This document shows, piece by piece, positions 1 to 64,000 of a stretch of 64,000 nt of DNA (position 1 is its first letter; each line of letters begins with the position of its first letter). The DNA is from an uncultured Rickettsiales bacterium. Lineage in GTDB: Bacteria > Pseudomonadota > Alphaproteobacteria > Rickettsiales > UBA1997. A program made the position numbers and the translations under genes. The notes beneath the pieces were generated by a model. That model was not told where the DNA came from, made no database searches, and saw only the letters and a program-made list of their open reading frames with translations. The stretch spans positions 5,359 through 69,358 of the forward strand of contig CALXVQ010000001.1 in assembly GCA_944392135.1 (NCBI GenBank), read 5' to 3'.

Positions 1-1178
1 TTGAGTTCAGAAGTTTTTATGTATTTATTCCAATCTTTATAAACATCTAAACAGGCATCAACTAATTTGTCTATGTTTTTGCTATATAAGGCTGATATTG
101 GAATAATAGGGCAACCTTTTATTTGTGAGGCTTTTTGTTCTATTAAATTTATACAATTATTCATAAACTTATGTTTGTCTTTTTCTGCTACTGTATCCCA
201 TTTATTTAAAGCAAAAACAATACCTCTTCCTTCTTGAATTACTTTGTTTGCAATAACGATATCTTGTACATCAAATGGTGAAGTTGAATCAATCATCATA
301 ACAACAATTTGTGCGAATCTAATTGCTCTAAAACTATCTTCAACAGCAAACTTTTCTAAATCAGTATCAATGTTATGTTTTTTTCTAATTCCTGCTGTAT
401 CTATTAATTTTATGTCTCTGTCTTTGTATTTCCATTTGATAGCAATAGCATCTCTTGTGATGCCGGCTTCTGGACCTGTGATAACTCTTTCATCTTTTAA
501 TAAAGTATTTATTAAAGTTGATTTTCCAGCATTAGGCCTGCCAACAATTGCTATTGTAATTTCTCTGTCTTCTTTGTTATTTTTATCTAATTTTTCGGTA
601 TTTGATTTTTCTTCTTCTATATCAATTTCAATCTTGTTTTCAATATCATTTAGCTCTTTGTATTTTTCTTGGTATTTATCATAAAATGGTTCTATTGCAT
701 CATATAACATATTAAAACCATTATTATGTTCTGCTGATAAAGGTATAGGTTCACCAAAACCAAGTTTATAATATTCACTATCAAAAATGTGGTCGTGATT
801 TTTTAAAGAATCGCATTTGTTTGCAATTAAAATTGTGGGAATATTTTTTTCTCTAAGCCATTTAGCAAAATATTTATCAGCTGGCTGTATGCCAACTTTG
901 CTATCAACCATAAATAAACATAGATCAGCATTAAAAACGGCAACTTCTGTTTGTTTTATCATTCTGCTTTCTAATTGCTTATCTGTTAAATTATATTCTA
1001 AACCCGCTGTGTCAACAACATCAAAAGACAAAGGGCCTAAATTGCCTTTTTCTATTTTTCTGTCTCTTGTAACACCAGCAAAATCATTAACGATTGCTAT
1101 TTTTCTACCGACTAATTTATTAAATAAACTGGATTTTCCAACATTAGGTCTTCCAATTATTGCTATTGTAAATGGCAT
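1..1178 (-). CDS. der: GTPase Der/EngA (N-terminal ~392 codons; C-terminal end runs off the left edge)
   Basis: Own reverse-strand translation from the ATG at 1178 gives MPFTIAIIGRPNVGKSSLFNKLVGRKIAIVNDFAGVTRD...DTAGLE. A second G domain follows: EITIAIVGRPNAGKSTLINTLL...DTAGIRKK...LNKWD. Two tandem P-loop GTPase domains are the Der hallmark. It is absent from the ORF track because no stop lies inside the window. Confidence 0.85.
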   Translation of the reverse strand, partial: MPFTIAIIGRPNVGKSSLFNKLVGRKIAIVNDFAGVTRDRKIEKGNLGPLSFDVVDTAGLEYNLTDKQLESRMIKQTEVAVFNADLCLFMVDSKVGIQPADKYFAKWLREKNIPTILIANKCDSLKNHDHIFDSEYYKLGFGEPIPLSAEHNNGFNMLYDAIEPFYDKYQEKYKELNDIENKIEIDIEEEKSNTEKLDKNNKEDREITIAIVGRPNAGKSTLINTLLKDERVITGPEAGITRDAIAIKWKYKDRDIKLIDTAGIRKKHNIDTDLEKFAVEDSFRAIRFAQIVVMMIDSTSPFDVQDIVIANKVIQEGRGIVFALNKWDTVAEKDKHKFMNNCINLIEQKASQIKGCPIIPISALYSKNIDKLVDACLDVYKDWNKYIKTSEL

Positions 1179-1253
1179 AATACTTTTTTTATTAATTAAT
1201 AGAATATTAAAAAAACAATTAATTAATTCAAGATAATTAATTAATTTTATTTC

Positions 1254-1281
1254 TTGACTTAAAAAATATAATATTTATATT
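1254..1281 (+). promoter_or_regulatory. candidate sigma70-type promoter upstream of rpsU
   Basis: TTGACT (1254-1259), 16-nt spacer, TATATT (1276-1281), about 45 nt upstream of the rpsU start. AT-rich context makes the -10 weakly informative. Confidence 0.35.
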
Positions 1282-1327
1282 ATTGTGAATATGTTATTAA
1301 TAAAGTATTTAAAGGTGGTAAGTTAGT

Positions 1328-1519
1328 TTGGTAAGTGTAGTTGTTCCTGATAAAAACAAGTTAGAATTTGCTATTAGATTATTCAGAAAAAAAACACAAA
1401 AAGAAGGAATAGTTAGAGAAGCAAGAAGAAGAAAAGAATACGAAAAACCTTGTGAAAAAAGAAAGAGAAAAATTCAAGAAAGCAAGGCTAGAACAAAAAG
1501 AAAAAAGAAAAATTTTTAA
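1328..1519 (+). CDS. rpsU: 30S ribosomal protein S21
   Basis: 63 aa, TTG start. The pattern FAIRLFRKKTQKEGIVREARRRKEYEKPCEKRKRK matches the S21 signature (..RRF.R...K.G......R...YEKPS..RKRK). Confidence 0.85.
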   Translation: MVSVVVPDKNKLEFAIRLFRKKTQKEGIVREARRRKEYEKPCEKRKRKIQESKARTKRKKKNF

Positions 1520-1524
1520 TTTAT

Positions 1525-1560
1525 TAGCTCTATTTGAAAAAATAGAGCTATATGTTATTT
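1525..1560 (+). terminator. rho-independent terminator after rpsU
   Basis: Hairpin TAGCTCTATTT / AAATAGAGCTA (1525-1535 / 1540-1550) followed by a T-rich tail. Confidence 0.6.
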
Positions 1561-1575
1561 AACTATAAATAGTAT

Positions 1576-3465
1576 ATGTATTTAAGAAGAAATAATCTCA
1601 TAAGAAAAAAAATGGAAAGAAGAAGAATGTGGTTAGCTATTCTAATAACTTCATTTTTAATCTTTTTAATATTTTATATAGTAAACACTATAAAACAAAG
1701 TAAATATCAAAAATTCATTGATGGTAGTGTTTTAAATGAAATTGCCAATAATGAATCAAAATCCATTTTTAATATTAAAGAATTAAATATTAAAGAATTA
1801 AAAGATAGAATAATTTTATTAAATGTTTATAATATTCAAGATTTTTCTTACATCTTTTCACTCAATTTAGCTAATAAAATTGAACAAAAATATCATAACA
1901 AAGTGGTTGTAATTGATATAATTGCTGATAATTTTAATCTAGAAAAAAATACAATAATAAACTATATTATTAAGAATAATATAGAACGACCAGTTATTAA
2001 TATTGAAAATTTTGATTTAGGAAGTGATACAAGAAATTATGATAAATACTTTGTGTTAGTTGATAAAAATGGAATGATAAAAAATATTTTTCCATATGAT
2101 AACAGTGTAGAACAAACGATATATACAGAAATTGACAAAATTTTATCAAAAAAGCCAGATTTGAATATAAATGAATTGTCAAGTATTGATTTAGAAAAAA
2201 ATAATCAACCAGAATCATTTATAAAATCTTTAAGTCATATTTTATATCTTAGAAATATACAAGACACAAACGAAGGACCATATTTCATAATTGCCGATTC
2301 AAAAGGTAGAAAAATATTTTTAATAAAAGTTAATGGTGATATTGTGAATCAAATTGGTAGTGGCAGAAATGGTAAAGAAGACAAAAATGGTATAAATGCT
2401 AGTTTTTGTTATCCTTCTGGTATAACAATACAAGATAATAGATATTTGTATGTTGCTGACACTTGCAATGATTCTATTAGAAAAGTTGATTTAAAGACTA
2501 TGGAAGTTTCCACATTAATCAAAGATAACAAATATTTAAAAGATCCACTAAATGTAATTTTACTTAATGATTCGTTAATTATTTCAACAGCTTCACAAGA
2601 TACTTTATTAAAGTATGATTTATCAAGAGAAGAACTTACACCAATAGAATGTCAAGAATGTGATAAATATATTATTAAATTAGATAAATTTTTAGACAAA
2701 GTATATTTTATAAATACAAAAAATTATGGTTTATATAGTATAGATACAGATGATGTAATTACAAAAGAAATAGATTTCAATGAATTAAACGAAGCAAATG
2801 ATATTAAAATAACAGGTAATCATAATTTTCATATAGATGAAACCGGCCTATATTTTGTTGATAAATTTAAAAACAGAATTTTAAAAGTAAAAGACAACAA
2901 AACAGAAGAATATAGCACAAACGAAAATGAAAAATTATATAATTTACCAAATGACATTATTGATTTTAGAGATAAATTAGTATTTACAAATGATGGCGAT
3001 AAAAAAATAATTCAATTGGATAGAAATACTAAGAAATCAAAAATTATTAATATTAGTTTTGGCCCAGAATACAATACTTTAAGATTGCAAGAAGATGAAT
3101 TTTTAAATATTAACGATATCAACAACATATATATTAAAAATGGCATTGATAATAAAATTGAACTCAATTTAGATCCTAATTATTCATTTGAAAAAATGGC
3201 ACCACAAACTTTATCTTTATACAAAGAAGATTTAGAAAATAAATCTGCAATATTAATTAAAACATACAGCAAAGGCGAAATTTTAGATAATAAAGTTCTA
3301 CAACTTCCTGAATTAGAAGATAACACTAACTATTATTTAAAAGGTAGATTTTTTTATTGTAATTACAACAAAAAGACACCTTGTTTAGTAAACAAATATA
3401 GCAAAAAAATTATTTCTACTTCTTCAAGTGAAAATAATATAATTAAAATAGACTTTCTTTATTAA
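1576..3465 (+). CDS. membrane-anchored protein with thioredoxin-fold-like region (no CxxC) and NHL-type beta-propeller repeats
   Basis: N-terminal TM helix (WLAILITSFLIFLIFYIV). NHL-like repeat signatures are present: YPSGITIQDNRYLYVADTCNDSIRKVD, GLYFVDKFKNRILKV, LVFTNDGDKKIIQLD. The true start may be an internal Met. Confidence 0.55.
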   Translation: MYLRRNNLIRKKMERRRMWLAILITSFLIFLIFYIVNTIKQSKYQKFIDGSVLNEIANNESKSIFNIKELNIKELKDRIILLNVYNIQDFSYIFSLNLANKIEQKYHNKVVVIDIIADNFNLEKNTIINYIIKNNIERPVINIENFDLGSDTRNYDKYFVLVDKNGMIKNIFPYDNSVEQTIYTEIDKILSKKPDLNINELSSIDLEKNNQPESFIKSLSHILYLRNIQDTNEGPYFIIADSKGRKIFLIKVNGDIVNQIGSGRNGKEDKNGINASFCYPSGITIQDNRYLYVADTCNDSIRKVDLKTMEVSTLIKDNKYLKDPLNVILLNDSLIISTASQDTLLKYDLSREELTPIECQECDKYIIKLDKFLDKVYFINTKNYGLYSIDTDDVITKEIDFNELNEANDIKITGNHNFHIDETGLYFVDKFKNRILKVKDNKTEEYSTNENEKLYNLPNDIIDFRDKLVFTNDGDKKIIQLDRNTKKSKIINISFGPEYNTLRLQEDEFLNINDINNIYIKNGIDNKIELNLDPNYSFEKMAPQTLSLYKEDLENKSAILIKTYSKGEILDNKVLQLPELEDNTNYYLKGRFFYCNYNKKTPCLVNKYSKKIISTSSSENNIIKIDFLY

Positions 3466-3481
3466 ATATTAGGGGGTTGTT

Positions 3482-4072
3482 ATGTGGTTTATAATTAGAC
3501 ATGCTCAAACACTTGAAAATAGTTTAGGTATTCAACAAGGGCAAATGGATAGTTTATTAAGCTTAAAAGGAATTATCCAAGCTCAATCTATTGCTTATAG
3601 AATTTTAGATTTTAAAGAAGAAAATTTTGAAGAATATGAATTTATTACAAGCCCACTGACAAGAACTAGACATACTTTACAAATAATTATGGAAATATTA
3701 AATATTAAAGATAAAAAGCCAATTATAGAACCATTATTATCTAGTAGAAATAAAGGTATTTTTCAAGGATTAGAAAAAGATAAAATTAAAGATATATACC
3801 CAGAAGAATATGCAAAAATGCAAAAAGATATGTGGAATTATATTCCACCACAAGCCACAGAATCAAAAAATGACACTTACAATAGAATTAAAGATTTTAT
3901 TGAAAAATATAAAGATCATAAGAATGTTATTCTTATTACACACGGTAGCATTACAAAAATGATTAAACAAGAATTATTAAATATGAAAGGCGATGAAACT
4001 TCTAATAATAATTTTACAAAAAACCAAAATTATTTCTATTGTTGGAATGGTGATACTATGGAAAAAATATAA
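3482..4072 (+). CDS. histidine phosphatase (phosphoglycerate-mutase-like) family protein
   Basis: N-terminal IIRHAQTLEN (RHG/RHA catalytic motif) and C-terminal LITHGSI second-His motif. Strong SD (AGGGGG) 6 nt upstream. Confidence 0.7.
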   Translation: MWFIIRHAQTLENSLGIQQGQMDSLLSLKGIIQAQSIAYRILDFKEENFEEYEFITSPLTRTRHTLQIIMEILNIKDKKPIIEPLLSSRNKGIFQGLEKDKIKDIYPEEYAKMQKDMWNYIPPQATESKNDTYNRIKDFIEKYKDHKNVILITHGSITKMIKQELLNMKGDETSNNNFTKNQNYFYCWNGDTMEKI

Positions 4073-4075
4073 AGC

Positions 4076-4103
4076 TTGACTTTTATTTTATTTTTTTTAC
4101 AAT
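4076..4103 (+). promoter_or_regulatory. candidate sigma70-type promoter for the 775-aa pilin-like gene
   Basis: TTGACT (4076-4081), 16-nt spacer, TACAAT (4098-4103). Confidence 0.4.
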
Positions 4104-4136
4104 TAAGGTACTATATTGCAATTATTTTTTTAAAAA

Positions 4137-6464
4137 ATGAGAAATATTTCCAAGAAGTATAGTAAGAATATTGCATATTCCAATAACTTTGCATACATTG
4201 TTAATCTTACAAATAATAAAATTAAAAATAAAAAATTATCAAACAACATATATGGCTACAATCTTATTACTTTAAGTATGGTTGTACTTATTATGGGTGT
4301 TATAATGACAGCTCTTATAGGTTATTATGATGCTTTAAACATCAACAGAAGAACAACCATGACAGAGGATAAATTTAAAATAATCAACACATCATTAGTA
4401 GCATATCTTGCAAAGAATGGTAAGTTTCCTTGTCCGGCTCCATTAGATTGTGATTTACAAGGTTGTAATAATGACAGTGTTTTCACAGAGAAAGTTTTAG
4501 GAATAGAATTTAGACAAGACAGAGACATTGACAATGACTGTATTGCAGATAATTCTGGTGTTTTTGAATCAAAAAACGAAAAAGGAGAAAAAATTCTTTA
4601 TGGAAATGTTCCAGCTTTATCGTTAGGTTTAGATAATAATTATTTAATAGATAGTTGGCAAAATAAAATTGTTTATATTATTCCAGACATACTTACAAAA
4701 GACAATTCATTAAAAAATATATTATTAAACAAAGATGCAAGAGATCCAACTATTTCAGATGAATATGTAAAAGATGGTGAAATATTTTTATTATTATCAA
4801 ATAATGTTAACACTTCCGGTGCTTTCCCATACGAAAACAGAGAAAGCAACGATTTTTCTAGCCTTATTAGTTCATCGCATAACGAAGATAAATATAATCT
4901 TCCACAAAAAGATTTTACCATTGATTTAGAAAATGCAAAACAACTAAAATTTCATACCAATATAGATAATTTACATGATGCAATTAGAAAAAATTTTATA
5001 GATGAAAGTGATATTGGAGCCCCAGATTGTGCTGAGACAACAGAAACAGTATTACTTATCGATGATACTGGCAATAGTTCCGAGCCTGATTCTATACCAT
5101 ATGTTGATAAATATAATGATGTTCATAAAACTCAATGGAAAGACGATTCTACAGCGGTTAAAAATTATAAAGCAATACCATTTAAAATTCCAGATGATGT
5201 AACAGAAGTTTTTATTGAATTATGGGGGGCACAAGGTGGTGGGCAAGATTGTGCTGGAGAAGGTGATATGGGTATGTTAGGTGGCAAAGGTGGTTATACC
5301 TATGGATTTTTAGACACTACAGATGAAAATTTAGAAAAAATTGGTGTTAAAGATAGAACTATATATTTTTTTATTGGCGGATATGGAAAAAATGTTGCTA
5401 GCAATAAAGGTGGTGGTGGTGGTTGGAATGGTGGCGGTGGAGCTGCTACAGGTACCATATCATCGAAAAAAGAAGGTGCTGGTGGTGGAGCAACTGATGT
5501 TAGAACATCTGCGAATTTATCTAATCTCGCAGATTGGAAAAGTACTTTGAGTAGTAGATTAATGGTAGCTGGTGGTGGTGGTGGAAGTTCTGTTGGTGGT
5601 TTAACATATGATCAAGAAAAAGGTGGTGCAGGTGGTGGTGGAAATAATAATGGTTCAAATAGTGGCTCACATGGTGGTGCAACACCTGGACGTGGTGGAT
5701 GTGCCATAGGTGATAGTGATGGTAGTTGTTGCAAAATAAATCCAGCTAATATTGGCAATAATGGTGGTGGAGGAGGCTATTATGCCGGTGGAGGAGGTGG
5801 TTTATCAAATGGATGTTCAGCAACATCTGGTGGTAATTATGCCGGTGGAGGTGGTGGTTCTGGTTATATAAATAATAGTATAATATCGGACAGGAAAACA
5901 CCATGTAGTGTTAAAGAGGCTTGTACAGATACTAAAAAAGGTGGAAAAGATAATAGTTATGGTCGTAATGATAAATGCAGTAAAAGAGGTGATGGAATAG
6001 CAGGAACTGCAAAGAATGGCCAAGCATCAATTATTTTTATAGGTGTTAAAAATGATAAAAAGGAAGAGCCATTTACATATTATTATACATTTACATTTAA
6101 ACAAGCAAAGGCTGGTGAAGTTAGATTTGCCGATGAAGTTTGTCCATCTAATGTGTCAGATCCTGTACAAAAAAGTGATTTTTATACAGTATCTACACAT
6201 AATTCAGCTTCTAAGCCAGCAAAAAAATGTGGTGATAATCAACAATGGGAACAAAATTTTGAATATACTTGTAAAGTATTGCCAAAATGTGAAAACCCTG
6301 TTAAAAAATTTTCAGGTGTTGATTGGGGTGATATAAATTATGATATTGTAAATACTGGAATCATTACAGGCACAGATAATACTACTAATACTATTGTAAA
6401 ATATAAATGTATAGTAGAATTAGATGAAACTGGAAATTATACAGCATCTTATATAAGATTATAA
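4137..6464 (+). CDS. type IV pilin/pseudopilin-like N-terminus fused to a large glycine-rich domain and a Cys-containing C-terminal domain
   Basis: Pilin-like hydrophobic helix GYNLITLSMVVLIMGVIMTALIG, with T instead of the usual E5. Pilin-core-like LVAYLAKNGKFPCPAP and DSWQNKIVYI. Then a glycine-rich domain signature: FKIPDDVTEVFIELWGAQGGG...GGKGGYTYGFL...IYFFIGGYGKN...GGGGGWNGGGG...GAGGGATDVR...RLMVAGGGGGS. Confidence 0.6.
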   Translation: MRNISKKYSKNIAYSNNFAYIVNLTNNKIKNKKLSNNIYGYNLITLSMVVLIMGVIMTALIGYYDALNINRRTTMTEDKFKIINTSLVAYLAKNGKFPCPAPLDCDLQGCNNDSVFTEKVLGIEFRQDRDIDNDCIADNSGVFESKNEKGEKILYGNVPALSLGLDNNYLIDSWQNKIVYIIPDILTKDNSLKNILLNKDARDPTISDEYVKDGEIFLLLSNNVNTSGAFPYENRESNDFSSLISSSHNEDKYNLPQKDFTIDLENAKQLKFHTNIDNLHDAIRKNFIDESDIGAPDCAETTETVLLIDDTGNSSEPDSIPYVDKYNDVHKTQWKDDSTAVKNYKAIPFKIPDDVTEVFIELWGAQGGGQDCAGEGDMGMLGGKGGYTYGFLDTTDENLEKIGVKDRTIYFFIGGYGKNVASNKGGGGGWNGGGGAATGTISSKKEGAGGGATDVRTSANLSNLADWKSTLSSRLMVAGGGGGSSVGGLTYDQEKGGAGGGGNNNGSNSGSHGGATPGRGGCAIGDSDGSCCKINPANIGNNGGGGGYYAGGGGGLSNGCSATSGGNYAGGGGGSGYINNSIISDRKTPCSVKEACTDTKKGGKDNSYGRNDKCSKRGDGIAGTAKNGQASIIFIGVKNDKKEEPFTYYYTFTFKQAKAGEVRFADEVCPSNVSDPVQKSDFYTVSTHNSASKPAKKCGDNQQWEQNFEYTCKVLPKCENPVKKFSGVDWGDINYDIVNTGIITGTDNTTNTIVKYKCIVELDETGNYTASYIRL

Positions 6465-6493
6465 CCATAAAAAATCATCAGTTTAATATTATT

Positions 6494-7765
6494 GTGGTGT
6501 GAGGTCTCTAACCCCACACCTGATGTTTACAGATGATAGAGTTTTATAAAATCAATTTGCGAAGTTAATTTTTTTCTGTGGTGTGAAGTCTCCCGACCCC
6601 ATACCAAAAGAGACTACCATAGTATCCCATCCCAAGATTGCCACGGCTTTTTCAAAGCCTCGCAATGACGCTTCTTTTTTTCGTCATTGCGAGCGAAGCG
6701 AAGCAATCCATAAACCACCAATAGCTAATATAAAAATAGAAAAGAAAAGAATTCCATGAATGAATAATTATGTCTCATACCGAGATTGCCACGGCTTTTG
6801 CAAAGCCTCGCAATGACAGGCCAAGAATAAACGAGATTGCCACGAGTTGCAAGCAACTCTCGCAATGACGATGTGGGAGTACTGTCATTGCGAGGAGTGA
6901 AACGACGAAGCAATCCACAAACCACTGATATTTCATTTATTCACAGAAAAAATAAAAAATTTCACCAATAGAATAATTAATTATATAATTATAATAATTA
7001 ATACAAAAACAAAAAGAAAAAGAAGCTATTATTATTTATCAAGTCCAAGAATTAATTTCAAATGAAATATTAATTTTCAATTTTCAATTTCTTATAGATT
7101 ATCATAAAATTTTGTTTGACTATTATAATGTTCTATCCCGAGATTGCCACAGCTTTTTCAAAGCCTCGCAATGACAGGCTAAGAATAAACGAGATTGCCA
7201 CAGGCCTTCGGCCTTCGCAATGACGAGTTTGTGTATACTGTCATTACGAGCGAAGCGAAGCAATCCACAAACCACAAACTACCACCCCTTTGTCATTGCG
7301 AGCAAAGCGAAGCAATCCATAAACCACCAATAGCTAATATAAAAATAGAAAATAAAAAGAATTCCATGAATAAATAATTATGTCTCATCCCGAGATTGCC
7401 ACGGCTTTTTCAAAGCCTCGCAATGACGAGTTTGTGTATACTGTCATTGCGAGCAAAGCGAAGCAATCCACAAACCATCAATAACCTATTCATTCACAGA
7501 AAACCAAAAAAATTCACTACCACTCATCCCCTTCGTCATTGCGAGGAGTGAAACGACGAAGCAATCCATAAACCACTGATAGCTAATACAAAAATAGAAA
7601 AGAAAAGAATTCACTACTCTCGTCCCCTTTCGTCATTGCGAGAACCGAAGGTTCGTGGCAATCCATCAACCACCATTATTTTATTCATTCATAGAAAAAT
7701 AAAAGAATTCATCACCCTTTGCCCCCTTCGTCATTGCGAAGGCCAAAGGCCTGTGGCAATCCACA
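6494..7765. repeat. intergenic array 1 of hairpin modules (GTCATTGCGAG-[variable stem-loop]-GTGGCAATC and relatives)
   Basis: About 14 modules in both orientations, for example 6835-6869, 7193-7224 and 7631-7664. They are interleaved with AT-rich linkers (AAAATAGAAAAGAAAAGAATTC..) and GGTGTG..CACACC hairpins at 6494-6520 and 6578-6603. Confidence 0.9.
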
Positions 7766-8212
7766 ACCACTGTCATTTATAAATAAAATATAATAAACTA
7801 ATTTATTTATTAGTTTACCAGATTATAAAATAAGTCATCCCAGTTCTTATTATTTTCTTCTATTAATTCTATTTTTTTACTTCTAGAACCAGCTTTTAAT
7901 TGTTTTTCTCTTGAAATTGCATTATACATATCATCATAAACTTCATAATAAACCAATTTATCTACATTATATTTCATTGTAAATCCTTCTATTTTCTTGG
8001 ATTTGTGTTCCGATACTCGTCTTAATAAATCATTTGTGACACCAATATATAATGTACCATGTTTTTTATTTGCTAATATATATACATATGAAGTTTTATT
8101 CATTAATGAAGTATCTTTTTTTAAGAAAAATATAACAATTATTATTAAAATAAAGAGTTTTTTATTTTAATAAATTAATGGATTGCCACGAACCTTCGGT
8201 TCTCGCAATGAC
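7730..8212 (-). mobile_element. 483-bp unit: GIY-YIG gene bounded by inverted hairpin modules (copy 1)
   Basis: Ends are GTCATTGCGAAGGCCAAAGGCCTGTGGCAATCC (7730-7762) and GGATTGCCACGAACCTTCGGTTCTCGCAATGAC (8180-8212), in inverted orientation. The whole unit is near-identical to 59620-60102 on the other strand. Mobility is a hypothesis. Confidence 0.45.
7810..8103 (-). CDS. small GIY-YIG nuclease family protein (YhbQ/COG2827-like), copy 1
   Basis: 97 aa. The sequence SYVYILANKKHGTLYIGVTNDLLRRVSEHKS...KLVYYEVY...AISREKQLK carries the GIY...YIG motifs plus conserved R and E. Identical protein to 59729..60022. Confidence 0.85.
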   Translation of the reverse strand: MNKTSYVYILANKKHGTLYIGVTNDLLRRVSEHKSKKIEGFTMKYNVDKLVYYEVYDDMYNAISREKQLKAGSRSKKIELIEENNKNWDDLFYNLVN

Positions 8213-8875
8213 GGTGTGTGGATGTCGGTTCTCGCAGTGACGAGTTGGTGGGTAATTATCATAATGATGAGTTGGCATGTAGATCGTCACCATTCCGAGA
8301 TTGCCACAGCTTTTGCAAAGCCTCGCAATGACAGGCCAAGAATAAACAAGATTGCCACAGGCCTTCGGTCTTCACAATGACGAGTTTTGGTTGGGTATGG
8401 TAGTCGCCATATCAAGCTTGCCACGAGTTGCAAGCAACTCTCGCAATGACGAGTTGGTGTATACTGTCATTGCGAGCGAAGCGAAGCAATCCATAAATTT
8501 ATTGTAGTGTAGTTGTGAAGTTGGTTTTTGTTAGTCTTGGGTGTTGGATAGGGATATCTAACGCCACAAAGGGGTGCAAAAAAATGGTAAACTCAACCCC
8601 CCACTGACTTCGTCAGCACCCCCCTTACAAAGGGAGGCAAGCCCCACAAACCAATACTCACCACCCTTCGTCATTGCGAAGGCCAAAGGCCTGTGGCAAT
8701 CCATAAACCACAAAACCACCACAAAAAAACAGAAAAAAAAGAAATCACTATTATTTATCAAGTTAAAGAACTAATTTTTAATGAAATATTAATTTTCAAT
8801 TTTCAATTTTCAATTTCTCTCTCAATCCCCTTGTTGCTTTGCAACTTCCCCTCTTACAAATGGAGTCACTTGTCT
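8180..8875. repeat. intergenic array 2 of hairpin modules plus C-rich box and TTTTCAA heptamer tract
   Basis: Modules at about 8180, 8296, 8350, 8416, 8466 and 8668. C-rich box at 8594-8645, with a degenerate copy at about 8821-8870. (TTTTCAA)x3 at about 8795-8818. Confidence 0.9.
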
Positions 8876-9061
8876 TTGGCATTTGATGAGACATCAAACA
8901 CCACAAAAAAGCAAAAATTTATAAAAAAGTAGAAAATTCAAATTTTTTTATTAAAAATTTAAACATAGTATTTTCATACTCTCAAAGACATAAAAAATCA
9001 AAAAGTTAAAATAATTTTTAATTTTTTATTAAGCTATATATAAAAAGTAATATAAAAATAC

Positions 9062-9089
9062 TTGACAAGTGGAATAAATGTACTATATT
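9062..9089 (+). promoter_or_regulatory. candidate sigma70-type promoter for the RM-like operon
   Basis: TTGACA (9062-9067), 16-nt spacer, TATATT (9084-9089), about 150 nt upstream of 9241. Confidence 0.4.
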
Positions 9090-9240
9090 ATATTTATATA
9101 AATAAAAACAATAAAAGTGATTGTTTATAATATGGCAAAATATTTTTTACTCGCAGTATACAAGATATACTAAAAGTTAAAAAATATTAGTCAAGATATG
9201 GGGGCATCTTTAATAATTTTATTAATGAAGTATAAATTAT

Positions 9241-10908
9241 ATGAGTAATGATTTTTATAAATTAAGAATTTTTCTTTTTAAAGATGATGTTGAGAATTTA
9301 AATGAATGTTTTAATATAGATAAAATAAAAGATAAACAAAATTATAAAGAATTAAAATTTGAAAATGATATTGAAGCAAAAGGATATATTTGGAATAATA
9401 TATCTGCTGATGATAATAAACCAAAATGGTTTAATATTATAGATTTTTTTGATGATGATAATTCAAATCAAATTAATACTTTAAAAAATACAATACATTC
9501 AATTTTTGTATTAAAAGTTCAAAATAGAATATTTGGATTTAATTTTGGACAAGGATATTGGGCTTTTAATGATGAAAAAATAGAAACTGATTTTGGTTTA
9601 AGGATTCTTTTAAATATTGTTGATAAATTTAATCATCTATCATCTCTATCTATAGATGAAAATATAATAAATAAAAAAATAGATGCAAATAAATCAAATG
9701 AACTTAATGTTTTTACACCAAATAAAGATATGGATATAGTAAAGTCATTTATTGGAACAGTTAAGGAAGAATATAAAAATATTTTTTCAGAAAAAATTAG
9801 TGCAACTATAAATTCAATATTAATTAATTATAATATTGAAAATGCCAAAGATGATTTAATAAAATTATGTTTAAATTTAATAAAAATTAATTCTATAAAA
9901 GATTATGAAAAAAATATAAAATATCAATGGATTATTAATAAAAGATTAGAAAAAGATCAAGTTATATTAAATAATATAAATCAAATAATTATTGACGATT
10001 TAAAGAATAAAAATGATAACTTACAATTAAATTTATTTGATTTATCTTTTGAAAATTCATCAACATCTTATTTTAAGTATGCATTAAACGATCATACTAA
10101 ACATAAAAATTTAAAAGAATTTAATGATTTATCTATAAATGATTATTATGCTGAAATTTCAAAAAGAGGTGTTACTATTAATAATTTAGAAGATTTAAAA
10201 CATCATTTCATTTTGGATCAAAACAATGAAATACTTGCTAGTATTTATAATTCTTTGATTGCAGAAGTCAATTTTAAAAATTCAATTTATATATTATATC
10301 AAGGCAAGATTTTTAAAATATCTACTGATTATAAAAATGAAATAGATAATTTTTTTCAAACTTTGATTAATGACTCTCAAGATATAAAACTACCAGATTA
10401 TAATTCACAAAATGAACATGAATATAATGAAATTATAAGTAATAATTATGGTTATGTATGTTTAGATGCAAAGAATGTTACAATAAGAGATAGTGATAAA
10501 TTTGAAATTTGTGATGTTTTATCAAATAAAAAAGAATTTTTTTGTATTAAACATAAAAATTATTCATCAACATTAAGTCATCTTTTTAACCAAGCTCTAA
10601 ATTCTATAAAAATATTAAGAAATGATAAAAAGATAAGAGAAAAAGCAAATGATCAAATAAAAAAAGAACTGAATAAAAAATCAAAATATTTTAATATAAA
10701 TGAAGATTTTTCTGATTATCAAATTACTGATGATTCTTTAAAAGATTCTACTATTGTATTTGCTGTAATAGATAAAGAAACCAATAAAAGAAAATTACCA
10801 TTTTTTAGTGTAATTTCCTTAAAACAAGCAGTTGATTTATTATATGAAAAGGGATATAAAGTAAAATTTTGTTGGATTAATAATAATAGTTTAAAAAATG
10901 AAAAATAA
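9241..10908 (+). CDS. TIGR04141/DUF6119-like protein with a putative PD-(D/E)xK-type nuclease motif
   Basis: Family-like landmarks recalled from memory: N-terminal YKLRIFLFKDD, KPKWFNIIDFF, FGFNFGQGYWAFNDEKIETDFGLRILLN, and C-terminal LDAKNV...FEICDVLSNKKEFFCIKHK..STLSHLFNQALNS...LPFFSVISL. Overlaps hsdS by 11 nt. Confidence 0.5.
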   Translation: MSNDFYKLRIFLFKDDVENLNECFNIDKIKDKQNYKELKFENDIEAKGYIWNNISADDNKPKWFNIIDFFDDDNSNQINTLKNTIHSIFVLKVQNRIFGFNFGQGYWAFNDEKIETDFGLRILLNIVDKFNHLSSLSIDENIINKKIDANKSNELNVFTPNKDMDIVKSFIGTVKEEYKNIFSEKISATINSILINYNIENAKDDLIKLCLNLIKINSIKDYEKNIKYQWIINKRLEKDQVILNNINQIIIDDLKNKNDNLQLNLFDLSFENSSTSYFKYALNDHTKHKNLKEFNDLSINDYYAEISKRGVTINNLEDLKHHFILDQNNEILASIYNSLIAEVNFKNSIYILYQGKIFKISTDYKNEIDNFFQTLINDSQDIKLPDYNSQNEHEYNEIISNNYGYVCLDAKNVTIRDSDKFEICDVLSNKKEFFCIKHKNYSSTLSHLFNQALNSIKILRNDKKIREKANDQIKKELNKKSKYFNINEDFSDYQITDDSLKDSTIVFAVIDKETNKRKLPFFSVISLKQAVDLLYEKGYKVKFCWINNNSLKNEK

Positions 10909-12025
10909 TTGGGAAATAAAAAAACTTAAAGAATTAGGAGCTATTTTTTTAGGTGGGACACCAAATACATCTAAAAAAGAGTATTGGAATGGTGATATTA
11001 ATTGGCTTACACCATCTGAAGTTTCAAAATTAAAAAGTAAGTTTATTTTTTCTACAGAAAAAACAATTACAGAGTTAGGACTAAAAAATAGTTCTGCAAA
11101 AATTTTGCCAAAAAATTCTTTAATTGTTTGTACAAGGGCAACTATTGGGGATCTGTGTATAAATAAAATAGACATGTGTACCAATCAAGGTTTTAAAAGT
11201 ATAATTGTAAATAAAAATAATAATGTAATTTTTCTTTATTTTTTGCTTTTATTTAATAGAAGAAAAATTATAGAAAAAGCTAGTGGTAGTACATTTTTAG
11301 AAATATCAAAATTTGATTTTGAAAATTTGTCTTTTCCCATCCCCCCACTGGAAGAGCAAGAGAAAATTGTATCAATTCTTTCAAAGCAAGATGAGGTGAT
11401 TGAGAAGCTTGAGAAGTTGATTGAGTTGAAGGTTAGGCAGAAGAAGGGCTTGATGCAACGACTTTTAAGTGGTAAGTTAAGGCTAAAAGGTTTTAGTGGT
11501 GATTGGAAGGAAAATATTATGCAAAGTATAATATTGATTTTTAAAAAAACAAAACATAATTCTTCTGATGGCAAAAACAATGGAAAATATCCGTTTTTTA
11601 TAAATAATTCTGAAAGTTTCTTAAAATTTTTAGATGAATTTGATTATGATGCTGAATGTATAATAGCTAATACAGGTGGAAATGCTTTTTTTGATTATTA
11701 TAATGGTAAATTTTCTGCTAGTAGTGATTGTTTTATATTTTCATCTAAAATTAATACATTATTTTTATATTATTTTTTAAAATCAATTGAAAAAACTGTA
11801 AATATAGTAGGTTTTGCTGGTTCTGGAATAAAACATTTAAATAAAAAATGGTTTTATAAATTAAAAATACTAATCCCACCAACAATAGAAGAGCAATCGG
11901 CTATTGCTTCAATTCTTTCGAAGTGTGATGAGGAAATTGAGTTGTTGAAGAAGAAGTTGGGGTTGTATAGGGGGCAAAAAAAGTGGCTTATGGAAAAGCT
12001 GTTGAGTGGTGAAATAAGGGTTTAG
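10898..12025 (+). CDS. hsdS: type I restriction-modification specificity subunit HsdS
   Basis: Two target-recognition domains, each followed by the conserved coiled arm. The arms are PPLEEQEKIVSILSKQDEVIEKLEKLIELKVRQKKGLMQRLLSGKLRL and PPTIEEQSAIASILSKCDEEIELLKKKLGLYRGQKKWLMEKLLSGEIRV. N-terminal GGTPNTSKKEYWNGDINWLTPSEV. Confidence 0.88.
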   Translation: MKNNWEIKKLKELGAIFLGGTPNTSKKEYWNGDINWLTPSEVSKLKSKFIFSTEKTITELGLKNSSAKILPKNSLIVCTRATIGDLCINKIDMCTNQGFKSIIVNKNNNVIFLYFLLLFNRRKIIEKASGSTFLEISKFDFENLSFPIPPLEEQEKIVSILSKQDEVIEKLEKLIELKVRQKKGLMQRLLSGKLRLKGFSGDWKENIMQSIILIFKKTKHNSSDGKNNGKYPFFINNSESFLKFLDEFDYDAECIIANTGGNAFFDYYNGKFSASSDCFIFSSKINTLFLYYFLKSIEKTVNIVGFAGSGIKHLNKKWFYKLKILIPPTIEEQSAIASILSKCDEEIELLKKKLGLYRGQKKWLMEKLLSGEIRV

Positions 12026-12028
12026 GCA

Positions 12029-12973
12029 ATGGAAACTAATGTTTATTTTTGTAAGAAAAATGGTATACTTTTGATGGCATATCAAAATGGTAAAAATCAA
12101 AATATATTTTTGCGAGTTAGTCGTGCTGATTATGCTCCATTTATAGAAACTTGTTTAATATGTGATAATAGTTATGATATTGAAAAAGTTATTACAAATT
12201 GTTATGAATATCCTATAATGGAAAAAAAATATATGAAAATTGGTGTTAAATATAAACATATTTGGAAACCTTTTATAATTAATAATGTCGAAAATGAACT
12301 TGAATTTACAATTTCTGAAGCATATCGTGCAAAAAGGGATTTGCAGATTCTTATAGAGAAAATGCAGGAGTTGCTTTTGTTTGTTGAACCAAGTAATGAA
12401 GGTTTAAAATCTTATAGTCATAAAGCAAGGGAATTATTGTTTTTGGCTTGTTCTGATTTTGAATCGATGTTAAAAAAATATAATTTTGGTAAAAATGAAA
12501 GAATGAATGATTATATTGAAATAATGAAATATATTGATTTGTCTAAATTTAAAATACAGCTTGTTGGTTATAGTAAATCGTATAAATGTTCTCCTTTTGA
12601 AAATTGGAATGTGAAAGATCCATCTAAATCATTATCTTGGTATTATGCTTATAATCAATTAAAACATAATATAGATAAAAATTTTCATTTGGCAACATTG
12701 GAAAATTGTATTAATGCAATAAGTGCAAATATAATATTATTTACAATTAGATATTCTACGAATTATATATATGCAAAAGATGATACTTGTTCAAGTTTGA
12801 TTAGGGGTTCATTTGATTATAGAATAGAAAATTCTATGGATTTTTATATACCTATTTTTGAAGGTGAAAGAAGTTATAGTGGGGCATTTGGGAATAGCTA
12901 TAAATTTTATAATGGTGAAGTGGTATCAAATATTTATGATATTGTAAAACCATTGTCATTTGTGGAAATATAA
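12029..12973 (+). CDS. hypothetical protein inserted between hsdS and hsdR
   Basis: 314-aa ORF, 3 nt after hsdS and 16 nt before hsdR. Predicted helical C-terminal half with SWYYAYNQLKHNIDKNFHLATLENCINAISANIILF. No family recognised with confidence. The true start may be the internal MAYQNG. Confidence 0.5.
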   Translation: METNVYFCKKNGILLMAYQNGKNQNIFLRVSRADYAPFIETCLICDNSYDIEKVITNCYEYPIMEKKYMKIGVKYKHIWKPFIINNVENELEFTISEAYRAKRDLQILIEKMQELLLFVEPSNEGLKSYSHKARELLFLACSDFESMLKKYNFGKNERMNDYIEIMKYIDLSKFKIQLVGYSKSYKCSPFENWNVKDPSKSLSWYYAYNQLKHNIDKNFHLATLENCINAISANIILFTIRYSTNYIYAKDDTCSSLIRGSFDYRIENSMDFYIPIFEGERSYSGAFGNSYKFYNGEVVSNIYDIVKPLSFVEI

Positions 12974-12989
12974 ACAATTAAGGTAAAAT

Positions 12990-15900
12990 ATGGTGAAATA
13001 TAGTGATTTTATTGAAAAAATTTCTTCTCAACAACCGGCGATTAAGTTGTTGGAAAATATGGGGTATAAGTATATGTCTCCGTTTGAGGCTTTTGAGCAA
13101 AGGGGGGATTATAGAAATGTTGTTTTGAAGGATGATTTGAGGGAATTTTTGCAAAGGCAAAGGTTTGAGTATGATGGTAAGGAAAGTGCTTTTTCGCAGG
13201 CTAATATAAATAATGCTATTAAGGATGTGGATGTGTCGTTGAATAATGGGTTGGCACAGGCATCGCAGGATGTTTATGATATGTTGTTGTATGGTAAAAG
13301 CTATAATGAAATATTGGCTGATGGTTCTATAAAATCGTTTAATTTGAAATATGTGGATTGGGAGAATATAAATAATAATATTTTTAGGGTTGTTGATGAA
13401 TTTACTGTTTCTAATATTGATACAAGAGAAAATAAAAGGCCGGATATTGTTGTTTTTGTGAATGGTTTGCCTTGGGTTGTTATTGAATGTAAAAGATCAT
13501 CTGTTGATGTTGGTATGGGGGTTAGACAAAATTATGAAAATTTTTCTGTGATTCCGCAGTTGTTTAAGCTTGCACAAATAGTTTTGGCTTTGAATCCTAA
13601 TGAGGTTAAGTATGGAACTTGTGGAACTGGTAGGGAGTATTTTGTTAATTGGAAGGAAGAGTTTGATGGTTGGCTTGAAGAAAAATGTAAAGAGTATGTA
13701 GTTGATAGGAGTGTTAGGGAACAAGATAGGGTTTTGATTTCTTTGCTGTCAAAGGAAAGATTGTTTTTAATTGTGAAAAATTATATTTTGTATGATTATG
13801 GAATAAAGAAAATAGCAAGATATCAGCAGTTTTTTGCATGTGAAAAAACAATAAAAAAAGTTAAAAGTGGAAAGGGTGGATTTATATGGCATACACAGGG
13901 TAGTGGTAAGTCTTTAACTATGGTTATGCTTGTAAAAAGGATTAAAGAAGAATCTATTAAAAATGATTGTTTTTTTAAGAATCCAAGGTTTTTGATGGTT
14001 TGTGATAGGCTTGAATTGGATGAGCAATTGATGAATAATTTTGCTAAAACAGGTATGCGACCTAATAGGGCTACGACTGGAAATAATTTAGTAAGTTTGA
14101 TAAAAGATGAAGGTAAAACTATTATTACTACTGTTATTCATAAATTTGAAACGGCACAAAGTAAATTGCAACCTATAAATGGTAAAAATATATTTATATT
14201 TGTTGATGAATGTCATAGGACTCAGTCAGGAAATTTTCATAATTATATGAGAGATATATTGCCTAATGCTATTAAGATAGGTTTTACAGGAACTCCAATT
14301 TTTAAAAAGGAAAAGAAACAAACACATAGAATTTTTGGTGATCTTATTGATTCTTATACAATTCTTGAAGCAGAAAAGGATAAAGTTATTGTTCCATTAA
14401 ATTATGAAGGAAGGATAATTCCACAAAAAATAGCTGATGATAATACTATTAATAAATGTTTTGAACAAATATGTTTTAATGTGAGTGATGAAGAAAAGGA
14501 GAAGTTAAAAACAAAATGGAGTAGTTTGACAAAAATAATGCAAGTGGATTCAAGATTGCAAATAATAGCTTTTGCTATTGCTAAACATTTTGCTAGTTTT
14601 AAAAATGAGATGGTGAAAGCTATGGTTACTGAAAGTTCAAGAGTTAATGCTATTAAGTTGCATAGATTTTTAAGAGATAATGGTATAAGAAGTAAAGTTG
14701 TTATTTCACCGAATACACTTAAAGCAGAAGGAATTGAAGAAGCTAGTGATTATGATTTAAAATATATTGAAGATTTTTTTAAGGAAGAAGTGGAAAGGGA
14801 TTTTGGAAAGAATTATGAAAAATATGAAAGATATGTTAGAAGTAATTTTATTGATTCAGAAGGTTGTGTTGATGTAATTGTAGCAAAAGATAAATTATTG
14901 ACAGGTTTTGATGCTCCAATAGCAAAAATATTATATATAGATAAACCTTTAAGGGATCATAATTTATTGCAAGCAATAGCAAGGGTGAATAGAATTTATA
15001 CTGGAAAAGAGTATGGGCAAATTATTGATTTTTATGGTGTTTTTGGGAATTTAAAGTCGGCCATTGATATTTATTCTAATGCAGAATATGGACTTGGTAA
15101 GTTTGATGAAAATGATATAAAAGGAACATTATTAATAAAAGATGATTTAATTAGAGAATTAAGACTTAATTATGAAAATTTAATATCTATTTTTAGTGAT
15201 TTTGATATTCATGATAAAAATGTAGATATAGAAGTTTTAGAGGATTATTTAAAAGATTCTAGTGAAGATAAAGAAATTGGAAAAATATCGGATAAAAGAA
15301 AAGATTTTTATGATAAACTAAATAAATTTTCATTATCTTTGGAATGTGTATTAAGAAATTATGAAGCTTATAAGTCTCTTGAAGAAGAAGAGATTAAAAA
15401 GTATAAAGAAGATTTAAAATTTTTTCAAGCATTAAAAAGTTCTATAAAAATTAGATATGGTGATGATTCAAAAATTGATTTTTCACTAGAAGATAAACAA
15501 ATAAAAAGATTATTAAATTCATATCTTAGTTCTGAAATGGATAAAATTATTGTTAATAATTTTAAAATTACAGATAAAGAAGCTATGGAAAGAGAATTGG
15601 CAAAAATGTCGGGAAATAAAAGTAAAGCTGATGCAATAGCTACTCGTATGGATGCACTAATTAAGGAAGAATTTTTTAAAGATCCATTGTTGTATAAAAA
15701 TTTTACTGATAAAATTAAAGAAACTATTGAAGAATATGAAAATGAAAGAAGAGATGAAGATTATTTTCTTGCTATGCAAAAAATAGCAGAAGATTATAGG
15801 GAAGGTTTTACAGGAAATAAATATCCAGAAAATATAGAAAATGATGCAAATTCAAAATCATTCTATGGTTGTTTGAAAATATCTATAGATGAAAAAAGGA

Positions 15901-16157
15901 ATATTATAGAAAATAGTGAGTTTGATTTAGAACTTGGTAATTTATCAATTAAAATAAAAGAATTGTATAAAGATAAAATTAAACCAAATTGGGAGAATAA
16001 TATGGTAATAAGGCAAAGTATTAATAGAGAAATTGATAAATTTTTATTTAAATTAATGGATGATTTCCATATTGATTTAAGTGATGATGATTTAGATAAA
16101 ATTGAAGAAAATATTTTTAAAACAGCTGTAAAAAGATATGAATACAAACTTATTTGA
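12990..16157 (+). CDS. hsdR: type I restriction endonuclease subunit HsdR
   Basis: HSDR_N nuclease motif RPDIVVFVNGLPWVVIECKRS. Helicase motif I HTQGSGKSLTM and DEAH-type motif II FVDECHRTQ. Later motifs FTGTP and LLTGFDAP...QAIARVNR. 1055 aa. Confidence 0.92.
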   Translation: MVKYSDFIEKISSQQPAIKLLENMGYKYMSPFEAFEQRGDYRNVVLKDDLREFLQRQRFEYDGKESAFSQANINNAIKDVDVSLNNGLAQASQDVYDMLLYGKSYNEILADGSIKSFNLKYVDWENINNNIFRVVDEFTVSNIDTRENKRPDIVVFVNGLPWVVIECKRSSVDVGMGVRQNYENFSVIPQLFKLAQIVLALNPNEVKYGTCGTGREYFVNWKEEFDGWLEEKCKEYVVDRSVREQDRVLISLLSKERLFLIVKNYILYDYGIKKIARYQQFFACEKTIKKVKSGKGGFIWHTQGSGKSLTMVMLVKRIKEESIKNDCFFKNPRFLMVCDRLELDEQLMNNFAKTGMRPNRATTGNNLVSLIKDEGKTIITTVIHKFETAQSKLQPINGKNIFIFVDECHRTQSGNFHNYMRDILPNAIKIGFTGTPIFKKEKKQTHRIFGDLIDSYTILEAEKDKVIVPLNYEGRIIPQKIADDNTINKCFEQICFNVSDEEKEKLKTKWSSLTKIMQVDSRLQIIAFAIAKHFASFKNEMVKAMVTESSRVNAIKLHRFLRDNGIRSKVVISPNTLKAEGIEEASDYDLKYIEDFFKEEVERDFGKNYEKYERYVRSNFIDSEGCVDVIVAKDKLLTGFDAPIAKILYIDKPLRDHNLLQAIARVNRIYTGKEYGQIIDFYGVFGNLKSAIDIYSNAEYGLGKFDENDIKGTLLIKDDLIRELRLNYENLISIFSDFDIHDKNVDIEVLEDYLKDSSEDKEIGKISDKRKDFYDKLNKFSLSLECVLRNYEAYKSLEEEEIKKYKEDLKFFQALKSSIKIRYGDDSKIDFSLEDKQIKRLLNSYLSSEMDKIIVNNFKITDKEAMERELAKMSGNKSKADAIATRMDALIKEEFFKDPLLYKNFTDKIKETIEEYENERRDEDYFLAMQKIAEDYREGFTGNKYPENIENDANSKSFYGCLKISIDEKRNIIENSEFDLELGNLSIKIKELYKDKIKPNWENNMVIRQSINREIDKFLFKLMDDFHIDLSDDDLDKIEENIFKTAVKRYEYKLI

Positions 16158-16836
16158 AAAATATAATATAATACTTATTAGAAAAGATATAAAAAATTTT
16201 ATTTTAAGAATAAAAAATAATCTTGAAATATCTTTATCTGTTCCATTATCGGCAACAGATGAAGATATTGATAAATTTTTAAGTAATAAAGAATATTGGA
16301 TTCAAAAAGAAATAAATAAATTCAATTCTGTAAGACAATATGATAAAATAAATTTATTTTGTGAAGGTGGAGAAGTTAGAATTTTAGGAAGGCAATATAG
16401 AATTTCTGTAAAAATAAGTGAAAAAAATAATATTTTTATTTATGACAATCAATTAATTATAGAAACAAATGATATAGATAATATTAAAAAGCAATACGAA
16501 AATTATTACAAAAAAGAAGCAATAAAATGTTTTAATGAGAGACTGAATCATCAATATAATATTGTAGGAAAATATGGTATTGAAAAACCAAATATAAAAA
16601 TTAAAAAAATGAAAAATATTTGGGGGTCATATACAAAAAGAACAAATACAATTTTATTAAATTACTATTTATATACTGCACCAATATATTGTATTGATTA
16701 TGTAATTTTACATGAATTAACACATACAAAATATTATAATCATAGTGAAGATTTTTATTTATTTTTAACTTTTTATATGCCTGATTGGAAAGTTAGAAAA
16801 AAAGAATTGGATTATAATTATTCTAGGTATTTATAA
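16138..16836 (+). CDS. DUF45/YgjP-like (M48-type) zinc metallopeptidase
   Basis: HELTHTKYYNHSEDFY (HExxH followed by NHS..F). Start overlaps the hsdR stop by 20 nt. This family is commonly linked to hsdR genes. Confidence 0.78.
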   Translation: MNTNLFEKYNIILIRKDIKNFILRIKNNLEISLSVPLSATDEDIDKFLSNKEYWIQKEINKFNSVRQYDKINLFCEGGEVRILGRQYRISVKISEKNNIFIYDNQLIIETNDIDNIKKQYENYYKKEAIKCFNERLNHQYNIVGKYGIEKPNIKIKKMKNIWGSYTKRTNTILLNYYLYTAPIYCIDYVILHELTHTKYYNHSEDFYLFLTFYMPDWKVRKKELDYNYSRYL

Positions 16837-16914
16837 GATAACATCATAAAGTAATAAATAAATTATCTATTAATAAAATTAGAAAATTTTAATATATAAT
16901 AATAAATAATTCAC

Positions 16915-17637
16915 CTACTGATGAAACTTGCTTAAAAAGTTTTTGATTCTAGGGTTGGCTGTTGGGCCAAAAAATTGGTCGGGGGTACCTTGTTCTATTA
17001 TTTTTCCTTGTTCCATAAAAATTATGTTGGTGGCAACATTTTTCACAAATTCCATTTCGTGGCTTACAATAACACTAGTGATTTGTTTGCTTATATCTTT
17101 AATAACATCTAGAACATCGCCAACCATTTCTGGATCAAGTGCTGATGTGGGTTCGTCAAATAGCATATAAGATGGATTTATTGCTAATGCTCTTGCTATT
17201 GCTATTCTTTGTTTTTGTCCGCCAGATAATTGATATGGTTTGTTATTTGCTTTGTCTTTTAAGCCGAAATTATCAAGTAATTTTAGGGCTTTTGTAATAC
17301 ATTCTTCTTTATTCTTTTTTTGTATTTTTTGTGGTGCTAAAATTATATTTTCTAAAACTGTTAAATTGTTGAATAAATTAAAATTTTGAAATACCATTCC
17401 AACTTTTTGTCTTAAAGTACTTAATGAAGTGGAATCGTTAGTAATTTCTTTTCCATCTATAAATATTTGACCACTTGTTGGTGCATCTAACATGTTAATA
17501 CTTCTTAATAAAGTAGATTTTCCAGAACCAGATGGGCCAATAATGGCAGTTATATCATTTTTGTGAATATTAAGATTAATATTATCTAATACTTTATTTG
17601 TTCCATAAAATTTTGATACATTAACAATTTTTAGCAT
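16915..17637 (-). CDS. polar amino-acid ABC transporter ATP-binding protein (GlnQ/ArtP-like)
   Basis: Walker A GPSGSGKST, signature LSGGQKQRIAIARAL, Walker B MLFDEPTSALD. 240 aa. Confidence 0.9.
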   Translation of the reverse strand: MLKIVNVSKFYGTNKVLDNINLNIHKNDITAIIGPSGSGKSTLLRSINMLDAPTSGQIFIDGKEITNDSTSLSTLRQKVGMVFQNFNLFNNLTVLENIILAPQKIQKKNKEECITKALKLLDNFGLKDKANNKPYQLSGGQKQRIAIARALAINPSYMLFDEPTSALDPEMVGDVLDVIKDISKQITSVIVSHEMEFVKNVATNIIFMEQGKIIEQGTPDQFFGPTANPRIKNFLSKFHQ

Positions 17638-18335
17638 AATTTATCCTCATCAACTTTAAGTTTTTTTGCTACCTTTTTCATAACCATTGTGAAAAATGTG
17701 GTTAATATTAAATATAATGATGCTACGAACATTAAAGGATAAACAGCATTTCCTGTATTTGCTATAATAATATCTCCGGATCTCATTAAATCTATACCAC
17801 CTATAACACAAAGAATTGATGTTTCTTTAATAAGAGATACAAATTCATTAATAAAGGATGGTAAAACATTTTTAAAAGCTTGTGGCAAGATAATATATCT
17901 AAATGTTTGTGAATGATTTAAACCAAGTGATAAGCCAGCTTCCATTTGTCCTTTATCTATTGATCTAATACCACTTTTCATAATTTCCGCCATGTAAGCA
18001 GCACTATTTAAACCAAAAGCTATGCCACCAACTATAATTTTTGAAATAAGTATATCGTCAAAAATAACTATCCAAATAAAAGTTAATTGAACCATTACAG
18101 GGGTTCCTCTAATGAATTCTATATAAAATTTTGAAAAACCATTAAGTATTTTTTGTAAAAATTTTAGTTTTTTAGGTAATACAATTAATTGCATTAAAAC
18201 TAAAATAATCCCCAATAAGAAACCTATTATTAAAGCAATGGTAGTTACAACTAATGTTGTAGCTACCCCTTGTAACATTAATAAATAATATTGTTTTTCA
18301 ATAAAATTTTTTAAAAATATTTCAAACACTTCCAA
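17631..18335 (-). CDS. polar amino-acid ABC transporter permease
   Basis: His/Glu/Gln/Arg-type permease features: IEFIRGTPVMVQL and an EAA-like loop (KGQMEAGLSLGLNHSQTFRYIILPQA). Overlaps the ATPase gene start. Confidence 0.85.
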   Translation of the reverse strand: MEVFEIFLKNFIEKQYYLLMLQGVATTLVVTTIALIIGFLLGIILVLMQLIVLPKKLKFLQKILNGFSKFYIEFIRGTPVMVQLTFIWIVIFDDILISKIIVGGIAFGLNSAAYMAEIMKSGIRSIDKGQMEAGLSLGLNHSQTFRYIILPQAFKNVLPSFINEFVSLIKETSILCVIGGIDLMRSGDIIIANTGNAVYPLMFVASLYLILTTFFTMVMKKVAKKLKVDEDKLC

Positions 18336-18340
18336 ACTAA

Positions 18341-19246
18341 TTATTTATTATCTGTTGTATTCTCAACTTTTACTGTTTGAGCTGTTGTTTCTTCTGTTTC
18401 ATCAGCTTCTTCTGTTTCTTCTGTTCCTTCTACTGTATCAGTATTTTCAGCTTCATCTGTTGTTGCTGTATCTGTTGTTTCAACAGCTTTTTCTGTTGAG
18501 AAATATTTAGCAATAAGTTCTTGTAATTTTCCTGTTTCTTTTAATTCTTTAATTACACCATTTATTTGTTTTAATAATTCTGGGTTGTTTTTATTAACAA
18601 CAATACCAGTTTCAGAAGAAACTAATTTAACACCTTCTAAAATTTGGCAACCATCATTTGTTAATAAAACTTGTTGTGCAACTGGTTTATCTAAAATAAC
18701 AGCATCAACTTTTCCAGCTTTTAAATTCATAACTGCAACAGCACCACTGTTGTATTTTACATTTGTTATAGAATTTAATGAATCTGCATATGTATCTGCT
18801 GTTGTACCAAGTTCTGTACCAACTTTTTTGCCTTGTAAATCTTCAACAGCAGTAATGGTTGTATCGCCTTCTTTTACAACTAAGGATAATTCATTATTGT
18901 AATAGCCATCACTGAAATTAAAAGTTTTCTTTCTTTCTTCTGTAATATCTACACCAGAAATAATTACATCAATTTTATTTGTTGATAAAGCAGCAAATAA
19001 TGTATTAAATTCCATTTCTTCGAGAATAACTTTTTTATTTAATTTTTCACCAATTATATTAGCAAGTTCTACATCTAAACCAGCAGGCTTTCCATTTTCA
19101 TAATATTCAAAAGGCGGAAAATCAACATTAATACCAACTTTTAATGTTTCTGGTTCTTTTTGTTTGTCTTTACATGAAACAAGTGCGAGACAACAAAGCA
19201 CAATAGTGAATAAAGTATATATTTTTTTTAACATAATTCTTACCAT
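18341..19246 (-). CDS. amino-acid ABC transporter substrate-binding lipoprotein with acidic Thr/Glu-rich C-terminal tail
   Basis: Lipobox LALVSC. SBP_bac_3-like core: LKVGINVDFPPFEY...GLDVELANIIG...FNFSDGYY. The last ~50 aa are T/E/D-rich low complexity. The true start is probably the internal MLKKIY. Confidence 0.85.
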   Translation of the reverse strand: MVRIMLKKIYTLFTIVLCCLALVSCKDKQKEPETLKVGINVDFPPFEYYENGKPAGLDVELANIIGEKLNKKVILEEMEFNTLFAALSTNKIDVIISGVDITEERKKTFNFSDGYYNNELSLVVKEGDTTITAVEDLQGKKVGTELGTTADTYADSLNSITNVKYNSGAVAVMNLKAGKVDAVILDKPVAQQVLLTNDGCQILEGVKLVSSETGIVVNKNNPELLKQINGVIKELKETGKLQELIAKYFSTEKAVETTDTATTDEAENTDTVEGTEETEEADETEETTAQTVKVENTTDNK

Positions 19247-19611
19247 TTTTATTAAACATAATAAATATTATTTATTATCTATAAAAAGTCAATAATTTTT
19301 ATTAATAAAAACATATTACAAAATTATAAAAATAATTAATTTTTTATAAAATATAAAAATATATTAATAAATATGAATAATAAATAGTATTTTATCTTAC
19401 AATAAAATATAAAATATATATTATTTTATTCTGTATAATGTTGTAATTACTATTATAAAAATCATTATAGTATTTTTATAAAAATATTTAAGGTAAAATA
19501 TAAATAATTATAAATAAAAAGCTTGACTAATAATATATTTAAAATAATATACATTTACAGTTATATACAAGTTGTATTTGTATATATTTTTAATAAAACT
19601 AGGAGTAAAAA

Positions 19612-20784
19612 ATGAAAAATAAATTTAAAATGCTTTGTTTAGCTGGTTTATTGTCTACAATGTATAGCAATAATCTTCAAGCTGCAACATCATATGATGC
19701 AAAATTACAAGATTTGCAAAAACAAATTAATGAATTAAAGAAAGTAAATAATTCATCTGCTTTATCTTTACTTGATGGTTTAGATATTGGTGGTAGAATT
19801 CATGTTAATGGTACATGGTATGAAGATGGTGGTAGCGATTTATCAGTAAACAGAGCTAGATTAACAGTTAATAAAGTTATGAATAACTGGGAACTTCAAT
19901 TACAAGCTGATTTTGCTAGCAATGGTGTATATTTAGAAGAAAACTATTTAGCTTATCACTTTAATGATAATTCTTCTATAAAAATTGGACAAAGTTTAAT
20001 TCCTGGCTTTTTAGAAAGAGAAAAAACAACTGACGATATGTCAGCAATTTTATGGAATTCAGAAGAAAGATTAGGTTGGATTCCTTCATACTTAATTGGT
20101 GTAAATTATGCTTATAGAAGTGATGATTTAGGTGTTTCCCTTGGTGTTTATGGAAATGGTGTAGATAACGAAGGAAAAGTTGATAATTATGTTAATTACA
20201 ATACAGCAGGTAGAGTTTGGTATTCTCCTATAAATACAGACGAAGCTGTTGTTATGCTTGGTTTAAATAGTATGTATCAATCAATGAAAGGCGAATCATC
20301 AACAGGTGAATATTCATATAGTCAATATGCAGTTAGCAAACAATTCAATTTTGGTATTGAATTATTTTTACAATACAATAGTGTTTATTTAGCTAGTGAA
20401 TATTTAAATGCATCATTTGAATTTGATAATGCACCATCTTCAAGTTATAAAACAACAGATACATTCTCAACAGAGTTTGTATGGAATATTACAGGTGAAA
20501 AAACATATTATGATGGTTGGTATGGTGTTTATGGTGGTGTAGATGTTGCTAACCCTGTTTCAAAAGGCGGACTTGGTGCATTCCAATTCGTTGCTAGATA
20601 TTCATTTGCTGATGGCAAAGATAACTACTTATTAGGAACAGAAGATTATACACTTGGTATTAACTGGTTGCCAGAAAGCAATGTTAAATTCTTATTAGGT
20701 TATTCAAAGATTAAAGACACAGATTATGCTGGCAACGAAGATAAATATGATCTTTATCAAGTTGAAGCAAGATATGCTTTCTAA
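19612..20784 (+). CDS. OprO/OprP-like (phosphate-selective) porin family outer membrane protein
   Basis: Signal peptide ending LQA-A, N-terminal coiled segment, GGRIHVNG...VNRARLTVNKVMNNWELQLQADFA pattern, beta-barrel C-terminal ...VEARYAF. Confidence 0.65.
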   Translation: MKNKFKMLCLAGLLSTMYSNNLQAATSYDAKLQDLQKQINELKKVNNSSALSLLDGLDIGGRIHVNGTWYEDGGSDLSVNRARLTVNKVMNNWELQLQADFASNGVYLEENYLAYHFNDNSSIKIGQSLIPGFLEREKTTDDMSAILWNSEERLGWIPSYLIGVNYAYRSDDLGVSLGVYGNGVDNEGKVDNYVNYNTAGRVWYSPINTDEAVVMLGLNSMYQSMKGESSTGEYSYSQYAVSKQFNFGIELFLQYNSVYLASEYLNASFEFDNAPSSSYKTTDTFSTEFVWNITGEKTYYDGWYGVYGGVDVANPVSKGGLGAFQFVARYSFADGKDNYLLGTEDYTLGINWLPESNVKFLLGYSKIKDTDYAGNEDKYDLYQVEARYAF

Positions 20785-20805
20785 TCAATTGGTCTAGATT
20801 TATAT

Positions 20806-20836
20806 AATGGGTCGTACTATACGACCCATTTCTATA
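20806..20836 (+). terminator. rho-independent terminator after the porin gene
   Basis: AATGGGTCGTA (20806-20816) / TACGACCCATT (20820-20830) 11-bp stem followed by a T-rich tail. Confidence 0.6.
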
Positions 20837-20944
20837 TATAAATTATATTAGTATTTTAATATCTATATTTTTATTTATTATATATTTTTTAGTAATTATT
20901 ATTATAAATTGTTATGCGTTGTAAATAAGTCCTTCAATGATGAG

Positions 20945-21930
20945 TCAAGAATAAACGAGATTGCCATGGCTTTTTCAAAGCCTCGCAATGACGAGTTTGT
21001 GAATATCACCCTTTGCCCCTTCGTCATTGCGAGACTTCGTAGAAGTCGTGGCAATCCATAAACCACTAATAGTCAATACAAAAATAGAAAAGAAAAAGAA
21101 TTCACTATTATTTAATAAACCAAAGAATTAATTTTCAATTTTCAATTTTCAATTTTTAATTTCTTTCTCAACCCCCCTGTTGCTTCGCAACATCCCCCCT
21201 TACAAAGGGAGGCAAGCCCCCATAAATCACCACTCACTGCTCTTCGTCATTGCGAGGAGTGAAACGACGAAGCAATCTACAAACAACCAATAATAAACAC
21301 AAAAACAAAAAAGAAAAAGAAATCACTATTATTTATTAAATTAAAGAATTAATTTTCAATTTTCAATTTTCAATTTCTTATGGATTGCCACGAGTTCTAC
21401 AAACTCTCGCAATGACGGTGTGGGTTGAGTGTGATTGTTGCCATACTGAGATTGCCACGGCTTTTTCAAAGCCTCGCAATGACGGTTCTTTTTTTCGTCA
21501 TTGCGAGCGAAGCGAAGCAATCCATAAATCACAAAAAGTTAATACAAAAACAGAAAAGAAAAAAAGCATTCGCTATTTTTAATCAAGTCAAAGAACTAAT
21601 TTTAAATAAAATATTAATTTTCAATTTTCAATTTTCAATTTTCAATTTCTCTCTCAACCCCCCTGTTGCTTCGCAACTTCCCCCCTTACAAAGGGAGGCA
21701 AGCCCCATAAGCCACCAATAACAAACACAAAAACAGAAAAGAAAAAGAATTCCATGAATGAATAATTATACCCCATACTGAGATTGCCACGAGTTGCAAG
21801 CAACTCTCGCAATGACGAGTTTGTGAATACCACCTCTTGCCCCCTTCGTCATTGCGAGGAGTAAAACGACGAAGCAATCTACAAACAACCAATAATAAAC
21901 ACAAAAACAAAAAAGAAAAAGAATTCACCA
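20945..21930. repeat. intergenic array 3 of hairpin modules, C-rich boxes and heptamer tracts
   Basis: Modules at about 20956, 21023-21057, 21245, 21383-21416, 21438, 21495, 21779 and 21846. C-rich boxes at 21169-21221 and 21655-21706. Confidence 0.9.
21618..21645. repeat. (TTTTCAA)x4 heptamer microsatellite
   Basis: Four perfect tandem TTTTCAA units directly abutting a C-rich box. The same tract occurs with 2-4 units at about 7073, 8795, 21133 and 21349, and inverted at 27892 and 28479. Confidence 0.9.
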
Positions 21931-21997
21931 TAAAAAATAATAATAGTAAATATAAAAATAAAAAATAAAAAGATAAATAATATATAATAAATAAAAT

Positions 21998-22026
21998 TTG
22001 ACAAAAGTAAATAATATTATATATTT
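21998..22026 (+). promoter_or_regulatory. candidate promoter, part of a ~118-bp block duplicated at 23773..23890
   Basis: TTGACA (21998-22003), then 17 nt, then ATATTT. The block is conserved almost base-for-base with the copy upstream of 23840. Confidence 0.4.
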
Positions 22027-22047
22027 ATAAAAAAATTCTATTATAAA

Positions 22048-22740
22048 ATGAAAAAATTATTTATTCTATTTTTATTAGTATCTTTTAATTGTTTTGCAAG
22101 TGATAATATAAATTTCAAAAATTATCTATTGAAAGGTAATTTTAAAAAAGAAATATTTAGGGAGAATTATTTTTGGAGTTGGGATTTTAGAATTTTTGAT
22201 AATAAAATTTTTTTAAATTTCGAAGGAGATATGGGTGATACAGAAGCCCCAGAAGAATTTCCAAATGGTGAATATGAATTACTTACAGAAAATAATTCAA
22301 AAATAAAAGTAAATGTTAAAAATGGAAAAATACAAGAATTTATATTATTAAGTAATGAAGAAAATTTTAAAAAATATGAAGAAAATATTTCAAATGATTA
22401 TTGTAAGATAGCTATATTTTATTCTAATTATGATATTGTATATAGTGATAAAGAACATAAATATTATTATGTTATACCAGAAAATGGTGTAGTTGATTTA
22501 ATGGGATATAAGGAAAAAATAATTTCTTGCATATTTGATTATCATTCTTGTATTGCTATAAATGGAGAGCATAGCTATATTGTTGTAGATGATATAGAAG
22601 GTAATTCAAAAAATTTTACCACGACAGAAAATAATGATAAAATATTAAAAGAAGTAGCTAGTGATTCAAATATTGCACCGGATATTATAATTAATAATTG
22701 TCAAATTACTTATTATAATAAAAAATACTTCCAATTCTAG
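22048..22740 (+). CDS. secreted hypothetical protein (variable cassette A)
   Basis: The signal peptide MKKLFILFLLVSFNCFA is identical to that of 23840..24346. The mature part is unrelated. Confidence 0.6.
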   Translation: MKKLFILFLLVSFNCFASDNINFKNYLLKGNFKKEIFRENYFWSWDFRIFDNKIFLNFEGDMGDTEAPEEFPNGEYELLTENNSKIKVNVKNGKIQEFILLSNEENFKKYEENISNDYCKIAIFYSNYDIVYSDKEHKYYYVIPENGVVDLMGYKEKIISCIFDYHSCIAINGEHSYIVVDDIEGNSKNFTTTENNDKILKEVASDSNIAPDIIINNCQITYYNKKYFQF

Positions 22741-22786
22741 AATATAAATAAAAAATATAAGCAATTAATATTTATATTGTACTTAA

Positions 22787-23467
22787 ATGGTAAAATTTTC
22801 AAAACCCTTAAATCATGAAGATATGAGAATTACTACGGATTTTCATGATCCAAAAAGGCCTAGCCATTCTGGAATAGATTTTGGTAATAATTCGGATGGC
22901 AAGCCAATTTATGCTGTTGCTAATGGTTATGTTATATATTCAAATATAAGTGGTGGGTATGGAAATACTATTGTAATTAAACATAATGATGGCACATCAA
23001 CACTATATGTCCATATGAAAAATATATCTAATTATAAAGTTGGTGATTATGTTAAACAAAGTAGTATAATTGGCTATGTAGGTAATACTGGAAATAGTAG
23101 GGGTTCTCATTTACATTTTGAAAGAATTGATAAAGAAGGAACCGAATCAATAGAAAAATATTCAGATAATGGCAAACTTGGTTTATTTCCTAAGCAAAAC
23201 AGAATAAACCCACATACAATAATTGACAACAAAACTGGCTACTTTATATGGAGAAGTGAAAAAGATAATAATGTATGTAAAGAATGTACTAGTAGAGATG
23301 GAAAAATATTTGAATATGGTAAAGATATAGAACCACCTTTACACCATAATTGTAGATGTTATATTGAAGATATAGATAAGTCATCATATGATTATAATTA
23401 TATATCTACATCAAAGCATTTTGACAAAGCATTAATTGAATTAAAACAAATACTAAATAATAATTAA
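22787..23467 (+). CDS. M23 family metallopeptidase domain fused to a phage MuF/SPP1-gp7-like C-terminal Cys/His motif; no signal peptide
   Basis: M23 motifs HSGIDFG, GYGNTIVIKH, GNTGNSRGSHLHFE. C-terminal VCKECTSRDGKIFEYGKDIEPPLHHNCRCY resembles the D..C..C...G....PP.H.NCRC motif of the Phage_Mu_F family. Confidence 0.72.
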   Translation: MVKFSKPLNHEDMRITTDFHDPKRPSHSGIDFGNNSDGKPIYAVANGYVIYSNISGGYGNTIVIKHNDGTSTLYVHMKNISNYKVGDYVKQSSIIGYVGNTGNSRGSHLHFERIDKEGTESIEKYSDNGKLGLFPKQNRINPHTIIDNKTGYFIWRSEKDNNVCKECTSRDGKIFEYGKDIEPPLHHNCRCYIEDIDKSSYDYNYISTSKHFDKALIELKQILNNN

Positions 23468-23523
23468 AATTTATAATAATATAAAATTATCATTCTACAA
23501 TAATTAAATAATAATTATGATAT

Positions 23524-23712
23524 ATGATATATTATATTTATATGAAAAATAATATTAAAATTACAAAATCTTTTAAAGAATATTTATATCAAAATAATTT
23601 AGGATTTTCAGTAATTGAATTAGCGATGGTATTAATTATTATAAGTTTAATTATAGGTGTGATTATGGATGGGGTAAAACTTGTTGAGAGTGCAAAAATC
23701 ATAAAAGGATAA
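23524..23712 (+). CDS. truncated type IV pilin-like protein (N-terminal helix only)
   Basis: Prepilin-type motif LGFSVIELAMVLIIISLIIGVI. The ORF ends about 35 aa after the cleavage motif. Confidence 0.45.
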   Translation: MIYYIYMKNNIKITKSFKEYLYQNNLGFSVIELAMVLIIISLIIGVIMDGVKLVESAKIIKG

Positions 23713-23789
23713 TATTATAAATATAAAAATAACTTAATACTATTAATAAAAATAATAATAAGATAAAAATTCTATATAATAAATAAAAT

Positions 23790-23818
23790 TTGACAAAAGT
23801 AAATAATATTATACATTT
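23790..23818 (+). promoter_or_regulatory. candidate promoter (second copy of the duplicated block)
   Basis: TTGACA (23790-23795) in the same conserved block as 21998. Confidence 0.4.
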
Positions 23819-23839
23819 ATAAAAAAATTCTATTATAAA

Positions 23840-24346
23840 ATGAAAAAATTGTTTATTCTATTTTTATTAGTATCTTTTAATTGTTTTGCTGATGATGTAA
23901 GGTCTGATTTTTTAGATATAAAAGAAAAAGATAATCTTAATTGTTATGATGTTAAATTCAATTTTGATAATAAAGAATATGAAGATGTGAGAAATAAGAT
24001 TATTAAAATTGAAAATTTAACAGAATATGAAGATAAAAATTATGTTGGTATTGCTTATTATGATCTAAATTCTGATGGTAAAGATGAAATACTTGCAAAA
24101 GTTTGCAATATTATTATGTATGGTTTTAGTGGATGTGTAATTACAGTATATGAAGATTATAATGATAATTATGAACCAATTGGTATAGATGGTAATTTTG
24201 ATTTATGTATTTCTAATAAAAAAACTAATGGTTATTATGATTTATATACAACTGTTAAAAATACTAGCATGGGAGAAAAGAAAAAATATCCAGATGATTT
24301 TTTGAATATTAGATTATTTAAGTATACAGATGGTAAATATATATAA
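23840..24346 (+). CDS. secreted hypothetical protein (variable cassette B)
   Basis: Identical 17-aa signal peptide to cassette A. The mature part contains DLNSDGKDEI (FG-GAP/Ca-binding-like loop). Confidence 0.6.
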   Translation: MKKLFILFLLVSFNCFADDVRSDFLDIKEKDNLNCYDVKFNFDNKEYEDVRNKIIKIENLTEYEDKNYVGIAYYDLNSDGKDEILAKVCNIIMYGFSGCVITVYEDYNDNYEPIGIDGNFDLCISNKKTNGYYDLYTTVKNTSMGEKKKYPDDFLNIRLFKYTDGKYI

Positions 24347-24440
24347 TTTCATACTTCCATAATAAAAATAATATAAGAATATAACAAATATTTAAATATT
24401 ATTTATATATGAAAAGTTATGAACAATTTCTTGATAAATA

Positions 24441-24605
24441 TTTGAATATGGCAAAGATATAGAACCACCTTTACACCATAATTGTAGATGCTATATTGAA
24501 GATATAAATAAGTCATCATATGATTATAATTATATATCTACATCAAAGCATTTTGACAAAGCATTAATTGAATTAAAACAAATATTAGATAATAATATTA
24601 AATAA
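24441..24605 (+). pseudogene. orphan 3' fragment of the M23-MuF gene
   Basis: Encodes FEYGKDIEPPLHHNCRCYIEDINKSSYDYNYISTSKHFDKALIELKQILDNNIK*, about 95% identical at nucleotide level to 23309..23467. An in-frame TAA lies immediately upstream and there is no start codon. Confidence 0.75.
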
Positions 24606-24636
24606 TAAAATTAAAGAAAAACTAAATAAAAAATAA

Positions 24637-24662
24637 AAAAGGCATCAATTTTAATGCCTTTT
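24637..24662. terminator. bidirectional hairpin terminator
   Basis: AAAAGGCAT / ATGCCTTTT stem flanked by an A-run and a T-run, between convergent genes. Confidence 0.6.
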
Positions 24663-24691
24663 TGAACCCATAATTTTTGTATAAGAATATT

Positions 24692-25048
24692 TTATTTCAT
24701 GGTTAATAGAGCTTTTTTTGCACAAAATGCTTTGCAAATATCATCTAATAAAGCTTGCATACCATGTGTAAGTTCTTCTTTTTCGCTAAGTGATTTTACT
24801 GTATCAATAATATCAAGTACTGATTTGGATAAATCGCTATTGATATAAGCAGGATTTAATAAATTATTTGATAATTCGGCTTTTTTATTTAAACCCATAA
24901 AATACATTTCACCAATACAATCTACAAGTTCGTCAATATCTTCTTGCAATCTATCAAATAAAAGATGTTGAGAATAACTTGTAGTTGTCCAGTGATTTAA
25001 TTTACAAGAATATTTAAAGGCCACCAATTTTTGCATTAATTCAAACAT
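24692..25048 (-). CDS. short Dps/ferritin-like four-helix-bundle protein (tentative)
   Basis: KLNHWTTTSYSQHLLFDRLQEDIDELVDCIGE resembles the Dps pattern HW.v.G..F..lH..fee....e.iD.iaE. Only 118 aa. Confidence 0.4.
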   Translation of the reverse strand: MFELMQKLVAFKYSCKLNHWTTTSYSQHLLFDRLQEDIDELVDCIGEMYFMGLNKKAELSNNLLNPAYINSDLSKSVLDIIDTVKSLSEKEELTHGMQALLDDICKAFCAKKALLTMK

Positions 25049-25146
25049 ATGAACTCCTTGTTTTTATTTATAATTAATAATTAAATAACTTATTTTTTTG
25101 CAAATGTCAACTAAATTTTATAATATTTACAATTTATTGAAAAATA

Positions 25147-25797
25147 TTATTTTACTAAATTAATTGTTGCATTAATTGCTTTATAAGCCTCGTCATATAT
25201 CTGTTTTATATTATCAGCAAGCATATAGAATGGTGTTGTAACAATTTTATTTTTTTCATCTATACAAATATCTCCGGTATTTGTATTTTTAAAAGTATTA
25301 CCTAAACCTTGAACTATTTTTGCAATACCTTCATCATTTCCAAGTGTAATTGTGATTCCTTGAAATACTTTTGCTAAAATCATAGGAGCTATACATGTAG
25401 CACAAATTGGTTTATTAGAATTTTTGAATTCTATTAATTTATTTTGTAAATCTGCTTCAACTGTATAATTATTGCTATTTAAACCAAATGTAGAAAGATT
25501 TAATGCTGCACCATAACCGCCAGGCAAAACTATACCATCAAAATCATTTGTATTTATATTTTTTACTTCGTCAATATCACCCCTTGCAATTCTAGCTGAT
25601 TCTACAAGTACATTTCTTTTTTCATTCATTTTTTGCCCAGTAATAAAATTAGCAACAAAAGTTTGATCTTTATTTATTGAAAAACATTGATAATCAGCAC
25701 CTAGCTGTTTAATTGATAATAATAACATTGTAGCTTCATGAATTTCACTTCCATCTTGTGAGCCACAACCACTTAAAATTACTGCAAATTTTTTCAT
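25147..25797 (-). CDS. elbB: ElbB-type DJ-1/PfpI family glyoxalase
   Basis: MKKFAVILSGCGSQDGSEIHEATMLLLSI...LPGGYGAA...ATCIAP is the typical ElbB N-terminus and nucleophile-elbow Cys. Confidence 0.78.
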   Translation of the reverse strand: MKKFAVILSGCGSQDGSEIHEATMLLLSIKQLGADYQCFSINKDQTFVANFITGQKMNEKRNVLVESARIARGDIDEVKNINTNDFDGIVLPGGYGAALNLSTFGLNSNNYTVEADLQNKLIEFKNSNKPICATCIAPMILAKVFQGITITLGNDEGIAKIVQGLGNTFKNTNTGDICIDEKNKIVTTPFYMLADNIKQIYDEAYKAINATINLVK

Positions 25798-25889
25798 AGA
25801 TTACCTTTATTATTAAATTAGTGTGATAATAACAAATTATTTTATATTTTTACAATATTAATTTTAAAATATTTTTTTATATTTATTTC

Positions 25890-25918
25890 TTGCATTTTAA
25901 AAAAAATGTTTTTATAAT
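25890..25918 (+). promoter_or_regulatory. promoter of tRNA-Gly
   Basis: TTGCAT (25890-25895), 17-nt spacer, perfect TATAAT (25913-25918), 9 nt before the tRNA 5' end. Confidence 0.55.
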
Positions 25919-25927
25919 AGACACTAT

Positions 25928-26002
25928 GCGGGTATAGCTCAGTGGTAGAGCACAACCTTGCCAAGGTTGGGGTCGCGAGTTCAAGCCTCGTTGCCCGCTC
26001 CA
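25928..26002 (+). tRNA. tRNA-Gly (anticodon GCC)
   Basis: Hand-folded cloverleaf. Acceptor GCGGGTA/TGCCCGC, D arm GCTC-AGTGGTA-GAGC, anticodon arm CAACC-TTGCCAA-GGTTG, T arm GCGAG-TTCAAGC-CTCGT, encoded CCA. Confidence 0.92.
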
Positions 26003-26125
26003 TTTAAATCAATCGTTAATTTTATTTTTTATTTAGCTAATTTAAGGCTTATGTCTAAATTGTGTCTATAACAATAAAAAAAGAGTAAGAAAATCTTACC
26101 CTTTATGATTATAAATAAAATATTT

Positions 26126-27649
26126 TTATTCTTCTTCATCAAAATTTAGCATTATTTGTTTTTTTGTCTTACTTTTATCAGCAATACTTATTATGCTATT
26201 AGCAGTAGATAAAATATTTCCTTTTCCTGTTGAAATGTATTTACTTGCTTCTTCATAAGAAGTTTGAGCTGTTTTTAAGCTATTACCAATTTTTCCCATA
26301 TATTCTGTAAATTTTTCAATTTTGCCATACATTCTTTTTGATAAATCAATAATATTAGCAATATATTTATTTTGATTTTCCATATTCCATAAATGCTCAA
26401 TCATTCTCAAAACCGGCATAAATGAAGAGCTTGTGACTAATGCTACTTTATTATCGGATGCAAACTTAAATAAACTATTATCAAATTTTATAGCATCAAT
26501 ATAAGCACCTTCAATTGCTACAAACATGAAAACAAAATCAGGTGTATCTTTTGCAAATTTTTTATTATATTCTTTATATACATTTTGATATTCTTTGCTT
26601 CCTAAAATTTTAATATGTTTTTTAATATCTTCACAATATAAAGCTAAATACTTTCTCTTTTCTTCTTGTGTGTTAGCGGATATATATTTATCATAATTTA
26701 CCATAGAAACTTTTGAGTCAGCAATTAAAATTCTGTCCTCTGGTAATTTTATTAAAAAATCTATATAAAAATTATCACCATTGTCATTTTTAATATTATA
26801 TTGTTTAAAAAAACTAATTCCTTCTTCTAAACCTGACATTTCAAAAAGATTTTGTAATTGCAACTCTCCCCAATTTCCTTGTGCTTTTTTATCACCCTTT
26901 AATGCAGTGGCTAGATTATCAGCTTTCTTTCCAATATCATTAGTAGTATTGAGAAGATTTTTAATATTTTCTTCAATTTTGACAGTATTTGTGTTATTAG
27001 TGTCTTGTACTTGTTGTATTTTATCTTTAAATTCTTTTATATCTTTATTTAATGGAGCTAATAAATGATCTAAACTTTCATTTTGTTCTTTGCTAAATGT
27101 TTCTTTTTGTTCTTTAATAATTTCATTAGAAATTATTTTAAATTCATTTTTTATTTGTTTTTCTAATTCTATTAAATCTGCAATTTTTTTCTTTTCGCCT
27201 TCTAATTTAATAGAATTTTCTTTATTTTCTATTTCAACCTTTTTTAATTTTTCTTCAAGTTCTATTTTTATTTTATTTTCTTCTTTTAATCTTTCATTTT
27301 CGCCATTTAAAAAACTATTTTTACTTTTTAATTCAGTTATAGCATCATCTTTATTCTTAATTATACCTTCTAAATCATTATTTCTTTCATTTATTTCTTT
27401 TAATTTATTTAATAATGTCTTATGTTCACCTTGTAATGTAGCATATTGTATTTGACAATCTAACAATTCTTTTTCTTTAATTTTATATTCATCAGATAAT
27501 TCTGGGTTTTGTGTATTATTTTGCTTATATATTAAAATACAAGTAATACTTAAAATAGAACATAAAATACTTAAAATTACAATAGCAAAGGTCATATTAA
27601 TTAATTTAGTTGTTTTAATAAAAATTAATATATTTATTTTTAATTGCAA
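26126..27649 (-). CDS. rmuC: DNA recombination protein RmuC
   Basis: N-terminal TM, long coiled-coil, C-terminal RmuC nuclease-like domain (GNWGELQLQNLFE...DFLIKLPEDRILIADSK...FVFMFV). A likelier start is the ATG at 27595 (MTFAIVIL). Confidence 0.8.
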   Translation of the reverse strand: MQLKINILIFIKTTKLINMTFAIVILSILCSILSITCILIYKQNNTQNPELSDEYKIKEKELLDCQIQYATLQGEHKTLLNKLKEINERNNDLEGIIKNKDDAITELKSKNSFLNGENERLKEENKIKIELEEKLKKVEIENKENSIKLEGEKKKIADLIELEKQIKNEFKIISNEIIKEQKETFSKEQNESLDHLLAPLNKDIKEFKDKIQQVQDTNNTNTVKIEENIKNLLNTTNDIGKKADNLATALKGDKKAQGNWGELQLQNLFEMSGLEEGISFFKQYNIKNDNGDNFYIDFLIKLPEDRILIADSKVSMVNYDKYISANTQEEKRKYLALYCEDIKKHIKILGSKEYQNVYKEYNKKFAKDTPDFVFMFVAIEGAYIDAIKFDNSLFKFASDNKVALVTSSSFMPVLRMIEHLWNMENQNKYIANIIDLSKRMYGKIEKFTEYMGKIGNSLKTAQTSYEEASKYISTGKGNILSTANSIISIADKSKTKKQIMLNFDEEE

Positions 27650-27734
27650 TAAAAATACAACATAATTATTTATTAAATTGTATTTATTTTATTAATTTTA
27701 ATAATATTTTTATTTTATTGCAAATAATGATAAA

Positions 27735-28925
27735 TAGAGTAGGGCAAATTCTTTTGTTTTTTTGTTTTTGTTTTTTTATTGGTAGTGAATTCTTTTGTTT
27801 TTCTGTTTTTATATTGACTTTTTGCGGATTAGGGGCTTACCTCCCTTTGTAAGGGGGGAAGTTGCGAAGCAACAGGGGGGTTGAGAAAAAATTGAAAATT
27901 GAAAATTGAAAATTGAAAATTAATACATAAGAAATTGAAAATTGAAGCACAAAGTGGGAAAATGATAATACTTGCATAATCATTTTAGCTTGTTGTCCCA
28001 CGAAGTGCGAAACGAACGAAGTGAGGATTAAAATTAAAAATTAATACTTCATTTGAAATTAATTCTTTGGTTTATTAAATAATAGTGAATTCTTTTATTT
28101 TCTATTTTTATATTAACTATTAGTGGTTTGTGGTTTGCTTCGTTATTTTACTTCGGATAATAATGAATAGGGCGAATGGTGGTGATTTCTTTTTCTTTTC
28201 TGTGAATGAATAAAATAATAGTCGTTTGTGGATTGCCACAGGCCTTCGGCCTTCGCAATGACGAAAAGTGGTGAGTAGTGGTTTATGGTGGCTTACCTCC
28301 CTTTGTAAGGGGGGAAGTTGCGAAGCAACAGGGGGGTGAGAGAGAAATTAAAAATTAAAAATTGAAAATTAATACATAAGAAATTAAAAATTGAAGCACA
28401 AAGTGGAAAAATGATATGCTTGCATAATCATTTTAGCTTGTCGTCCCACGAAGTGCGAAACAAACGAAGCATAAGAAATTGAAAATTGAAAATTGAAAAT
28501 TGAAAAATAGTTCTTTGACTTGATAAATAATAGTGAATTCTTTTATTTTCTGTTTTTGTATTTATTATTAGTGGTTGTGGATTGCCACAGGCCTTCGGCC
28601 TTCGCAATGACGAAGGGGGTAAAGGGTGATTAATCCTTTTGTTTTTCTGTGAATAAATAAAAGACTAGTGGTTATGGATTGCTTTGTCGTTTCACTCCTT
28701 GCAATGACAAAGGGGGATGGTTGTGGATTGCTTCGCTCCGCTCGCAATGATGAAGGGGTAAAGGGTAGTATTCATAAACTCGTCATTGCGAGAGTTCGTA
28801 GAACTCGTGGCAATCTCGTTATTCTTGGCTTGTCATTGCGAGAACCGAAGGTTCGTGGCAATCTCGTTATGGCAACAGCCACACCCAACCCGCACTGTCA
28901 TTGCGATGGCTTGAAAAGCCTGTGA
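27735..28925. repeat. intergenic array 4 of hairpin modules, inverted C-rich boxes, heptamer tracts and a duplicated ~100-nt unit
   Basis: C-rich boxes (reverse orientation) at 27832-27893 and about 28290-28345. Modules at about 28229, 28578, 28676, 28724, 28781, 28832 and 28896. The ~100-nt unit is at 27921-28020 and 28370-28470. Confidence 0.9.
27892..27919. repeat. (TTGAAAA)x4 heptamer microsatellite (reverse orientation of TTTTCAA)
   Basis: Four perfect tandem units. A further four-unit tract lies at 28479-28506. Confidence 0.9.
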
Positions 28926-29009
28926 TAATCTATAAAAAAGTAAAAAGTATCATTATTGAAAAAATTAAAAATGTAACACTATCACATTATTATTACAAAA
29001 TATAATGTA

Positions 29010-29041
29010 ATTTAATAAAAACCCACCAGTAATTGGTGGGT
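29010..29041 (-). terminator. rho-independent terminator after tkt
   Basis: ACCCACCA / TGGTGGGT 8-bp stem (29021-29028 / 29033-29040). On the minus strand it is followed by TTTTTATT. Confidence 0.65.
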
Positions 29042-29074
29042 TGTTATATTTTGCATTATAACATATATAAGTTA

Positions 29075-31066
29075 TTATTTACCTAACTTTTTGAAAATCT
29101 TTTCAGCAATTTTTTCGGAAGTTAAGCCATAATAATCATAGATTTGATTAGCAGGTGCTGACATACCAAAACTATTTTCAGGTGTACCGAAGAATAAACC
29201 ATTGTTGCCAATGTATTTACACCAACCCATTGAAGAACCAGCTTCAATAGCAACTTTTAAAGTTGTGTCATCACCTAAAACTGATTTTTTATAGTTTTCA
29301 TCTTGTTTTTCAAATAATTCCCAACAAGGAGCAGAAACAACTTTTACTTTTAGATTTTTGATTTCTAAAACAGCTTTTGTTTCCATAGCTAAATCAACTT
29401 CTGTACCTGTTGCGATAATTATTACATCAGCTTTACCATCACATTCATCAAATACATACATACCTTTCTTTGATTGATTTTCTGCACTTTCTTTTGAATA
29501 GAATTTTACATTTTGTCTTGAAAGTACCATAGCACTTGGAGTTTTATTTTCTTCTAATGCTAATTCGTAACATTCTATTGTTTCTTGAATGTTGCATGGT
29601 CTAAACACATTTAAGTTAGGTGTAGCTCTTAAAGATGCTAAATGTTCTATTGGTTGATGTGTAGGACCATCTTCACCTAAACCTATTGAATCATGTGTTA
29701 AAACATAAATTACTGGCAATTTCATTAAGGCAGATAATCTAATAGCTGGTTTTTCATAATCAGCAAAGCAGAAGAATGTTCCACCATATGGAATAAAACC
29801 CCCATGTAAATACATACCATTCATTATAGCGCCCATAGCATGCTCTCTAACACCATAATTTATATATCTTCCATTAAAATTATCTTTTTTAATAGATTCT
29901 TTTGTAGATGATGTTTGAGTTAAAACAGAACCTGTTAAGTCGGCACTTCCACCTATTAAACTAGGTATTGCTTCTGTTAAAACTTCCAATACTCTATTGG
30001 ATGATTTTCTTGTAGCTTCACTTGGTTTTTCTTTAAACATATCAGCTTTGAATTTAGCCAATTTTTCTTTCCAACCATTAGGCAATTTGCCATTTATTAA
30101 GTCTAAAAATTCATTTTTCTTTGAAGATGTAGCAACTCTATTATTCCATTCTGCTTCTTCACCAATATATTCAACACCAGCTTGATTCCACATTTCTAAT
30201 ATATTGCTAGGAACTTCAAAAGGTGGTAAAGCCCAACCTAAATTTTTCTTTAATTCTTCAAGATCTTCACCTTTGATTGGGGAGCCATGAACTTTATTTG
30301 TACCTTGTTTTGTAGAACCATAACCAATTATAGTTTTAAAATCTATAAATACAGGTTGTGTTGAATTTTTTGCATTATCAAATGCACTTCTAATTGATTC
30401 ATAATCGTGGCCATCAGCTTGAATATATTTAAAGCCATTGCTTTCCATTCTCATTTTCATATTTTCTGTTCTAGCTACATCAGTAGAACCATCAATTGTT
30501 ATGGAGTTGTTGTCCCACATAACAATTAAATTATCAAGATTTAAGTGACCGGCAATATTTAATGCTTCATAACTTATGCCTTCCATTAAACAGCCATCAC
30601 CAACCATACAATATATTTTATGATTAACTAAATCATCACCATATCTAGCATTCATCATTTTTTCAGCAATAGCCATACCAACAGCATTTGCAACACCTTG
30701 TCCTAATGGGCCGGTTGTTGTTTCAATGCCTTGTAAATAACCATATTCAGGGTGTCCTGCTGTTTTTGACTTAAATTGTCTAAAATTTTTAATGTCTTCT
30801 ATATTTATATCATTATAACCTGTTAAATATAATAAAGAATAAAGTAAAGCAGAACCATGGCCAGCTGACAATATAAATCTATCTCTATCAAACCATTTAG
30901 GACTTTTTGCATTATATTTTAAAACTTCACTAAATAGAACGGTAGCAACATCAGCAAAACCAAGTGGTAAACCAGGGTGTCCTGAATTAGCTTTTGCAAC
31001 CATATCTACGGATAAAACTCTAACAGCAGTAGCCATTTGTTTCAATTCTTCTAGACTTTTTTTCAT
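29075..31066 (-). CDS. tkt: transketolase
   Basis: 663 aa. Contains SGHPGLPLGFADVATVLF, GDGCLMEGISYEA and THDSIGLGEDGPTHQPIEHLASLRA. Confidence 0.95.
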   Translation of the reverse strand: MKKSLEELKQMATAVRVLSVDMVAKANSGHPGLPLGFADVATVLFSEVLKYNAKSPKWFDRDRFILSAGHGSALLYSLLYLTGYNDINIEDIKNFRQFKSKTAGHPEYGYLQGIETTTGPLGQGVANAVGMAIAEKMMNARYGDDLVNHKIYCMVGDGCLMEGISYEALNIAGHLNLDNLIVMWDNNSITIDGSTDVARTENMKMRMESNGFKYIQADGHDYESIRSAFDNAKNSTQPVFIDFKTIIGYGSTKQGTNKVHGSPIKGEDLEELKKNLGWALPPFEVPSNILEMWNQAGVEYIGEEAEWNNRVATSSKKNEFLDLINGKLPNGWKEKLAKFKADMFKEKPSEATRKSSNRVLEVLTEAIPSLIGGSADLTGSVLTQTSSTKESIKKDNFNGRYINYGVREHAMGAIMNGMYLHGGFIPYGGTFFCFADYEKPAIRLSALMKLPVIYVLTHDSIGLGEDGPTHQPIEHLASLRATPNLNVFRPCNIQETIECYELALEENKTPSAMVLSRQNVKFYSKESAENQSKKGMYVFDECDGKADVIIIATGTEVDLAMETKAVLEIKNLKVKVVSAPCWELFEKQDENYKKSVLGDDTTLKVAIEAGSSMGWCKYIGNNGLFFGTPENSFGMSAPANQIYDYYGLTSEKIAEKIFKKLGK

Positions 31067-31152
31067 AAGAATTTATTAATAGTTAAACTGCTTATAGATT
31101 ATAATTATTGTTTTGAATTATCAAGAATTTTCTATTTAAAATAAAAAGACAA

Positions 31153-31749
31153 TTAAAATTCTTTTTTGTTTTTGAAAGCTATGTCTAATGTACTTTCATC
31201 TAAATAATTAAATTCACTACCAAGTGGTATGCCATATGCAGGTTTTGTAATTTTTAAATTAAAATCTTTTAAAACATCAGCAATATAAAAAGCTGTTGTT
31301 TGTCCTTCAATTGTTGGGTTGGTAGCAATAATAACTTCTTTTATATTTTGAGCATTTCTAATTTTATTTAGTAGACCTTCAACATTTATATCATTAGGCC
31401 CTCTTCCTTCTGTTGCAGATAGTGTACCACCAAGAATATGATATTGTCCTTTATATATCATTGTATTTTCAATAGCCCATAAATCAGCAACATTTTCAAC
31501 AACACAAATAATTTCTTTATTTCTTGTTTCGTCAGCACAAATATCACAAATTTCATCAGTAGTTAAGTTGCCGCAAATAGGACAATGTTTAATTTTTGTA
31601 TAGCCTTCATCCATAGCATTTAGCAATGGAGCCATTATATTTTCTTTATTATTTAATAGATATAAGACGACTCTTCTTGCAGATCTAGGACCCAAAGAAG
31701 GTAATTTTGAAAAAAGTTTTACTAAGTCGTCTAATATCTTATTTTGCAT
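31153..31749 (-). CDS. recR: recombination protein RecR
   Basis: LPSLGPRSARRVVLYLL, C4 zinc finger CPICGNL...CDIC, Toprim domain. Confidence 0.92.
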   Translation of the reverse strand: MQNKILDDLVKLFSKLPSLGPRSARRVVLYLLNNKENIMAPLLNAMDEGYTKIKHCPICGNLTTDEICDICADETRNKEIICVVENVADLWAIENTMIYKGQYHILGGTLSATEGRGPNDINVEGLLNKIRNAQNIKEVIIATNPTIEGQTTAFYIADVLKDFNLKITKPAYGIPLGSEFNYLDESTLDIAFKNKKEF

Positions 31750-31761
31750 TAATGATGAAAA

Positions 31762-32853
31762 TTATTTTTTATTTCCAATGTATTCATTTCCAACATAAAT
31801 ACCTAATGATTTAGCTGTTTTTAATAAGAAATCATCTTCTAAAACTGGCCTATTACCACTTTTTACAGCATCATACAAATCTATATCGGTTATTTTTCCA
31901 TCCTTTAAGATAACTATTCTTTGATTTTTGCCTTCTAATAAAATATCAATAGCATGTACACCAAACTCAGAAGCAATAATTCTGTCATAAGCTGTTGGAG
32001 TACCACCTCTTTGTACATGTCCTAAAATGGTTGTTCTATTTAAATATCCTTTCTTTTCTAATTCAGCAGAAATATAATTTCCAAAGCCTGTATAACAAGA
32101 AACACCACATTTATCAACAACAGCATTTTTTCCATCAACCATTTTACAACCTTCGGAAACAACTATTAAAGCATAATCAATGCCACTCTTTTTTGTTTCA
32201 TCTATTTTTTTACAAACACTATCTATATCATATGACATTTCAGGAATTAGACAAACACAAGCCTCACCGGCAATGGCTGTATCTAATGCTAAATGTCCAG
32301 CATCTCTTCCCATAACTTCCATAATCATTGTTCTATTATGACTGTAAGCTGTTGTTTGTAATCTATCCATAGCTTCCATTGTAACATTTCTGGCTGTATC
32401 AAAACCAACAGAATATTCCGTAACAGGTGTATCATTATCAATAGTTTTTGGAATACAAATAACATTAATATCTGTACCTTCAATCAATTCAGAAACAATC
32501 ATTGCACTTCCATCACCACCAATAACTACTAATGAATCAAGCCCTAATTCTTCAATACCTTTTTTGAAAGAATCTTTATTTTTTTGAGCAACTTTTGTCA
32601 TACCACCATCTCTATTTTTACTTCTAAGAATGGTACCACCAGTTCTCATACAAGAAAAATTGTTTTGTAAGTCTTTTAATTCAAGTTTTGTATATTTTAA
32701 ATCAGGGTAAAATAAACCATCTGTACCATTATAAATACCATAAACTTCAATGCCTTTTTCAGCACAAGCTCTAACAACAGAATTTATAATAGCATTTAAA
32801 CCAGAACAATCACCACCTGATGTAAGTACACCAATTCTTTTAATCTTTTTCAT
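31762..32853 (-). CDS. pfkA: ATP-dependent 6-phosphofructokinase
   Basis: IGVLTSGGDCSGLNAIINSVV, VIGGDGS, PKTIDND, MGRDAGHLAL, LGHVQRGG. Confidence 0.9.
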   Translation of the reverse strand: MKKIKRIGVLTSGGDCSGLNAIINSVVRACAEKGIEVYGIYNGTDGLFYPDLKYTKLELKDLQNNFSCMRTGGTILRSKNRDGGMTKVAQKNKDSFKKGIEELGLDSLVVIGGDGSAMIVSELIEGTDINVICIPKTIDNDTPVTEYSVGFDTARNVTMEAMDRLQTTAYSHNRTMIMEVMGRDAGHLALDTAIAGEACVCLIPEMSYDIDSVCKKIDETKKSGIDYALIVVSEGCKMVDGKNAVVDKCGVSCYTGFGNYISAELEKKGYLNRTTILGHVQRGGTPTAYDRIIASEFGVHAIDILLEGKNQRIVILKDGKITDIDLYDAVKSGNRPVLEDDFLLKTAKSLGIYVGNEYIGNKK

Positions 32854-33006
32854 ATTTTTGTAAAAATAATTATTTTTATAACAAACAATATATTATATAT
32901 TTTACAAAAAAGTCAATAATTTATTTTATTTTCTTAAAGACTTTTTATCCTTGAAAAATAAATAATATTTTATATTATTATTGTATTAATAATACTTTTA
33001 TTTGTT

Positions 33007-34350
33007 ATGAAAAACTTTTTAGTTCTTATAATTTTCTTTTTAATTTCTCATAATGTTTTTGCTAATATTATTATTACTAATTATGATGAAAAAGTTGCAT
33101 TTACTAATTATGGAAGAGAAGTTGAAACCAGGGTTAAGATTAAAGTTCAATTTGATGATGTTAATAAATATTTTAAAGAATGGAAATATATTTTTGATGA
33201 AAGTTTAGATGTTGAAGTAATAGATTCAAAAGTTATAGGAAAAAAATATACCACAAATTTTAATAAAAATAACAATGAGCTATCTTTTAAATTTGATAAT
33301 GCTGTAAATGGAAATTTATTAGAATTTATATTTAAATATAAAATAGAAAATAAAACTCAATTACAATATATTAGAAGTGAGTTTGTATCTATACCTTCAT
33401 TTGCAAAAGGTGCTAATGGAACATTGACTGTTATGATACCTAGAAATCTTGCAGTATATTCTTTAAATAGAAAATTTATACAAAATGGAAATATTTATAC
33501 ATGGAAAGGTATTGTTCCACAAGGTGGCTTTACTGATTTCTTTTATCTTACATTAAAAAAGGCAAAATGGCAAGTAGAATTATTAAGTGAAATAGTTGCA
33601 AATGACAATATATCAAATCTTGATATGATAATTCCATTATATTTTAAAAATGGTAATAATAATATAGATTATTACAAGGTTGAAACTAATTATCCAGAAA
33701 CTTATGTTTCAATCAAAGAAAATAATGATTCTATTGAAGCTTCATTTAATAATATTAATAATAGATTTTTTCAATTAAAGGTTAATGCAATCTTAAATAA
33801 TGATTATGACAATAGAGTATGGATAAAACTACGACCACAAGATTATTTAAGTATAGATAGAAACTTAGCATATAAATTAAAAAATTTAGCATATCAAATA
33901 ATTTCAAATTCAAAACAAGATGAATTATTTTATGTTCTATTAGCTCAATGGGTACATGAAAATATAGAGTATGATTTGAATTATCTTGGTAAAGACATGA
34001 CAACGGAAGAGATTTTACAAACAAAAAGAGGAGTTTGTATTCATTATGCACAATTATATAATGATTTATTAAGAAGTTATGGTATACCATCTGTTGTTGT
34101 TTCTGGTATTAGTTATAATATTGATGAAAATAAATTTGAAAATCATGCTTGGAATTTAGTATATACAAATGGCGATTGGAGAGCAATAGATTCTACTTGG
34201 GGAATTTATTCAGGAGTGTTGCCAGTATCTCATATTTTCTTATATTTCGAAAATAGGCCAGCCATCAAATATAGTTTATATGGTAAACCTACACTAAACC
34301 TACAAAGTAATATTCAAAAGAATGTAAAATTTATTAATGAGTCTTATTAG
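33007..34350 (+). CDS. secreted transglutaminase-like cysteine protease domain protein
   Basis: Signal peptide. Cys-His-Asp core: KRGVCIHYAQLYNDLLRSYGIP...NHAWNLVY...WRAIDSTW. Confidence 0.7.
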   Translation: MKNFLVLIIFFLISHNVFANIIITNYDEKVAFTNYGREVETRVKIKVQFDDVNKYFKEWKYIFDESLDVEVIDSKVIGKKYTTNFNKNNNELSFKFDNAVNGNLLEFIFKYKIENKTQLQYIRSEFVSIPSFAKGANGTLTVMIPRNLAVYSLNRKFIQNGNIYTWKGIVPQGGFTDFFYLTLKKAKWQVELLSEIVANDNISNLDMIIPLYFKNGNNNIDYYKVETNYPETYVSIKENNDSIEASFNNINNRFFQLKVNAILNNDYDNRVWIKLRPQDYLSIDRNLAYKLKNLAYQIISNSKQDELFYVLLAQWVHENIEYDLNYLGKDMTTEEILQTKRGVCIHYAQLYNDLLRSYGIPSVVVSGISYNIDENKFENHAWNLVYTNGDWRAIDSTWGIYSGVLPVSHIFLYFENRPAIKYSLYGKPTLNLQSNIQKNVKFINESY

Positions 34351-35797
34351 TTAAAATAAAATCAACTATTATACCATTTAGCAAAACTAATATTGCAAAT
34401 ACAATAACTAATGTAAATTGAATTTTATGACTAAGTGATGTCTTACCATCTTTAAGTTTTTCAATTATGCTTGCTACTGTATTTTTATCAAGAGTCTTTT
34501 TTCTTAAAATAATAATAATATGTGTAAAATATAAAGCCAATAAAATAAATAATTCAATTAAATTAAATAAATACAAGATATTAAAATTATTAAAATCTAG
34601 TGTTAAAAAAGAAAAGAAATTTACAAATACAGGCAAAAAAGATGCTATCATATAAGCATTAATTTTTGCTTTTGAATATTTATATACTGTTCCTGTACTT
34701 GTTGTATTTAATCTTAATAATTCAAATAATATTTCAGCATAAGAAAGAATACTAATGGTAATTGCAAATATCATTAATAAAAAATTTACAAATAATCTAA
34801 TGATTTCATATTCAGTATTTAAAAATAAAAATTGAGAGAAAAATACCACAAAATTTATAAAACCAAATAATAATACAAATTTCACACCATTTTTTAAATA
34901 TTTTAAATTTAAAAATAGTAATAGGAAGAAGATTAATAATAAAAAATAACCAGTATAATAAAAATATAAACCAACATTACTTATTGTATTGTAAAACACA
35001 TAATATAAAATTTTAGTAAATAAAAAGGTATTAAAAACTACAAAAGGAAATACCAAAATAACTAACATTGGTAATAAATCTTCATAATAAAATTTTTCTT
35101 TAAAGATAAAATACAATGGACCAGATATATTTAGTAAAATTAATAAGAATAATACAATTAATAACCAAGATAAATTAATATCCTTTAATTTATCTATATT
35201 TTGAAATGTAAATAGATTGTCGCCATTATATATAAAATAAAATCCCATTATACACAAAAACAAAATATTTGAAACGAAACTTATTGTTAATGTAATAGAA
35301 TAATCTTTTCTAAAATCTTTTAAATCTGGATTAGTAATCAAAAAGTAAGAATAAATTAATATTAATGTATATAATAAAATACTTACAACAATATTATGTG
35401 AGAAAGCCAATAAAATATATATTACATATAAACAAGCTATTTGTTGGTTATATAAAACATATTTATCAGGTAATTTTAATAACTCAAAAGAGCTTTGAAA
35501 AATGCAATTCAAATAAAAAATCATAATAGATATAAATAAAGCAAAAGATAAATTAAATGGATCTGATGAAAATATAATTGGGACTTGTCGTGATAAAGAG
35601 AATAATTCTAAATAATTCACACCATTAATTAAATAGTAAAGTGATAGCCAAGTAATTAATAAAATTAATGAAAAAAATACAAAATTATTAATTTGTTTTT
35701 GTATAAAAAATTTGTTATTATTTATTAAGGCATTTAATAAGCCCAAAAATGGAAAACTTAAAACTAAAATAAACAAAAAATTATAAAAAAATTGCAT
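34334..35797 (-). CDS. polytopic membrane protein, degenerate NuoL/M/N-MrpA/D (proton antiporter) family (tentative)
   Basis: About 14 predicted TM helices. The segment SHNIVVSILLYTLILIYSYFLI...ITLTISFVSNILFLCIMGFYFIY aligns by eye to the antiporter-subunit core, but the usual Glu is not evident. Confidence 0.4.
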   Translation of the reverse strand: MQFFYNFLFILVLSFPFLGLLNALINNNKFFIQKQINNFVFFSLILLITWLSLYYLINGVNYLELFSLSRQVPIIFSSDPFNLSFALFISIMIFYLNCIFQSSFELLKLPDKYVLYNQQIACLYVIYILLAFSHNIVVSILLYTLILIYSYFLITNPDLKDFRKDYSITLTISFVSNILFLCIMGFYFIYNGDNLFTFQNIDKLKDINLSWLLIVLFLLILLNISGPLYFIFKEKFYYEDLLPMLVILVFPFVVFNTFLFTKILYYVFYNTISNVGLYFYYTGYFLLLIFFLLLFLNLKYLKNGVKFVLLFGFINFVVFFSQFLFLNTEYEIIRLFVNFLLMIFAITISILSYAEILFELLRLNTTSTGTVYKYSKAKINAYMIASFLPVFVNFFSFLTLDFNNFNILYLFNLIELFILLALYFTHIIIILRKKTLDKNTVASIIEKLKDGKTSLSHKIQFTLVIVFAILVLLNGIIVDFILTNKTH

Positions 35798-35802
35798 ATA
35801 AA

Positions 35803-37263
35803 TTACCTTAAATTAAAAAAATTAAATAAAATATTACTAATACTTCCTTCAAAAAATGAAATTAAAATTATTAAACCAAAAATCAACATTATAGCTAACA
35901 TATAGTTAGTTTTTATTGAAATTCTATTATCTAGAATTAAATATGGATGATTAGTATTACTACTTTCTTTATAAAAGATAAAATAATATCTGTTAAATAA
36001 TAAAATTAAACATATTTTTTCAACAAAAAATGGAATAAATAATAAATAATTTTTACTGATAATAACTGCTAATATATAATTCCAAGTTGAATTAAAACCA
36101 AAAGCAATAGGGAAACCAAGTTTTGATAGTAAAATAATATACATTATATATCTATATTTATAAAAAGAATACAGAATTGGTGTATCAGATCTTTTAAAAA
36201 TATATATTAATAGTGCTACAATTACATAAAACAAAAAATCAACTAATACATGATTAATTAAAAGTGAAAATATAGCAACAAAACTATATTCGTTATTCAT
36301 GCCAATCAAAATTAAAATATAACCAATCATTATTAGTGAAAAACTATAAATTGTTGGTAATAAATTTTTTCTATAAAATAATTTATAAGAATTATAAATG
36401 ATTAAACAAGAACCAAATAGAAACAATATAACATCAAAATAGTATCTTTCAAATATTATATATATATCAAATAATGAAAACAAAAATTTATATAATAAAT
36501 ATATACCTATGATAATATCAGAAAAAAGAATATTTATAAATAATAAATTAGCTACTTGTGAAGCCTTTGAAATACTATTGAAATAAAAATTAAATGAGAA
36601 AAATTTAAAAAATAATGCAATTATAAAAATAATTAGTGATAAATTATAGACATAATTATCTCTAATAATATCTAAATTATTAGCTATATAATCTATATTC
36701 GGTGTACCAAATGTAAAAAATACTATAAAAGTAAAGAACATAAAAAATATAGAGCCTAAAACCCCACTATTATAGTATTTATATGCTATTTTTGTAGAAT
36801 TGAGTTGTTTATAATCCGACATTAAATTATATAAACTAAAAGAATATAATTCTGTATAAATATATATATTAAAAATATTATTACTAGTTAATATACCACA
36901 AATAGCAAAATAATTTATTAAATATATAGCATAGAAAAAATTTAGTTTTTTAGTGTTAATTAAATTATCATCAAAAAACATAAATAAAATTAATTTTGTA
37001 AAAAATATTAATATTATAAATGATAAATTTGACAAATTAAGTCTATATTCGCCCATTAAAAATAATATATTATTATCAACTTCATTTTTAATGACATAAT
37101 TAGGTAATACTTCTGGTAATAAAAACAATGATAAACCTAATATGAATGATACTACACTAATGCCGATTATCATATTTGTAGATTTATGATTTTGCAATAT
37201 ATTAAGGCCGGAAAAAAATAACGGTATAAATAAAAAACAATAAGGTAAATTAATTATATCCAT
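35803..37263 (-). CDS. NuoN/ND2-MrpD-like antiporter-type membrane subunit (tentative)
   Basis: NIFNIYIYTELYSFSLYNLMSDYKQLNSTKIAYKYYNSGVLGSIFFMF matches the ND2/NuoN pattern (..lELqSL.lY.L.a....s.eA.lKYf.lG.l.S). LLSKLGFPIAFGFNSTW matches the conserved G.PP..GF..K region loosely. Confidence 0.5.
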   Translation of the reverse strand: MDIINLPYCFLFIPLFFSGLNILQNHKSTNMIIGISVVSFILGLSLFLLPEVLPNYVIKNEVDNNILFLMGEYRLNLSNLSFIILIFFTKLILFMFFDDNLINTKKLNFFYAIYLINYFAICGILTSNNIFNIYIYTELYSFSLYNLMSDYKQLNSTKIAYKYYNSGVLGSIFFMFFTFIVFFTFGTPNIDYIANNLDIIRDNYVYNLSLIIFIIALFFKFFSFNFYFNSISKASQVANLLFINILFSDIIIGIYLLYKFLFSLFDIYIIFERYYFDVILFLFGSCLIIYNSYKLFYRKNLLPTIYSFSLIMIGYILILIGMNNEYSFVAIFSLLINHVLVDFLFYVIVALLIYIFKRSDTPILYSFYKYRYIMYIILLSKLGFPIAFGFNSTWNYILAVIISKNYLLFIPFFVEKICLILLFNRYYFIFYKESSNTNHPYLILDNRISIKTNYMLAIMLIFGLIILISFFEGSISNILFNFFNLR

Positions 37264-37264
37264 A

Positions 37265-38113
37265 CTATTCTCCTTCCTCGTTATTATTATTTAATTTTTG
37301 TTGTTTAATTAATTCTATAATATCATTTATTTTTAATTTTTTATCTGTAAATATATCATCTTTTTTATTATTATTTTTATCAACATTTATATTTTTAGTA
37401 TCATTATTTATATTTACATGAATATCTTTATTTGTATTATCATTAAGATTATTATTTTTAAATTCTTCATTTTCTTCATTTTTAATATCTAAGCCTTTAA
37501 CCATTTTTTCAAAATCAAAAGTTTCATCACTTTCTATATCATTAGAAGAATTATTATTTGTATTAGAAAAAATATTAGCACTTATATTTTTGGCTTCTTC
37601 TTTTATATTTCTGCTATTATTGCTTAAATCATCAGTATCATTTAGTAAATCATTTATTGCAAAATCATCATTAATTTCTATATTTTTTATATTGGTATCA
37701 TTAGCATCTTCTTGTAATTCTAAATCACTAATATTTTGTAAATGTTTTAATACATCGTCATCGTCGTCATCTTTTATATCAAAAGTATCATAATCATAAC
37801 CCCAATCACTAACTTGTTCTTGTTTTATTTCTTCTTCTTTGTGTTGAGCTAATAAGTTATTTACTATACTTATACCTGTAATTAATGTTAATAAAAAATT
37901 AATAAAAATTATTATAAAAATTGGAAATAATACAGATTCAAAATTTTTAATAACTAATATATATGTGATAAAAATTATTAATAAGAGATACACAAAAGAT
38001 AAATCCATTAATTTTCTAATAGGCTTTTCTCTTAAAAAAAATACCAATATTGATATGCTGATTACAGCAAGAATACATATTAAAATAATTATTCTAAAAT
38101 TAAAAATATTCAT
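37265..38113 (-). CDS. membrane protein with three N-terminal TM helices and a long Asn/Asp/Glu-rich low-complexity tail
   Basis: TM helices within the first ~95 aa, then about 185 aa of D/E/N-rich sequence (DIKDDDDDDVLKHL..., NNNLNDNTNKD...). Start and stop are coupled to neighbours. Confidence 0.5.
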   Translation of the reverse strand: MNIFNFRIIILICILAVISISILVFFLREKPIRKLMDLSFVYLLLIIFITYILVIKNFESVLFPIFIIIFINFLLTLITGISIVNNLLAQHKEEEIKQEQVSDWGYDYDTFDIKDDDDDDVLKHLQNISDLELQEDANDTNIKNIEINDDFAINDLLNDTDDLSNNSRNIKEEAKNISANIFSNTNNNSSNDIESDETFDFEKMVKGLDIKNEENEEFKNNNLNDNTNKDIHVNINNDTKNINVDKNNNKKDDIFTDKKLKINDIIELIKQQKLNNNNEEGE

Positions 38114-38403
38114 AAAGTATTAAAACTATATAAATTTAATAAAACTAATAAAACATATAATAAGAAAAACATAAAAATACACAATAATGTTTTACCTATA
38201 AAAATAAAAATAATTAAATTTTTTGGAGTTATAGCTTTATGTCTTAAAAACGAAATAATATATACAAGTAAAAAATATAGCAAAGATACAGCAAAGCTAT
38301 AAAAGCCTATAATTTTATAGTTTGTTATTGAATAAAAACCAAATAATAGCAAAAATGGGATAAAAAATGACATCATCATTCTTAAAATTAAATCACCCTT
38401 CAT
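38110..38403 (-). CDS. small three-TM membrane protein
   Basis: 97 aa, three hydrophobic helices. Overlaps both neighbours by 4 and 11 nt. Sits in the NuoK/MnhB-C position of the operon, but no diagnostic residues were recognised. Confidence 0.45.
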   Translation of the reverse strand: MKGDLILRMMMSFFIPFLLLFGFYSITNYKIIGFYSFAVSLLYFLLVYIISFLRHKAITPKNLIIFIFIGKTLLCIFMFFLLYVLLVLLNLYSFNTL

Positions 38404-39004
38404 CTTTTTCCTCCTCGTCTTCTTCTTTATTTTCTTTTTTATTATAAAAATATAAAATTGTTACTATACACACATATAACATTATTATATGTGTTAATTT
38501 TTGAAATACTTTATTTTGATTTAATATTGAAATATTTTCATTATATTCCATATCTTCATTTTGTTTATTGGATCTAAAATGTCTAATATTAATGTTATGA
38601 GATGTTTGTATATTCCTAACAATATATTCACTATGTGTTGTTGAAATATGATAAAAATTCAAAGCAATCAATATAAAAGATATTAAGAAAAATAAAATAG
38701 CAAGATTTAATTTTAAGTTAATTTTGTTTCTTTCAGCAACATGGCTATCATTATAATCGTTATGTAAGTTAAAAATAAAGAATATAATAGCAAATAAAAA
38801 GAAAATACTAATAATTATAAATTCGGCTAAATATGATTGTTGTACTAAAATTGTAGATGCAATAAAAATAACCAATAAAATGCTAATAAATAGACTTAAA
38901 AAGATGTTATAAATGTTTCTAATAAAAAGTAATGAAGATAATACTAATATTATTAGTACACAGATTAATGGTATATCAAAAATTGCAAATAAAAACTCAA
39001 ACAT
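38393..39004 (-). CDS. polytopic membrane protein, possibly NuoJ/ND6-like, with acidic C-terminal tail
   Basis: SSLLFIRNIYNIFLSLFISILLVIFIASTILVQQSYLAEFIIISIFFLFAIIFF resembles the NuoJ N-terminal pattern (..rN...s.l.l......a......a.flA....vy.gai.vLflFv). Ends in KEEDEEEKDEG. Confidence 0.4.
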   Translation of the reverse strand: MFEFLFAIFDIPLICVLIILVLSSLLFIRNIYNIFLSLFISILLVIFIASTILVQQSYLAEFIIISIFFLFAIIFFIFNLHNDYNDSHVAERNKINLKLNLAILFFLISFILIALNFYHISTTHSEYIVRNIQTSHNINIRHFRSNKQNEDMEYNENISILNQNKVFQKLTHIIMLYVCIVTILYFYNKKENKEEDEEEKDEG

Positions 39005-39123
39005 TTATAAAATATAAAACACATAAACATAATTATATTACAACAAATATTTTTAAACATCAAATGATTTTTAAAATATTTTTATATTTTAGTTATAAAT
39101 AAAATATTATAGAATAAATACAA

Positions 39124-39564
39124 TTATAAATCGCCACTTTTTTCTTTATCGCTTATATAAAATTTATATTGTTTAGGTGTAAATTTAATAATACAATAAT
39201 TTTTATCATCTTTTCCAGAATAACCAAAATTTTTCCAAGAATCGTTCCAAAATTTTGATTTTTCTTCTTGTGAAACAATTATTTCAGCTATACCAAAAAG
39301 TGTCATAGAATGTCTTGTTTCTGGATTAAAATAATAAATACATACATTATTATTGTTTTTTATTTGAGAAATCTTATTTGAATTAATATTTGTTATAAAA
39401 AATAATATAAAATCATTTATATTATTTTTGTCTTTATTTATCATATTAGCAACCATTCTAGTTTCCGGATATGTATTTAAAGCAAAAGTACAAAATTGTG
39501 CTGTTTCACAAGTTGTAATTACATTTAAAATATTTTTCTTTATATCTTCCATTATTATTACCAA
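39124..39564 (-). CDS. pyridoxamine 5'-phosphate oxidase-family FMN-binding protein (general stress protein 26-like)
   Basis: By eye the pattern (..AQFCTFALNTYPETRMV...FFITNINSNKISQIKNNNNVCIYYF......MTLFGIAEIIVSQEEKSKFWND) is consistent with the PNPOx-like split-barrel family. Confidence 0.55.
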   Translation of the reverse strand: MVIIMEDIKKNILNVITTCETAQFCTFALNTYPETRMVANMINKDKNNINDFILFFITNINSNKISQIKNNNNVCIYYFNPETRHSMTLFGIAEIIVSQEEKSKFWNDSWKNFGYSGKDDKNYCIIKFTPKQYKFYISDKEKSGDL

Positions 39565-39696
39565 TAGTAGTATTTATTATAATAATTTATATTGTAAATT
39601 GTTTTTATAAAAAGTAAACTTTTATTTTATATTTTACTTGAATATTCATTTATTTGTTATATTTTTATTCTAGTGATATGTAATAATAAAGCAAGA

Positions 39697-40320
39697 ATGA
39701 TAGGAAAACTTAAAGGTATTGTAGATTCTATTTATGAAGAATATTTAATTCTTGATATCAATGGAGTAGGGTATAGAGTCTTTTGTTCTAATAAAATTTT
39801 ATCTAGTATAGAAATTGGCTCTTCTTTATCTTTAATGATTCAAACTATTGTTCGTGAAGATGCAATTATGCTTTTCGGTTTCTTAAATGATTATGAAAAA
39901 GCTTGGTTTGAGACACTATGTAAAGTTAATGGTATTGGCAATAAAATGGCACTTAAAATTATGGGGGCACTAACCATTGATGAAATTTTAATTGCCATAG
40001 ATAGTCAAGATTCAAAAATGTTTTGTAGAGCTCCTGGTGTAGGACAAAAAATTGCATCAAGAATTATTACAGAGTTAAAAGATATTAGAAAGACATTAGG
40101 TGTTTTTGATAATATTGAAATTAATATAGATACAAACAATAATATTTCAAATAATTTAGATAATGATACTAGACTTAAAGATGCTTTATCTGCACTTGAA
40201 AATTTAGGATATCAAAAAAATGTTGCTTATAATATTATTGTAAGTATTCTTAAAGAAAGGGAAGATATTGTGATTGAGAGTTTAATCACAGAAGCTTTAA
40301 AAAGAATTAATAATTTTTAG
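39697..40320 (+). CDS. ruvA: Holliday junction DNA helicase subunit RuvA
   Basis: MIGKLKGIVDSIYEEYLILDINGVGYRV is the canonical RuvA N-terminus. HhH motifs GIGNKMALKI and GVGQKIASRI. I prefer the ATG at 39697 over the track's GTG at 39673. Confidence 0.9.
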   Translation: MIGKLKGIVDSIYEEYLILDINGVGYRVFCSNKILSSIEIGSSLSLMIQTIVREDAIMLFGFLNDYEKAWFETLCKVNGIGNKMALKIMGALTIDEILIAIDSQDSKMFCRAPGVGQKIASRIITELKDIRKTLGVFDNIEINIDTNNNISNNLDNDTRLKDALSALENLGYQKNVAYNIIVSILKEREDIVIESLITEALKRINNF

Positions 40321-40328
40321 GTAAAATT

Positions 40329-40703
40329 ATGATAAGTGAAAAACAACTTACAAATTTTATGTCATCAATAAATGAACAAAATAAAAATAGTGATAGCAAA
40401 ATCATTGATTTAAGAGATGTTACTATTTTTAATATTAGAAAAAATGCAACTGGATTATATTTTGATATAAAAATTAATAACGAACAAGAAAAAGAAATTA
40501 ATAATTTATGTATTCCAGCACGATTTTATAAAACAAATAAAAATGTTAATACTACAAATAGATCCACAATTAATAAATATACAATTTTTGAATATTTTGT
40601 TCTTTATCCATCAGCCATGGTAAGTCTTGCTATAATATTTGCTGCAATTTTTAAATATGTACCTATTATACAAAGGTTTTTTGATTTTTCTATGCTTTAT
40701 TAA
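40329..40703 (+). CDS. hypothetical small protein with C-terminal TM helix, inserted between ruvA and ruvB
   Basis: 124-aa ORF tightly packed between ruvA (8-nt gap) and ruvB (9-nt gap). Hydrophobic VLYPSAMVSLAIIFAAIF near the C-terminus. Confidence 0.4.
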   Translation: MISEKQLTNFMSSINEQNKNSDSKIIDLRDVTIFNIRKNATGLYFDIKINNEQEKEINNLCIPARFYKTNKNVNTTNRSTINKYTIFEYFVLYPSAMVSLAIIFAAIFKYVPIIQRFFDFSMLY

Positions 40704-40712
40704 GGAGCAAAA

Positions 40713-41726
40713 ATGAACGAAATAATAAAAAATAAAGAAAAAACAGAAAATGATTCTATTGAAAATACACTTAGACCATTATTTTTAAGTGATTTTATAG
40801 GACAACATAAAATTAAAGAAAATTTAAAAGTTTTTATAGAATCTGCAAAAATTAGAAAAGAAACTCTTGATCATACTTTATTTTATGGCCCTCCGGGTTT
40901 AGGTAAAACAACATTATCTCAAATAATAGCACATGAAATGGGAGTTGGTTTTAAAGGTACATCAGGCCCTATTATATCAAAAGCTGGTGATTTAGCTGCT
41001 ATTTTAACTAATTTGCAACCTAATGATATTTTATTTATAGATGAGATTCACAGATTACATACTTCTGTTGAAGAAGTTTTATATTCTGCAATGGAAGATT
41101 ATAAGCTTGATATTATTATTGGTGAAGGACCTGCTGCCAGAACTATAAAAATAGATCTTCCTAAATTTACATTAGTTGGAGCTACAACAAGATTGGGTTT
41201 ATTATCTAACCCTCTTAGAGATAGGTTTGGTATTCCATTAAAATTAAATTTTTACACACCAGAAGAATTACAAAAAATTGTTGAAAGAGATTGTGAAATA
41301 TTAAATGTTTCTATTTCTAGTGAAGCAAGTTATGAAGTCGCAAAAAGATCGAGAGGTACTCCTAGAATTGCAATTAGATTATTAAAAAGAGTTAGAGATT
41401 TTGCAATAGTTGCAAAGAAAAATGAAATTGATTTAGAAATTGTTAAATTAGCATTAGAAAGATTGAATGTTGATGAAATTGGGTTAGATAGTTCAGATAT
41501 TAAATATTTAAAATTTATCATAGAAAATTATGGTGGTGGACCTGTTGGTATAGATACAATATCGGCTGGTTTATCAGAAGAAAGAGATTCTATTGAAGAC
41601 ACTATTGAACCATATTTAATACAACAAGGTTTTATTAATAAAACACCAAGGGGTAGGGTAGCTACTCAAAATGCTTATAAACATTTAAAAATAGATTATA
41701 AAATATCAAACGATAGTTTAATATAA
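40713..41726 (+). CDS. ruvB: Holliday junction DNA helicase RuvB
   Basis: [12 protein letters not shown], Walker [10 protein letters not shown], Walker [10 protein letters not shown], sensor GATTR, RGTPRIA. Confidence 0.95.
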
Positions 41727-41763
41727 TTGTTGACTTTAATAAAACATAGAATATTATGTCTTT

Positions 41764-41810
41764 TGGAGATGGAGTTCTCCTTTAACCGCAACTAGCTGAT
41801 AACTCCTACT
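41764..41810 (+). promoter_or_regulatory. fluoride riboswitch (crcB RNA motif) candidate
   Basis: UGGAGAUGGAGUUCUCCUUUAACCGCAACUAGCUGAUAACUCCUAC matches the remembered consensus GGnGAUGGnnUUCnCC...AACCGC...GCUGAU.A(nnn)CCUAC. The pseudoknot pair is GGAGU / ACUCC. Located 27 nt upstream of the ATG of a cation/H+ antiporter gene. Confidence 0.68.
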
Positions 41811-41836
41811 TTTAAAAACAATATAAGGAGTTTTGT

Positions 41837-43039
41837 ATGCTTTTTCAAATATTTAGTCTTGTATTTTTAGGTTTAATTATAGATTGGCTTTTTAGAAAAA
41901 TTAAATTACCATCACTTACTGGATGGTTGATTTTTGGTATTATAATTAGTCCTAATACTTATAATTTATTTGGTAGTGAAGTTCTTAGTGTTTCACAAGA
42001 ATTTAAAAATTTAGCATTAATTGTTATTTTATTAAGGGCAGGACTTGAAATAGATTTACAATCACTAAAAAAAATTGGCATTAGAGCTATATTAATGTCA
42101 TTTATCCCTTGTGTTATTGAAATGGTTTTTGTAGCTTTTTCAGCTAATAAATTGTTGGACTTGACATTACTTGAATCATTTATGTTGGGAAGTATTTTAT
42201 CTGCTGTATCACCTGCAATTATTGTTCCTTCTATGATTGATGCAATCAAAGCAAAAAGAGGTATCAAAAAAGGTATCCCTACATTAGTTTTAGCTGGTTC
42301 AAGTTGTGATGATGCTGTGGCTATGGTATTTTGTGCTTCGTTTGTTTCAATGTATATTGGTAGTAATGTAAGTTTAGTTCAAAATTTAGTTGATATTCCA
42401 ATTTCAATTATTGTTGGCATTATAGTTGGTATAGCAATAGCTATAATATTAAATAAAGTGTTTGATAAATTTAACCCACGAGCTACAAAAAGGATTTTAA
42501 TTTTATTATTTATAGCAACGGCACTTTTAAAAATTGAAGAGATTTTGACTATAATTCCATTTTCTGCAATAATTACAATTATGACAATAGGTGTAGTTAT
42601 TTTAAGTAAAAATGAAGTTTATGCCAATGAATTATCTTTAAGATATGGAAAATTATGGATATTTTTACAAATACTATTATTTACATTAGTTGGTATGCAA
42701 ATTGATATAAAAATAGTTTTATCAACTGGTTTGTTAGGGTTTTTAATTATTTTTATTGGACTTTTAGGAAGAAGCATTGGTGTAATTTTATGTTTATTAA
42801 AAAGCGACTTAAATTTCAAAGAAAGATTATTTGTAGTTATTGCATATATTCCAAAAGCAACAGTTCAAGCTGCCATCGGCAGTATGCCACTCAATGCAAT
42901 GCTTACAAACAACTTGCCATCTTTGCCAGGACAAATAATTTTATCAATTGCTGTTTTATCAATTTTAATCACCGCTCCCCTTGGTTCATTTTTAATACAT
43001 TATAGTAGAGATAGATTATTGACAAGGGATATTAAGTAA
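41837..43039 (+). CDS. cation/H+ exchanger (Na_H_Exchanger, CPA family) membrane protein
   Basis: 400 aa, about 11-12 TM helices. LPSLTGWLIFGIIISP...LALIVILLRAGLEIDL...FMLGSILSAVSPAIIV is typical of CPA1/CPA2 antiporters. Confidence 0.78.
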   Translation: MLFQIFSLVFLGLIIDWLFRKIKLPSLTGWLIFGIIISPNTYNLFGSEVLSVSQEFKNLALIVILLRAGLEIDLQSLKKIGIRAILMSFIPCVIEMVFVAFSANKLLDLTLLESFMLGSILSAVSPAIIVPSMIDAIKAKRGIKKGIPTLVLAGSSCDDAVAMVFCASFVSMYIGSNVSLVQNLVDIPISIIVGIIVGIAIAIILNKVFDKFNPRATKRILILLFIATALLKIEEILTIIPFSAIITIMTIGVVILSKNEVYANELSLRYGKLWIFLQILLFTLVGMQIDIKIVLSTGLLGFLIIFIGLLGRSIGVILCLLKSDLNFKERLFVVIAYIPKATVQAAIGSMPLNAMLTNNLPSLPGQIILSIAVLSILITAPLGSFLIHYSRDRLLTRDIK

Positions 43040-43082
43040 TTGTAAATATATTGACTTTATTAGTATTATAGTACTAATAACA

Positions 43083-43188
43083 AGTCTAGCTGGCATTAAA
43101 ATTGAAAATAATGCCAATAAGCTATTTAGCTGGCATTGCAATGCCAACAAAAAGTCTAGTTGGCATTAAAATTAAAAATAATGCTTGC
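43083..43188. repeat. three copies of a TGGCATT...AATGCCA hairpin upstream of fic
   Basis: TGGCATTA-N10-TAATGCCA (43091-43116). A perfect 16-nt palindrome TGGCATTGCAATGCCA (43131-43146). A degenerate third copy (43161-43186). Confidence 0.85.
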
Positions 43189-43244
43189 AAAATATTTAAT
43201 AAAAAATACAATTTTTAGAAGATAATATTAAATAAAAATAAAGA

Positions 43245-44345
43245 ATGAAAGCATTTTTGCCAGAAAAATTACCAATTAAAAATCTTGATTTTGGAAAATT
43301 AATAAATCTTGTTGGTGAAGCTAATAGGATGCTATCATTATATAATGGAACATTAAGGGTAATGATTAACCCACATATACTTTTAGCACCATTAAAAACA
43401 AAAGAAGCTATTTTATCTTCAAGAATTGAAGGTACACAAATATCTTTGACAGAACTAATGCAATATGAAGCTGGTGAAAAATATGATGATAAAAAAAATG
43501 ATGAAGCATTAGAAGTTTTAAATTATAAAAATGCTATGATGGAAGCAGAAGAAATGTTTAGTAATCTTCCTAATATACATTTGAATATGATAAGAAAATT
43601 GCATTCAACTTTGTTAAATAATGTTAGAGGAAATAATAAAGCAAGAGGAGAATTTAGAAAAATACAGGTATATATTGCCAATCCAGGTGATTCTATTGAA
43701 AAAGCTAAATTTATACCACCGGAAGCACAAAATGTTTTACCAGCACTTGATAATTGGGAAAAATATATAAATAATAATGAACAAGAACCGCTAATTCAAT
43801 GTTCTATAATGCATGCACAGTTTGAAATTATACATCCTTTTCTTGATGGAAACGGGCGATTAGGAAGAATGCTAATCCCTTTATTTTTATATCAAAAAAA
43901 TTGTATATCAAAACCTGTATTTTATTTAAGTGAATATTTTGAAAATAACAGAGAAGAATATTATTCAAAATTAAATAATATTACCACAAAAAATGATTGG
44001 AATGAATGGGTTGAATTTTTTCTAAAAGCAATAATAGAACAATCTAAAAAAAATATGAAGAAAGCAGAGGAAATTTTAAAATTATATGAGAATAAAAAAC
44101 AAGATTTTATAAATGCTACACATTCAGAATTTGCATTAAATATTTTAGACAATTTATTTAAAAAACCAATTATTTCAGGTAATGAATTACAAAAATTATC
44201 AGGTATAGCATCTGTAAGAACTGCAAATAGTATATTTAAAAAATTAATTAATAAAAATTTAATGCAAATTAATACTATTGGAAAAGGTACAAAATCAACA
44301 GTATATGCTTTTAATGATTTAATATCTTTAAGTGAAAGTAATTAA
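43245..44345 (+). CDS. Fic/DOC family protein (AMPylase-type), with N-terminal inhibitory-helix-like motif and C-terminal wHTH-like region
   Basis: Catalytic motif HPFLDGNGRLGRML (HxFx[D/E]GNGRxxR). Upstream SSRIEGT resembles the (S/T)xxxE(G/N) alpha-inh motif. Confidence 0.88.
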   Translation: MKAFLPEKLPIKNLDFGKLINLVGEANRMLSLYNGTLRVMINPHILLAPLKTKEAILSSRIEGTQISLTELMQYEAGEKYDDKKNDEALEVLNYKNAMMEAEEMFSNLPNIHLNMIRKLHSTLLNNVRGNNKARGEFRKIQVYIANPGDSIEKAKFIPPEAQNVLPALDNWEKYINNNEQEPLIQCSIMHAQFEIIHPFLDGNGRLGRMLIPLFLYQKNCISKPVFYLSEYFENNREEYYSKLNNITTKNDWNEWVEFFLKAIIEQSKKNMKKAEEILKLYENKKQDFINATHSEFALNILDNLFKKPIISGNELQKLSGIASVRTANSIFKKLINKNLMQINTIGKGTKSTVYAFNDLISLSESN

Positions 44346-44360
44346 TTTTTTAAAAAGTTT

Positions 44361-44390
44361 GCTGGCATTAAAATTGAAAATAATGCCAAC
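44361..44390. repeat. fourth copy of the fic-flanking hairpin, immediately downstream of fic
   Basis: GCTGGCATTAAAATTGAAAATAATGCCAAC is identical in its core to 43089-43118. Confidence 0.85.
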
Positions 44391-44471
44391 AGTACAAAAT
44401 ATAAAATTTCTATATTGACAAATACAACTATAAGTAGTATAATGTTGTTTGTTGAATAAATATTATATTAT

Positions 44472-44609
44472 ATGAAAAAAATATTTATATTATTAATGAT
44501 AATATTTGCAATGGTTAGTTCTATTTCTGTAAGCTATGCTCATAGTGGAAGAACTAATAGTGAAGGTTGTCATCATGACAGAAAAAATGGTGGTTATCAT
44601 TGTCATTAA
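44472..44609 (+). CDS. small secreted YHYH-motif protein (below ORF-track size cut-off)
   Basis: Own translation: MKKIFILLMIIFAMVSSISVSYAHSGRTNSEGCHHDRKNGGYHCH*. A signal peptide is followed by the HSGRT..GCH.D...G.YHCH pattern of the YHYH family. A terminator hairpin follows. Confidence 0.6.
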   Translation: MKKIFILLMIIFAMVSSISVSYAHSGRTNSEGCHHDRKNGGYHCH

Positions 44610-44624
44610 TTTTAATCAAACAAA

Positions 44625-44655
44625 AAGGACACTTTTTAGTGTCCTTAAATTTTTC
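44625..44655. terminator. bidirectional hairpin terminator between the YHYH ORF and gpmI
   Basis: AAGGACACT / AGTGTCCTT 9-bp stem with TTTT loop, flanked by A-rich and T-rich runs. Confidence 0.7.
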
Positions 44656-44671
44656 TAAAATAATCATTAAA

Positions 44672-46201
44672 TTACTTTATTAAACTCTTGCCAGTCATTT
44701 CTTTTGGTTGTGGAAGGTCCATAACTTTGAGAATTGTTGGGGCGATGTCGCAAAGACTGCCGTTGTCAAGTTTGATGTCTTTGACATTGTTGCCGATCAT
44801 TATGAATGGGACGAGGTTTGTTGTGTGGGCTGTGAATGGTTGGTTGGTTGTTTCGTCGAACATTTTTTCGGCATTGCCATGGTCGGCTGTGATGAATATG
44901 ATGCCATCTTTTTCTTTTACTTTTTGGACGATTTCACCAACACATTTGTCAACTGCTTCGCAAGCTTTGATTGCTGCATCCATAATGCCTGTGTGGCCTA
45001 CCATGTCAGGGTTGGCAAAATTGATTACAATTAAGTCAAACTTGTTTGAATTGATTGCATTGATTACACCATCTTTTACAGCTTCGGCTGACATTTCAGG
45101 TTGTAAGTCGTATGTGGCAACTTTTGGTGAGTTGATTAAAACTCTTTCTTCGCCTTTGAATACTGTTTCTTTTCCGCCATTGAAGAAGAATGTAACATGG
45201 GCATATTTTTCTGTTTCGGCAATTCTTAATTGATTTAAGTCGGCATTTGATACAACTTCGCCGAGTGAATTTATGATTTCTTCTGGTGTGTAAACTGTTG
45301 ATAAATATTTTGCATGGTCTTCAGAATATTCTGTTAATTCTCCCATAACTGTAAAGCTAACAATCTTCTTTCTGCTAAAACCATCAAAATCTTTATTTCC
45401 TAATGCCATGGTTAACTCCCTAGCTCTGTCTGCTCTAAAATTGCAGAATAAAAAGCCATCACCATCTTGCATGCCCTTGTAATCACCAATTACAGAAGGA
45501 ACTATAAATTCATCTGTAATATCTTTTTGATATGAAGCATTAATTGCTTCTTCTGCTGTTGTGAATTTTTCATCGCTTTCAGCTAAAACTATTGTGTTGT
45601 AAGCTTTTTCAATTCTATCCCATCTTTTATCTCTATCCATTCCATAATATCTACCACCAATAGTAGCTATTTTGACATTAGAATAAGATGATAATTCTTT
45701 GTTTAAAGTGTCTACATAAGTTAATGCAGATTTTTGTGCTGTATCTCTACCATCAGCTATGAAATGCAACATAACATTTATTTTTGCATCAGCGAAAGAT
45801 TTTGTAATACTTATAATATGATTAATGTGTGAATGAACACCACCATCAGAAACTAAACCAATTAAATGCATTGTTTTGTTTGTGTTTTGCATTTTTGAAA
45901 TAAAATCTTTGATAACTGGTCTATCTTTTAAAGTATTATTTGCAACATCTTTATTAATCATAGGTAAAGTTTGTAAAACAACTCTTCCGGCACCAATATT
46001 TGTGTGTCCAACTTCGGAATTTCCCATTTGTCCTTCTGGAAGTCCAACATATTCACCGCTTGCATGAAGTGTGGAATTAGGATATTCTTTTAAATAACTA
46101 TCATAGTTTGGAGTATTTGCTTTTGCAATAGCAGAATATTTATCATTTTCTGGTATGCCCCAACCATCCATAATACATAATACAACAGGTTTATTTTTCA
46201 T
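44672..46201 (-). CDS. gpmI: 2,3-bisphosphoglycerate-independent phosphoglycerate mutase
   Basis: 509 aa. Contains VLCIMDGWG, NSEVGHTNIGAGR, ADGRD, NFANPDMVGHTG and TADHGNAE. Confidence 0.95.
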   Translation of the reverse strand: MKNKPVVLCIMDGWGIPENDKYSAIAKANTPNYDSYLKEYPNSTLHASGEYVGLPEGQMGNSEVGHTNIGAGRVVLQTLPMINKDVANNTLKDRPVIKDFISKMQNTNKTMHLIGLVSDGGVHSHINHIISITKSFADAKINVMLHFIADGRDTAQKSALTYVDTLNKELSSYSNVKIATIGGRYYGMDRDKRWDRIEKAYNTIVLAESDEKFTTAEEAINASYQKDITDEFIVPSVIGDYKGMQDGDGFLFCNFRADRARELTMALGNKDFDGFSRKKIVSFTVMGELTEYSEDHAKYLSTVYTPEEIINSLGEVVSNADLNQLRIAETEKYAHVTFFFNGGKETVFKGEERVLINSPKVATYDLQPEMSAEAVKDGVINAINSNKFDLIVINFANPDMVGHTGIMDAAIKACEAVDKCVGEIVQKVKEKDGIIFITADHGNAEKMFDETTNQPFTAHTTNLVPFIMIGNNVKDIKLDNGSLCDIAPTILKVMDLPQPKEMTGKSLIK

Positions 46202-46264
46202 ATTAATTTTTCATTATTACTAGTACTTATATATATACAAAAACAATATTAAATATCAAGAATT

Positions 46265-47254
46265 TTATTTATTATCTTTCGCTAATGGGTGTAGAGTATT
46301 TACTATGTTTTTTAATTTATCATCTACTATATGTGTATATATTTGAGTGGTTGAAATATCACTATGTCCTAATAATTCTTGCAAAATTCTTAAATCAGCA
46401 CCCCTATTTAATAAATGTGTTGCAAATGAATGTCTTATAATATGTGGTGAAATTTTATTAGTATCAATATTACATTCTATTGCTAATTCTTTTAAATTTA
46501 ATGCAAATATTTGTCTTGTAATATGATTATCTTTTTGTTTGTATTTTATTTTTGTATCTTTTTTATTTTTAGAAAAATTTACAAGTGTAGTCCATAACCA
46601 TTGTGAATGTTGATTTTGTAGTAAATTATCTCTTAAATTAAGATATTTTATTAAAATATTTTTTGCTTGTTGATTTATAGGTACAAGTCTTTCTTTATTT
46701 CCTTTTCCTTTAATTATTAAAAAATCATCTATTGTATATAAACCATCTTTTCTATATTTTTTTTGTATATCACTAATTTTTAATTCAACCAATTCAGAAA
46801 CTCTCATTCCTGTGGCATATAATAGTTCAAGCATGCAATAAAATTGTATTCCATAATTACTAGTATCTTCTTTTGCTTTTGATAAAAGTTTATCAACTTC
46901 TTCTTCTGTTAAAAAAGTTGGCAATTTTTCTTGTTTTTTAGGTAATTCTAATAATTCTGCTGGATTTTCTGTAATAATATTTTCTAATTGTAAAAAAATA
47001 AAAAATTGTCTTAAAGTTGATATATTTCTTGATAATGTAGATATAGAAAAGCCTTGTTTATATAAATTTTCTATATATTTTTTTAGATCATTTAATGTAA
47101 TATTGTTTATATTGTCTTTTTTTATAAACTCAAAAAAATTATTTAAATCATTTTTATATGATTCAATAGTATTAATGGAATAACCTTTTTCAGCAATTAA
47201 ATTATTTAAAAAATTATTAATATATTTCTCAATCATAGTATATTTATAAATCAT
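46265..47254 (-). CDS. XerC/XerD-family tyrosine recombinase
   Basis: N-terminal SAM-like domain (YSINTIESYKNDLNNFFEF). Catalytic region ATGMRVSELVEL...HIIRHSFATHLLNRGADLRILQELLGHSDISTTQIYTH. The start is probably the internal MIEKYI. Confidence 0.8.
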   Translation of the reverse strand: MIYKYTMIEKYINNFLNNLIAEKGYSINTIESYKNDLNNFFEFIKKDNINNITLNDLKKYIENLYKQGFSISTLSRNISTLRQFFIFLQLENIITENPAELLELPKKQEKLPTFLTEEEVDKLLSKAKEDTSNYGIQFYCMLELLYATGMRVSELVELKISDIQKKYRKDGLYTIDDFLIIKGKGNKERLVPINQQAKNILIKYLNLRDNLLQNQHSQWLWTTLVNFSKNKKDTKIKYKQKDNHITRQIFALNLKELAIECNIDTNKISPHIIRHSFATHLLNRGADLRILQELLGHSDISTTQIYTHIVDDKLKNIVNTLHPLAKDNK

Positions 47255-47348
47255 ATATAAATAATATTATAATTATAATTAATTATTGCAAAATAATTTT
47301 TTATTTATTAAACTCATATTGTAAAATATTAATTTATAAAGGAAAATT

Positions 47349-48053
47349 ATGATAAATACTAATAAAAAAGGTTTCTCTTTGATAGAATTATCTATCGTTT
47401 TAATTATTATTGGTCTTTTAGTTGCTGGTATCACTGGTGGTGCTAGTTTAATTAAAAGTGCTGAATTAAGAGCTGTTATGACAGATATTAGAAATTACCA
47501 AACCGCTGTTAATGCTTATTACACATCCAGAGGTGAACTTCCTGGTACAAGTGGTTCTTCCGAAATGACTTTTGATAATTCTTGTTTAGCTTGGGCACAA
47601 ATGGTTAATGAAGGTATAGTTGATGCTAACTTAACTTCATTCAGTCTAATTAGTGGTACAAAACAATATACATGTGATCCAATTACATCAGTTACTGCAA
47701 ACAACTCTGTTGGTTCAAAAATGAAAGGTGGTTTCTATGCATTAGGTTATAATGATGAAATGTTATCCAATGTTATTTTCTTAGTTGGTAGTGAAGAAAC
47801 AGTAAGTAATATGAAAAATGCAGAAACAGGTAGTGGTACAGCAAAATTAAGCAAAACAGTTGTTTCTAGAAAAGATGCTAAATTCTTAGATGACAAAATG
47901 GATAATGGTATTTCTGATTCTGGAAAGATATATGGTTTTACAGGAGAAGCTGTTAGTACTGCACCAGAAGGTTGTGTTTATAACAATTCATCTACAACTC
48001 TTGCAAATGAAACAGTTAGAGATTGTGGTGTAGCAGTATCTATTGGTTTATAG
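47349..48053 (+). CDS. type IV pilin-like protein
   Basis: Canonical prepilin N-terminus KKGFSLIELSIVLIIIGLLVAGITGG with G-1, F+1, E+5. Confidence 0.72.
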   Translation: MINTNKKGFSLIELSIVLIIIGLLVAGITGGASLIKSAELRAVMTDIRNYQTAVNAYYTSRGELPGTSGSSEMTFDNSCLAWAQMVNEGIVDANLTSFSLISGTKQYTCDPITSVTANNSVGSKMKGGFYALGYNDEMLSNVIFLVGSEETVSNMKNAETGSGTAKLSKTVVSRKDAKFLDDKMDNGISDSGKIYGFTGEAVSTAPEGCVYNNSSTTLANETVRDCGVAVSIGL

Positions 48054-48067
48054 TTTTATAAATTAAA

Positions 48068-48110
48068 ATATCCTACTTTTATATTTTGAAAGTAGGGTAT
48101 TTTGTGTTTT
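48068..48110 (+). terminator. rho-independent terminator after the pilin gene
   Basis: ATATCCTACTTTT / GAAAGTAGGGTAT stem followed by TTTGTGTTTT. Confidence 0.7.
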
Positions 48111-48128
48111 TAATTTTAAGGTTTTTTT

Positions 48129-48476
48129 ATGCAATCATTAGAAAGTTTTTTGTTTATATTTCAAATAATTTTATCAATTTTAATAATATTTTTTGTTTTA
48201 TTACAACAAAGTGATGAAGATTCTTTAAGTGGTATTGGAGCTGGGGCTGCAAATGCTAAAATGCTATCAAAAAGAACATTGGAAAGCCCAATATCAAAAA
48301 TGACTATGATTATTTTTATTATTTTTATGTGTAATTCTTTGTTATTAGCTACATTATCAGCTAGAACACATAAAAGTGATATTTTGGGTCTTGAAAATTT
48401 TATAGAAGAAAAAGTTAATACAAATAATAATAGCAACAATAATAACAACAGTAATAATATAGAAAATCAAAAATAA
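48129..48476 (+). CDS. secG: preprotein translocase subunit SecG (with Asn-rich tail)
   Basis: FQIILSILIIFFVLLQQSDEDSLSGIGAGAAN is the typical SecG TM1-LLQ motif with a Gly-rich loop, followed by a second TM. Confidence 0.72.
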   Translation: MQSLESFLFIFQIILSILIIFFVLLQQSDEDSLSGIGAGAANAKMLSKRTLESPISKMTMIIFIIFMCNSLLLATLSARTHKSDILGLENFIEEKVNTNNNSNNNNNSNNIENQK

Positions 48477-48723
48477 TAAATTATGTTTATGAATTAGAAA
48501 ATAAGCCTATTTTTGATAATGGGTTTATTTTTATATTAAAATATGCTTATATGTTTTTAACATATATATTAATTTTTAAAGTGTTATAAATATTACATGT
48601 AATAATTGTTTTGGAAATTATAATTAATTAAAACAACAAAACAAAATTAATAAATATGTAAGAATAACAATAAAAAGGCCATCAAAACGATAGCCTTTTT
48701 ATTAATTAATTCATAGTAATAAA

Positions 48724-49485
48724 TTAACCGATTGCATGATAACCACAATCAACATGTAAAATTTCACCTGTAATAGCAGATGACATATCACTTAGTAAGA
48801 ATACAGCACTGTTTCCAACTTCTTGAATTGTGCATGTTCTACCAAGTGGTGCTCTTTCTTCAAAAGCTTTTAATAATGAGTTAAATTCTGCAACACCAGA
48901 AGCAGCTAATGTTTTGATAGGAGCAGAAGAAATAGCATTTACTCTAATGTTCTTAGGTCCTAAATCAGCTGATAATTCTCTAACAGCAGAATCTAATGCA
49001 GCTTTACATGTTCCCATTAATTTATAATTTTTGATAACTTTTTCACCACCATAATATGTTAATGTAACAACAGAACCACCATTTTTCATTAAAGGTGCTA
49101 AATCTGATGTAAATTTAATGAGAGAATAAGCACTAATATTCATAGCTAAATCAAAGCCTTCTTGTGAAATTTTATTGTATTCACCATGTAAATCTTCTTT
49201 TGGAGCAAAAGCCATAGAATGAACGATAAAATCTAATTCGCCCCATTGTTCTTTGATTGTTTTTGATAAGTTAGCAACTTCTTCTTTGTTTGAAAAATCA
49301 CATTGTACTGTAAATTTACAGCCAACTTCTTCGGCTAATGGTAAAGCTCTTTTCTTCATAGCTTCATTTTGATACATTATGCAAAGTTCAGCACCATTTT
49401 CAGCACATTTTTGTGTAATACCCCAAGCAATACCCATATTGTTAGATAAGCCGATAATTAAACCTTTTTTTCCTTTTAATAACAT
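48724..49485 (-). CDS. fabI: enoyl-[acyl-carrier-protein] reductase (NADH) FabI
   Basis: GLIIGLSNNMGIAWGI, and a Y-x6-K region YKLMGTCKAALDS. SDR fold, 253 aa. Confidence 0.88.
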   Translation of the reverse strand: MLLKGKKGLIIGLSNNMGIAWGITQKCAENGAELCIMYQNEAMKKRALPLAEEVGCKFTVQCDFSNKEEVANLSKTIKEQWGELDFIVHSMAFAPKEDLHGEYNKISQEGFDLAMNISAYSLIKFTSDLAPLMKNGGSVVTLTYYGGEKVIKNYKLMGTCKAALDSAVRELSADLGPKNIRVNAISSAPIKTLAASGVAEFNSLLKAFEERAPLGRTCTIQEVGNSAVFLLSDMSSAITGEILHVDCGYHAIG

Positions 49486-49623
49486 AGCATTTTTATTGTT
49501 AATAAATCTTACATAATATTAATTGTTTAAAAATCATTTTGTCAAGCATTTTCTTAATAGTGGAAAAAAGTATATATTTCCCTTATATATATTATAAGGG
49601 AAAATTAAAGTTATGATAAATAA

Positions 49624-50811
49624 TTATTTTTCTCTGGCTTTCATTTGATCCCATAATGGACTCATATTTCTCAAATATGCAACTTCTTCTGTTAATCTTT
49701 TTGCATAATATAAAACTTCATCCATTTTTGTAAATCTTCCAAAACCAATTCTTAAAGATGAGTGAGCTAATTCTGGATCACCACCTAATGCTTCTATAAC
49801 ATAAGAAGGTCTTAAATCATCAGAAGTACAAGCTGAACCAGAAGAAACACCAACTTCCTTAACTCTAATCATCATAGATTCACCTTCAATTCCTGCAAAA
49901 CTATAATTAGCACAGCCCCACCATCTATGTTCTTTACTTCCATTAAGATAACATTTTTCAATTTTCATCATTTCATTATAAAATGCATCAAATAATTCTT
50001 TTGCATGTTTTGCATCTTTTTCCATTTCTTTTTTTGCAATTTTTGATGCTTCGCCCAAACCAACTATTAATGGTACAGGAAGGGTGCCTGATCTTAATCT
50101 TTTTTCTTGTCCGCCACCACTAAATAATGGTTGAACTTTAATTTTATCTCTAATATATAAAGCACCAACACCCTTAGGACCATATATCTTATGTCCAGAA
50201 ATACTCATTAAATCTATATCCATTTCTTCAACATCAAGTGGTATTTTTCCAAAAGCTTGTGCACAATCTGTATGAAAAATAACCCCTTTTTCTTTACATA
50301 TTTTTCCAATTTCTTTTAGTGGTTGAATAACACCAATTTCATTATTTACACCCATTACAGAAACCATAATTGTTTTTTCTGTAATAGCATTTTTTAAATC
50401 ATCTAGTGAAATTAAACCTTCGTGATTTACTGGTAGTAATGTAATTTCAAAACCTTCTTTTCTAAGACTTTTTACACTTTCTAAAACACATTTATGTTCA
50501 GTACAAACAGAAATAACATGATTTTTATTTTCTTTTTTATTAGCTCTTGCGACACCTTTAATTGCTAAATTATTAGATTCAGTGGCACCAGAAGTAAAAA
50601 TTATATTATCAGCCTTTGCATTAATAAGATCCGCAACTTGTTTTCTAGCTTTTTCAACTGCATCATGAGCTTTCCAACCAAAACAATGGCTATTAGAATG
50701 TGCATTTCCATAATCTTCTAGAAAATATGGATACATTGCATCAAGGACTCTTTTATCCATAGGCGTAGTTGCTTGAAAATCTAAATATATAGGCAATTTG
50801 CATTGTGTCAT
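49624..50811 (-). CDS. iscS: cysteine desulfurase (IscS/NifS class I)
   Basis: [22 protein letters not shown]-Lys motif [17 protein letters not shown], catalytic loop SSGSACTS. Confidence 0.88.
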
Positions 50812-50984
50812 TTTCTTTTTTTTAATTTAACATAATTAATAATTTATAACTATAAAAATTAAAATCAAGATACATTTTTAAATTTATTTAAATGTTTAAT
50901 AAAATATCATTATATAAAATTAAATATTTATCCATTGAATTTAACGAAAAATTATTCTTATTCTTTTAGAAAAGTTAGTTTTTC

Positions 50985-51013
50985 TTGACAAAATATTTTT
51001 ATTTTTTTATATT
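50985..51013 (+). promoter_or_regulatory. candidate sigma70-type promoter for the OMP gene
   Basis: TTGACA (50985-50990), 17-nt spacer, TATATT (51008-51013). Confidence 0.4.
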
Positions 51014-51081
51014 TAGTATGTTGTATATATGTATATACTAATAAATATAATATTTATTACTAATTTTAAAAGGAGAAGGCC

Positions 51082-52023
51082 ATGAAAAGTAAAGTATTAT
51101 CAACCGCTCTCATTCTTGGTTCACTTTATGGAACAGCAAATGCATCTGTTTCTCTTACAAGCCCGCTTTATCAAGCATCAAAAGGAGAATTAAAAACCGA
51201 AGTTTCACTTGGTTATACAAAAAATATGTGGGATAAAGTTAGTGGTTTGCCTGGTATGCCTATTAGTACATTAGAAAATAAAGGCGGTAATGTAAATTTA
51301 GAAGGTCAATATGGTTTAACAGATCATCTTGCATTAAATTATGGTGTTTCATATAATCTTACACAACGCGGTAATATATATACACTTGCTAAATATAAAG
51401 CATCACCAGAATTTAAAAATTATTATTTGGGTTTAACTGGTAAATTGTATGATTGTGGTAAACAAAAAGCTTATCTTACTTTAAATGTTGGACAAAATGA
51501 TAATTATATGCCTAATGATTTTGGTGTATCTACAGTACCAAATACATATTTTGATTTATCTTTAAAATATGGTTTAGATTTAAACAATTATAATGTTGCT
51601 TTAAGTGTAGGCGGTATATATGATATGTCTTACACAAAAGATGTATCAATTGCAGGAGAAGCAATAAGCAATAAAGCAAAATCTACACAAGCATTATATA
51701 CAAAGTTAGAAAATGAAGTAAAGTTAGGAAAAGTTAATCTTGGTTTAGATTTATATTATTTATTACAAGGCAGTAAATATAATATAGTATATATGCCAGG
51801 AGAGGACCCATTATTATCCAATACAAATTCATATAATGAATATGGTGTATCTTTAAGTGTTGACTATGCTTTAAATGATACTATGTATTTAGGAATTTAT
51901 GGTTCTTTATATAAAAACGATAAAGAAGAACTTATACTTGATACTGGAAAAGGTACAGGTGATATTGGTGGTAAAAAAGAATATGGCTATACATATGGTG
52001 TAAAATTAACTAAATCATTCTAG
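51082..52023 (+). CDS. outer membrane beta-barrel protein (family not recognised)
   Basis: Signal peptide ...GTANA-S, alternating amphipathic beta-strand pattern, C-terminal YGVKLTKSF with terminal aromatic. Confidence 0.6.
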   Translation: MKSKVLSTALILGSLYGTANASVSLTSPLYQASKGELKTEVSLGYTKNMWDKVSGLPGMPISTLENKGGNVNLEGQYGLTDHLALNYGVSYNLTQRGNIYTLAKYKASPEFKNYYLGLTGKLYDCGKQKAYLTLNVGQNDNYMPNDFGVSTVPNTYFDLSLKYGLDLNNYNVALSVGGIYDMSYTKDVSIAGEAISNKAKSTQALYTKLENEVKLGKVNLGLDLYYLLQGSKYNIVYMPGEDPLLSNTNSYNEYGVSLSVDYALNDTMYLGIYGSLYKNDKEELILDTGKGTGDIGGKKEYGYTYGVKLTKSF

Positions 52024-52047
52024 TTAATAATTACATGTAAAAATATT

Positions 52048-52075
52048 AGCTCCATCAAATGATGGAGCTTTTTGG
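52048..52075 (+). terminator. rho-independent terminator after the OMP gene
   Basis: AGCTCCATC-AAAT-GATGGAGCT followed by TTTT. Confidence 0.75.
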
Positions 52076-52270
52076 TATTTATATTAAAGTAAATTTAGTA
52101 ATTTTATTATTAATAATTTAATGATTTTATAATAATTAATTTTTTAAAAAACTTTAATAAAATAAAATAAAAATTCTTGATATTAAAATTATATAAATTA
52201 AAATGGATGTTGGAAATATAATATTTTATATATTATATAGAATTTTTTAAAAATAATTGAGGTAAAAAAT

Positions 52271-52546
52271 ATGTTTAAGCAAGACTTAGTTAATGCAATA
52301 GCTACAAAAACAGGTAATACAAAAGTAGCATGCGAAATGATGTTAAATGCTTTTGTTGAAACAATTGAAGAATCACTTAAAAAAGGTGAAGATGTTTCTT
52401 TAATTGGTTTTGGTAGCTTTAAAGTTGTTGATACAAAGGCTAAAATGGGAAGAAATCCTAAAACAGGAAAAGAAATCAAAATACCAGCTGGTAAAAAAGT
52501 TAAATTTACAATTGGTAAAGTTTTAAAAGATTCTGTTAAAAAATAA
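52271..52546 (+). CDS. hup: HU family DNA-binding protein
   Basis: 91 aa. FKQDLVNAIA...GFGSFKVVDTKAKMGRNPKTGKEIKIPAGKKVKF is the HU/IHF signature. Confidence 0.92.
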   Translation: MFKQDLVNAIATKTGNTKVACEMMLNAFVETIEESLKKGEDVSLIGFGSFKVVDTKAKMGRNPKTGKEIKIPAGKKVKFTIGKVLKDSVKK

Positions 52547-52574
52547 TTTTTTAAATTATTTTTTATTTTTCAAG

Positions 52575-52607
52575 TCGCTATATTAAATTTAATATAGCGA
52601 TTTTTTT
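52575..52607 (+). terminator. rho-independent terminator after hup
   Basis: 13-bp perfect stem TCGCTATATTAAA/TTTAATATAGCGA followed by T7. Confidence 0.8.
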
Positions 52608-52611
52608 GTTA

Positions 52612-53465
52612 TATTGGTTTTTTTGTAGTTTATGGATTGCTTTGCTTCGCTCGCAATGACGAAGGGGGGCTTATGGATTGCTTTTTCGTTTACAATGACA
52701 GTACATACAAACTCGTCATTGCGAAGGCCGAAGGCCTGTGGCAATCTTGGTATGAGACATAATTATTCATTCATAGAATTCTTTTTCTTTGCTGTTTTTG
52801 TATTAACTTTTTGTGGTTTATGGATTGCTTCGTCGTTTCACTCCTCGCAATGACAGTACCCTTGTATCGTCATTGCGAGGCTTTGAAAAAGCCGTGGCAA
52901 TCTCGTTTATTCTAGGCTCGTCATTGCGAGGCTTTGAAAAAGCCGTGGCAATCTCAGTATGGCAACCACTGCACACAACCCAAGCTTGTCATTGCGAAGG
53001 CCGAAGGCCTGTGGCAATCCATAAGAAATTAAAAATTAATATTTCATTTGAAATCAATTCTTTAACTTGATAAATAATAATAATTTCTTTTTCTTTTCTG
53101 TTTTTGTATTTGCTGTTGATAGTGAATTCTTTTGTTTTTTTGTGAATGAATAGACTATCGGTGGTTTGTGGATTGCTTCACTTTGCTCGCAATGACAGGG
53201 GGGCAAAAAGTGGTGAATTCTTTTTCTTTTCTGTTTTTGTATTAACTTTTAGTGGTTTGTGGATTGCTTCGTCGTTTCACTCCTCGCAATGACAGTACCC
53301 TCGCATCGTCATTGCGAGACTTTGAAAAAGCCGTGGCAATCTCGTTTATTTTAGGCTCGTCATTGCGAGAGTTGCTTTGCAACTCGTGGCAATCTCAGTA
53401 TGACAACCGCTACACACAACCCAAACTTGTCATTGCGAAGGCCGAAGGCCTGTGGCAATCTTGAT
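52612..53465. repeat. intergenic array 5 of hairpin modules, including two copies of a ~208-nt four-module super-unit
   Basis: About 12 modules. Super-units at 52813-53020 and 53252-53460. Confidence 0.9.
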
Positions 53466-53492
53466 GTAAGATATAATCATTCATTTGTAGAA

Positions 53493-56144
53493 TTATTTAT
53501 TCTTATGTAATTTATTTCTAATAAATTTTTCCATTTCTATTACAACAATAATCATTAATGATAAAGGAAGTATAATAGCTAATTCTTCCCAACCTAATGG
53601 ATCAATTTTTAAAAATTTATCAAATACAGAATTGTATGATGCGACAATATGAACTAATGTAACTATTGCAATAGATACAAATAAGAATGGGTTTTTGAAG
53701 AAACTAATCTTGAATAATGATTGAGTTTCTGATCTTGCATTGAATATTTGCATGTTTTGAAATAATATTAATAAAAATATTGTAGCACTTCTTGCAATTT
53801 TAACATCCATTGTTGTTTCATAAAAATATTTAAATACAAAGAAACAACCAAAAATCATTATAATAGAACTAACAATAATTCTGCTAACCATTATTTTGTT
53901 AAATATAGACTCCTTAGGGTCTCGTGGTGGTTGTTTCATTTCATTTCCTTCTGGACTTTCTAATGCTATTGCTATACCTTGTATGCCTTCTGTAATTAAA
54001 TTTATCCATAATAGTTGTATAGCTGTAAATGGCAATGGTAGTCCCATTATCATTGCTAAAATAAATATACCAATTTCAGCAAAAGCAGTTGATAAGAAAA
54101 AGAAAATTAATTTTCTAATATTTGAATATGTGAGTCTTCCTTGCTCTACACCATTTACAATAGATGCAAAATTATCATCTGTTAAAATAATATTTGCACT
54201 TTCTCTTGCTATATCAGTTCCCTTTTTACCCATAGCAATACCAACATTTGCATTTTTTAATGCAGGGGCATCATTTACACCATCACCTGTAACGGCAACG
54301 AAATTTCCATTTCTAATTAATGATTGTACTATATCAAGTTTTTGTGTAGGTTCAACTCTGGCATAAACTTTTGCATTTTGTGTAATTTTGTCTACTGCTT
54401 CGGTTCCAATATCCATAGCTTTCTTTAATTCAAGTCCTGTAATAACTTCTTTTTGATTTTTTACAAAGCCTAATTCGCTAGAAATTGCAAAAGCAGTTTT
54501 AGGGTTATCACCTGTAATCATAACAACATTTATACCTGCATCTTGACATGCTTTTACAGCTTTTTTAGCTTCTGGTCTAAGTGGATCAAGCATGGCAACT
54601 AATGATAAAAATTCTAAATTTTTTAATTCTTTTTTCAGTTTTTCTTCATTATCAGTTAAATTTTTACTCACTTTTCCACAAGCAACACTCAAAACTCTTA
54701 AACCCTTTTTAGTCAAATCATCTAATTTAGCTTTAATTTTGTTATTTGTTTCTTCATCAATATTGCACATAGATATAAGTACTTCCGGGGCACCTTTTAC
54801 AAAAGCATAATCTTCTTTTCCATCAACAGAATTAAAACTTGCAGAAAATTTTGCTTCCGAAGTGTAAGGTAATAATTGAAGCCTTGGGTATTTTTTATGT
54901 ATATTTTTTATTTTATAACCTTTATCTGTTGTTGCTTTTAAGAATGCAATATCAACTGGATCTCCATAGAATTTTCCTTCATTTTCACTAGCTTCATTGG
55001 ATAATACAAAAGTCATAAGAATTTTTTTCTCTAATGACATTTTTTCAAAATTTTCTTCTTTTTCAATAGGTTTAAAATCTTCGGGTTTTTCAATTAAAGA
55101 TATTGTGTTATTTTTAGGTGTTATAATTTCAACAACTTTTAATTCATTAATAGTTAATGTTCCTGTTTTATCAGAGGCTATTGTAGTACAAGAACCTAAT
55201 GATTCAACGGCAACTAAATTTTTTACAATAACATTCTTTTTAGCCATTCTATTCATTCCTATTGCAAGACATACTGTTATGGCAATAGGTAAACCTTCTG
55301 GTATTGCTGCAACACCTAAACCACTGGCAAGCATTAAAGTATCTTTTAAATTAAGTCCCATATTATAGGCAATGCTTGAAATTAATATAATAAAAAAGCC
55401 CATAACTATTGTTAATCTAGTGGTAAATTGTTCCATTCTGTGTACTAATGGGGATTTAGCCTCTGACTTTTGAGTAATTTTGTCAGCAATTTTTCCAATT
55501 TCTGTATTTAAAGCAATAGCTTTTACGATTCCTTTTGCTTGTCCTTTTACCACAATAGTTCCTGCAAAAACTTCATTTAATTTATCTTGAATACTTGAAT
55601 CCTTAACTGGTACGAAATTGCAATCTTTATTTACTGGTACAGATTCACCTGTGAGCATAGATTCGTCAACTTTAAAATTTTTACTTTCTATTAAAATAAT
55701 GTCAGCTGGTACTTTATCACCTTCTTTTAAAATAACTATATCACCAACAACAATATTTTTAGATGGTATTTGTATTTCATTTCCATCTCTCAATACAAAA
55801 CTTTTTACTTCAACAATTTTTTTTAATGAAGATGCTGATTTATTTGCAGAATATTCTTGTACTGTTCCTATGATAGCATTAAATGAAACTACAACTAAAA
55901 TAAAATAACTATCAATACCTTCACCAACAAAAAATGACACAACAGCTGCTAATAATAAAATATAAATTAATGGATCAGCAAATTGTTTTAAAAATATAAA
56001 AAATAAGGATGGTATTTTTTCTTCTGGTAATTCATTTTTTCCATATTTTAAAAGTCTTTGTTTAGCTTCTTTTAAACTTAAACCATTTTGTGTTGTATTA
56101 TATAAAGAATAAAGATTAGTGATATTGTTAGTATCTTTTTTCAT
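53493..56144 (-). CDS. cation-transporting P-type ATPase (type II, Ca2+/Mg2+-like)
   Basis: N-terminal LSLKEAKQRLLKYGKNELPEE, TGES, phosphorylation site DKTGTLT, MITGDN, TGDGVNDAPALKNANVGIAMG. 883 aa with 10 TM helices. Confidence 0.9.
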   Translation of the reverse strand: MKKDTNNITNLYSLYNTTQNGLSLKEAKQRLLKYGKNELPEEKIPSLFFIFLKQFADPLIYILLLAAVVSFFVGEGIDSYFILVVVSFNAIIGTVQEYSANKSASSLKKIVEVKSFVLRDGNEIQIPSKNIVVGDIVILKEGDKVPADIILIESKNFKVDESMLTGESVPVNKDCNFVPVKDSSIQDKLNEVFAGTIVVKGQAKGIVKAIALNTEIGKIADKITQKSEAKSPLVHRMEQFTTRLTIVMGFFIILISSIAYNMGLNLKDTLMLASGLGVAAIPEGLPIAITVCLAIGMNRMAKKNVIVKNLVAVESLGSCTTIASDKTGTLTINELKVVEIITPKNNTISLIEKPEDFKPIEKEENFEKMSLEKKILMTFVLSNEASENEGKFYGDPVDIAFLKATTDKGYKIKNIHKKYPRLQLLPYTSEAKFSASFNSVDGKEDYAFVKGAPEVLISMCNIDEETNNKIKAKLDDLTKKGLRVLSVACGKVSKNLTDNEEKLKKELKNLEFLSLVAMLDPLRPEAKKAVKACQDAGINVVMITGDNPKTAFAISSELGFVKNQKEVITGLELKKAMDIGTEAVDKITQNAKVYARVEPTQKLDIVQSLIRNGNFVAVTGDGVNDAPALKNANVGIAMGKKGTDIARESANIILTDDNFASIVNGVEQGRLTYSNIRKLIFFFLSTAFAEIGIFILAMIMGLPLPFTAIQLLWINLITEGIQGIAIALESPEGNEMKQPPRDPKESIFNKIMVSRIIVSSIIMIFGCFFVFKYFYETTMDVKIARSATIFLLILFQNMQIFNARSETQSLFKISFFKNPFLFVSIAIVTLVHIVASYNSVFDKFLKIDPLGWEELAIILPLSLMIIVVIEMEKFIRNKLHKNK

Positions 56145-56271
56145 AGTTTTATTTTTTGTTATGTGTTAATAATGATAATATAAAAACTCATTTACAAAAT
56201 AGCAATAATTTATTGTATATTTATTTATTTTGTTTTAATTTTTATATATAAATTTCATAAAAAGTAAAAAA

Positions 56272-57405
56272 ATGAGAAATTTTTTAAAACATGTTTATAG
56301 ATTAGGACTTAAAGAAGTAAAAAGTTTTTTAAATGATAAAGTATTTTTTATATTTGTAATATGGTCTTTTACATTAAATATTATTGTAGTGTCTAATGCT
56401 GGAAATATGGATGTTAAAAATGCTTCAATAGCAGTTGTTAATGAAGATAATTCGCAATTATCTAGAAATATTATACAAGGACTTAGGGAACCATTTTTTA
56501 AAACTCCTGCAAATATTACTTTTAGTGAAATTGATAAAAATATGGATTTAGGAAATTACACCTTTGTTGTAGTTATTCCAGAACATTTTGAAGCTGACTT
56601 ATTATCTAATAAGTTAGCAGAAATTCAATTAAATATTGATGCAACTGTTATTAGTCAAGCTTATATTGGGTCTGGTTATATTAAGCAAATAATTAATAAG
56701 GAAGTAAATGATTATATTAATGCAGGACAAAAAAATACTGACTTTAAATCATTTGATAATATAATAAGAGTAAAATATAATCCTAATTCTATTTCTGAAT
56801 GGTTTATGTCAATAGCACAAGTTATTACTATGGGAACAATGCTTTCAATGATGTTGCCTGCTGTTGCATTGGTTAGAGAAAAAGAATCTGGTACAATAGA
56901 ACATTTATTAGTTATGCCAATTACACCACAAGAAATTATGTTATCAAAAATATGGTCAAATGCATTAATTATATTATTGTTTACAATGTTATCTATACAA
57001 TTAGTTATAAAAGGTTATTTTGGAGTCAAAATTGAAGGTTCTATATTATTATTTTTTATGGGATTTATAATATTTCAGTTTAGTGTCACATCATTAGGTA
57101 TTTTATTAGCGACTTTTGCTAATAACACAGCTCAATTAGCTTTATTGATTATTTTAGTTATGATGCCTATGGTATTTTTATCTGGTATGTATACACCTAT
57201 GGAATCAATGGCACCGATTATACAAGATATAATGTTTCTTTCACCACTTAAACATTGCATGGATTTTGCTTTTGCAGTAATATTTAGAGGAACAACAATT
57301 TTAGAAATTTGGAAACCAATTTTGTGGATGTTAGGTATGGGAGTTTCTTTATTTATTATTTCTTCTTTAAGATTCAATAGATGGTTTAATAGTAGTAATA
57401 GATAG
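56272..57405 (+). CDS. ABC-2 type transporter permease (YhhJ/YbhR-like), no adjacent ATPase gene
   Basis: N-terminal TM, large extracytoplasmic loop, five C-terminal TM helices. EKESGTIEHLLVMPITPQEIMLSKIW is typical of ABC2_membrane_3. Confidence 0.7.
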   Translation: MRNFLKHVYRLGLKEVKSFLNDKVFFIFVIWSFTLNIIVVSNAGNMDVKNASIAVVNEDNSQLSRNIIQGLREPFFKTPANITFSEIDKNMDLGNYTFVVVIPEHFEADLLSNKLAEIQLNIDATVISQAYIGSGYIKQIINKEVNDYINAGQKNTDFKSFDNIIRVKYNPNSISEWFMSIAQVITMGTMLSMMLPAVALVREKESGTIEHLLVMPITPQEIMLSKIWSNALIILLFTMLSIQLVIKGYFGVKIEGSILLFFMGFIIFQFSVTSLGILLATFANNTAQLALLIILVMMPMVFLSGMYTPMESMAPIIQDIMFLSPLKHCMDFAFAVIFRGTTILEIWKPILWMLGMGVSLFIISSLRFNRWFNSSNR

Positions 57406-57477
57406 TAAATTTTATTTTTAATAAAATCTTGAAAAATTAAAATCACAATATAACATAAAGAAAAACCAATTTTAAAA

Positions 57478-59109
57478 ATGCAAAAATTTATTTTTATTAC
57501 AGGTGGTGTTGTTTCTTCATTAGGAAAAGGAATAGCATCAGCTACCATTGGTGCTTTATTACAAGCACGAGACTTTAAAGTTAATTTAAAAAAATTAGAT
57601 CCTTATTTAAATGTTGATCCTGGTACAATGAGCCCTACTCAACATGGTGAAGTTTTTGTTACCGATGATGGTTATGAAGCTGATTTGGATTTAGGACATT
57701 ATGAAAGATTTACAGGTATAGACACTAGTAAAAATAGTAATATTACCACAGGTCAAGTTTATTCAAAAATTATTGAAAAAGAGAGAAAAGGTGAATATCT
57801 TGGCAAAACTGTTCAGGTTATACCGCATGTTACAAATATCATAAAAGAATTTATTTTAGATAATCCAAAAGATATTGATTTTGTTTTATGTGAAATTGGT
57901 GGAACAGTTGGTGATATTGAAGGTTTACCATTTTATGAAGCTATTAGACAATTAGGTTTTGAATTAGGTAGAGAAAATGTATGTTTTATACACTTGACAT
58001 ATTTGCCATACATTAAAATGGCCGAAGAATTAAAAACAAAACCTACTCAACACTCTGTTAAAGCTTTACAATCATTAGGAATTCAACCAGATATTTTATT
58101 ATGTAGAGCTGATATAGAAATTCCAGAGAATGAATTAAATAAAATTTCTCAATTTTGTAATGTAAAAAGAGAAAATGTTATACCTGCATTAAATGCTAGC
58201 GATATTTATGAAATTCCTTTGATTTATCACAGTGTACATTTAGATGATAGAGTTGTGGAACATTTTAAATTAGAAAATAAAGAGCCTAATTTAAAAAGTT
58301 GGTTAGATATTGTTAATAATGTACAACATCCAAAAACACATATTAAAATAGCAGTGGTTGGAAAATATACGAGTCTTAAAGAATCTTATAAATCATTAAT
58401 TGAAGCTATTAAACATGGCGGTATTGCAAATAGTGCAAAAGTTGAAATAGTATGGGTTGAGTCTAGATTTATTAATAACAAAGAAGATTTAAAAGTTTTA
58501 GAAGATGTTGATGGTATTTTAGTTCCAGGTGGTTTTGGAAAAGATGGAACAGAAGGAAAAATTTTAGCTATTCAATATGCCAGAGAACATAAAATCCCTT
58601 ATTTAGGTATTTGTTTAGGTATGCAAATGGCTGTTGTTGAATTTTGCAGAAATGTTTTAAATATTAAAAATGCTAACTCCACAGAATTAGATGAAAAATG
58701 TGAACCAATTATTTATTTAATTGAAGAAATAGAAAAAGATGGTAAAAAAGAAAAAAGAACAAAAGATTCTAATTTAGGTGGAACAATGCGACTTGGTGCC
58801 TATGTTGCAAAATTAAAAGACAAATCTTTATTAAAAGAAATTTACAAAAAAGACGAAATAAAAGAAAGACATAGACATAGATATGAAGTTAACAAAAAAT
58901 ATAAAGATGATATTGAAAAAAATGGTTTAATTTTTTCAGGAACTTCGCCAGATGGTGAATTTATGGAATGTGTTGAATTAAAAGATCATCCATTCTTTGT
59001 TGCAGTACAATTCCACCCAGAATTAAAATCTAGACCATTTGCACCTGCACCTTTATTTGTTAATTTCATAAAAGCATCAATTAAAAATAAAGAAACAAAA
59101 GAAAAGTAA
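57478..59109 (+). CDS. pyrG: CTP synthase
   Basis: [51 protein letters not shown], glutaminase domain GICLGMQ...HRHRYE. Confidence 0.95.
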
Positions 59110-59127
59110 TAATATTACATATAAATT

Positions 59128-59652
59128 TTGTGGTGTTGGGTATCTTGCCCAACACCAAGGCTATCAAAAACCAACTTCACAACTACATCACAATAAATTT
59201 ATGGATTGCTTCGCTTCGCTCGCAATGACGAAAGGGGTGAATGGTAGTGAATTTTTTTGGTTTTCTGTGAATGAATATATTGTTGATGGTTTGTGGATTG
59301 CTTCGTCGTTTCACTCCTCGCAATGACGAAAAAAAGAACTGTCATTGCGAGGCTTTGAAAAAGCCGTGGCAATCTCGTTATGGCAACCACCACACTCAAC
59401 CCACACCGTCATTGCGAAGGCTGAAGGCCTGTGGCAATCTTGGGATGGAACACTATGGCAATTAATCAAAACTTGTCATTGCGAGAACCTACCCTACACA
59501 TTGTCATTGCGAGAACCGAAGGTTCGTGGCAATCTCGTTTATTCTTGGCCTGTCATTGCGAGGCTTTGAAAAAGCCGTGGCAATCTCGATATGATGACCA
59601 CCATACCAAATCAAAACTCATCATTGCGAGAACCGAAGGTTCGTGGCAATCC
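59128..59652. repeat. intergenic array 6 of hairpin modules
   Basis: About 8 modules. Its outer end (59128-59230) is homologous, in inverse orientation, to the outer end of array 2 (8466-8570). Confidence 0.9.
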
Positions 59653-60102
59653 ATTAATTTATTAAAATAAAAAACTCTTTATTTTAATAATAATTGTTAT
59701 ATTTTTCTTAAAAAAAGATACTTCATTAATGAATAAAACTTCATATGTATATATATTAGCAAATAAAAAACATGGTACATTATATATTGGTGTCACAAAT
59801 GATTTATTAAGACGAGTATCGGAACACAAATCCAAGAAAATAGAAGGATTTACAATGAAATATAATGTAGATAAATTGGTTTATTATGAAGTTTATGATG
59901 ATATGTATAATGCAATTTCAAGAGAAAAACAATTAAAAGCTGGTTCTAGAAGTAAAAAAATAGAATTAATAGAAGAAAATAATAAGAACTGGGATGACTT
60001 ATTTTATAATCTGGTAAACTAATAAATAAATTAGTTTATTGTATTTTATTTATAAATGACAGTGGTTATGGATTGCCACAGGCCTTCGGCCTTCGCAATG
60101 AC
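59620..60102 (+). mobile_element. 483-bp unit: GIY-YIG gene bounded by inverted hairpin modules (copy 2)
   Basis: Ends are TCATTGCGAGAACCGAAGGTTCGTGGCAATCC (59621-59652) and GGATTGCCACAGGCCTTCGGCCTTCGCAATGAC (60070-60102). It is the reverse complement of 7730-8212 with only a handful of mismatches outside the ORF. Confidence 0.45.
59729..60022 (+). CDS. small GIY-YIG nuclease family protein (YhbQ/COG2827-like), copy 2
   Basis: Protein identical (97/97) to 7810..8103. The nucleotide sequence also appears identical where checked by eye. Confidence 0.85.
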   Translation: MNKTSYVYILANKKHGTLYIGVTNDLLRRVSEHKSKKIEGFTMKYNVDKLVYYEVYDDMYNAISREKQLKAGSRSKKIELIEENNKNWDDLFYNLVN

Positions 60103-60480
60103 AAAAAGGGACGAGAGTAGTGAATTCTTTTCTTTTCTATTTTTATATTAGCTATTGGTGGTTTATGGATTGCCACGACTTCTACGAAGTCTCGCAATGA
60201 CAAAAGGGGACGAGAGTAGTGAATTCTTTTCTTTTCTATTTTTATATTAGCTATTGGTGGTTTATGGATTGCTTCGCTTCGCTCGCAATGACGAAGGGGG
60301 TGAGTGGTAGTGAATTTTTTTGGTTTTCTGTGAATGAATGAAATATCAGTGGTTTATGGATTGCTTCGCTTCGCTCGCAATGACAAAAAAACCGTCATTG
60401 CGAGAGTTGCTTGCAACTCGTGGCAATCTCGTTATTCTTGTCTCGTCATTACAAAGGCCGAAGATTTGTGGAAATGACAA
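60058..60480. repeat. intergenic array 7 of hairpin modules
   Basis: Modules at about 60070, 60165, 60268, 60358 and 60394, plus a degenerate one at about 60446. Tandem ~100-nt periodicity at 60103-60300. Confidence 0.9.
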
Positions 60481-60492
60481 TATTAAAAACAA

Positions 60493-60527
60493 AAACCACC
60501 AGATAATCTGGTGGGTATTTTTTTAAT
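60493..60527. terminator. bidirectional hairpin terminator (serves the CarD-family gene on the minus strand)
   Basis: CCACCAG-ATAAT-CTGGTGG stem-loop, with an A-run upstream and T7 downstream. Confidence 0.65.
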
Positions 60528-60587
60528 TTATTCTTTTAATTTATTTATATAATAATATAGATATATTATTAAAATCGTATTATTTTA

Positions 60588-61127
60588 TTAAGCTTCTAAA
60601 ATTTCACAATTTGAAATATCTGTAAATTTCACTCTTTGTTTTGAAACTTCAATAATCTTTTTTGTAGCTTCTTCTAAACTAATATTCATTAAAATAGCGT
60701 ATTCGGATGCTAATCTGTAAACTGCTGTTTCATAAATCATTCTTTCACTAAATGATCTGTCAGCTTCTTCAACATCTCTTGTTAAATCTCTAATTACTTC
60801 TGCAATTAAATGAATATCGCCAGAATTAATTTTTTCTTCATATTCTTTTGCTCTTCTACTCCACATTCCTTTAATTTTTTTAATACCATTAGCTAAAATA
60901 GCAAATACTTCATCCATTTCAGCCTTTGAAGAGATTTTTCTAATTTCCATATTTTCAATTTGACTTTCTGGAACAGTTATGGTGAGTTTTTCTTTTTCAA
61001 AGTAGAGAACTAAACATCTACTTTTAAAATCTTTTAGCTCAATAGTTTGAATATCTTTTATTTGAGCTACACCATGTGTTTTATAAACACAATATTCACC
61101 AACTTTAAATTCTACATTCTTTTTCAT
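60588..61127 (-). CDS. CarD/CdnL-family RNA polymerase-binding transcription regulator
   Basis: FKVGEYCVYKTHGVAQIKDI (Tudor-like RNAP-interacting domain) and ...MWSRRAKEYEEKINSGDI..IAEVIRDL. Confidence 0.85.
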   Translation of the reverse strand: MKKNVEFKVGEYCVYKTHGVAQIKDIQTIELKDFKSRCLVLYFEKEKLTITVPESQIENMEIRKISSKAEMDEVFAILANGIKKIKGMWSRRAKEYEEKINSGDIHLIAEVIRDLTRDVEEADRSFSERMIYETAVYRLASEYAILMNISLEEATKKIIEVSKQRVKFTDISNCEILEA

Positions 61128-61261
61128 ATTATAAAATTTTCTTGAATTAATAAAATATCTATATATTATAAAATTATTATTGTAATATATGATATAAAAA
61201 CCTTTACATTTAAATATTATACCATATAAAATAATTTATGCAAGAAAATTTATAAAAAAAA

Positions 61262-62692
61262 ATGAAAATTTTAAATAAGTTATATAATTTTTTTACAAAA
61301 GATAATTTGGTTCTTGGCTTTTCAAGAACTAGGAAAATCACAGATTTTGATAATGCAGATTTTCGAGATGATCAATTTAAAAAAAATATTCTGTTTGCAA
61401 CAATATTTTTATTTTTAATTGTTCTATTTATATTACTATATATTTTTTTCAAAAATACTTTAATTGAAAAAGAAAATAACACAATTAATACATTACCTCC
61501 GCTTAAAATTGTTATTCCATATCCTAATAATTCTATAAATATTGATGATTACGAAATATTAAAATATAATATCAAAGAAGGTGATAATCTTATAACTATA
61601 TTAACAAAAGAAGTTGGCATTTCTAATTCTGATGCATATAGTATTCTAACTGCACTAAAAAATGTTTATAATATTTCACAATTGCAAGTAGGACAACCAA
61701 TAGAAATTAAATACAGAGTTATGATAAATCAAAATGATTCTGGTGAAATTGAAGAAAAGATTTTATTAGAAGAATTAAAAATAGAATTAGATAATAAAGA
61801 AAGAGAAGTTGTTGTATATTTAAATTCTGATAATATTTATCAAGCTCGAGAAAATAAAATTGCTCTAAATAAACACTATTTAAAATATAAAGTAAAAGTA
61901 AAAGATAGTCTCTATAATGATGGTATTGCAGCTGGTATTCCTGCTAATATAATGGTAAATTTTATTAAATTTTTTAGCTTTGATATAGACTTTCAAAGAG
62001 ATTTAAGAGTAGGGGATGAATTTGAAATCTTATTTGAAATATATTCAACAGATGATGGCAAAAAGGTTAAGGATGGTGATATTTTATATGCTCATCTTGA
62101 TAATCAAGGAAGAGTATTTGATATATATAAGTATAATGTAAATGGAAATACTTACTATTTTAATAAAAATGGACAAAGTGCTCAAAAATCTTTATTAAAA
62201 ACACCTATAAATGGAGCTAGAATATCATCAAATTATGGTTATAGAAAACATCCAATCTTAGGTTATAATAAATTGCATAATGGTAAAGATTTTGCTGCAC
62301 CAACTGGAACTCCTATTTTTGCTGCTGGTAGTGGTACTGTTGTAAAAGCACAATTTTGGAGTACATGGGGAAATTATGTTAGAATTAAACATGTTGGTGG
62401 TTATGATACAGAGTATGCTCATGCTAGTAAGATTGCACCAGGTATAAAACCAGGTGTAAAAGTAAAACAAGGACAGGTTATAGCATATGTTGGTACAACT
62501 GGAAGATCGACAGGTCCACATCTACATTTTGGTGTATTATATAATAATAAAAGAATTAATCCAGATAGGGTAAAATCTTTACCAAGTATTAAATTGGTTG
62601 GAAAAGATTTAATTAATTATAAGAATGAAGTAAAAAGAATTGATTTATATAGATCTAATATACCAAATCAAAATTTAGTATTAAAAAAATGA
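61262..62692 (+). CDS. M23 family metallopeptidase with N-terminal TM and OapA/LysM-like region
   Basis: HNGKDFAAPTGTPIFAAGSGTV, YVRIKHVGGYDTEYAH, GTTGRSTGPHLHFGV. Confidence 0.85.
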   Translation: MKILNKLYNFFTKDNLVLGFSRTRKITDFDNADFRDDQFKKNILFATIFLFLIVLFILLYIFFKNTLIEKENNTINTLPPLKIVIPYPNNSINIDDYEILKYNIKEGDNLITILTKEVGISNSDAYSILTALKNVYNISQLQVGQPIEIKYRVMINQNDSGEIEEKILLEELKIELDNKEREVVVYLNSDNIYQARENKIALNKHYLKYKVKVKDSLYNDGIAAGIPANIMVNFIKFFSFDIDFQRDLRVGDEFEILFEIYSTDDGKKVKDGDILYAHLDNQGRVFDIYKYNVNGNTYYFNKNGQSAQKSLLKTPINGARISSNYGYRKHPILGYNKLHNGKDFAAPTGTPIFAAGSGTVVKAQFWSTWGNYVRIKHVGGYDTEYAHASKIAPGIKPGVKVKQGQVIAYVGTTGRSTGPHLHFGVLYNNKRINPDRVKSLPSIKLVGKDLINYKNEVKRIDLYRSNIPNQNLVLKK

Positions 62693-63390
62693 AAAATAAT
62701 AAAGGCTTAACATTAATAGAAATTTCTTTTATAGTAATTGTTATTTCTATAATGCTAAGTTTTTTTATAACTATTGTGGTTAATAGAGATAAAAATAATA
62801 TTAAATCATTAGCAAAAGATTTATACCAATATAATTTAGCTATAAAAAATTTTCAAATAAAATATGGTTTTTTGCCAGGTGATTTAAAAAAAACTGATAT
62901 TTTATTTTTATCTGTAAATAATACTGATGGTAATGAAAATAATTTAATAGACGATAAAAACCAACAAAATAATATATTTGATAAAAATATAAAAATGGAT
63001 GGTGAGTTAGTAAATTTTTGGCTACATTTATATAATGCAAAAATGCTAAATAATGATGCAAAAGTTTTGCCATATGTTAAATTTGCTAGATCTAGTATTA
63101 TTGTATTTAATAATATAGAAAAAAATTATTATCATTTAAGTGTAAAAGCTGTTATGCCATCTGGTGAAATTGAAACTTTTAATAATTTTACACCATATCA
63201 AGCATATTTATTAGATAGAAAAATAGATGATAGTTTAGCTAATAGTGGAAAAATAATTGCTAGTGGTGGTAATAGAATTAATATTAATTCAAAAAATGAA
63301 GTACATAAAAAATGTGCTGTTGATGATGAATATTTAACAGCACATAAAAAGAAATTATGTCAATTAATTTATGAAATAAATATTAATTAA
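62689..63390 (+). CDS. type IV pilin-like protein
   Basis: Prepilin motif NKGLTLIEISFIVIVISIMLSF (G-1, E+5). The ATG overlaps the M23 stop (ATGA). Confidence 0.6.
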   Translation: MKNNKGLTLIEISFIVIVISIMLSFFITIVVNRDKNNIKSLAKDLYQYNLAIKNFQIKYGFLPGDLKKTDILFLSVNNTDGNENNLIDDKNQQNNIFDKNIKMDGELVNFWLHLYNAKMLNNDAKVLPYVKFARSSIIVFNNIEKNYYHLSVKAVMPSGEIETFNNFTPYQAYLLDRKIDDSLANSGKIIASGGNRININSKNEVHKKCAVDDEYLTAHKKKLCQLIYEININ

Positions 63391-63857
63391 TATTCAATTT
63401 TATCATTTTTTTTACTCCATTCTTCAAAAGCTTTAATAGCTTCTTCTCTGTCAACTTGTTCCATAGGGATACTTCTTTCACTCATAGGTAATGGAATTTC
63501 TTTATAAATAAAGTCGTCATCAAAGTTGATATCTGCTGCATCTTTTCTGGTGTTTCCATAATATATTTTTTTGATACCAGCCCAATAAGATGCTGATAAA
63601 CACATAGGGCAAGGTTCACAAGATGTATACAATTCACAACCTGTTAAATCAAATGTACCTAACTTTTTACAAGCTTCTCTAATAACCGTAACTTCTGCAT
63701 GAGCTGTTGGATCGTTAGTACTTGTAACTTTGTTCCAGCCTTTTGCAATAATTTCGCCATCCTTTGCAATAACTGCACCAAAAGGGCCACCAGCATTACT
63801 ATTCATGCCTTCTAATGAACATTTAATAGCTTCTTGCATTAATTCTTTTTTATTCAT
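63387..63857 (-). CDS. CDA-fold nucleoside/guanine deaminase (GuaD-like)
   Basis: GGPFGAVIAKDGEIIAKGWN, zinc motifs HAEVTVIREA and CEPCPMC. 156 aa. Confidence 0.8.
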   Translation of the reverse strand: MNKKELMQEAIKCSLEGMNSNAGGPFGAVIAKDGEIIAKGWNKVTSTNDPTAHAEVTVIREACKKLGTFDLTGCELYTSCEPCPMCLSASYWAGIKKIYYGNTRKDAADINFDDDFIYKEIPLPMSERSIPMEQVDREEAIKAFEEWSKKNDKIEY

Positions 63858-64000
63858 ATTTTATAATCAAAATTAAACCAAAATCTACTTTTACAACATA
63901 ATATGAAAAAGTAAATAGTTTTTAATAAAATATTTAAATATTTTAGTTGTAAGGATAACTAGTTTTATAGACACGATAGTTATTAGTCATTGAAAAATAT

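Follow-up and report, generated by a model that had tools for sequence, protein, structure and literature searches.

Does the short leader in front of a cation/proton antiporter gene in an uncultured Rickettsiales bacterium sense fluoride and, if it does, how would it control the gene and what would the cell gain from such control? The locus lies in a 64-kb stretch of DNA (hereafter the window, which denotes the whole stretch that we analyzed), where the original prediction had placed a fluoride riboswitch candidate at 41764-41836. Our reading is that a fluoride riboswitch exerts translational ON control over an NHA2/SLC9B-type antiporter with a role in the pH gradient, and we put the probability of this explanation as a whole at roughly 85%.

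The aptamer and the gene behind it

The fluoride riboswitch class (crcB motif) was reportedly described by Baker et al. in 2012, and the structure of the aptamer by Ren et al., also in 2012. In the window, positions 41756-41815 (+ strand) matched the Rfam Fluoride model, RF01734, over its full length (model positions 1-64 of 64) with 55.7 bits (E 1e-12). As the gathering score of this model is 34 bits, the aptamer stands 22 bits above it, and the predicted candidate comes through the covariance-model comparison at full model length. When we scanned the whole 1.19-Mb assembly (18 contigs), the window's own match was the single RF01734 match obtained (E 4.3e-15); the sole further Rfam match within the window was a tRNA at 25928-25999. 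Judged by its sequence, the segment 41756-41815 is a genuine fluoride riboswitch aptamer, a match far beyond chance, and it is expected to bind fluoride.

The conserved elements named in the original prediction are all in place. A P1 hairpin (GGAG 41765-41768 with CUCC 41777-41780, + strand), found both in the structure line of the cmscan alignment and in the MFE fold, carries the loop AUGGAGUU, which contains the 5′ strand of the pseudoknot, GGAGU(U) at 41771-41776 (+), the complement of 41801-41806. Further along the same strand lie the AACCGC block (41784-41789) and the GCUGAU block (41795-41800), both read directly from the sequence. Between these blocks the cmscan alignment places a P3 stem that is present in minimal form (41788-41796, +), with the two pairs G41788-C41796 and C41789-G41795 and the loop AACUA. 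The 3′ pseudoknot strand, ACUCC (41802-41806, +), follows within AACUCCU (41801-41807), so that the H-type pseudoknot between the P1 loop and the 3′ tail, GGAGU 41771-41775 with ACUCC 41802-41806, is present. The segment thus resembles the RF01734 class in its full-length match, its P1, its 5-6-bp H-type pseudoknot, its AACCGC, GCUGAU and ACUCCUAC blocks and its position in a 5′ leader, here upstream of a Na_H_Exchanger gene, which belongs to a class known from the fluoride regulon.

To examine the pseudoknot in related aptamers, we assembled a set of 48 aptamers, all above the gathering score, made up of 44 that lie upstream of antiporter homologues together with L091, L095, L003 and the window's own. 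The 5-bp pseudoknot was completely paired in all 48, with six strand combinations, including three double compensatory variants (GAAGU/ACUUC, GAGGU/ACCUC and GGAGC/GCUCC). When the 3′ strands were re-dealt among the sequences in 1000 shuffles, at most 40 of the 48 were paired. Covariation therefore backs the pairing of GGAGU with ACUCC that had been proposed from the single sequence.

The gene that follows, at 41837-43039 (+), encodes a 400-aa protein that matches PF00999 (Na_H_Exchanger) with 150.9 bits; NCBIfam matches (K+/H+ antiporter, CPA2) fell far under their cut-offs. Its best solved relatives are the mammalian NHA2/SLC9B2 proteins 7b4l (bison) and 7p1i (human), with an E-value of 3e-39, and archaeal NhaP matched the window antiporter with an E-value of just 5e-7. 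In the HMMER alignment to 7b4l, D158-D159 corresponds to the DD motif of NHA2 (D277-D278), E95 and R312 to the NHA2-specific Glu-Arg salt bridge (E214-R431) that replaces the lysine of NapA/NhaA, and T342 to NHA2 T461, which occupies the position of NapA E333. The motif PKATVQAAIG is conserved between the two proteins as well. The roles of these residues in NHA2 have been reported, and NHA2 is electroneutral despite its DD motif (PMC8850199). Across 32 aligned homologues, D158, E95, R312 and T342 do not vary, and D159 is kept in at least 90%. Given this conservation of the acidic DD cation site, we consider it unlikely that the antiporter transports fluoride directly. We also set aside K340 as a candidate for the NapA-type lysine, as the NHA2 alignment puts the equivalent position at R312. 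Unlike NHA2, the 400-aa window protein lacks the long N-terminus and starts at about NHA2 residue 114 (the alignment begins at about residue 114-141), and the N-terminal helix TM −1, a feature of the 14-TM NHA2, is probably absent. By these sequence hallmarks, the ORF at 41837-43039 is a prokaryotic NHA2-type exchanger. Directly downstream, 43245-44345 (+) encodes a Fic/DOC-family protein (Fic_N and Fic), for which the NCBIfam model of adenylyltransferase Fic gave 173 bits, below its cut-off.

Exporters, the antiporter clade and its physiological role

Na+/H+ antiporters are the next commonest class of genes associated with fluoride riboswitches after the exporters, an association attributed to pH homeostasis (PMC11139923). 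The link between antiporter and riboswitch, which the original prediction had put forward, is thus documented; both the riboswitch class and the association are already known, and the window is one more instance of them. Our literature search found no paper testing such a riboswitch-linked antiporter. We collected 80 loci with antiporter homologues of 42-53% identity, which are distributed over Planctomycetota, Kiritimatiellia, Spirochaetota, Desulfobacterota, Nitrospirota, Clostridia, Bacteroidota and Proteobacteria. At 44 of the 80, RF01734 scored above its gathering score directly upstream of the antiporter and on the coding strand, and a few of the other loci were too short to judge. The antiporter riboswitch was the sole fluoride riboswitch found in 34 of these 44 genomes. 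At none of the 80 loci did an HMM made from the CrcB proteins of four relatives detect a CrcB-like ORF in the flanking 1.5 kb, and clustering of the ORFs in these flanks revealed no recurrent neighbor beyond antisense artefacts. With neither a CrcB-like nor a recurrent neighbor in its flanks, the antiporter is usually monocistronic. In one Nitrospirae MAG (G053:C18, L131), two riboswitches of 53.0 bits each lie 1.6 kb apart on the − strand (67026-67093 and 68654-68721), the first upstream of the second and the second controlling the antiporter; between them, the only ORF of at least 80 aa seen on that strand has 82 aa.

The host genome gives this association a particular setting. The original prediction had noted that no crcB or CLC-F gene lies in the window, and this holds for the entire genome (1.19 Mb, estimated 94.8% complete), in which we found neither CrcB (PF02537) nor CLC (PF00654). 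At this completeness, absence from one genome is no proof; absence throughout the genus (CrcB 0/9, CLC 0/9 genomes) is stronger. Since 24 of 32 genomes from sister genera, within the same family and order, do carry CrcB, we conclude that the genus lost crcB. In this exporter-less genus, with its strongly reduced genomes (1.1-1.8 Mb), the antiporter seems to be the sole function under fluoride control. Fluoride riboswitches occur in three of its nine species: G000, which is the genome of the window, G007 and G004. The first two carry the riboswitch before the antiporter, with proteins that are 98% identical and an identical leader from aptamer to ATG, and both have the cassette after ruvB, G007 with an extra cysteine-synthase-like gene between ruvB and the riboswitch. 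In G004, the riboswitch stands before enolase, not before the antiporter. At that locus (L003, G004:C24:13099-16162), the riboswitch occupies 1501-1564 (−; 52.8 bits) and the enolase gene 91-1392 (−), with a tRNA gene just upstream on the other strand.

The antiporter itself was present in 2 of 41 relatives and in none of the other 39. Its next relative, at 72% identity, is on a human-gut contig of another organism, and further relatives (about 47-56%) are genes labelled Sedimentisphaeraceae, Kiritimatiellia, Lentisphaeria, Clostridia, Spirochaetales and other phyla. This patchy distribution, with relatives in other phyla, suggests that the antiporter was acquired horizontally. The base composition is host-like (27.3% GC in the antiporter vs 26.1% in the window), without sign of recent transfer.

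CrcB was found in 4 of the 80 antiporter genomes, 2 of the 44 that have the riboswitch unit and 2 of the 36 without a detected riboswitch. Some CLC is present in 32 of the 44 riboswitch-antiporter genomes. In CLC-F proteins, the helix-D serine is replaced by Asn or Met, and helix F is marked by Thr or Val close to the external glutamate (PMC4113899). We called CLC-F by simple motifs taken from these hallmarks and by a short protein length (440-462 aa), which makes for a rough classification. By this measure, CLC-F-like genes are confined to four Sphaerochaeta genomes among the 44, where they carry the motif GKEGVGVQ and are separated from the antiporter by about 6 kb. Most of the remaining CLCs have about 530-780 aa, with GHGVPE, GHGTDA or GSGIP in helix D; two are shorter (411 and 473 aa), and none of them adjoins a riboswitch. 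Among the CLC homologues of the antiporter-bearing genomes at L096-L125 and L132-L151, most have about 600 aa and His for the chloride-coordinating serine (GHGVPE/GHGTDA), and a few, such as L149, are without the external glutamate altogether. By a rough count, drawn mostly from MAGs, CrcB and CLCs with CLC-F hallmarks are thus both missing from 38 of the 44 genomes, among them isolates such as Geosporobacter subterraneus DSM 17957 and a strain of Pleomorphochaeta. We had taken the anticorrelation between CrcB and the antiporter (CrcB in 4/80 vs 24/32 sister-genus genomes) as evidence of functional replacement. As a control, we scored CrcB in relatives of the Pleomorphochaeta genome and found it in just 5-7 of 41. 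CrcB is rare throughout that lineage, so the anticorrelation is phylogenetically confounded, and we now regard it as suggestive.

The benefit of the antiporter to the cell would most likely lie in cation/H+ exchange that adjusts the cytoplasmic pH or the pH gradient in fluoride stress. A rival explanation, to which we give serious weight but somewhat less than even odds, is that the antiporter is an accessory pH-homeostasis device for a true exporter and recycles H+ that enters via CLC-F or via a cycle of HF entry and F− exit; it would be of little value alone and, in the present genome, a leftover of horizontal transfer. Such an arrangement is known from Clostridioides difficile CD0656-CD0657, where one fluoride riboswitch governs a CLC and an NhaP-type antiporter (Na+/H+ or K+/H+ by annotation) in a single operon (PMC11477304). 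The review literature, with its appeal to pH homeostasis (PMC11139923), and the four Sphaerochaeta genomes with their nearby CLC-F-like gene point in the same direction. The likeness to C. difficile is in the fluoride riboswitch over an antiporter; the C. difficile antiporter follows a CLC exporter gene, whereas the window antiporter stands alone in a genome and a genus without CLC or CrcB. Points against an accessory function are the 38 of 44 unit-bearing genomes without CrcB or hallmark CLC-F, the lack of any CrcB-like ORF within 1.5 kb at the 80 loci, and the intact unit in two species of so strongly reduced a genus.

A bolder proposal, which we think unlikely, is that the riboswitch-linked NHA2-type clade represents a third route of fluoride resistance, independent of exporters, via cation/H+ exchange and the exit of HF. 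Induced exchange would import protons and so make the transmembrane pH gradient smaller, and fluoride would leave as membrane-permeant HF, the net result being efflux of cation and fluoride. Such a route would be especially effective if an outward K+ gradient drove the exchange. NHA2 prefers Na+ and Li+, with which the thermodynamics are less favorable. The counts behind the proposal are those given above, namely a sole riboswitch in 34/44 genomes, no recognized exporter in 38/44, and the cassette in two species of a crcB-less genus.

Whichever role applies, this reduced, AT-rich genome, from a genus without Fluc/CrcB and CLC and with one fluoride sensor wired to a single gene, offers a clean natural case for the role of Na+/H+ antiporters in fluoride defense. 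The literature that we found (PMC11139923) explains the antiporter association only through general pH homeostasis. The clade also provides a defined protein family for testing, with riboswitch control at 44/80 loci, CrcB in 4/80 genomes and an NHA2-like ion site.

The expression platform

Fluoride riboswitches are known to induce either transcription or translation (PMC11477304). A promoter-like site, TTGACT-16 nt-TATTAT (41730-41757, +), agrees with the consensus at 10 of 12 positions and would start transcripts at about 41763-41765, just before P1. In the window's AT-rich DNA (26% GC), promoter-like sites are no more numerous than in shuffled sequence, so this site is weak evidence; G007 has a different one, TTGATT-16-TAAAAT, at the equivalent place. 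The Shine-Dalgarno (SD) region AAGGAGUU (41825-41832, +; including AGGAGUU 41826-41832) lies 6 nt before the ATG start codon (41837, +). The switching strand AACUCCU (41801-41807, +) would act as the 3′ strand of the pseudoknot in the ligand-bound state or as an anti-SD strand in the ligand-free state.

The original prediction envisaged two copies of GGAGUU competing for one AACUCC. Both copies are present in the sequence, and folding reproduced their competition. In the MFE fold, ACUCCU is paired with AGGAGU of the SD, and in the unconstrained ensemble the probability that the SD is unpaired is 0-0.12 (that is, more than 88% paired). When we blocked the pseudoknot strands, as a crude mimic of the bound fold, the SD core became about 0.7 unpaired (about 72%), at a cost of 7.9 kcal/mol. 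The two duplexes, GGAGUU/AACUCC at −6.3 kcal/mol and AACUCCU/AGGAGUU at −7.9 kcal/mol, are nearly isoenergetic, which is the balance required of a switch that is tipped by its ligand. A consensus terminator scan from the aptamer to the ATG returned no terminator-like site. The isolated SD hairpin, with 7 bp around a loop of 18 nt, reaches −5.9 kcal/mol and is followed by UUUUGUAU, which would make it a poor terminator. In its predicted pairings, the leader thus has the design of an SD-sequestering platform: the partner of the SD is a strand of the aptamer with another use in the bound state, and no terminator accompanies it.

In the proposed mechanism, AACUCCU at 41801-41807 would pair with AGGAGUU at 41826-41832 in the absence of fluoride, and translation initiation would be blocked. 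Binding of Mg2+-fluoride would lock the AACUCCU strand in the pseudoknot with GGAGUU 41771-41776, the SD would become accessible, and the antiporter would be translated.

How much of this pairing is peculiar to the locus? Any strong SD (AGGAG) automatically complements the conserved ACUCCU of fluoride aptamers. As the pairing of the SD with ACUCCU is in part built into the class, complementarity by itself is weak evidence. What sets this site apart is limited to its two additional pairs, a spacing of 18 nt and a leader free of terminators. The leaders of G000 and G007 are 100% identical and so show no covariation at that depth. More distant homologues are more informative. The gene of the 72% identical protein (P0005), which lies next to AraC and cupin genes on the human-gut metagenome contigs L091-L094, has a riboswitch of 53.6 bits and a leader with an 11-bp SD-masking helix, CUCC-(U)-ACUAAUU / AAUUAGU-GGAG, after which there is no U tract. 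The pairs that extend this helix are unlike those of the window. In the Sphaerochaeta homologues L011, L032, L042, L036 and L049, an SD stands opposite ACUCCU, 20-40 nt after it. The predicted RBS-sequestering design therefore recurs in the 72% homologue and in several Sphaerochaeta homologues. In Clostridial and Desulfobacterota homologues, the equivalent strand takes part in classical terminators.

Because the SD has an alternative pairing, no terminator is apparent and the 72% homologue keeps an SD-masking helix with different extra pairs, we favor a translational ON switch as the probable mode of control, with the ON logic following from the predicted pairings. The competing explanation is that the switch is mainly transcriptional, in that the AACUCCU/AGGAGUU hairpin and UUUUGUAU form an intrinsic terminator that fluoride prevents, the masking of the SD being incidental or secondary. 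This is how the Bacillus cereus crcB riboswitch is built, with which the window shares the aptamer architecture and a 3′ pseudoknot strand that doubles in an alternative helix (PMC11077080, PMC11754884). Many homologous loci (L031, L065, L075, L076, L034 and L083) use exactly the switching strand in a terminator stem that is followed by a U run, at L039 the 3′ arm of a hairpin serves as the SD and also opens a U tract, and the window helix, too, is followed by four U residues. Nevertheless, we judge a mainly transcriptional switch improbable here. Unlike that of B. cereus, where the alternative helix is the intrinsic terminator, the window helix sequesters the SD and makes no convincing terminator: the scan was empty, the hairpin is short, wide-looped and weak, its U tract is broken after 4 nt, and the 72% homologue masks its SD without any U tract. 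A weak or minor component of termination alongside translational control is possible.

Aptamer integrity and other members of the fluoride regulon

The original prediction regarded the short P3 as its main weakness. P3 does have 2 bp, but we see no real weakness in this because other strong matches have an equally minimal P3: a stem of 2 bp also occurs in L065 (CCGC-GUAAU-GCUGAU, 59.7 bits), L091 (53.6 bits) and L003 (CCGC-UUUUA-GCUGAU, 52.8 bits). The shortest aptamers of the 48-member set measure 59-60 nt, and the window's is among those of such length. Apart from the 2-bp P3 with its 5-nt loop, the window differs from the RF01734 consensus in reading GAUAACUCC for GAUGACUCC, with A for G before ACUCC; both traits recur in other members, the GAUAACUCC form being common to the Sphaerochaeta-type and L091 aptamers. 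That the aptamer is a decaying relic which has lost fluoride binding, leaving the antiporter constitutive, is very improbable: the two of four consensus P3 pairs that are kept and the GAUAACUCC variant might hint at decay, but the score is 22 bits over the gathering score, a minimal P3 occurs in independent high-scoring lineages (L065, L091, L003), GAUAACUCC is found in the Sphaerochaeta-type and L091 aptamers, the remaining conserved consensus positions all match, and two species with differing upstream flanks share an unchanged stretch from aptamer to ATG. The sequence bears no sign of aptamer decay. The riboswitch of the window thus adds to a known class one instance with a compact, putatively translational platform and a minimal P3.

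A different gene recurred next to fluoride riboswitches in the genomes that we compared. Directly downstream of a fluoride riboswitch, six riboswitch-antiporter genomes encode a dynamin-family GTPase (PF00350, 117 and 91 bits), at L126 (G082:C64:12800-15900), L128, L129, L076 (1707-2840), L069 (652-1454) and L056 (1-1024). The dynamin-like gene stands behind a second riboswitch in four of the six genomes, and at L069 the single riboswitch precedes it and the antiporter comes after it. The dynamin-family GTPase may belong to the fluoride regulon as a member that has so far been under-described. Geosporobacter subterraneus has, in this order, the riboswitch, the dynamin-like gene, a 129-aa ORF and enolase, whereas the next gene after the dynamin-like one in G073 is of the inositol-monophosphatase family.
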